This document shows positions 1 through 43,685 of a DNA stretch of 43,685 nt, one piece after another. The stretch comes from Octopus bimaculoides. Lineage: Eukaryota. Numbering within the stretch: position 1 is the stretch's first letter; each line of letters opens with the position of its first letter. Location of the stretch: positions 28,798 through 72,482 of the forward strand of contig NC_068990.1 of the NCBI RefSeq assembly GCF_001194135.2, read 5' to 3'. The notes below the pieces were generated by a model. That model did no database searches, was not told the DNA's origin, and saw only the letters and a list, made by a program, of their open reading frames with translations. Made by a program: the position numbers and the translations under genes.

Positions 1-25
<25 letters not shown>

Positions 26-31
<6 letters not shown>

Positions 32-1057
32 GCGGTGGATAAACTGTTGTCTAAATTATGCAAAAATGAAAATAACACTGACATCTCATTTTAACAGATA
101 TATTTACCAAAATTACATTAAAATATTTTGAAATACTAAAGAGTAAATTTATTCAATAAAATCACTATTAGCTTCAACCATAGCCTCCAGACGACTTCGG
201 AATTTCCTGCAACTCTTCTAGGTGGTCTCCTTGGTTAAGTTGGTGAATGCTGCCATAACCCTTGCCTTCAGTTCATCTTTGGTGTTCAAATAGGTTTGTT
301 GGTCTCTCACTCAACTGCACCCCAAACATAATGATCAAGGGGGTTGCAATCTGGGGAGTTAAGTGGCCAAATGTCAGGGGTGGTGTGGTTGCAGGAATTG
401 TCTGACAGCCATGACTCGATTCCCCTGCTTGTGTGGCATGGTGCAGAGTCCTGTTGCTAGACATTGGGTCTTCCAGCAGCCACTCTCTTGATCCAGTGCA
501 GCACTACCACCTCCAGGCACTTGATGTAGGCCTCTGTGTTGAGTCTGATGCCATGTGGGAAGACGAATCAAGGCATAACATCGAAATCACTAGTGATCCC
601 TCCAAACACCCTGATGTGGACTGGTTGTTTGATCTTTTATCACTCTCAGTACATGTTTTGGGGACACGGCAAGCCAATGGTTGTTATGTGTGCTCACCAT
701 CTGATCCTGGCAGAAATTTTTCTCATATGTGAAAAACTAAAGCATGTTCAGTTAAAGAGATGATTGAGTTTGTTCAAAAGCTTCGTAGCACAATTTGTTT
801 TCTTGTCCTTGATAGTTTGGGATAAAAACTGGCCCTTTCTCTTCTTGTATGAGGAATACCAAATGTTTTCATGCACTACCTGCCTGATAAGAAACTCAAA
901 CGCTCCCATGTCCCTGGCAATGGACCTGATTGACTTGGAGGGATCATTGTAAATTATGGCCTAGAGCTCACCAACAAATTCAGGAGTTCTTTTCTTATCA
1001 GAACAATCACAGAAAGTTTTCCAAACTGCCATACCTTCGTAATCTCCATTAGACTCA
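26..1057 (-). mobile_element. Tc1/mariner-superfamily DNA transposon, DD37D (maT-like), decayed. C-terminal part of the transposase and one end
   Basis: Frameshifted minus-strand translation gives ESNGDYEG...SIRSIARDMG...QDSAPCHTSRGIESWLSDNSCNHTTPDIWPLNSPDCNPLD...EANSDFIE* (stop at 149-151), with 37 residues between the second and third Asp. The end abuts a (TA)n tract. Confidence 0.88.
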
Positions 1058-2993
1058 TTTCTGGTGCTCATGCTATATTTCTGTTAAGACAGCACTGATG
1101 CTACGTTTCTGGTAAGACAGCTGCAGGAGAAATACCTAGCCAAAGATAAACCTCTGTACCTGGCTTTCGTTGACATGGAGAAAGCCTTTGACAGGGTCCC
1201 CTGATCCCTTATCTGGTGGCTTATGAGGAAACTAGGGATAGATGAATGGTTAGTGAGAGCTGTGTGAGCCATGTACAGGGATGCTGTCAGTAAGGTGAGG
1301 GTTGGCAATGAGTACAGTGAAGAATTCCGGGTAGAAGTAGGGGTAGGGTCCACCAAGGAACAGTCCTCAGCCCCCACTTATTTATCATAGTCCTCAAGGC
1401 AATAACAGAGGAATTCAAGACAGGATGCCCCTGGGAGTTCCACTATGCTGATGACCTTGCTCTAATTGCTGAGTCCCTATCAGAACTAGAGGAGAAGTTC
1501 CAGGTGTGGAAGCAAGGTTTAGAATCGAAGGGCCTTAGAGTCAACCTAGCAAAAACCAAAATCCTAATAAGTAGGAAGGTAGACAAACCACAAATCCCTT
1601 CAGGTAGATGGCACTGCTCGATCTATAGAAAAGGCGTAGGTAGAAACTCTATAAGATGTACCCAGTGTAAGCTATGGACATATAAGTGGTGCAGCAATAT
1701 CAAAGGAAGGCTAACTAGGAAGATAGTTTTTGTATGTGGCAGATGCTCAGGAGCAATAAACACTGAAAATGTGCTGAGAACAACTTCTGCCACATTCCAG
1801 GGAGAAGATAGCTTCTGTTAACTAGGTGACCAAGTCAGTAGCGGGGGAGGGTGCACTAAAAGAGTAGCTGCTACAATAAGAATAGCCTCGGCAAAGTTCA
1901 GAGAGCTCTTACCTCTGCTGGTGACAAAGGGCCTCTTGCTCTGCGTAAAAGGCAGACTGTATGACACATGTCTCCGTACAACCATGCTACATGGCAGTGA
2001 AACATGGGCCGTGACTGCTGAGGACATGCGTAATCTCACAAGGAATGAAGCCAGTATGCTACGATGAATATGCAATGTCAGTGCACATACTCAACAGAGT
2101 GTAAGTACCTCGAGAGAAAAGTTGAACCTAAGAAGCATCAGTTGTGGTGTGCAAGAGAGATGATTGCGCTGGTATGGACATGTGGTGAGGATGGATGAGG
2201 ATAGCTATGTGAAAAAGTGCCACACCCTAACAGTTGAGGGAACCCGTGGAAGAGGTAGGCCCAGGAAGACCTGGGATCAGGTGGTGAAGCACGACCTTCA
2301 AACATTAGGCCTTACCTAGGCAATGACTAGTGACCGAGACCTTTGGAAATATGCTGTTTGTGAGAAGACCCAGCAAGACAAGTGAGACCATAACCCGTGG
2401 CTTTTACTAGGGGTGTAGCCAGCCCATTTATACATACCTTTCCTTATTTGGACACTAAACTCTGCTTGCGAAGACCTGTTGAGGCAATTGAAATTGAAAT
2501 CAAAATTGAACCAAATATGATGACTGGCACCCATGCGAGTGGAGCACTAACAGCACCATCCGAGCATGATTATTGCCAGAGCAACTGTCCAGCTTCCATG
2601 CTGGTGGCATGTAAAAAGCACCATTTGAGCATGTTCGTTACCAGCATCACCTTACTGACACTTGTACCGGTGACACATGAACAAAACATTCGAGCGAGGT
2701 CGTTGCCACTGCCCCTGGACTGGCTCCTGTGCAGGTAGCATGTAAAAAACACCATTTGAGTGTGGCTGTTGCCAGTACTGCCTGACTGGCCCTCAAGCCG
2801 GTGGCACGTAAAAGCACCCACTACACTCTCGGAGTAGTTGTCGTTAGGAAGGGCATCCACCTGTAGAAACTCTGCCAGATCAGATTGGAGCCTGGTGCAG
2901 CCATCTGGTTCACCAGTCCTCAGTCAAATCGTCCAACCCATGCTAGCATGGAAAGCGGATGTTAAACGATGATGATGATGATGAACTCTTTCC
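1058..2993 (+). mobile_element. RTE-clade LINE copy 1, 5'-truncated (second half of RT, PHD-like insert, 3' UTR, (GAT)n tail)
   Basis: LVRQLQEKYLAKDKPLYLAFVDMEKAFDRVP, GVHQG-like motif, YADD-type motif (~1444), GLRVNLAKTK, LRWYGHV-like region. 3' end catggaaagcggatgttaaacga(tga)n. Several stops and frameshifts. Confidence 0.95.
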
Positions 2994-3180
2994 AAATCCT
3001 CTGCACCATCCTCAGATTGACACCCAAACACTCTGAAATATTTGTATGGGAGCTTCCAGTGCAAATGCCAAGCAGTACAGCATGTTGTTTCCAAATTTCT
3101 GGCAGAGTAAATTGTGTCATGGTGCTGTTTTCCTCATAGATGGTGCCCAACTGACCCTACTATACTGCGTAATCGACAAA
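2994..3180 (-). mobile_element. N-terminal (HTH) part of the same DD37D transposase, separated by the RTE insertion
   Basis: ATG at 3120: MTQFTLPEIWKQHAVLLGICTGSSHTNISECLGVNLRMVQRIWKE, which continues naturally into ESNGDYEG at 1057. I could not identify this end's TIR. Confidence 0.8.
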
Positions 3181-4204
3181 AATCAAAAACAAAGAATGCA
3201 CAGAATGATTTCCCTTGTAGATGGTCACAAGACCATATATCACTCATGTGCTTTGTTTTCAGTTTTGGTATCTACAGCTCAATGCCATTCTTACCACCAA
3301 CCACATTGCAAAGTATACTGAATGCACTTCATCCTGGCACCAGCACTAGAGAGAGAGTGTCGTGACCTCAACAAGACTAAAAGTTGCTTGCAATCTTATG
3401 TTGTCTCCACTCAATCAGAACAGTATACTATTTGCATTTTATCATAGTACCAGCACTAGTGAGGTTAACTTGTAACAGATTGGCTAGAGAGTCCTCGTTA
3501 TAATCTAGGATGTGTTTCTATGCAAAAGATAACATCCAAGAAAGTGAGTGGAAGTGAAAGAGACAACAGAGAAATCAGGAAGGATAAGGGTAGGTTACAG
3601 GAGGAAGAGAGTCATGTCACAAGAGAGTGGCTTGTGGAAGAGGGAGAGATGACTAGCAGAACAGAAGGGGTGATGCTATGGATTATCAGGCAGGGTAAAG
3701 CATAAAGACACCCTTCAGTCACCCAGAAAGTTGCCCTCTGAGGCGTAAGTCTGAGCAAGGTTGTTTATGAAAGACCAGCAGTCATCCATGCAAACCAGCT
3801 TCCGTGCTCCATGCCACTGATGTGAAATGACGAAGGCCGATACAGCTTGGCACCAGTGACATCACAACTCATTTCTACATCTAAGTGAACTGGGGCAATG
3901 TGATGTGAAATAACGTACCTTTATCAGGCACTGCTTACTTTAATGACACTGACAGAATATTAGAGCAAATAGAGGAGAAACAGGGGACAACTGATGAGCA
4001 ATGGGAAATCGATAAATTTGGGAGGGGATGGTGGTGCAATGGGGAGATGGATCGTAGGGAGAGGAGATGAAATGGACATTAGGAAGATGGGGGGGATGCA
4101 GACAAGTACACAATGTGTAGGAGGCACAATAATGTACACATACAAACATGTACATACAAATACATACACACATCTACACATATCATGCTTCTTCTCAGCA
4201 CCCC

Positions 4205-4237
<33 letters not shown>

Positions 4238-4243
<6 letters not shown>

Positions 4244-4366
4244 CTGAGGGTGCAGGGTAGCACCTACATTGCTAGAAACAAAAGTCAAAAATTATTTTTG
4301 TGGCTATAAGGGTCTTTGACTCTTGTTTCTAGCAAAGTAGGTGCTACCCTGCACTCTCAGTCACTA
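4238..4366. mobile_element. 129-bp foldback element/MITE (52-bp inverted arms, 25-nt spacer)
   Basis: tagtgactgagggtgcagggtagcacctacattgctagaaacaaaagtcaaa matches the reverse complement of the right arm with 3 mismatches. It sits at the end of a (TA)n tract. Confidence 0.85.
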
Positions 4367-4643
4367 TTAGTGACAGTTGCATTTTTCCTTTTTGGCTTTA
4401 TATTGCATCTGGCCACCTTCGTTATTTTATATTATATATATAATACATCTCTATTAACTTTGGAAGTTGTGGCATTCATGCCTTTCCAAAGGAATTAGAA
4501 GAGTAAGTGAAATAGCAGTGGGTAGGAATTGAACCTTTGTTGCTGGTTCAATATGCTTTTTCTAAAACAGTTCACCCTTAAAAAATTATAAAGTATGTAA
4601 AATATTGGGTATTGAGCCCAAAAATGTATGATGCAATAATTAC

Positions 4644-4778
4644 CGATTTTGATTGGATCTTTCTTTGGTAAAAACATTGGTAAAAAGTTCTCTGGAATCT
4701 GGATAATGGTTGGCTGAGCACTACTAGTGATAACCTCTGTCGAAGACTCGCTGACACTCTTGCCTTCGTCTGAAGTAA
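4644..4778 (-). CDS. Host gene exon (135 nt, phase 1-1): VTSDEGKSVSESSTEVITSSAQPTIIQIPENFLPMFLPKKDPIKI. Gene continues left of the window
   Basis: Acceptor aatgtttcAG|TT at 4780-4779, donor ATCG|GTAATT at 4643. In frame. I found no convincing further exon or stop in 1-4640. Confidence 0.8.
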
Positions 4779-7700
4779 CTGAAACATTTCAGTTAAAGAA
4801 TGGGAAAGGCATGAGAGCCGCATAACAATGCAGAATGAAGAGAAAAAATGTTTCAGTTAATCCAATATTTCAGCTTTAACAATGCCTAATTGTGAACTGA
4901 AAGATTCAAAGTGAAATGATAATAGTCTCTTTTACTGATAGACTTGACAGAGGAAAGTAAGGGTCTGAGAAAAGAAAAGATGGAGAAAAAAGTTGTTAAT
5001 GTTGTTATATAGCTGCAGGTTAGTCTTGATGAACCAGGCCAGTAACAAGCAGAGAGTTGGGTGAATGAGTAAGAGCAATCCTCAGGTCCAGTGCTCCAGA
5101 TATATGCAGACTCCATCTAACTGAAGATCACATTATGTGCTAATGTAGGCTACTGCGCAGCAGCCCTGGCAGATTAATTCTTTTTTATATCTCTGTATGA
5201 TAGCTGTTGGTAGTAGTGTTGTGTAATATTAAGTTAACTCTGACTGTATAAATCTGTGATATGTTACTAGTGAGTCCACTGACTCATTGTGAGCCATGGA
5301 TCCTTTGCTAAAGACATAACAGTCCTCCACTTAGTGGAGGACTGTATTCTACACTCTGCCATGTTCACCTTGTTCTTATATGTCTGGCAGTAAGGTGTAT
5401 ATGGGCACAGCACAACAGCTGCCATTCTGCTACATTTATTGTTGGTGCTGTGCATCCCAACACAATATTCAGTGATAATGCGGTTATTGATACTTCCATT
5501 ATTCCATTGTGTATATGTGTGCTCTTATCAAGTCAGTAGAAGAGTGATTGATATTAGGCTGGTGTTGCAGTCATGTTTCAGGCTGTTGTTAGACGTGTTT
5601 ACAGCTGAAAATGCATATGTGCTACCCTTCCATTCTGACTTGAGAGTTAAAAAACAGAGTAAAAGTTGAAAATAATCATTTGACCACGTTGAGTCTGCAT
5701 GGTAGAGAAGTAATCAAGAAGATAAGTTCCACTTTTAAGAAGGGATAATCTCTCTGAGTCCGCAGCACAACACTTCAATAAACAGGTGGGAAATAAACAA
5801 GAAACCAGTAGTAAAAGACTGAGGGACAAAAGAAGTGAGAGAATGAAGGACTAAAGGATTAACTCATTAGTAGTTAAGCTAGCCATATCAGGTCCAAATA
5901 TACTACTTGTTTTATGCTCAAACTGGTCAGGTCCAGCTTCTCACACCTACTCTACAATGTCATTTTTAGAATAAACAATCACATCAGTGAAATCTCAAAG
6001 CTACAAGATAAGCTATGATTAATTCAAAACAATTATATTCTGTCACACCGGCAGCCTGAGTTTTTGCTGTCTCATGGTGTGCCCTCCCTTCCCACCCCCA
6101 CCACTTGTACCCGAAGTTTCTATCCTCTGATCTCTATCAGATGTCTCTCCCATGAACACTTCTAAAGGCTTAATGCTCCCCCATCCCTACTTAGGGTTTA
6201 TCTCCTATGTAATATAATGATTATATAGCGCATAAAAATTATGGCGTAGTGTATGCAGGTTGAAAGCTATTGTATGTTCATGAGTTCTGCCAAATGCGAG
6301 CTTTCTTTTCAGGTACATGATGCTGCTGTCCCCCATCCCAGGGTCTCATGGGCCCACACTTTCCACACCCTCAGGGTTGGCACACTGAAAGGTAGGTCTG
6401 GTGAGATTGTTGAGTTGCTTGAATGGAGACGTGTAGATTTGTGCTGCATCCAAGAAGTAAGGTGGAGAGCAGGTTCCGCGAGGTTCCTCACAGGCAAAGA
6501 ACACAGGTACAATATTTTCTGGGCAGGGAACACTGACGGGGTCGGGGGCGTGGGTATACTTCTTGCAGAGAAATGAGTGGATAAGGTAATCGAGGAAGTC
6601 AGAGTCTGTGATAGAATACTTAAGATTAGATTAGTGTTGCAACATGGGTTAGCAACCATTATCTCGGCCTGTGCCCCTCAGCCAGGGCTACCTGATGAAC
6701 AGAAAAAATGATTTTATGACACCCTCATCGACAAATGACAGGGACCTTCTCTTTGTGACTGGTGACTTCAATGGGGGCTTCCATGGCATACATGGAGGCT
6801 ATGGTTTTGGTTCCTGCAATGAGGAGGGAACCAGGCTGCTGGAGTTCTGCAATGCAAATGATCTTGTGGTTTGCAATACTAACTTCAGGAAACCTGCCAG
6901 TCACCTATTCACTTACCGATCTGGTAGACACACTTGTCAAATTGACTACATCCTCACCAGCAAATGGGAAAGATGGCTACTTATAAATGCTAAAACCTTC
7001 CCAGGAGAAGAATGCACCCCACAACATAGGTTAGTAGTTAGCGACTTCAGGATCAAGGCTAAGTGGATACCCAGAAGTTGACCAGCATGGAGAAGAAGTG
7101 TCTGGAAGCTTAAGGATCCTGTGAATGGACAGAGATTTAGAGACGTATTACTCGAAGCTTTTGACGAAATAGAGGGGGATATAACATCACATGATGTGGA
7201 AGACAACTGGGGGTTTCTACAGGAAAACCTGCTGAGGGCTACTGACCAGGTCTGTGGATGGTGTAAAGTCCCTTCTCGACCCAAGGTAACATGGTAGTGG
7301 AACAATGTAGTTGACAGGGCCATTAGGGAAAAGAAACAGGCATGAAAGGACTGGAAGAATGGTGGTAGCAGAGAACTGTATCAGACTGCCAGAAGGGAAG
7401 CTAGGAGACAGGTTTATTTGGCCAGAAGGGAAGCAGATAAGAAAAAATTTGCCAATGTTCTGTATCGTGAGAACCAAAGACTTGAGGTGTTTCGTGTTGC
7501 AAGACAGTGTGTGAGAGAGAATCGTGAGAAAGAATAGGAGAGAAACGTGTCTGCATGGATGATGGTTCACTTGCATTTAATGAGGCTGCAAGGAGAGAGA
7601 CTTGGAGACGCCACTATGAAAGGTTGCTAAATGAAGAGAATCAGTGGGAGAAAGAGAGTCTGCTGAATGTCGACCCAACAAAGGGACCAGCTATCCAAAT

Positions 7701-7982
7701 TGACAGTACCTTAGTAGATAAAGCAATTAAGAGTATGAAGTCAGGGAAGGCCCCCAGCCTATCAGGACTCACCACAGAGATGCTCAAAATATCTGGCGAT
7801 GTTGGCTATAGTCTAGTCACCTGTATAGTCAATCAGGTGATACATGAAGGAGTCATACCCAATGAGTGGTGTAGCAGCACCATAGTCAACTGTTACAAAG
7901 GTAAAGGTGACGCTTTAGATACAAATAACTACAGAGGCATCAAGTTATTGGATCAGGTAATGAAAGTCATGGAGAGGGTCAT

Positions 7983-8866
7983 NNNNNNNNNNNNNNNNNN
8001 NNNNNNNNNNNNNNNNNNNNNNNNNNNNNNNNNNNNNNNNNNNNNNNNNNNNNNNNNNNNNNNNNNNNNNNNNNNNNNNNNNNNNNNNNNNNNNNNNNNN
8101 NNNNNNNNNNNNNNNNNNNNNNNNNNNNNNNNNNNNNNNNNNNNNNNNNNNNNNNNNNNNNNNNNNNNNNNNNNNNNNNNNNNNNNNNNNNNNNNNNNNN
8201 NNNNNNNNNNNNNNNNNNNNNNNNNNNNNNNNNNNNNNNNNNNNNNNNNNNNNNNNNNNNNNNNNNNNNNNNNNNNNNNNNNNNNNNNNNNNNNNNNNNN
8301 NNNNNNNNNNNNNNNNNNNNNNNNNNNNNNNNNNNNNNNNNNNNNNNNNNNNNNNNNNNNNNNNNNNNNNNNNNNNNNNNNNNNNNNNNNNNNNNNNNNN
8401 NNNNNNNNNNNNNNNNNNNNNNNNNNNNNNNNNNNNNNNNNNNNNNNNNNNNNNNNNNNNNNNNNNNNNNNNNNNNNNNNNNNNNNNNNNNNNNNNNNNN
8501 NNNNNNNNNNNNNNNNNNNNNNNNNNNNNNNNNNNNNNNNNNNNNNNNNNNNNNNNNNNNNNNNNNNNNNNNNNNNNNNNNNNNNNNNNNNNNNNNNNNN
8601 NNNNNNNNNNNNNNNNNNNNNNNNNNNNNNNNNNNNNNNNNNNNNNNNNNNNNNNNNNNNNNNNNNNNNNNNNNNNNNNNNNNNNNNNNNNNNNNNNNNN
8701 NNNNNNNNNNNNNNNNNNNNNNNNNNNNNNNNNNNNNNNNNNNNNNNNNNNNNNNNNNNNNNNNNNNNNNNNNNNNNNNNNNNNNNNNNNNNNNNNNNNN
8801 NNNNNNNNNNNNNNNNNNNNNNNNNNNNNNNNNNNNNNNNNNNNNNNNNNNNNNNNNNNNNNNNNN
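7983..8866. other. Assembly gap (N). Others at 23418-23899, 34181-34660, 35063-35072 and 35673-36100
   Basis: Runs of N. Confidence 1.
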
Positions 8867-9469
8867 CTCCTACCTCTGCTGGTAACAAAGCGCCTCTCGC
8901 TCAGAGTGAAAGGTAGACTGTATGATGCATGTGTGCAAACAGTCATGCTACATGACAGTGAAACATGGGCTGTGATTGCTAAAGACATGAGTAAGCTTGC
9001 AAGAAATGAAGCTAGTATGCTCCGCTGGATGTGTAATGTCAGTGTACATACACGACAGAGTATAAGTGCCCTGAGAGAAAAGTTGGACATAAGAAGCATC
9101 AGATGTGGTGTGCAAGAGAGACAAATGTGCTGGTATGGTCATGTGTTGCAAATGAATGAGGACAGCTGTGTGAAAAATGTGTCATACCCCAGCAGTTGAG
9201 GGAACCTGTGGAAGAGGTAGACCCAGGAAGACCTGGAATGAGGTGGTGAAGCACAACCTTCAAACATTGGGCCTCACCGAGACAATGACAGGTGACTGAG
9301 ACCTTTGGAGATGTGCTTGAGAAGACCCGGCAAGCCAAGTGAAACCATAACCATGGCCTGTGCCAGTGCAGCATAACCGGCCCATTTAAGGGTACCCTTC
9401 AATCATTGGGCAATAAACTGCGCTTGCGAAGACCTGTTGAGGCAAGTGAAATCGTTGTCATGGCCGATG

Positions 9470-9722
9470 GCCATACCGCCTGATTGGCACCTGTGACAGT
9501 GGCATGTTAAAAGCACCATTCGAGTGTGATCACTGCCAGTGCCACCTGACTGGCTCCTGTGCTGGTGGCACGTAAAAAACACCACTCTAATATGGCCGTT
9601 ACCAGTGCCGCCAGACTGGCTCCTGTGCCGGTGGCATGTAAAAAGCACCATTTGAGCATAGTTGATGCCAGTACCACCTGACTGGCCCTTGTGTCGGTGG
9701 CATGTAAAAAGCACCCACTACA
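9470..9722 (+). repeat. About four 66-bp tandem units in the RTE 3' UTR
   Basis: Unit ccacctgactggctcctgtgctggtggcacgtaaaaaacaccactctaatatggccgttaccagtg. Related arrays at ~2540-2820, 17530-17660, 23900-24050 and 28340-28520. Confidence 0.85.
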
Positions 9723-10179
9723 CTCTCGAAGTGGTTGGCATTAGGAAGAACATCCTGCTGTTGAAACTTTGCTAAATCAGATTGGAGACTGGTGCAGCCT
9801 TCTGGCTCGCCAGTCCTCACTCAAACCGTCCAACCCATGCCAGCATGGAAAGCGGACGTTACATGACAATGATGATGATGATGAGTGTAAACTGAATGCT
9901 AAATGGTTAAAAAAATCTCAGGAACTGAAAGATTAAGACAGAGGAACTCCAAAGCTGAAAATCTAAAGGACTGAAAAACTGAAAGATTGGAGGATTAAAA
10001 AACTAACGAACTGACAAATTTTTTAAAAAGAATTATGAAACTGAAGGACTGAAAACTGAAAGATTGAAAAAGAAAAGGAGACTTGAGAAATTGGAGAACT
10101 AAGGAACTGAAGAATTAAGAAAAAAACTAAGGAACAGGAAAATTGAAGACATGAAGAACTGAGGAAGTGAAAGACTCAC

Positions 10180-10281
10180 CTGATTGGCTTGTTGGATTTT
10201 CAGCAGTTTTGGAATGTACTTTTGAAATTTCTTCATTAACATCTGTGGACCCAACTGGCTTTGTATTCTCGGTTGTATTGT
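10180..10281 (-). CDS. Host gene exon (102 nt, phase 1-1): DNTTENTKPVGSTDVNEEISKVHSKTAENPTSQS
   Basis: Acceptor ttgtttgcttcacAG|AC at 10283-10282, donor TCAG|GTGAGT at 10179. In frame. Confidence 0.85.
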
Positions 10282-10328
10282 CTGTGAAGCAAACAATGAG
10301 GACATTGATATATATATATATATATATA

Positions 10329-11466
10329 TGTAGTGAAACTAACACCTCGATCGCCATTATATACAAACAAACCATCTTCTCTCGCTGTTATAAATATAAT
10401 CAAGTTCGGGCGTAGTAGAAAACATCTTTCCCTGTCATCACGTGACTGATTATTATTTGAAGCGGCAACTGCTTCGTACCGTTCCCGCCAGAACGCAAAC
10501 TGACCAATCACAGCCCCTAATAAGGTCACGTGATAGTGTTCTTCTAATGCCTTCGGTGGAGCCTACTTTCAGCTATAAATAGACTGCTAGATACCCAGTA
10601 AATTCATCTCGGTTCAGTTCTCTTAGAGACCTGTTCCGTGTACCACACAGCAGCAGCAGTTCCAGTGACAACAATCACAGCTTCGTCCAACTACGACTAC
10701 CAGCAGCAACACGACTCTACGACGACTACCAGCATCGCCACCGCCAGTCAACATGACTCTACGACTACTACCAGCATCGCCGCCGCCAGTCAACACGACA
10801 CTACGAACTACAAGATTCGCCACCGACATCGCCAACATCATCAACACGACTTTCCACGTACACAAGCTACCAAACAGTAACTGCGGCACTTCCCTCTTCA
10901 ATTCTGTTTGTGCGATTCACCTTCGCCACGATAGACAACAGACAAGAACCTAGCCTGCGACGAACATCTGTATATAAGAACCCGGCTCGGCATGGAAGCC
11001 CTAACATCACGACGAGTGATCGCTCTGCCACACACGCCTCGACTTCTTACATACAGACACATACCACTGTGTACTCTAAAAACTGGTATAAATGCTCACA
11101 CGTGTTACTGACTCTTTTTCTATCTGCTGTATCTCACACATACACATACATGTATCACTTACACACACTCTTTTCTTTACACGACGGCCTGTCTTTTATT
11201 ATGTTTTCATTATGTCGCATTCACACTCACACACAGACATACATTTTAATGCTACAATAAATATTACTGTTATTCATCTTCTATCGGTTGTGTTCTATCG
11301 TCTTCATTACTGGCCATTTACGAATTCACTATGTTATCGAAGTATAACATATGTATATCACTTGATATATATTTTGTGTTCGACCATGTGACGCGTTTAA
11401 GAAAGGAGCCCTGTTTTTTCCATTCGTCACCATTTCTCCTTTTGGGTTCGCACGGTCGTTCTTACA
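10329..11466 (+). mobile_element. Probable solo LTR (1138 bp)
   Basis: TGTA...TACA termini with TATA on both sides. CpG-rich relative to the flanks. TCACGTGA twice (cores at 10439 and 10527), CCAAT at 10504, TATAAATA at 10574, AATAAA at 11256. No internal coding region follows. Confidence 0.75.
10439..10581 (+). promoter_or_regulatory. Pol II promoter-like module inside the solo LTR (two E-boxes, CCAAT, TATA), antisense to the host gene
   Basis: Motifs are in canonical order and spacing, with CCAAT 70 nt upstream of TATA. Activity is not shown by the sequence. Confidence 0.5.
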
Positions 11467-11506
11467 TATACATATATATATCATCATCATCATCGTTTAA
11501 CGTCCG

Positions 11507-11550
<44 letters not shown>

Positions 11551-11554
11551 ATCA

Positions 11555-11810
11555 TGTTCATCAACATTTAATGCCCACTTTCCCTACTGGCATGGGTTGG
11601 ATGGCTTGACAATATCTGACAAGTTACAATGCCATGTCAAGCTCCAATGTCTGGAGTGAAGATAGCACTAGCAACTGGCTGATACCTGTTTTCCTCATTT
11701 GAGCAGGATGGAGTAACATAGTTTCTATGGCTGAATGCCTTTCTTAATACCAATCACTTTACAGAGTATACTGGGTACTTTTTTCATGCCACTGATGCAA
11801 ACACACACAT
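11555..11810 (-). mobile_element. Older, degenerate RTE-tail-like fragment containing a ~65-bp SINE piece
   Basis: tttaatgcccactttcc...ggcatgggttggatgg...gcctttcttaataccaatcac resembles the reverse-complemented tail. 11653-11720 resembles 12158-12225. Confidence 0.55.
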
Positions 11811-12084
11811 ACACACACACTCATACATACATGTATGCTTTATGAGGAGAAAGAAGAGAGAAAAAATGATGGGATAAGGAGAGGTGGAGGAAGACAGAGT
11901 GGAGGAACAAAGAAAATGATAAAAATTCGAAGAAAAGGATGATGATAAAGAAGAAGAATAGATAAAAAAAAAAGAAAAAATGGAAGAATAGTAAAGACAA
12001 ATGCATAGCAGTCACTTGCAAGCAAATGTGACTTGATAGTAAGTATCATGGTTCCGATAATTGTTTTAGGCACCTATGAACTCA

Positions 12085-12337
12085 TGAGTAGAAGCAGATA
12101 CCCTTCACATCCCTCCTATCTCTGACCATGCAGAATGTCAAAAATGCAATAACATGAGGGAGTGAAGACGGTACTAGCAACTGGCTGATACCCGTTTTCA
12201 TCATCTGAACTAGATGGAATAACATGAAATAAAGTGCCATGCACAAAGACGCAATGTTCCACCTAGCCCAGGAATTAAACTCCATGACATTATGATCATA
12301 AGGTCAACAGCTAAACTACTAGGCCATATGCTTTCAC
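12085..12337 (-). mobile_element. tRNA-derived SINE (family B-related), degenerate
   Basis: ggaataacatgaaataaagtgcc...ggaattaaactccatgac...ctactaggccatatgctttcac. Confidence 0.6.
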
Positions 12338-12368
12338 TACTGAGGATGAACGAGATAAAAGAAATGGT

Positions 12369-13274
12369 GGATCTTTTCATTTTGGCTGCCAATTTTCAAA
12401 AATTCAAAGTTTATTGAAAATTTTAAAATTTGGTGCATTAATGTAGTTTTTGAAGCTGAATCTCAGGAGATATTTCACTTTGTCCAGAAAAATTTCTAAA
12501 ATAGGTTATAGACGTTTAAAGTTTGATCATTTTCACTCAGTCAGAAAACAGGATTTGGAAGCTGTCATTTTGTGCGTGACGTGTTTTAATATGAAACTGT
12601 AACTAAATCAACTTCTACTTTAAAGGGAATTTTACGATTATGTAAAAACCAAAAGAAATTTGGGGTGTGTGTGATTTAAGGCCTATTTGGCTGTTATTTT
12701 GAGCATGTTTTAGCAGCAGAACACAGCACAAACGCACATGCTTTTGCATAGAATATATTTGTCAACACATGCTATTTTGCAGACAAAAGAGTTCTCATGT
12801 TTGGCTTGTTACTATGGAAACAAGCACGAACATATCTGTAGCTTATAATTGGCTAAAATTACCCAAAATTTTCAAACTTTAAAAGTTAATAACTCCTTAT
12901 TAAAAGCTAATAACTCCTTATTAAAAGCTAATAACTCCTTATTAAAAGCTAATAACTCCTTATTAAAAGCTAATAACTCCTTATTAAAAGCTAATAACTC
13001 CTTATTAAAAGCTAATAACTCCTTATTAAAAGCTAATAACTCCTTATTAAAAGCTAATAACTCCTTATTAAAAGCTAATAACTCCTTATTAAAAGCTAAT
13101 AACTCCTTATTAAAAGCTAATAACTCCTTATTTATTGATTTATTGTGAAATTGAATTTCAAAGAAGTGATTAGCATATAAAATCATATCATTACAACAAA
13201 TATGAGATCATTTTGAGGAAGATCTGAAGAGACTGAAAACTGACAGCCAAACTAAAAAGATCCGAAAGGGTTAA
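12369..13274 (+). mobile_element. Non-autonomous DNA transposon (MITE, piggyBac-like end GAAAGGGTTAA) containing a 21-bp tandem array
   Basis: Subterminal inverted repeats ggatcttttcatttggctgcc / gacagccaaactaaaaagatcc. A homologous copy lies inverted at 42636-43347. Confidence 0.7.
12888..13132. repeat. Minisatellite (AATAACTCCTTATTAAAAGCT) x11 perfect units plus a partial twelfth
   Basis: Read directly from the sequence. I saw no variant among the units. Confidence 0.98.
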
Positions 13275-13299
13275 GACAAAGAAGAAATTGGTGTTGAAG

Positions 13300-13342
<43 letters not shown>

Positions 13343-13367
13343 GAAGCAAACAAAGACTGTGGATTAC

Positions 13368-13593
13368 CTGTTGCTGAAATTATGAGGTTGTCCTGTTGTT
13401 GTTGTTGTTGCTGCTGTTGCTGCTGCTGCTGCTTTGAAGTGGAGTCAGTGGCAGTGATTCCTTCAGTATTCAATGACATTGGTAACATCTGCTGATTATT
13501 ATTGTCTTCAGTCCCTTGACCTTCTACTGATTTCTGTAGCAGGGTTGGCAGTTGCTTTATCTGCTGCTGAAATGCCTGCATATTCTGGATTCC
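13368..13593 (-). CDS. Host gene exon (226 nt, phase 0-1), Q-rich, with a Q13 tract (13393-13431)
   Basis: Long polypyrimidine acceptor ctgtctctgtctttgtctctcAG|GGA at 13595-13594, donor ACAG|GTAATC at 13367. Phase matches the preceding exon. Confidence 0.88.
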
Positions 13594-14074
13594 CTGAGAG
13601 ACAAAGACAGAGACAGAAGTAGGAAAGGGTTCTACAAACTGACCAACAAAGGACAATGGTGACATGATGATAATACAACACTTAATAGCAGTGGTGGTGA
13701 GCAGGGTGCTGCAGCGACTGCAATGGTGCCAATGGTGGTGGTGACAACAATGGCAGCAGCGGCAGCAACAGCAACAACGACAACAATGACGATGACGATG
13801 ATGATGATGATGATGATAGTTATGATGCTACTGTTGTGTAGCCCTAGGTCAGCTGTGATTGAACAAAAGAGCTATAATCAAAGACAGTCACACTCCAACC
13901 ATGATCATTAGGCCTTTTTTTAAGTGGGTATCTAAGACTATAGTAACTAATATATGTTTGTCTTCTCCTTTCTTTAAGACAGTAGGGAATTATTTGGTAG
14001 CTTATTTCTCGCATAACCAGCTACATAGAAGTGGAATTTCTCTGTTCTAACTTGTTATTAATCCAAACTATTTA

Positions 14075-14255
14075 AAGTGGTCAGTGTTAGAAAGGGCATC
14101 CAGCTGTAAAAACCATGCCAAAGCAGACCTCGTCAATGCTGGTGCCACGCAAAAAGCACCCTGTCCACATTGTGGTTGGCGTTAGGAAGAGCATCTAGCC
14201 ATAAAAACCATACCAAAATGGAGCTTGTTACAGTCCGCTTGATGATGATGATGCT
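14075..14255 (+). mobile_element. Older, degenerate RTE-tail-like fragment
   Basis: gttagaaagggcatccagctgtaaaaacc...gttggcgttaggaagagcatctagcc...gatgatgatgatg. Confidence 0.6.
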
Positions 14256-15585
14256 CCCTCTTGATCACAAGTGACCACATTCAGGTTCCTTCTTGACTGA
14301 CTAGAAAATGGTGACAATGATGATAGTGGTGATGAAAACAATGGTGATTATAGTGAGAATGATAATAATATTGGTGTTGATGATGATGATGATGCTGATG
14401 ATGATGATGATGATGTGGTGGTGGTGGTGGTAGTAATGATGATTATGATAATTGCTGTTGCTTTTATTGTTAACCTGATATCAGCTTGATCAAAAGGCAC
14501 TCCACTCATGACCTTCCTCTCTGTATTGTATATCTTGGACCATATTCTCCCCGGGATCCCTCTTTTTACTAACCCCATGGCATCGGATGGCATCAAGTTA
14601 TGCAGCCTTATCTACTGCGGTTTTTATACTGGCTTCTGGACCAGTTGATATAAATATCCACTATCATTTGCTGAGTCATGTACATTTCAAGGAATCTGAT
14701 AGGTTTATTAGATTCCTCATGTAAATATTTCCAACTTGGTTCAAGCCTTTATCACTATAATAGTTTAAAATCTGAAATTTTGGTGCTTACACAACCATTT
14801 CCACTATGACTTCACCATTTATGGTAATAATTGCATCCAGTTATGCTAGTTTCACTGAATTCACAATCCTCATGTTCATCTTCATGTCCAGCCACACCAG
14901 CTTTGAGTTCATCGTCGCATTCATCTATGCCAGCTTTGTTGAATTTATGATCTTCATCTCATTTGCCATTATGTCCATCTATGTCAAATTCCTCCGCATT
15001 AACATCACGTGGTGATTGGTGGTGGTGGTGGTGACGTTAGTTGTAATGGGGCTAATTAGAAATTACTGTTCATAGATAGCGGACAACTAAAGCCCAGAGA
15101 GGTAACCAGGTTCTAAAGTTAGTGGTAGCGAGTACATGAAAAAAAAAAAAGGTGCCATGACACACACCAAATTTTTAATTCATTTCTCTTATATTATATG
15201 AAATATTTCATTAGTTATAATATACGTAATTGTATTATACATTCATTAATTTCATGTTTCAGTAACAACGTCATTATGTATGAGACTTACAGCTACTGAT
15301 ATAGGTAACTAAAGAGTTAAAATAAATTCTTGGAAAGGTGCCAATTTGGAAAAATGTGCTTGGAGTAAGTGGTCACTCCCCTTGATCCCTTATTAGCTAA
15401 GTCACAGCTAATGCCATGAGTTATGCATACTGTCTGCCAGGCCTGGCTGGAGTAAAACACAAAATATGAGGAAAAAGACTTTAACCCATGGCTTTGTGAC
15501 CAGTAAGTAGTCAATCTTAATCTGCCAACGGTATCCCAAGATAAACATTCTACCTGACAGTTTTTCAATGTTAAGTTAAACTTAC

Positions 15586-15713
15586 TGGAACAGAAGCCAT
15601 CATTAGTGTTTGCCCACTGGATGTTGGTATAATCACAGCGGGGATTTGTGTTGGCAAGCTGCTCTGACCAGCAGGTGGATACCGTCGAGGCCGACCACGT
15701 CCTCGTTTCATCC
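15586..15713 (-). CDS. Host gene exon (128 nt, phase 1-0) with AT-hook 2 (MKRGRGRPRRYPP)
   Basis: Acceptor ttttatttgacAG|GG at 15715-15714, donor CCA|GTAAGT at 15585. GRP core flanked by basic residues. Confidence 0.9.
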
Positions 15714-16095
15714 CTGTCAAATAAAAAAAGAAAGATAATTCAGTATACAGTGAAAACACAATAGCCAATGCCTCTTCTTTGCATGGATTTATTAGAAAAA
15801 CAAAAGACAGAATGAAAACAGAACATTAATTACAATTAAAAATCACAACATACATATAGGCATACATCGACTTATGTTGTTTTAAATTGTGTCTTTTTTG
15901 GCTTTGGGATTTTTTTTATTATAAAGAAATTAAAGGGGAAAAAATAAACCTTGACTTCAGTTGATTTATCCCACTTTATGTCGGTCTCAGCAAACATATT
16001 AAAAGCATGAAACTTTAAAACTACATAAAAACCAATAATGAATTGCAAAATCATAAAATACATGGAAAAATAAGCTCAAATATTTTTTTAAATAG

Positions 16096-16465
16096 TTACC
16101 TCCTCCAAGGAAGGAGGTTATGTTTTCATTGGTGTTGGTTTGTCCGTCTGTGTGCAAAATAACTCAAAAAGTTGTGAACGGTTGGTAATGACACAAGGAA
16201 CAGATAATGAAATTTTGGTAGTGATCTGGGAATTTTTATGGATTCTTGAAGGATTTTTCATTTGTTATATTTACTTTACATGAAGTATTACAATGTTACG
16301 CTCTTTGATTATCTCCCTTGAAAACACGGTCATCGTTTCCACGTAATCTATGGTGGCGTTGCTGTTTCCAAAGTTTATTTTCGTTTCTTTATTAGTAATT
16401 TTACTCGCGTATCTATCTTAAAATGAGCTTGGCGGAGGTCTGCACTCTTCGAGTGCTTTTCTAGT
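16096..16465 (+). mobile_element. Helentron-associated non-autonomous element (HINE/DINE-1-like)
   Basis: 5' ttacctcctccaagg and subterminal cttggcggagg inverted repeat, 3' hairpin GCACTC-TTC-GAGTGC, terminus CTAGT in a T-run. Confidence 0.75.
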
Positions 16466-17486
16466 TTTTCATGTTACATTATTTATCAATTTAAGTTGCA
16501 TATCTTGGAACCAATCACCAACATTAAGTTGAGGAATAATATATAATGTATTTTGGTAAAGGGAAACTGAGGGAAGAGAGAAATAGAGGGAGAAAGAGAA
16601 AGAAGGTGTGTGTATAATGATAATGAACTCAGTCCAACCCATGCCAGCATGGACAATGTGTGTTAAATGATGATGATGATGCTCGGGTGCACTACAGAAA
16701 AGTTAGCCAAAACTCCTCCCTAAAATTACTGCCCTTATGCCAAAAATTTGAAACAGTAATTTCGTTGTTTTTCCAGCCTGTAAAGCTGTGTTGTATGGCT
16801 GGTTATATAATAACATTACTATCCTTGATCGTGAATTTTTTAAGTTCGAAGATCGTGAATTTTGTAAGTACGTTTTGCCGTGGTGAGTGACAGCACGTCA
16901 ATTTAAGCAAAAAATGTTATCTTTAAAACTTTTTATTTCTAATTATTTCACGTGTTGAAAAGAGTTATTTCCCTTATATCAATAAACGCATACATTTCCT
17001 TGAAGAACGATAACAAATAATCTGTCGCAATTAAACCGATGTTGTAATTAATACTAATTACTACTAACTGGTGCACTTGAGCCATAACATCAAGGTAAAA
17101 TTCTTGACGAATTTTCAACTTAGCTTCGATTGCCAGATGCCGTTATTTCACACAGGTAATGTTTACGAATGCCTTTCAAAAAAGACAACAATATAGAAAT
17201 AAAAGAGTCGAGGTTTTTATTTTTTATATTAATTTACAGAAGAGGTTTCTTTCTGCTTCATATACTGGCAATTACCAAGGAAGAAATGATATGTTGACAA
17301 TATTTCAATCAACGGGGTTTTTTTAACAGTATACAATAGCCATATGTATTTATTTCTTACTATTCAAGCTTAGTACAAAACATGCTGCGAACATACGCCT
17401 AGTGAGATGGATTCCAGCCAAAAGGAGAATTCATTAACCAATACAAGAGAGTAACTACTTGGCCGTTTCTTTCAGGACAACTCTCT

Positions 17487-17522
<36 letters not shown>

Positions 17523-17524
<2 letters not shown>

Positions 17525-17830
17525 GACTTTCGAACGAGATCGTAGCCAGTGCCCCTGGACTGGCTCTTGTGCGGGTGGTACATGAAATACACCATTTTGA
17601 GCGTGGCCGTTGCCAGTACTGCCTGACTGGCCTTCGTGCCGGTGGCACGTAAAAGCACCCACTACACTCTCTGAGTGGTTGGCGTTAGGAAGGGCATCCA
17701 GCTGTAGAAACTCTGCCAAATCAGATTGGAGCCTGGTGTAGCCATCTGGTTTCACCAGTCCTCAGTCAAATCGTCCAACCCATGCTAGCATGGAAAATGG
17801 ACGTTAAATGATGATGATGATGATGATGAT
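17523..17830 (+). mobile_element. 5'-truncated RTE 3' UTR copy
   Basis: Matches the 3' end of copies 1 and 2 and ends in (GAT)n. Preceded by a poly-T run. ggactttc occurs at both junctions. Confidence 0.9.
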
Positions 17831-18219
17831 TTAGGACTTTCTGAATGGTACACCTAATGAAAAATTACTTTGAATATTTTTAGTAGTGCAACCTGCCTGA
17901 TGGAGAGCCACGTCTCAAGTGGTCTGTTTTTCAAGAAAGGTTGTCCATGCCAGGTATACGATTAAGATTAAAGAATTATTAGAATTATAAGATTAGAATT
18001 AGGACTAAAGGACTACAATTAATAATAAATGCATAGAGTTAGAACTGCATTTAAAAGATTAGGGTTATGACTAGAAGAACAGTATCAGGATTAAAGGACT
18101 AGATTCGGAGTCAAGATTACAGGAGGGCAGTGATCAAAATTTCAGAGTTGTCATGTTTGAATGATGACACTGATAATGATGTTAATGGTGTTGTTGATGA
18201 TGATAATAGTCTGACTTAC

Positions 18220-18360
18220 CAGGTCCAAGTAAAAATGGTGCAAGTGTATTAGCTTCCTTGGTGCCAGATCGTTTCCTTTTTACTCCAGCAGGTGTCACTT
18301 CTTCATCATCTGGGGCAGTGGCTCCTTCATCTTCACTTGAAATCTCTAGAATTTCATAAT
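18220..18360 (-). CDS. Host gene exon (141 nt, phase 1-1): DYEILEISSEDE...VKRKRSG...LLGP, with an NLS-like KRKR
   Basis: Acceptor ctttcAG|AT at 18362-18361, donor CCTG|GTAAGT at 18219. In frame with neighbours. The upstream intron is about 18.4 kb. Confidence 0.88.
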
Positions 18361-18473
18361 CTGAAAGTGGAGACAAATATTTAGAGGGTACAGAATTTAA
18401 GATGTACATCTTAGAGGGAGTGGAACAGGTAAAATCCAGGCCACATATGTCTCCTAGCTGGCAGATCCTCTGA

Positions 18474-21400
18474 TCATCATCATCATCATCATCATCATCA
18501 TTTAACGTCCGCTTTCCATGCTGGCATAGGTTGCTCGGTTTGACTGAGGACTGGCAAGCCAGTAGGCTGCACCAGGCTCCAATCTGATCTGGTAGAGTTT
18601 CTACACCTGGATGCCTTTCCAAATGCCAACCATTCCAAAAGTGTAGCGGTTGCTTTTTACATGTCACCAGCATAGGAGCCAGTCAGGGGCCACTGGCATC
18701 GACCACGTCTTCTCAAGCACATTCTATCGCCCGATAATTCAAATGTAGTTTTAAAAGGGCTGGTTATGCAACACTGGCATTGACCGCAGCTGTGACCTCA
18801 CTTTACTTGCCAGATCTTCTCAAACAAGGCATATCTCCAAAGGTCTCAGTCTTTTGTAATTGACTCTCTGAGGCACAACATTCAAAGGTCGAGCTTCACC
18901 ACCTCATCCCATGTCTTCCTAGGTCTACCTCATCTACAGGTTTCTTCCACTCTTAGAATATGACACTCCTTCACACAGCCGTCGTCATCCATACACTACA
19001 TATGACCATACCAGTGCAGTCGTCTCTCTTGCACACCACATATGTTTCTTATGTCCAACTTTTCTCTCAGGGCACTTCCACTCTGTTATGTATGCACACT
19101 GACATTACACCTCCAGCAGAGCATACTAGATTCATTTCTTTCAAGCTTACGCATGTCCTCAGCAGCCATGGCCTATGTTTCACTGCCATGTAGCATGGCT
19201 GTTCGCACACAAGCATCATAATCTACCTTTCACTCTGAGTGAGAGGCCCTTTGTTACCAGCAGAGGTAGGCTCTCTGAACTTTGCCCAAGCTATTATTCT
19301 AGCAGCTATGCTCTCAGAGCATCCAGCCCCACTACAGACTTGGTCACCTAGGTAGCAGAAACTATCAACTACTTGTAGTTTTTCCCCTGGCATGTGATGG
19401 ACTCTGTTATCTGTACATCTATGGTGTTTATTGCCCCTGTGCATCTGCTACAAACAAAAACTGTCTTCCCAGTTAACCTTCCTCCAATATTGGTGCACCT
19501 CTTATGTGTCCATAGCTTACACTGGGTACATCGTATGAAGTTTACACCAATGCTTTTTTATACAAATCGAGCAGGGCCATCTACCTGAAAAGGTTTGTGA
19601 TTTGTCTTCCTTCCTACTTACTAGGACTCTGGTTTTTGCTAGGTTGACTCTAAGGCCCTTTGATTCTAGACCTTGCTTCCACACCTGAAATTTCTCCTCT
19701 AGTTCTGATAGTAACTCAGCTATTAGAGCAAGGTCACAGCATACAGGTATTCCGAGGGAAAGCTTGTCTTGAATTCTTCTGTTATTGCTTGGAGGATTAT
19801 GATGAATAAGAGGGGCCTGAGGACTGATCCTTGGTGGACCCTACCTCTACTTCTACCCGGAATTCTTCACTGTACTCATTGCCAACCCTCACCTTACTGA
19901 CAGCATCCCTGTACATGGCTTGCACAGCTCTCACTAACCATTCATCTATCCCCAGTTTCTTCATAGGCCACCAGATAAGGGGTCAGAGGACCCTGTCAAA
20001 GACTTTCTCCAAGTCAACGAAAGACAGGTACAGAGGTTTATCTTTGGCAAGGTATTTCTCCTGCAGCTGCCTTACCAGAAATATAGCATCAGTGGTGCTT
20101 TTCCCTGGCACAAACCCAAACTGCATCTCGTCTAGACTGACTCTCTCCCAAATTAGTTGGGCTATGACTCTCTCCATGACTCTCATCACCTGATCCAGCA
20201 ATTTGATACCCCTGTGGTTATTTCTATCTAAAGCATTACCTTTACTTTTGTATCAGTTGACTATGGTGCTGCTACACCAGTCATTGGGTAAGACTCCTTC
20301 ATGAACTACCTGATTTACAACACAGGTGACTAGACCATAACCCACACCACCAGATATTTTAAGCATCTCAGCAGTGATTCCTGATGGGCAAGGGGCTTTT
20401 CCTGACTTCATACCCTTAATTGCTTTATCTACCAGGGAGATGTCTATTCGGATACCTGGTCCCTCTACTGGGTCAACCTTTGGCAGATTCTCCTCCTCCC
20501 ATTCATTCTCCATGTTCAGCAGTCTTTCATAATGGCAACTCCAAGCCTCTTTCTTTGCAGAAGCATTAAATGCAAGTGAACCATCATCCATGCGGACACA
20601 TTTCTCTCCTATGACATCACAATTTTCTTTCACACAGTGTCTTGCAATCTGAAATACTTCAGTTCTTTGGCCCTTAAGTCGCTGAACATTGGCAAATTTC
20701 TTTTCTGCTTCTCCCTTTGCTATATATACCTGTCTCCTAGCTTTCCATCTGGCTATCTGATACAGTTCCCTGCTACCCCCACTTTTCCAGATTTTCCAGG
20801 ACTGTTCCTTTGCTCTATTGGCCCTGTCTACAGTATTGTTCCACCACTACATTACCCTAGATCTGGAAGGGACTATCCACCAGCCACAGACTTGATCTGT
20901 GGCACTCAGCAAGCTGTCTCACAGGAATTACCAGTTGCCCTCTATGTTACAAGTCTGTAGCTCCTTCTCCCTCTCATCAAATTTCTCAATGAGGATGTCC
21001 TTAAATCTCTGACCATGTGAAGAGTTCTTAAGCTTCCAAATCCCTTCTTTTCCAGATTTGGTCTCCTTCTTGGCATCCTTCTGGCCTTGAGTCTAAAGTC
21101 GCTGGCGGGTACATTCTTCACCGAGGAGGGTCTTTGTATTTAAGAGCAACCATGCATCTCACTGTCTGGTGAGAATGAAATCGATCTGGCTAGCAGAGTC
21201 ACCTGATTGATAGGTTATCAGGTGGTTGGCTGGCTTCCTGAAGTTGGTGTCGCAGATCAATAGGTTATTTGCATCACAGAACTCCAGTAGCCAAGTTCCC
21301 TCTTCATTTCGGGAACCATGTACACCATGGAAGATACCAGGTTGCCGTCCGACATGCCCATTAAAATCTCCAGCCACAAAGCTGAGATCATTGTCACTCA

Positions 21401-21860
21401 TCTTTGAGGCAGCTTGCAGAATATCAGAAAAGTGGTTCTTCTGTTCATTTGGTAGGCTCGCTTGTGGGGCGAAGGCAGAGATAATTGTAGCTAAACTATT
21501 CTGCAAGACTAGCCCGAGCTTAAGCACTCTATTGCACACCTTGACTACTTCTATGACCTTATCCGCCCATTTCTCTGTAAGAAGTACGCCCACACCACCT
21601 GCTCCATCACTGTTCCCTTCCCAGAAGATTTTATACCTATGGGCCTTGCCTGTGAGGCCCCTGGCTGAAACTCCTCTCCAGCTTCCCTCTTGTATACAGC
21701 ATACATCAATACATCAACACGCCTCCGTTCAAGTATCTCTACAAACTCGCTAGACCCACATTACAATGTGCCTACATTGACAGTGTCAACTCTGAAAACT
21801 GGAAAAGGGATGTGGGAGGAAAGATGGGAAGGAGGGATGGTATTCAGCACCTGAAAAGGT
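18474..21860 (-). mobile_element. RTE-clade LINE copy 3, near full length, same orientation as the host gene
   Basis: Minus-strand APE (VAGDFNGHVG, WLLEFCD, QIDFIL), RT (QFGFVPGKSTTDAIF, FVDLEKVFDRV) and PHD-like insert. The (GAT)n tail reads as (TCA)n at 18474-18501. Confidence 0.95.
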
Positions 21861-22825
21861 TTCCGTGACCATTTGATAGACATGTCACATCGGTTGTTCT
21901 TACTTTTCACCTATCGTCATTCAAACATGTTAAAATTGTTGCCCCCACAGGAGGTGAGAGTAAGAAAGCATTGTAAATGAAAGTGTTTTGGGCATTGTAA
22001 ATATAAGCATTACTGGTGCTGCAGATATAAATAGAAATAGAAATAAATATAAATATGTCAATGTTAAATTAAATAAGTAAGTGGGCTGCTATCTGGTTGG
22101 GTTAGTCCAGAGAAGGAGAGAGAGAGAGCGAGGGGGGTGCTATTTGGTTGGGTTAGTCCAGAGAGAGAAAGGAGAGGGGGGAAAAATTGCCAGTATAAGA
22201 GAGGAGACTACTAGAATAAGAGAGGGGATTTCCAGTAGGAGAAACAGGATTTCCAGTATTGGTGGTGGGGATGGAAAAGGGTGGGTGCAGCCATAAACAA
22301 GAAAGAATCATTTTAAGAGAAACAGTACGAAAATATTTAGCCATTGTGAGAAATTAGGAAAGGATTATTTTAGAGAGAGAGATTACAATTTGGAAGTAAT
22401 TTGAAGAATTAATATAAATAATTACAGTTTACAAAAGTACATATTAGTAATGATGCAGGTTAGATGAATGAATGAAGCAATTACGTCGAAACCAATGGGT
22501 AAGTCCATCATGTCATGACTATAAATAAAAAGCTCACATCACAAGCATGTGACTGTAGTAGACAGAAACTGAAAGAAGTCTTCTATCTCTCTCTCTCTCT
22601 TTCTTTCTCTGTGCATGTATTTGTTTATATTTATGCCTCTTTGAAAAGGGTGAGATACAAACAGTTACATTGTTGTCATTTCCTCTGTCATCAAATCATA
22701 ATCTAATGGCTTTGAAGCATCAAAGTTGCATGGAATAAGATAGTCCTTATTTGAAAAATAAAAGGTTAGCGCCAAGAGGAACATCTGGCTGCAAAACAAA
22801 GCCTTGATAATACAGTCATCTAACC

Positions 22826-23250
22826 CAGGGGTTCTTAACTATTTTTTGTCTATGGACCTCTTTGATTGCTATTTTATTCTGGTGGACCCCCATAGCCAAT
22901 CAATGTTTAAAAACTAGTTTTATAGAAACTTCTTTCAAAATTCCTATTTTATTTTTCTCAGTAACTAATGTAGGTTGTTTGGTTTGGGATTTGGTTAGCA
23001 TGATTCTTTATTCTTCTGTTGAAATGAAATTTCAGTAAACTTCTATATCTTTGTGCAACTGAGGATTGCTCTGCATTTTACATTTAATGTTATGTTCACA
23101 TTGCTTAAATAAATGGAGTCACATGAAACAATCGTATTGCATTAACTTTGGATATCCTTGTTGCTTATTTTGATTTTAATCACCTCATTTTGGAATTGTA
23201 TGGATAATACCATACTTAATTCTGGTGCCTAAACTTAAGAACCATATTCA
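22826..23250. mobile_element. Probable hAT (Charlie-like) MITE, decayed
   Basis: Left end CAGGGGTTCTTAAC, right end TTAAGAACCA. TSD unclear. Confidence 0.5.
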
Positions 23251-23256
23251 CCTGAA

Positions 23257-23292
<36 letters not shown>

Positions 23293-23327
<35 letters not shown>

Positions 23328-24183
23328 GTTTAACGTCCGCTTTCCATGCTAGCATGGGTTGGACGATTTGACTGGGGACTGGTGAAACCAGATGGCAACA
23401 CCAGGCTCCAATCTGATNNNNNNNNNNNNNNNNNNNNNNNNNNNNNNNNNNNNNNNNNNNNNNNNNNNNNNNNNNNNNNNNNNNNNNNNNNNNNNNNNNN
23501 NNNNNNNNNNNNNNNNNNNNNNNNNNNNNNNNNNNNNNNNNNNNNNNNNNNNNNNNNNNNNNNNNNNNNNNNNNNNNNNNNNNNNNNNNNNNNNNNNNNN
23601 NNNNNNNNNNNNNNNNNNNNNNNNNNNNNNNNNNNNNNNNNNNNNNNNNNNNNNNNNNNNNNNNNNNNNNNNNNNNNNNNNNNNNNNNNNNNNNNNNNNN
23701 NNNNNNNNNNNNNNNNNNNNNNNNNNNNNNNNNNNNNNNNNNNNNNNNNNNNNNNNNNNNNNNNNNNNNNNNNNNNNNNNNNNNNNNNNNNNNNNNNNNN
23801 NNNNNNNNNNNNNNNNNNNNNNNNNNNNNNNNNNNNNNNNNNNNNNNNNNNNNNNNNNNNNNNNNNNNNNNNNNNNNNNNNNNNNNNNNNNNNNNNNNNG
23901 GCGGTACTGGCAATGGCCACGCTCAAAATGGTGTATTTTATGTGCCACCCGCACAAGAGCCAGTCCATGGGCACTGGTAACGATCTCGCTCGAAAATCCT
24001 TACACGTGTCACGAGCACAAGTGCCAGAAAGGCAACGCTGGGCACAGGTGCTATCCCGATTTCGCATTCGCTTGCCTCAACAAGTCTTCACAAGCGAAGT
24101 TTAGTGCCCAATGTAGGAAAGGTACGCATAAGTGGGCTGGCTACACCCCTGGCAGAGGCCTTGGATTTAGGTCTCACTTGGCT

Positions 24184-24184
<1 letters not shown>
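23293..24184 (-). mobile_element. 5'-truncated RTE copy (entire 3' UTR, gap at 23418-23899)
   Basis: (TCA)n + gtttaacgtccgctttccatgctagc at the left. The right end stops at the ORF2 terminus sequence (aagccaagtgagacc on the minus strand). Flanked by (TA)n and (CT)n(TA)n. Confidence 0.9.
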
Positions 24185-24244
<60 letters not shown>

Positions 24245-25437
24245 ATAGATCAGGATTCAAGTGAATCAAGCACTTAACGTATATATACCCATAAAAAAAT
24301 GAAGTCTTAAAATTTCACTGTATTTAGATTAAATGTTATGGTAAGCTTTAACAATCTAGAAGAGAAGGACAGTATGCAACTGTTAGTTACCTTCTGAACA
24401 TTTCATATACTCAGTCAAATGCTTCCTGCCATGTTCATGTCCAAACAAGTAGGAGCAGGTATGCAACAAGGGGTATGAGTTAAATGGTAGGGCACTGGGT
24501 TAGGTCAAAAAGTGAAATATGTACACAACAAAAATAGAGGAATATATATATGCAGGTACTGAAGTACAGGCAGAAAGATATTCAGGTTATGTATACAATT
24601 AACTGTACCCAACTGAGTATATCAATAGCTCTGAGGCCAATCAAGAAATGCACATTGTAATAAATGTACGGTCCATAATATACTTCAGATCTATGCAAGG
24701 AGCAGGTTTCAAGAGAGGCAAATAATAAATGAATAAATAAACAACAGATGGATACTGTGTCAATTGACACATTATCCATCTATTGTTATCTGTTCATTTA
24801 CAATGTGTGTGTGTGTGTGTGTGTGTGTGTGGATATAGATATAGATATATATATAAATCAGAGACAGATTAATTGAGAGATATAAACACATTGATTGGTT
24901 GATAGACAACAGATACCACAAAATAATCTGCCATTATCCAAGAAATAAGAACAAGGCAACTAATTTGCTGAATAAGAAATCATCACAATTGCACACAGAA
25001 GCTCCCTCACTGGCTCCTGCATGAATGTGCTTGCGTATATTAACAAAGGACACCATTTGTATGATGGCGATGATCATTTACAGCCATCAAGCGAAGTTAA
25101 GACAAGGAGATGTGTTGTTAGGAATTAGTAATAATGGTATGCTCTCTGCACATGTGAAGAGTGGAATGAGCAGTCACTACAAGTAAGGTGACATTGGCCA
25201 GTATCAAAAGAGTGTATGTAGACTGTGTTGATAGTCAGGTCTCTGCTGATCTATTAATTATATTGTGATACTTAGTGGACCAAACTTTTGAGGATAATGA
25301 CACTGCATGACTGGGGGTCGTACAGTACCAGACAGAAGCATCCTATCAACGACTTTGGATTTATAACAATATCTGTCAGAGCAACAACCATTGTAGAAAG
25401 AGCGGTACAACAGTGGAAACAGACCGCTTTATAACAG

Positions 25438-25449
25438 TGGTGATGAGGA
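25438..25449 (+). promoter_or_regulatory. Primer-binding site of the Gypsy element, probably tRNA-Ser(GCU)
   Basis: TGGTGATGAGGA equals TGGCGACGAGGA (complement of the eukaryotic tRNA-Ser GCU 3' end) after two CpG-to-TpG changes. It lies 1 nt after the LTR's terminal CA. Confidence 0.7.
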
Positions 25450-25839
25450 CAACCCAATTCATGTGGAGTTAATAGAAACTCAAAGAGGATTTATACAACT
25501 CACAAGAAATTGATAAACTAATTCATGTGGAGTTAATAGAATCTTGAAGACAAGAAAATTGAACACAAAGGTTGTTTCCAAGTAAAACCAGTGCAGAATA
25601 GTCTGAATAGAGATAAAGTGTTTTCTAAAAAGCACAGCAAACATTAGGATATAAACCCATGTTTTGCATGTGGTGGTATGCACTGCACCTGAGGTAAAAT
25701 AGTCCATTTAAAAAGCGGCGTACTTTCATTGTGGAAATATAGGACATATTAAGACGTTAGATGAATGAATGAAAATGACAAAACATCAGAACAAAAGGAA
25801 AAAAAATTAATAGTTTGTCATCGGAAAAAAAGGGTTATA

Positions 25840-26075
25840 CAGTAATCCCTTGCCATATCACGGTTCACCTATCGCAGTTCACCTATCACAGTTTATTATT
25901 TAAGCTTATGTCGATTCCTCTATGGTGTTGTTTTGCATTTATAACAAAATAAATATAAGCAAATTATAAAAATAAGAAAAAAATATACAGTACAGTACTG
26001 TTTCTACTTCATGAATTTTCACCTATCGTGGGGGGGGGGGGGAACGTAACACTCGTGATAGTCGAGGGATTGCTG
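25840..26075. mobile_element. Tc1/mariner/pogo-type MITE inserted in the Gypsy element
   Basis: TIRs CAGTAATCCCTTG and CGAGGGATTGCTG. TA on both sides (25838-39, 26076-77). Confidence 0.85.
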
Positions 26076-27089
26076 TACAATGAACAGAAAATTCACACAG
26101 GTGAAAATTAAAAATTCAAGTGTAAAAGTGAAGTTCGACACAGGTAATGACATTACCATTATAAACGAAAAAGTGTGGAAACAAGTCAATAAACCAAAAT
26201 TAATTAAATCTAAAAAGGTAGCACATGGTGTTACAAAAAAAAAGATTATATTTTATCGGTGAATGCATATGTAACGTAACATTTTGAGGTCAAATGAAAA
26301 AAACTAAGATATATGTATTAAAACATTCACTTAATTTATTTGGCTCAGAGTGGAGAGAACTATTCAATTTGTGTATATTGTGTATATGCCCATAACTGTT
26401 CTGTGTTGAAATGTAGTTGGGTCAGTCAAAGGTTCAAATGAGGCTAAAAGAACTGAGACAAAAAATTTTTTTAATTATTTCCAGATGTTTTTTTTTTTGG
26501 AAGAACTGGGTTACTGTACAAAAAGAAAAGCAAGGTGCAACACCAGTCTTTAGGCCCAAACGGAATGTGCCGTTTATGGCAATAGACCAGGTTAACAAAG
26601 AACTGGAAAGACTGGAAGGTCTTGGTATAAATGAAAAATTGCCCACGATAAAAAGTAAACAATGTTCAAAAGTAGATGTTCCATGGTTGAGACTACACAT
26701 TGATGTAGCAGGTCCTTGAAATGGTTCTTACTACTTAGTGGTAGTTGATAGTTCTTCAAAATGACCTGAAATTGTTAAGCATAAAAAACCAACCTCCTCA
26801 ACTGTGACAAATTTTTTGCACAAATTGTTTGCAAGATTTGGCATCCCAGATGCAATAGTGTCTGACAACGGAACGCAATTTGTGTCTCGTGAATTTTTTT
26901 AATTTTGTGAAATGTTTGCGGTAGAACATAACTACAGCACCATACCATCCCAGATCTAAAGGACAGGCAGAACACATTGTTAATACCTTCAAAGGAGCTT
27001 TAAGAAAAGCAGATAAGGAAAGCACAATTTTTAAGAAATCCAAATATACAGCACCAGCAGAGCTGATGTTTGCAAGGAAAGTAAAGTCA

Positions 27090-27310
27090 CAATTGCAGCG
27101 TGGAAGGTGTTTATAAGCCATTTAAAAACACACGAAAAACCATTAGATTCACTTCAACATTTAAATTTAATTTGTCAAAATATTTTCGTCACTTTGAAAC
27201 TGCGATCTGTTCACTGACAAAATTCCATGCACCTTCCACACTGCAATTGTTTTTGTTTCAGCACATGATCTTAGATCAAGTCACTTGCTATACAAGTACA
27301 TCTCCGTAAT
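27090..27310. mobile_element. 221-bp insertion in the Gypsy element, with a 20-bp inverted repeat and a 12-bp flanking duplication
   Basis: AAAGTAAAGTCA at 27078-27089 and 27311-27322. Inverted repeat 27090-27109 vs 27230-27249 with one mismatch. Confidence 0.75.
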
Positions 27311-28132
27311 AAAGTAAAGTCAGTTTTTGATAAATTGCTAGCTGGCAAGAAAAGAAAAAGTACCAGGGAAGACATAGCAAAACTTTTTTAAGTTGGTGAT
27401 AAAGTGTATTTGAGGACATACAAAAATGGAAAGCAGAACTGGGAAGAGGGCGAGATTACCAAATACATAGGTAAAATGATGTATAGGGTAAAAAGTAGAA
27501 AAGCTATACAAAAGAGACACAGAAACCAACTTGTGGAAAGCGAAACCAAAGAAGTTGGAGGTTGTACGATATGTTCCAAGTGCCAATGCTGCTGTAAGTG
27601 ATTGAACCCAGGCATACAAATAAAAGGAAAAGAAAACATACAGAGTTCCTGAAAACAGATGCCGAGAAAAAAATATTAAATTGTTCAAAATAAAAAAAAA
27701 CTCAAAAAAGAGAGGTGGGGTGAATAAAAATATTTTTGCTAAATAAAATGACACTTCCTAAGAAAAACTTAAAAGGGGAGATGTAGGGCATTAGTAATAA
27801 GGGTCCACTCTTCCCATGTGAAGAGTGGAATGAGCAGTCACTATAAGTAAGGTGACATTGGCCAGTATCGACAAACAGTGTTGATAGTCGTGTCTGTGCT
27901 GATATAGTAATTATACTGTGATACCGAGTGGACGTTATAACATTCCAACCTTTTGAGGGTAATAACACAGTATGACTGGGAGGTCATACAGTGCCAGATA
28001 GAAACACCCTACCGACGATTTCGGATTTATAACAATATCTGTCAGAGTAACAACTGTCATACAATGAAAAATACAACAGTGACAAAAGGTCGCTTTATAA
28101 TAAGATGCTAATAGAAACACACACACAAACAC

Positions 28133-28170
<38 letters not shown>

Positions 28171-28172
<2 letters not shown>

Positions 28173-28531
28173 CATCATCATCATCGTTTAACGTCCGCTT
28201 TCCATGCTAGCATGGGTTGGACGATTTGACTGAGGACTGGTGAAACCAGAAGGCTGCATCAGGCTCCAATCTGATTTGGCAGAGTTTCTACAGGTGGATG
28301 CCCTTCCTAACGCCAACCACTCAGAGAGTGTAGTGGGTGCTTTTACGTGCCACCGGCACGAGGGCCAGTCAGGCAGTACTGGCAACGGCCACGCTCAAAA
28401 TGGTGTATTTTATGTGCCACCCGCACAAGAGCCAGTCCAGGGGCACTGGCAACGATCTCACTCGAAAGTCCTTACACATGCCATGGGCACAAGTGCCAGA
28501 AAGGCGACGCTGGGCACAGGTGCCATCCCGA
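28171..28531 (-). mobile_element. 5'-truncated RTE 3' UTR copy
   Basis: Very similar by eye to 17523-17830 (inverted) and 43486-43685. (TA)n on both sides. Confidence 0.9.
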
Positions 28532-28719
28532 TTATATATATATATATATAAAGAAAAAAAGTCGTCAGAGTTTTAGAAAAATATCTTTTTATTTCTTCAT
28601 TATTATTAGCGCTTTCGTTCGTTTCTCAAACTTGTCGAATAAAATTTTGTGAGTGTACAAACAGCTTATTCATTTATATAAAACAGATGTTTGGTGGGGG
28701 GTTGCTTAGAAGAACATTG

Positions 28720-30450
28720 GAAATGTTAACAAACCAAACCTACTACAAGGAAGAACCAAGACACTCAGAAAAAACAATAATGAATAAAATCAGAAGACTA
28801 ATCAATTCCAAGATTCCTTCACAGACAAGGAGAAAGATTATATATGCAACTCTGTAATCAAAGAGAGCAATTTCTACGTATTACCCAAAATTCACAAGAG
28901 CTCAGAAATACAAAATGTCATAAATAAGCAGAAGAACCAGAACGTAAAAATACTAAGGCCTGCTGACCTCAAACTAAGACCAATAGTTGCTGGACCTCAA
29001 GCACCAACACAACAACTAAGTCATTTTTTAGATATACTCCTAAAACTTTTGTGCCCTTTAATACCCATTTATGTATGACATGGCAAAGATTTCATCCAAC
29101 ATATCCCTCCCACTGTTGCAGCAGGTACTATATTTACAAGTTTTAATGTCACCAATCTCTATACTAATATACCTCACACTTTAGGCCTAGAAGCAATCAA
29201 ACACTGGGTAGAGAAACATAGAGGACGGATAAATGAATGCTTCAAAACGGACTTCATCACCAAGGTCACACACCTAGTACTAGAAGAAAATACCTTTAGA
29301 TTTGACAATAAAACATATCAACAGATAAAGGGCACAGCTATGGGTACGCGGTTTGTGCCCTCATATGCAAACTTAGTTATGGGATACTTGGAAGAAAAAA
29401 TTTATGAGGAAGTAGAAAAAACTTTTGATCAGGAGAACAAGAAATATATTAAAAAGTGGAAAAGTTTCTTTGCTGATTGCTTCATCTTCTGGGGCAGATC
29501 AAATGAAGATCTAAGTATATTTAACAATATACTGAACACACTTCACCCATCCATCAAATTCACGACAGAATCCAGTTGCAATGAACTTCCATTCCTGGAT
29601 ATCCACATAAAAATACAGAACTCCACAGTTACAACAGACATATCTTACAAAAATCTGACACACACCAATATTTGAATTTCTACTCTTGCCACCAATCACA
29701 CATCAAAAGAAACATCCCATACAGCATGGCAAGACGCAGCTGTGCTGTAGTGACTGACCCCAAAATATGTGAAATCCGACTCAATGAACTCAAAGGCTTC
29801 CTCACAATGCAGAAATAACCCTTAGGATTAATTAATGAGGGAATTAAAAAAGCGATGAAACTGAACATCACCCAACTACGGACACCTAAGGAAAAAGTTA
29901 ATGAAAACATGATTCCATTTGTTAATACACACAGTCATGGAATAACCAACATCTTTCACGCCATAAAATCAAACTTGCCTATACTCCTACAAAGCCCCAA
30001 AATGCAAAATCTGATTGAGAAAAACACCTTACGGAATAGCAGATGCCAACCAAAAGATCTTAAAAACCACCTCACGAGGGCAGAATTCAAATCAGAGAAT
30101 GAAACAGAATTCTTAGTAAAAGAATGTAGAGATAGGAGATGTGGAACAGGCAGCAACATTAACAACTCCAAATACTTGGAAAGTGGTTCCCAAGTAGATC
30201 CCTTTTCAAAATAAATGCAAATATGAACTGCAAAATGCAAAACCTCATATACTGCATCACCTGCACAAACTGCAAAGAAAATTACATTGGCGAAATTACA
30301 TTGCAAGAATCCACAGGCAACTTATCCAACAAGAAGAATTACACAAGATTCCATTAAGTAAGCATCTGGAAATATGCAGCGTTGGAAAATTCAAAATTTT
30401 TTCCTTTTATAAATGTGCATGGGATGATCCACAATACTGAAAAGCAATGG
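28720..30450 (+). mobile_element. Penelope-like element (RT + GIY-YIG endonuclease), decayed
   Basis: FYVLPKIHK (28872), LRPIVAG, LYTNIPH, GTAMGTRFVPSYANL, LPFLDI, then CRDRRC and NLIYCITCTNCKENYIGE (~30240-30295). This domain order is diagnostic of PLEs. Confidence 0.92.
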
Positions 30451-30451
30451 G

Positions 30452-30743
30452 ACTACATTTCATCAAAAAATTCTCTCCAAAATTGAATGTTTGAAAGAAA
30501 AGCGGAGGCAGTACATTTTGTATTCTAAATATAACTCAAATATCGGAAACATAATGCTCATCTCTGTAAATATTCAGGTGTATATGTGTGGCATTGAGAA
30601 CTTTGCATGTTTTTCTAGTTTGTAAGTGTTATATTAATGTTCTCTAATGCAAAAACATGAAATTGAAGGTGTGATCAAAGTTACACAGTATAAACATGGA
30701 CATGTTCCCAACACACACACACACACACATAGGCACACCCGCA

Positions 30744-30780
<37 letters not shown>

Positions 30781-31093
30781 TACGCTTCATCAAGGGATTT
30801 GCTCCAAAATTGAATGTTTTCGGTAAAGCAGAGAATTTGCATTTTTTATTCCAAATGTGGCTCATCTCTACAAATGTTCAGGTATATATGTGTAGCATTG
30901 GGATGTTCTAGCTTTACGTATATAGATATATATTCTATTTTATTTATTTATTTATTTTTAAAATTTTTAATTTGCAAATATCATACTAATGTTTTTTCAT
31001 GCAGAACTACATTTCATCAAAAATTTCTCTCCAAAATTGAATGTTTGAAAGAAAAGAGGAGATAGTACATTTTGTATTGTAAATATAACTCAA
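30452..31093 (+). repeat. Degenerate direct repeats flanking a (CA)n tract
   Basis: actacatttcatcaaaaa...ataactcaaa at 30452-30540 and 31005-31093. ctcatctct..aaat.ttcagg at ~30557 and ~30861. Confidence 0.7.
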
Positions 31094-31367
31094 AGAGGAG
31101 AAAAAGAAAGAAAGGAAAAAAAAGGAAAGAGGAAGCAAAAAGACTTTCAGTGATGACCACACCACACCTGTTTTTTTTTTTTTTTGAAGAGGTCACCATC
31201 CTTAAACCCATTCCAATACAAAGCTAAATGACTAAATGAATATAAATGAAAAGTAAATAGAAAGGGGGATCCCCCTTCTCTACCTATCTATCTATCTGTT
31301 TGACTATATCTCTATCACTCTATCTATCTATCCATCTCCATTGTCAATGATATCTCCATTCATTTAA

Positions 31368-33850
31368 GCAATGTGCGATGAAATCCAAGAAGCTTTAAAT
31401 GCTAACAATTCCAAACTTTTTTACTCTCTCTTAAATAAAGTTTATGGACCAGCTTCATCAACAGTTGCACCACTTCAGAGCAAGGATGGCACAGAATTAT
31501 TACCAAATCCTAAAGATATTGTTGGGAGATGGAAAGAGCATTTTGATGAGTTGTTCAATAGATCTACTGAAGTTGACCTCTCTTATCCTGATAATATACC
31601 TGAGAGACCAACAAAACGTCTTTTAGCAGAGGTTCCAAACCTGGCTGAAATAAAATCAGCAGTCAGGAAATTGAGCAATGGAAAGGCCCTTGGTATGGAT
31701 GAATTAGGTGCAGAGAGATATAAATATGGTGGTGATCATCTCTGTATAATGTTGACAGATGTGATTCAGAAAGTTTAGCATAGTGAAGAGGTTCCTCCGC
31801 ATTGGCAAGAAGCAACTATTCTTTCATTTTATTTGTTTCAGTCATGTGACTCCAGCCATGCTGGAGCACTGCCTTTAGTCAAACAAATTGACCCCAGGAC
31901 TTATTCTTTGTAAACCTAGTACTTATTCTATCAGTCTCTTTTGCTGAACCACTAAGTTATGGGGATGTAAACACACCAACATCGGTTGTCAAGTGATGGG
32001 AAGGGACAAACACAGACACACAAACACACACACACACACACATGTATTCACGACGGGCTTCTTTCAGTTTCTGTCTATTAAATCCATTCACAAGGCTTTG
32101 GTTTGCCTGAGGCTATATTAGAAGACACTTGCCCAAGGTACCACACAGTGGAACTGAACCTGGAACCATGTGGTTGGTAAGCAAGCTACTTACCACACAG
32201 CCACTCCTGTGCCTATGGAGATACTATATAAATCGAAAGGTGGAAAGGATGTCTGTGATAATTATCATGGCATCTGTCTGTTAGTTGTTGCTGGAAAGGT
32301 CCTTTATAGGGTAATGCTGGACAGATTGCTGATGAGATTCTACCAGAATCACAATGTGGGTTTAGGGATAGTAGAAGTACTATGGATATGATATTTTCAG
32401 CTAGTCAGTTGCACGAGAAGTGCATCGAACAGGATGTGGACTTATGTCAGGTTTTCATTGATCTAATGAAAGCGTTTGATTCTGTCAATAGAATTGCACT
32501 TTAGAAGATCCTGAAAAAGTTAGTATGTCCTGAAAAGTTTGTGAGAATGCTTAGACAGATGGAGGTGAGAGTTAATGTTGGAGGTACCTTATCAGATCCA
32601 ATTTCTGTAGAAAATGGTGTAAAACAAGGTGATATTCTTGCTCCAATATTGTTTGCTATGTCTTTCAAATAGCTTTTGAAGATTGCATTGAAGGGGTCTA
32701 TATAAGATACAGGACAGCGGGAAAACTGTTCAATCTCAAAAGACTCTATGCCAAAACAAAAGTTCTGCATTCTCACCTCATTGAGTTCCTGTATGCATAT
32801 GATTGTGACTTGTTGGCACATTCCGAGAAAGATGTGCAGCACTTGTTGAATGTAATTTCTGAAGCATGTGCAGCATTGGGTCTAACGATCACTCTGAAAA
32901 AAACTGCTCTTCACAAGATGTGGAACTTTTTATAACTATGAATGGTCAAAGGTTGGAGACTGTGTCAAGATTTATTTATTTAGGAAGTACCTTGAGCACA
33001 GCTGGTCTTGATGATGAAATTTCATATAGAATCAGCAGGGCGAGTAGTGCTTTTGGTAGGCTTGATAGGACACAACAATATATCTCATAAATTAAAGTTA
33101 AGATATATAACATGTGCATCCTACCATTTTTGTTATATGGAAGTGAGGCATGGGTTATTTATCACAGGCATGTAAAGCAACTGGAATGATACCATCAATG
33201 CTGTCTGAGAAAAATCTGGTGGATAAACTGGAAAATGGCCATTAGTAATGTGAAGGTGTTTGAGAGGAGTTGCAGTAGAAGTATAGAGTCAATGATTCTA
33301 CAAAGACGTCTGAGGCAGGGTGGGGTGAGCATCTGATAAGGTTGGGTGATGAGAGACTGCCCAAGCAGCTATTGTATGATGAGCTGGAAGACGGCAGGAG
33401 ACCACTGCATAAGCCTAAACTAATGTTTAAGGATTGCCTTAAAAATGCTCTAATACAGACAGGAATTGCAGTTCGTGATTGGGAGAGGGAGGTACAAGAC
33501 CGGAATGGGTGGAGAAAGACAGTGCATAGTGGTTGTTAGGGGTCTGAGAGGGAGAGAGTGAAGTATGGGAAAATTAAGAGGGGGCTTAGAGGGAGGGAAT
33601 CTGTGAAGAGTGAGGGAGTGTTGCTTTTTGTGTGTGGTTTGTGGGAAGAGGTATTTGAGCTGTGCAAGCATCGAAAATCTAACAGGAATCAACCCATAAT
33701 AAACAGTGATGTAGCTATTACAATTCACAACAGAACATGTGGAAAATGTGGAAGAGGGCGCCTCTCAGTTGGAGGTCTGAAACACATGTTAAGAGAGTGC
33801 ATGCGGTGGCACCTATTTCTCCTGCCAGCCAGCATAGCTGTGCATCTATA
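31368..33850 (+). mobile_element. Second RTE-clade LINE family (BovB-like), 5'-truncated, decayed, interrupted by a SINE
   Basis: GRWKEHFDELFN, LSNGKALGMD, DNYHGICLL, FIDLMKAFDS, GVKQGDILAP, RFIYLGS, ERLPKQLLY, and a C-terminal C2H2 remnant CGKCGRG.LSVGGLK. No PHD insert. Confidence 0.9.
31820..32216 (-). mobile_element. tRNA-derived SINE (family A) inserted in the BovB-like RTE
   Basis: Minus strand has A box TGGCTGTGTGG, B box GGTTCAGTTCC and an internal (GT)n. CTAT at both junctions. Removing it restores EAT-MEILYKSKG. Confidence 0.85.
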
Positions 33851-34660
33851 CTATAAAAGGCAGATTTTCTCTGTGTGTGTATGTTTAAAATTCATACATT
33901 TACACAATTCCAAATTTCTTGGATTAAACAATTGCAATTAATATTCTAAATACAATCTGTTAGGTCACTGCGTCATTTTTTCACTCCAAAAAATTCCTAA
34001 TAACGAATATAATCCATAAAACTACACGAGTAAACATTTTCTCCCTAATAAAATCTAATTTCCTCTTTCTACTACAAATCCTTTCAACTCCTACTTTCTC
34101 TTATGAACCTTTACGAACAATCCAACAACAGATACAAAAAGAAAGGAAGGAGAAACACTGACAGTAAAAGAAAACTATTTNNNNNNNNNNNNNNNNNNNN
34201 NNNNNNNNNNNNNNNNNNNNNNNNNNNNNNNNNNNNNNNNNNNNNNNNNNNNNNNNNNNNNNNNNNNNNNNNNNNNNNNNNNNNNNNNNNNNNNNNNNNN
34301 NNNNNNNNNNNNNNNNNNNNNNNNNNNNNNNNNNNNNNNNNNNNNNNNNNNNNNNNNNNNNNNNNNNNNNNNNNNNNNNNNNNNNNNNNNNNNNNNNNNN
34401 NNNNNNNNNNNNNNNNNNNNNNNNNNNNNNNNNNNNNNNNNNNNNNNNNNNNNNNNNNNNNNNNNNNNNNNNNNNNNNNNNNNNNNNNNNNNNNNNNNNN
34501 NNNNNNNNNNNNNNNNNNNNNNNNNNNNNNNNNNNNNNNNNNNNNNNNNNNNNNNNNNNNNNNNNNNNNNNNNNNNNNNNNNNNNNNNNNNNNNNNNNNN
34601 NNNNNNNNNNNNNNNNNNNNNNNNNNNNNNNNNNNNNNNNNNNNNNNNNNNNNNNNNNNN

Positions 34661-35150
34661 GTGTGTGTGTTGCCCATATATATATACACTTAAGACTTAG
34701 TTGTGGGTTGGGACTTTCATCGGCAAAGGTCATTATTATTACGACCATATATATATACACACAGAATGCACATTAATACACACATACATACAAATACCTA
34801 TCATTCTTTTTTTATTTAGTGTGTGTGTGTGTTGCCCATCTTGATATATAATGCTGAAGTTCTGTATCTGTATGAAGCCTTTTTCAAAGTTTATAGAAAT
34901 CCACATTTTCCACTTTTTCGTCCTAACCCTAACACTGTAGGGAAAATCGTGCTGGTGTTAATCTGAAAATTTAACAATCTTTTTTGAAACACTTTTACTT
35001 ACTAACATTTTTTTATTTAGTGTGTGTGTGTTGCCCATATATATACATACACTTAAGACTTANNNNNNNNNNAACATTTTTTTATTTAGTGTGTGTGTGT
35101 TGCCCATATATATACATACACTTAAGACTTAGTTGTGGGTTGGGAGTTTG
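34661..35150. repeat. Local direct repeats (ttttatttagtgtgtgtgtgttgcccatatatatacatacacttaagactta...) in about four copies around N gaps
   Basis: Copies at ~34661, ~34808 (partial), ~35008 and ~35075. Partly a possible assembly duplication. Confidence 0.7.
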
Positions 35151-35249
35151 ATCGGCAGACGTCATTATTATTATTATTATTTTAATTTTTTCCCACAAGG
35201 GCGGCTTCGGGAAGGTGGTGAATAGTCGATTATATCGACCCCTATGTCC

Positions 35250-35385
35250 AGGGTTACAGTTTTTGGGTCAGGGTTTTAGGGTTACGGTTTTTGGGTCAGG
35301 GTTTTAGGGTTACGGTTAGGGTTAGGATGAGGGTTAGTGTTATGGTTACGGTTTTAGGGTCAGGGTTAGGGTTTAAGGATTACAG
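35250..35385 (+). repeat. Degenerate TTAGGG-like tract (interstitial telomere-like or Helentron-internal microsatellite)
   Basis: agggttacagtttttgggtcagggttttagg..., ggttagggttagg, tcagggttagggttt. The opposite-strand cctaaccctaac is at ~34922. Confidence 0.7.
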
Positions 35386-36101
35386 TTACATAATCGTGCG
35401 GGTGTTAATCTGAAAAATTACTGAAATGTGAAAACTACCGACCCTGCCAACTGTTATAACTTTTGTTGTTCTCTTTAATATGTACATAGATTATGCCTCC
35501 AAACAAGACAACTTGCTGGGAAAAGAAAGCAACCGGTTTAAAAAGACAGCAACAGACTGCATCAATTCAACACATTCCAGAAGCTACTTTGAACATAATG
35601 CAAAATGGTGCATCAACATCTACTGCCCAATCTGATACAATTCTGGCAGAACTGTGTAGCAACAGATCACCANNNNNNNNNNNNNNNNNNNNNNNNNNNN
35701 NNNNNNNNNNNNNNNNNNNNNNNNNNNNNNNNNNNNNNNNNNNNNNNNNNNNNNNNNNNNNNNNNNNNNNNNNNNNNNNNNNNNNNNNNNNNNNNNNNNN
35801 NNNNNNNNNNNNNNNNNNNNNNNNNNNNNNNNNNNNNNNNNNNNNNNNNNNNNNNNNNNNNNNNNNNNNNNNNNNNNNNNNNNNNNNNNNNNNNNNNNNN
35901 NNNNNNNNNNNNNNNNNNNNNNNNNNNNNNNNNNNNNNNNNNNNNNNNNNNNNNNNNNNNNNNNNNNNNNNNNNNNNNNNNNNNNNNNNNNNNNNNNNNN
36001 NNNNNNNNNNNNNNNNNNNNNNNNNNNNNNNNNNNNNNNNNNNNNNNNNNNNNNNNNNNNNNNNNNNNNNNNNNNNNNNNNNNNNNNNNNNNNNNNNNNN
36101 N

Positions 36102-36154
<53 letters not shown>

Positions 36155-36157
<3 letters not shown>

Positions 36158-36388
36158 TCTTTTACTTGTTTCAGTCATTTGACTGCAGCCATGCTGGAGC
36201 ACCATGTATACACATACATGTATATACATACAATGGGCTTTCTATCAACCAAATCCACTCACAAGGCTTTGGTCAGCCTAGGGTTATAGTAGAATACATT
36301 TGCCCAAGGCACCACACAGTGGGACTGAACCTGAAACTATGAGGTTGGGAAGCAAACTTCTTAACTACACAGCCACAACTGTGCCTGT
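36155..36388 (-). mobile_element. tRNA-derived SINE family A copy, internally deleted
   Basis: Head and tail match 31820-32216; the middle is missing. Confidence 0.75.
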
Positions 36389-36389
36389 A

Positions 36390-36590
36390 TAATGGTTTCA
36401 GATTTTTACACAAAGCCAACAATTTTAAAAGAAGGAGTAAGTAAACTACATCAACCCCCAGCATTCGACTGGTACTTATTTTATCAATCCCAAAAGGATG
36501 AAAGGCAACAATGAACTCGGCAGAATTTGAACACAGGCATAAAGCCAGAAGAAATGCTGTAACAATTCTAACAGTTTATTGCCTTACCTG
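36390..36590. mobile_element. SINE-like interspersed repeat (family C)
   Basis: ctggtacttattttatcaatccc-aaaggatgaaaggcaa...ggcagaatttgaac. A related fragment (gtcgattatatcgaccc) is at ~35225. Confidence 0.5.
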
Positions 36591-36745
36591 AATCTATATT
36601 AAAATTATATCTCATTCATGTTAAAATAGAAAGAAAAAAAAAGACACAAAACTAATAGCAAAAACAAAAAAGATAAAAGAGAAGAAAAAGAAAGGCAGGA
36701 TTCTTCAGTCATAAAATTTGCTAGAAATATTACAAGAGTAAATAC

Positions 36746-36802
36746 CTTCTAGAGTCTTTGCTTTCCGTCTTATTCTTCCACTTCGACGTACACCATCTGG
36801 AC
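36746..36802 (-). CDS. Host gene small exon (57 nt, phase 1-1): GPDGVRRSGRIRRKAKTLE
   Basis: Acceptor acttgtAG|GT at 36804-36803, donor GAAG|GTATTT at 36745. Splicing to 18360 reads RRSGRIRRKAKTLE-DYEILEISSEDE, a coherent basic-then-acidic motif. Confidence 0.8.
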
Positions 36803-36934
36803 CTACAAGTATTATTAACCCAGATATGAGATAACAAACACAGAAAAGCAACAGCAGCTACAACAAATCATGTACAACTACAGCAGCCATTACAACAACT
36901 ATTATGACACTATTAAGCATGATTGCTATTTCTT

Positions 36935-37251
36935 CCACAGAAGTGTAACTGGCACTCCATCGCTTACGACGTTGAGGGTTCCAGTTGATCTGATCAACAG
37001 AACAGCCTGCTCTTTGAAATTAACATGCAAGTGGCTGAACACTCCACAAACATGTACCTTTAATGTAGTTTTCAGAGAGATTCAGCATGATGCAGAATGT
37101 GACAAGGTTGGCCCTTTGAAATACAGATACATCTCATTTTTGTCAGATGAGTGGACTGGAGCAACGTGAAATAAAGTGTCTTGATGGGAATTGAACTCAT
37201 GACCTTACAATCATGAGCCGGATACTCTGACCACTAAGCTATGTGCCTTCA
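36935..37251 (-). mobile_element. tRNA-derived SINE family B
   Basis: tRNA-like head on the minus strand (rc of ggaattgaactcatgaccttac...accactaagct). Shares gcaacgtgaaataaagtg with 12215-12337. Confidence 0.7.
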
Positions 37252-37329
37252 TCCACAGAAGTGTGCTCAAGAGTAAAGCACAGAATAACTATGTCAGAGT
37301 CTAAATATCCCGGATGGCCAATTTCTGTG

Positions 37330-37608
37330 CGTGCATGTGTGCGTGCATGTGCCAATATGTATGTCTGTGTATGTGAATGTATTCGCTCGGATGGAGTGTG
37401 TGGATGAGATTGGTGTGTGTGTGTGCGTGTGCGCACATGAATGCATGCGTGTAAATATGAATATGTGTGCATGTTTCCATGTGTCTGTGTGTGTGTGTAT
37501 GAATGTATGCATGGGTGAATGTGAATGTGTGATTGAATGTATATCTGACATGCAAGTATGTGTGAATACATAAGCATGACAGTGATATGTTTGAACACAC
37601 TCATTAAA

Positions 37609-37650
<42 letters not shown>

Positions 37651-37815
37651 ATGTGAACATACATGCATGTAAATGTATATGCATGTGTATGTATGAAAAT
37701 GTATGTTTCAGTATGCATAAATATATGTTGAATGTGAAGTGCATGTAGGTGTTTATGTGTTCATACAAGTGTATGTGCATATGAGTGTGTACACACACAC
37801 ATGTGCATCCATGTT
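37330..37815. repeat. Compound degenerate (GT)n/(ATGT)n simple-repeat region
   Basis: Read directly from the sequence. Confidence 0.9.
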
Positions 37816-37853
37816 TGCACAGCTGAAGCAAAACAACTAACATAAGAACTAAC

Positions 37854-38144
37854 CTGTAGCAGACAATTCCAGGAGGCCCTCCGCAGCATTGGTCTGCTCT
37901 GTTTGGTCTGCCAACATCTCCTGGCTCATCAGTGGAATTTCTTTGATATCATCAACAGCTACTGACTGGTTTTGTTGTGAAGCTGTCCACTCTTGGCTGC
38001 CATTCAGGGATATCTTTGGCAGCAAAGTGTTTTCCGTTGTGCTGTCTGACATTAACAGGGGTAGTTCAGGAGACTCAGTAGCCTCAGCAGCAGCTGGTTC
38101 TTCAACACGAGGCTGTTTTCGAGGTCGGCCACGTTTTCTTCGGC
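37854..38144 (-). CDS. Host gene exon (291 nt, phase 1-1) with AT-hook 1 (GRRKRGRPRKQPR)
   Basis: Acceptor tttcAG|GC at 38146-38145, donor ACAG|GTTAG at 37853. Frame is open and continuous with both flanking exons. GRP core flanked by basic residues. Confidence 0.9.
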
Positions 38145-38611
38145 CTGAAAGTGGAAGAAGTATCCAAGATAAGCTCAGTAAGGCAGCTGTCCACTTATCT
38201 CCGGTCAATAATAAGCCTGTCCTTTTCTTTAATGGCAAAACAACTTAGGAGAATTCTTGATTCTTGAGATTATCTCTCCTTCCCACATGGGGCTGGTCTT
38301 AACTGCCATTTGCTAATAATGATACAACTACAAGTAAAGACAATTTCAATAAATCAGAAATTTATGTTCTATGGCATTTGATAAACCTGCATTTGCAATA
38401 TATTTAGCCAAGTTGGGAGACTGAGAAGAGAGCCTAATTTTGAGTATTTTTAATGTATAGTAAATGTGTCTTGAAGCTGGGGGATGAAACTAGGTTGACA
38501 TAGCAACACTGGAAGGTTGTGTTAAGAACCCTATTTATAGAGATAGTGCTAGTCTAGAGGAGTTAGTGGGCGCCTATGTTGTGTAAGGATAAGATTCTTG
38601 CTAGAACTTAC

Positions 38612-39426
38612 CTTCTGGTGGCAGCAAGGGATAAGCACACATCTGGCCTGTCTCAGAGTTTAACATCATCACACATTTTTTACCATTAATCACCACCTCT
38701 GTCCTGTCTGTAACAGCAATAGGACATGTGAGATCAGGTTTGCGACTCTGGGCTCCAGTAGTTGTAGTATCATCAGCAACATTATCAGCTGAAGGATAGG
38801 CTTCAGCCATCTGATTGCTTTGATCTTCAGAGAGATCTTGCTTGGTGGAACTAGCTGTACTGATAATATTTGTCAACCCCATTGGATTAAGAGTGACACC
38901 TGCATCTTCTGCTTTCACATCTCTGGAACCCACATTGCTGACGCCAACACCCGCAACTTCTGCACTCTCAGCTTCTTCACTAACAGGTTCTGCTGCCGCA
39001 ACCAGAGTAGTCTGCTGCGGCAGCTGAAGGTCTTCATTCGACTCGGCCACCTGGAGTATATCCATGGACGTGCTGTCTGACACAACAGTATTGACCACTT
39101 CTGAAATATTGGCTTCCCCATCCTCAGTTTGGACAGTGTAGTTCTGAAGGCTGTTACTGGCTGACTGCATAATGACCGGCATACCATCGGAGCCGGCCAC
39201 AATCAGTCGGTTATCGTCCACTTGAAGTGTGTCTTGCGTAAGAATATGATAGGTGCCAGGAGGTATTTGAAGAGTTCCATCCATGACTTGTTCTTGGAGA
39301 ATAATCTGTGCAGCATCCTCAAGACTTATTGTCACAGTTTCTGCTGATCCCATTTCCTGACTCATAGAGCCATCAACACGGATGATACGGTTGACTTGCT
39401 GACAATCCATTTCAACTGCAGCAAAT
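38612..39426 (-). CDS. Host gene, first exon seen in the window (815 nt). Likely start ATG at 39410 (MDCQQVNRII...). Acidic, Q/S/T/E-rich N-terminal region ending VVINGKKCVMMLNSETGQMCAYPLLPPEG
   Basis: Long non-repetitive open frame. Acceptor ttgtatcctttcAG at 39428-39427 with a (TC)n tract upstream. Donor GAAG|GTAAGT at 38611, phase 1. Frame joins the next exon. Confidence 0.9.
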
Positions 39427-39470
39427 CTGAAAGGATACAAATGACAAATGTATTGTATGTGTGTGTGTAT

Positions 39471-39472
<2 letters not shown>

Positions 39473-39520
<48 letters not shown>
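39473..39520. repeat. (GA)n microsatellite, read as (TC)n just upstream of the 39427 acceptor
   Basis: Read directly. A similar (GA)n at 13303-13339 lies just downstream of the 13367 donor. Confidence 0.95.
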
Positions 39521-39524
<4 letters not shown>

Positions 39525-39540
39525 GCAGGCAGGCAGAGAC

Positions 39541-39689
39541 ATAACTGTGTGGTTTAGAATTTCACTTTACAACCACATGGTTTCAGTTGAAGACCCTCTG
39601 TAGTACCATGGGTAAGGGTCTTCAACTATAGCCCCAGGCTGACCAGTTCTATATGAAAGAATTTGCTAGGAAGAAACTGTAGGAAGACC

Positions 39690-39725
<36 letters not shown>
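39541..39725 (+). mobile_element. Degenerate SINE family A head ending in (GT)n
   Basis: ctgtgtggtttag...aaccacatggtttcag...gggtaagggtcttcaactatagcccc. Confidence 0.65.
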
Positions 39726-39728
<3 letters not shown>

Positions 39729-40388
39729 GAGGATCCCTAGAGGTAGTAAATAGCTTCTATTACCTAGGTGACTAAATTAATAGTAAAGGAAGATGTTCTG
39801 GAAGTTTTCTTTCTAAGAATGAAAGGCAAGATTGTTTGAAACATGGGTCCTAAAGGCAGAGGACTTATAAAGAAATTTGATATGTGCCATTTATGCATAT
39901 AGATGGCCCATATCAAATTTATACGCATAAATAGCCCATATCAAATTTCAACACAACATTTGGAGAATATTTAGCCTAAAAACAATGCTATGTTCCTGTG
40001 TATTGACATCACTACAAACCCTAATGTTTTATGACTGTCCTTTTTCCAAATTTAGGCCATCCCATACTCCTACTTCTCTTCACCCCTTTGTAACCTGTCT
40101 TCCTCCTTTTCTCTATTCTACTTGCATCTTTCCATCTTTTCCTGCCTACCCCATGCACTCACCATTCCTTCAGTGTTCTGCTTTGTCATAGCCAGAAATG
40201 GTTCTGACAAAAGTAGCATTAATTCATTTAGGTCATTCAATTTTTCTCAGCTGATCAATAGACCAATTGAGTAAACCTATCAATAATGTACCTATAATGA
40301 CTACTGGAAACAGCTGTAAGTCAAATTTGCTCTAATAAAGGAAGAATATGTAATGACTATTATTTATAACTTACCTTAATATACATAC

Positions 40389-40423
<35 letters not shown>

Positions 40424-41439
40424 TACACATATATATATATACACAACACATATATACATACACAAACACACACACACATATACTTTATTCATGGGGTAAC
40501 CAGATTACCGTTGGTTTCATGTTGGGAGAAATATCTTTCAACGATTGGGACGTTGGTGTTTGTCTCTATCTTGGATAAAAACACAAAACAGTAGAATCGT
40601 GTGAGATCTCATGTGACTAAAGCTCGTGAGCTTATCATTATCATTTAATTGATGCCTCTTGTGCTTAAGTGTCTGTTGAGACCATGCAATGGAGGCTTGT
40701 GTTTGCATATTATCATCTCTATTCCTTTCCTATTCAATTATATCTTGAGCTTGTTGCTGATGCTTTGTGAGAGTCTTCTGACTCTGCTGCCCTACTGAAA
40801 TTCCTTACACGCATGCATACACACATTCACAACTACACATACACACACTCAGTATGAGCAATAGACATATGCAAAGAAAGGGAGAGAGTGTGGTAGGTAT
40901 ATATAGAAAGGGAGAACGTTTACAATAAGAAAAGCATGAAAGACAAAGAAAGACAGAAAGAAGGTATCTTTTCTGCTGCTGTCACAGATTTTGTCAACTA
41001 TGAGTCCACAACATTTTATAATGGAAATAGTTATAAGCTAATAAAGTTCACAAAATAATTGTTTATTCATTTGTTATCTCATTTTCCTTATATGTGCATA
41101 CACACAAACACACACACATAAGCACATCTATTATGAGCAGAAAACATGAAGTATGAAGTTGATATTCCTTTCTTTCATCTGTTACATATGTTTCAGGGTT
41201 TGGTAACTGATGATATCATATGTTATTTATAAATGCAATTTGCAAAGAACACTTCCCCATACCAAACACACCCTCAGACAATGCTGAAACTTATCTGAAC
41301 ACAGGTTCAGTATGATAAAATGCCCTTTGTAAGTTGCATTTATAAATCACTTAATAATCATCAATTATCAAACACAGAAACATTATGTAACAGAGGAAAT
41401 ATAAGAATACCAAATTCATGCTTCATGTTTTATCTTTTA

Positions 41440-41674
41440 GCTTTTTCTTGTTTCAGCCATTAAACTTTGGCCATGCTAGGATACCTTGAAGAATGTTTAG
41501 TTAGATGAATTGACCCCAGCAGTTTTTCTTTTCAGCTTTGTATTTATTCTATCAGTTTGTTTTACTGAACTAAGTTATGGGGATGTAAGCACACCAACAC
41601 CAGTGGTCAGGTGGTGGTGAAGGACAAAAACACAGACAAGACACACACATAAATAAATAGACAGATAGATAGAC

Positions 41675-41751
<77 letters not shown>

Positions 41752-41895
41752 TGCATTCTTTCCATTTCCATCTACCAAATCCATTCACAAGGCTTTGGTC
41801 AGCCCAAGACTATAATAGAAGACATTTTCCCAAAGTGCCATGCATTTGGACTGAACCCAGAACCATGTGATTGGGAAGCAAACTTCTCACCACAC
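41440..41895 (-). mobile_element. tRNA-derived SINE family A copy with an internal (GATA)n expansion (41657-41750)
   Basis: Colinear with 31820-32216. Confidence 0.8.
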
Positions 41896-42332
41896 AACCA
41901 CACCATGTTTTCCTCTCATTATAGATGCAATCTTTGTATCACATTACAGCACTATACATGACACACAACTCTATTGGATCATGCAGCAGAGGGAGTTTGA
42001 TACGAATACTATTAGGAGGTGCAACCAAAACAGTAATTTTATCATGCACCTAATTTATCTGTTTCCACTCATATATATACATACATACATATACACACAC
42101 ACACATATAAGTCGCACTCATGCCAGCATGGAAAGCAGATGGTAAATGATGATATATATATATATATATATATCAATTCTGGAACATCATTGTCACCACA
42201 TAAACCTGATGATTGCATAATGTATGAAAGTACTAATTTATTTCAATATTGTAAGATTGTAAAAATTGTAAATAATAAAATGTGAAAATCAGACTAGGAT
42301 GGATATATCCTTCTCTACACAATCATACAAAT

Positions 42333-42363
<31 letters not shown>

Positions 42364-42635
42364 TTTCATTCATATGCATTAACTTCAGCATTAGAGTAGT
42401 TTAGCTCTTATTTCTAGCAAGTTTGGTGTTTTTAACACCCTAGTCACATTTAGTGATATTTGTAATTCTCCTTTTTGGTGAAACATTGCAAACTGCTGTT
42501 TACATTAACTTTATGTATACACATTAGCAAATCACTGAACCATCCAATAATTTGGATGATGAAAACACGAATACTAATGGTGAAGTGAGTCCAGAAAGAG
42601 CCAAACAATCGAGTGGTCTTAACTGATGAAGCAAC

Positions 42636-43347
42636 AGAATCTTTTCTGCTTGGCTGCCACTTTTTAATTTCTTCAATTTTTGTTCCAACTGATTTCATAT
42701 TTGGTGCAATGATGTAGTTTTGTATGGTAATCATTAACATGAAATTCATTTCCACCATAAATCAATAAATTAAGAGTTAATAGCTTTAAAAGTTTGTAAA
42801 TTCTGAGTAATTTTAGTCAATCAAAAGCCACAGACATATAGGTACCTATTCCATAGTAACAAGCCAAGTTACCAAGCCACTTACCCACATGGTCATTTTT
42901 TCATTTACTAAATGCTGAAAATACATGAGGTATGAGGTGTGCTAAAAGTAATAGCTAAATAGGCCTTAAATCATGCACCAATTTTTTTTTTTTTTCTTGT
43001 TGGCTTTTGTAGAATTGTATGAATTCTTGTGTGTAGAATATAAATTGACAAAATTTTCTGAAAATTCCAAAAACTTTAAAAAGTTATGAGGAGTTATATG
43101 GCATGCATAAAGCAGAATTCCAACAATATTTCATTTGTTAACAGTTAACAACACATGCTGTCATGTACTAAATAGCAGTTTCCAAGTCCTGTTTTCTGAC
43201 TGGGTACAAATTATCAAACTTTAAACCTCTAACTTTTTTTTTTAATTTTCTGGAAAAAGTGAATTAGCCCAAGATTCAGCATGGAAAATTAGATCAATAC
43301 ATCAAATTTTGAAATCTCTACAGGTGCAGCCAAACAGAAAAGATCTG
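42636..43347 (-). mobile_element. Second, more diverged copy of the 12.4-13.3 kb MITE family, with a single repeat unit
   Basis: Its reverse complement aligns by eye with 12369-12570 and 12845-13265. One unit at 42771-42790. Confidence 0.7.
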
Positions 43348-43485
43348 TTAACTGTATTTCATTTAATTATTTAAATAAGTGTAATATTTGTTCAATTTGT
43401 AATATGACCACCCTTGGATCAGGAAAGTCAGTAATACGAATGGTTTTGGAACCAAAGGTTTCAGAAAACCAATGTTGTACCTGCA

Positions 43486-43685
43486 TCATCATCATCATCA
43501 TCGTTTAACGTCCGCTTTCCATGCTAGCATGGGTTGGACGATTTGACTGAGGACTGGTGAAACCGGATGGCAACACCAGGCTCCAATCTAATTTGGCAGA
43601 GTTTCTACAGCTGGATGCCCTTCCTAACGCCAACCACTCAGAGAGTGTAGTGGGTGCTTTTACGTGTCACCCGCACGAAAACGGC
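43486..43685 (-). mobile_element. RTE 3' end, running off the right edge of the window
   Basis: (CAT)n + cgtttaacgtccgctttccatgctagcatgggttggacg, matching the other copies. Confidence 0.9.

Follow-up and report, generated by a model that had tools for sequence, protein, structure and literature searches.

A LINE lineage that is represented in the octopus genome carries a PHD finger inside its reverse transcriptase (RT). Located inside the RT, where motif 6 is followed by motif 7, it is a genuine C4HC3 zinc finger under selection, integral to the RT of a large single-ORF LINE lineage. That the finger is conserved and functional as a PHD in this family is almost certain. Three copies of the element were located in the window, which is the whole stretch of 43,685 nucleotides of Octopus bimaculoides DNA that was analysed, together with a second LINE that serves as a control. 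Their features, in window coordinates, are as follows.

1090–2984, plus strand: LINE copy 1, decayed and 5'-truncated, comprising the C-terminal half of the RT, a 3' UTR of ~600 bp and the tail (from translation).
1444–1455, plus strand: RT motif 5 with the catalytic YADD, read as FHYADDLALIA in the frame-1 translation of copy 1.
1531–1560, plus strand: RT motif 6, GLRVNLAKTK, from the copy 1 translation.
1609–1746, plus strand: PHD-finger remnant of copy 1, with six of eight ligands kept and with C2 and His each replaced by Tyr.
1807–1830, plus strand: remnant of RT motif 7, DSFC*LGD, in which a stop replaces Tyr; a short deletion lies upstream.
2239–2274, plus strand: C-terminal GTRGRGRPRKTW motif from the copy 1 translation; the family consensus form is RGRPRKTW.
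2968–2984, plus strand: (GAT)n 3' tail of copy 1.
6367–9881, plus strand: LINE copy 2, comprising the endonuclease and N-terminal RT, an assembly gap, and then the thumb, 3' UTR and tail.
18483–21832, minus strand: LINE copy 3, decayed but nearly full-length, comprising the EEP endonuclease, the RT with PHD, the 3' UTR and the tail.
19441–19579, minus strand: PHD finger of copy 3, with eight of eight ligands once a 1-bp A-run insertion is repaired.
31530–33315, plus strand: remnant of a second, RTE/BovB-like LINE without the insert, used as the in-window control; tblastn matches are weak, at 26–40% identity.

Copy 1 matches residues 657–1082 of full-length homologues (tblastn) and shares 82% DNA identity with copy 3 across 1090–2386. 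Its frame-1 translation over 1102–2400 of the plus strand contains ...GLRVNLAKTKILISRKVDKPQIPSGRWHCSIYRKGVGRNSIRCTQCKLWTYKWCSNIKGRLTRKIVFVCGRCSGAINTENVLRTTSATFQGEDSFC*LGDQV..., in which the insert runs from the Trp codon at 1609–1611 to the final Cys codon at 1744–1746, exactly where the original prediction had placed a Cys-rich insert between motifs 6 and 7. The same prediction held that the two Tyr residues were single-base changes from TGT and CAT, and the DNA alignment of copies 1 and 3 agrees: TAT stands in copy 1 where copy 3 has TGT (ligand C2) and CAT (the His), and the A-run of copy 3 has an extra A. Copy 3, which spans residues ~56–1082 of homologues P0126 and P0142 (tblastn), had been read as retaining every ligand after correction of this one frameshift; the repaired insert reads WPCSICIKK-IGVNFIRCTQCKLWTHKRCTNIGGRLTGKTVFVCSRC and has all eight. 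It scores 29.7 bits against the Pfam PHD model (cut-off of 24, E-value of 6.4e-7), and the copy 1 insert scores only 15.7 bits, under the same cut-off, because two ligands have been lost. The corresponding RT/PHD part of copy 2 is hidden by an assembly gap of Ns at 7984–8866.

The PHD-bearing lineage is present in the window as dead copies only, with stops and frameshifts all along the ORF. Its fragments have differing start points and a common 3' end, and in seven of seven window copies and fragments this end reads ...GCATGGAAA..GGA.GTTA.A, with single-base variants, before a (GAT)n run of variable length. The BovB-like remnant served as the control that had been proposed for it: the linker from GLTITLKKT (motif 6) to FIYLG (motif 7) is only ~25 residues long. 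In this remnant, a related RRPLHKPKLMFKD stretch is found where copy 1 has its C-terminal basic motif.

The insert is conserved well beyond the window. In an alignment of 66 homologues with ~45–50% identity, the eight C4HC3 ligands are invariant in 66/66 sequences, alongside D369 and D370 of YADD (Y367 and A368 are conserved at 90% or more), the G, V, N and K of motif 6, and the F, Y, L, G and D of motif 7 (consensus FCYLGD). The spacing C-x2-C-x10-C-x2-C-x4-H-x2-C-x13-15-C-x2-C is found in 110 of the top 120 database homologues and in 111 of 118 full-length ORFs of at least 900 residues each; six more of these ORFs have spacing variants, so that the finger is kept in 117/118 (endonuclease, RT and PHD, ~1000–1100 residues). 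It lies 53–57 residues past YADD (55 in 100/111 ORFs), and the distance between motifs 6 and 7 is mostly 87–90 residues, with a range of 84–94 among homologues in which each motif was recognizable. Two positions ahead of C7, the aromatic residue of the hydrophobic core is Phe or Tyr in 66/66, 91/93 and 111/111 sequences. At E ≤ 1e-10, a profile of motif 6, PHD and motif 7 retrieves 1681 clusters formed at 50% identity, and named hosts comprise Octopus bimaculoides, O. vulgaris, Mercenaria mercenaria and Hydractinia symbiolongicarpus.

Selection on the insert was gauged by column conservation in place of dN/dS, which is unsuitable here because dead copies decay neutrally after insertion and synonymous sites are saturated among relatives that are only ~45% identical. 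Mean column conservation is 0.69 in the finger (0.63 with the ligands excluded), compared with 0.65 in the thumb, 0.77 in the palm, and 0.48 and 0.51 in the flanking linkers; the finger is thus comparable to the RT thumb in its conservation. The broken state of both readable window copies might suggest that a host exon was captured and survives only as a neutral remnant without function, but these copies are dead over the whole ORF rather than in the finger alone, and the intact relatives combine invariant ligands with a fixed length and with non-ligand positions as conserved as the thumb. Neutral drift, which had been named beforehand as an alternative, is rejected by these conservation data and is very improbable.

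Classification of the insert as a C4HC3 PHD finger, as originally proposed, is supported by both profile and fold. Six intact relatives score 23.7–33.7 bits against Pfam PF00628, five of them above the cut-off of 24 and P0126 just under it at 23.7. Structure prediction points the same way: Foldseek searches with an AlphaFold model of the PHD alone (pLDDT of 79, compared with 91–95 for the PHD blocks in the model of a 694-residue member) return almost only PHD fingers, with Pygo entries first (2vpd, 2vpe and 2dx8; TM-scores of 0.55–0.65 and probabilities of 0.98–1.00). The Foldseek E-values are weak, at 0.01 or worse, which is to be expected of a domain of only ~50 residues. In a search of the family profile against the PDB, the Pygo2 and Pygo1 PHD fingers are the best matches (E-value of 6e-8), and the next are nearly all PHD fingers that read the H3 tail, mostly K4me3 readers (KDM5B PHD3, PHF23, PHF2, PHF13, TAF3 and BPTF). 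A RING finger or another cross-brace E3 ligase, the other alternative named in advance, is vanishingly unlikely, since the Pfam matches to RING (zf-RING_2, 15.4 bits; zf-RING_16, 16.8 bits; cut-offs of ~27), C1 and B-box models are all sub-threshold, PHD reaches 27–34 bits where RING reaches 15–17, the ligand order is C4HC3 rather than C3HC4, and the only Foldseek exceptions are one FYVE (rank 26) and one RIM2 finger (rank 38) among the 50 matches listed.

The PHD-bearing LINE appears to be of the RTE type, an assignment that rests on its architecture and 3' tail. Its one long ORF encodes an APE-type (EEP) endonuclease at the N-terminus and then the RT, and four full-length relatives of 1024–1096 residues have the domains Exo_endo_phos, RVT_1 and PHD. 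Pfam PF27108 is also listed for some relatives. The RT is closer to the in-window BovB-like element (27–40% identical, in segments) than to L1 or R2 (15–19%). In the family consensus, which ends in RGRPRKTW...DR..WR, no CCHC knuckle or other Cys/His cluster was found after the thumb; a CCHC zinc knuckle is present in the L1, R2 and CR1 proteins. The single ORF, the APE-type endonuclease with RT, the missing CCHC knuckle, the C-terminal basic motif of the R-G-R-P-R-K-x-W type, the simple-repeat 3' tail and the 5' truncation are all shared with canonical RTE/BovB elements, which differ in their ~25-residue linker between motifs 6 and 7 and in the absence of a zinc finger. An octopus element comparable in size and in the length of its UTR has been placed in the RTE clade, and RTE-2_OV, an element from octopus brain and a candidate member of this family, has been drawn with a 'C2H2 zinc finger' (PMC9115989).

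Within the RT, motif 6 (GLRVNLAKTK) aligns with GYKINVQKS of L1 ORF2p, and the profile alignment to L1 ends just past this motif, where L1 continues directly into KYLG. By motif order, the PHD insert would occupy the position of motif 6a in R2, which is likewise a non-LTR-specific segment added behind RT motif 6. Unlike the PHD insert, R2 motif 6a is a loop without a zinc finger; in cryo-EM structures it contacts, or wedges into, the upstream target DNA (PMC11204384; 10.1101/2024.11.11.623112; PMC12247875).

The Pygopus PHD finger (PDB entries 2VPE, 2VPG, 2DX8 and 4UP0; PMC2726290, Fiedler et al. 2008) is the best match to the LINE finger by both sequence profile and fold, and the two have in common a [Y]-P-C-G-[VI]-C start and a W-x-H motif. 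The proteins themselves differ, Pygopus being a Wnt co-activator and the LINE finger part of an enzyme. In Pygo1, the K4me pocket is walled by W366, Y341 and D352 and floored by V350 and A356, I357 holds T3, and the W366E substitution abolishes binding (PMC2726290). In the HMM alignment, W366, the cage wall that parts the K4 pocket from the A1 pocket, corresponds to W444, the Trp two residues before the His (65/66, 88/93 and 108/111 sequences), and Y341 to Y/W/F422, two residues before C1 (57/66, 83/93 and 97/111), where a near-invariant Pro follows as in Y341-P342. V350, A356 and I357, which make up the floor of the pocket and the strand pairing with H3 R2-K4, correspond to V431 (57/66), S/A435 (64/66) and I436 (65/66). 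Five of the seven residues of the Pygo H3K4me pocket are therefore conserved, including both aromatic walls.

The original prediction had compared the aromatic residue before C1 and the Trp before the His with the methyl-lysine cage of ING-type PHD fingers. Both aromatics are conserved, but their geometry, [YWF]-P-C with the aromatic at C1-2, is Pygo-like rather than ING-like. In ING-type fingers, the Tyr sits at C1-1. The Trp before the His is not known to be required for the PHD fold, and K4me0 readers, BHC80 and AIRE among them, lack it. Acidic residues with which Pygo anchors H3 A1/R2 and the K4 amine are absent from the family alignment: the position of E360 is occupied by Ser, Thr, Gly or Asn, and the D352 loop is two residues shorter; the C6-C7 loop is also shorter than in Pygopus. 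E360 of Pygo is essential for anchoring A1 and R2, and the Pygo finger needs its cofactor, BCL9 HD1, bound on the back face to shape the A1 pocket (PMC2726290).

These features suggest that the finger would bind the N-terminal tail of histone H3, probably methylated at K4, through a Pygopus-like half-aromatic pocket. From a place that by motif order matches motif 6a, the part of R2 proteins in contact with target DNA, the finger could hold the endonuclease and RT on the nucleosome beside the nick, and target-primed reverse transcription would then be biased toward, or stabilized on, marked chromatin. That the ligand is the H3 tail, acting in targeting, seems a realistic prospect of slightly less than even likelihood. 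The fuller proposal, that this lineage has built an H3K4-methyl reader into the catalytic domain of its RT, at a loop facing the target DNA, and so couples nicking and target-primed reverse transcription to the mark, is more tentative. Two contact features of Pygo, the D352 lip and E360, are missing and no BCL9-type cofactor is known for the LINE finger, which argues against H3 reading, and the conserved basic residues K447, K/R448, R/K455 and R466 may be equally compatible with contact to nucleic acid.

The finger might instead be a structural or nucleic-acid-binding zinc module that extends the motif 6a loop, grips target DNA, primer or template RNA and has no histone role, perhaps substituting for the CCHC knuckle that is absent from this family. 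This would fit the contact with target DNA at the counterpart position in R2, a consensus that is otherwise free of Cys-rich motifs beyond the thumb, and the conserved Lys and Arg residues after the His and flanking the last Cys pair. The higher pLDDT of the finger within the RT than alone suggests that it packs against the RT, and some of the Foldseek matches are PHD or extended-PHD structures solved with DNA (6asb and 5xfp/5xfq). However, such a role leaves unexplained why the exact residues of the Pygo K4me pocket are retained (the aromatic walls, the floor of Val and Ser/Ala, and the Ile for T3), and the closest relatives by sequence and fold are nearly all histone-tail readers. We regard it as unlikely, albeit a serious contender.

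A ligand that is not a histone, be it a host factor or another region of the LINE protein itself, is improbable. PHD fingers are able to bind other peptides whose N-terminus is free or resembles that of H3, and such an interaction could serve RNP assembly, nuclear import or regulation. The Pygo finger works only with a protein partner on its back face, and the absent E360 and D352 equivalents suggest a ligand unlike the canonical H3 tail; but no candidate partner is known, and the face seen to be conserved is that of H3K4, on which the comparison centred, rather than the HD1-binding face.

H3 reading by the LINE finger would have partial precedents. Chromoviruses have chromodomain integrases, in which a histone-mark reader is fused to the inserting enzyme, and these are the accepted case of chromatin-guided integration. 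They differ from the LINE finger in element class, in the enzyme (integrase, not RT), in the chromodomain fold and in the mark (H3K9me heterochromatin), and the chromodomain is a C-terminal appendage, whereas the LINE finger is an insertion inside a catalytic domain. PHD fingers in CR1 elements were reportedly first described by Kapitonov and Jurka in 2003. As the original prediction correctly stated, PHD fingers are known in ORF1 of CR1 and L2 LINEs. Where such a LINE has only one ORF, the finger is at its N-terminus. These fingers were proposed to target the host genome at integration, without functional tests (PMC4120745, Metcalfe & Casane 2014). That paper, which credits the first description of the CR1 PHD to an earlier one, describes gain and loss among subgroups as 'domain shuffling' of a finger that belongs to ORF1 or precedes the endonuclease, and terms the structure of ORF2 'highly constrained' (PMC4120745). 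In the RTE-type LINE, by contrast, the finger lies within the RT fold, at a fixed position and with a fixed length, in essentially every member. No description of an RT-internal PHD was found in the openly accessible full-text literature, and the word PHD is absent from a bivalve LINE survey of 2023 in which RTE is treated. Databases already tag such proteins RVT_1+PHD.

If the finger reads H3, its RT would be the first known to read chromatin and would parallel, among non-LTR elements, the chromodomain integrases of chromoviruses. Insertion of L1 is known to depend on the endonuclease consensus and the replication-fork context; for LINEs that are not site-specific, a reader fixed in the RT, beside the expected target DNA, would offer a testable route from chromatin state to site. 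If the finger grips nucleic acid instead, it would still be a new solution for a class of elements without the usual zinc knuckle. A reader within the RT would also show that the LINE RT core, often described as highly constrained, can take up a whole folded domain, and the loop between motifs 6 and 7 would be a natural graft site for targeting modules in engineered non-LTR gene insertion and hence bear on the engineering of non-LTR proteins. The family is abundant in molluscs and cnidarians, with many intact ORFs, and RTE elements are transcribed in the octopus brain; experimental systems therefore exist.

Decayed transposable elements fill the window, a stretch of cephalopod DNA, and one LINE family, an RTE-type lineage with a single ORF, is present three times, with its best named protein matches in Octopus bimaculoides and O. 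vulgaris. At least four more 5′-truncated tail fragments of the family are also present.

LINE copies and short 3′ fragments in the window
1090–2984, +: LINE copy 1, 5′-truncated
6367–9881, +: LINE copy 2, broken by an assembly gap
7984–8866: gap in copy 2, 883 N, exactly over the reverse transcriptase (RT)/PHD part
18483–21832, minus: LINE copy 3, near full length
17526–17826, +: short 5′-truncated 3′ UTR copy, (GAT)n-ended
23311–23417, −: short 5′-truncated 3′ UTR copy, (GAT)n-ended
23900–24184, −: short 5′-truncated 3′ UTR copy, (GAT)n-ended
28171–28513, −: short 5′-truncated 3′ UTR copy, (GAT)n-ended
43486–43674, −: short 5′-truncated 3′ UTR copy, (GAT)n-ended

Bar single-base variants, all copies and fragments end in ...GCATGGAAAGCGGACGTTAAA(C/T) followed by (GAT)n of variable length; such a common end, with a variable repeat and 5′ truncation, is what target-primed reverse transcription leaves behind. 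Some of the short copies adjoin (AT)n microsatellites, and they could alternatively be members of a SINE borrowing the LINE tail. The 3′ UTR (approximately 600 bp) carries an internal direct repeat of approximately 78 bp (2599–2676 and 2730–2807 in copy 1, 73% identity), and several overlapping matches to it in copy 2 (9482–9715) suggest a variable tandem array. Copy 1 is surrounded by a decayed Tc1/mariner-type DNA transposon (150–1085 and 2985–3330, minus strand), of which one flank resembles a DDE transposase C terminus in minus-strand translation (...QQDSAPCHTSRGIESWLSDN...WPLNSPDCNPLDHYVWGAVE...) and the other continues it with an N-terminal-like stretch.

The original prediction placed a PHD finger inside the RT of this family, at 1609–1746 in copy 1, and both the identity and the exact coordinates were confirmed. 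The frame-1 translation of copy 1 (1102–2400) reads FHYADDLALIA...GLRVNLAKTKILISRKVDKPQIPSGRWHCSIYRKGVGRNSIRCTQCKLWTYKWCSNIKGRLTRKIVFVCGRCSGAINTE...GEDSFC*LGDQV, and DNA alignment with copy 3 shows that its two missing ligands are, as proposed, single-base losses, ligand 2 having changed from TGT to TAT and the His codon from CAT to TAT. Copy 3 retains eight of eight ligands across a one-base insertion in an A-run (WPCSICIKK-IGVNFIRCTQCKLWTHKRCTNIGGRLTGKTVFVCSRC). Copy 2 is unreadable here because of the gap, whose 883 bases are about the length of 300 absent codons. The BovB-like remnant cited as an in-window control indeed joins GLTITLKKT to FIYLG by only about 25 residues.

The insert is a PHD finger. 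Its ligands follow the C4HC3 order with the spacing C-x2-C-x10-C-x2-C-x4-H-x2-C-x13-15-C-x2-C, and the core aromatic residue two positions ahead of C7 is always F or Y. Against the Pfam PHD model (PF00628, cut-off 24 bits), the insert of copy 3, once repaired, reaches 29.7 bits (E-value of 6.4e-7), the copy 1 insert, with two ligands lost, scores 15.7 bits, and six intact relatives score 23.7–33.7 bits, five of them above the cut-off. An AlphaFold2 model of a 694-residue member, built from a 66-sequence alignment, has a mean pLDDT of 84.5 (91–95 in the finger) and is similar as a whole to human L1 ORF2p and to R2 proteins in Foldseek (E-values of 1e-23 to 1e-20). When the finger is modelled alone (pLDDT of 79), its PDB matches are almost all PHD fingers, with Pygopus ranked first. 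A RING identity is effectively excluded by the ligand order and by the best RING models, which reach only 15–17 bits against cut-offs near 27.

The whole-family profile aligns with L1 ORF2p through RT motif 6 (GYKINVQKS) and ends about 20 residues beyond, where L1 reads ELPFTIASKRI-KYLG and the family starts SGK[YWF]PCGVC; the finger segment matches Pygopus fingers separately. The finger has therefore been inserted between motifs 6 and 7 when L1 and R2 are taken as the reference. Judging from motif order, it would occupy the place of R2 motif 6a, which contacts or wedges into upstream target DNA (PMC11204384; 10.1101/2024.11.11.623112; PMC12247875).

The finger is an old, selected trait of the family. 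The repaired copy 3 RT retrieved 1426 proteins (E ≤ 1e-5); among the best 120 of these, most already carry PF00078 and PF00628 tags, 110 keep the full ligand pattern, and motifs 6 and 7, where both can be located, are mostly 87–90 residues apart. Across 66 aligned sequences (37–83% identity to the reference, mostly about 45–60%), all eight ligands are among the invariant columns, as are both catalytic Asp residues of YADD (motif 5) and FxYLGD. Column conservation is 0.69 in the finger (0.63 without ligands), compared with 0.77 in the palm, 0.65 in the thumb, 0.48 and 0.51 in the flanking linkers and 0.46 at the C terminus. With invariant ligands, and non-ligand columns conserved nearly as the thumb is, a neutral relic is effectively excluded.

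A motif 6–PHD–motif 7 profile matched 1681 of 1.84 billion cluster representatives (E ≤ 1e-10), 98 of them with E ≤ 1e-30. A second homology search, with a divergent GC-rich member as query, yielded 118 ORFs with 900 residues or more, most of them on contigs of 3.3–4.5 kb; 111 have a canonical finger 53–57 residues past YADD (55 in 100 of them), and six more have a finger with longer His–Cys spacing. Full-length members comprise Exo_endo_phos, RVT_1 and PHD domains, followed by about 230 residues containing motif 7, the thumb and a C-terminal RGRPRKTW motif. Named hosts are the molluscs Octopus and Mercenaria and the cnidarian Hydractinia. A sub-lineage of database relatives (P0270, P0466, P0476, P0477, P0483, P0494 and P0495) has longer spacing from the His to the sixth ligand, reading WVHGKKKC or WVHVNGKC rather than WVHKKC, in an otherwise intact finger. 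Relatives of another database member, P0316, comprise more than 100 distinct intact ORFs of about 1000–1100 residues on contigs of about 3.3–4.5 kb, approximately one element's length; the contigs resemble environmental-sample assemblies of transcripts or of isolated elements, and suggest that many members are now active. Five relatives (P0005, P0085, P0447, P0465 and P0177) are filed as proteins of bacterial metagenome-assembled genomes; such labels (Herbaspirillum, Candidatus Thiodiazotropha ex Lucinoma, Terriglobia and Burkholderiales) most likely reflect mis-binned host or eukaryote DNA.

Sequence-profile comparison places Pygopus PHD fingers nearest among solved structures (E-value of 6e-8), followed almost entirely by readers of the histone H3 tail, mostly of K4me3 (KDM5B PHD3, PHF23, PHF2, PHF13, ALFIN-like, TAF3 and BPTF). 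In Pygo1, the K4me2 pocket has walls formed by W366, Y341 and D352 and a floor of V350 and A356, while I357 holds T3 and E360 helps to anchor A1/R2; binding is lost in W366E, V350E, A356E and in I357 and E360 mutants (Fiedler et al. 2008, PMC2726290). These residues were mapped onto the family by HMM alignment.

Pygo1 residues and family equivalents (66-sequence alignment; 111 full-length ORFs)
Y341: aromatic before Pro-Cys, 57/66; 97/111
V350: V431, 57/66
D352: absent, within a two-residue loop segment that the family lacks
A356: S/A435, 64/66
I357: I436, 65/66
E360: S/T/G/N, not conserved
W366: W444, 65/66; 108/111

Five of the seven residues are thus kept, including both aromatic walls, whereas the two acidic contacts of Pygo1 are missing. 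The family motif D-P-x-[FY]-x-C-P-R-C before the last Cys pair resembles the corresponding segment in K4me3 readers, among them KDM5B PHD3 and DATF1/DIDO. The comparison supports a putative histone-tail reader with a half-aromatic pocket, from which the preferred methyl state is not predictable, and makes a chromatin-reader function plausible at the residue level.

In the favoured reading, which is quite possible, the finger would bind the H3 tail of a nucleosome beside the target, and so would bias or stabilize target-primed reverse transcription on marked chromatin. The main rival, a zinc module that grips nucleic acid or acts as a scaffold at the 6a position, is less likely. The family's lack of the CCHC knuckle of other LINEs, the 6a-like location, the basic residues that are conserved and the finger's better model confidence within the RT than alone all fit it, but it leaves the conservation of the pocket residues unexplained. 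That the ligand is a non-histone protein is improbable.

PHD fingers are known from CR1/L2 LINEs, where they lie in ORF1 or N-terminally and have been gained and lost, in a study that called ORF2 highly constrained (PMC4120745). A LINE carrying a PHD finger is therefore not new; in contrast to those variable domains, the finger here is fixed, RT-internal and Pygopus-like. Databases automatically tag family proteins RVT_1 and PHD, so the architecture is already visible, and as far as we searched it is undiscussed: no account of an RT-internal PHD finger in RTE-type elements was found in the full-text literature (Repbase/Dfam notes and subscription journals being outside this scope), and PHD is absent from a recent bivalve LINE survey that gives RTE extended treatment. 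A published RTE element from octopus brain, RTE-2_OV, has 1109 residues and UTRs of approximately 600 nt and has been depicted with a 'C2H2 zinc finger', a feature described as rare among RTE elements (PMC9115989); its ORF size and UTR length are like those of the window family, and this zinc finger may be the same PHD finger under another name. An H3-reading finger, if true, would be a non-LTR analogue of chromodomain integrases (PMC3605345), and would extend the targeting idea voiced for the ORF1 PHD domains of CR1/L2 (PMC4120745).
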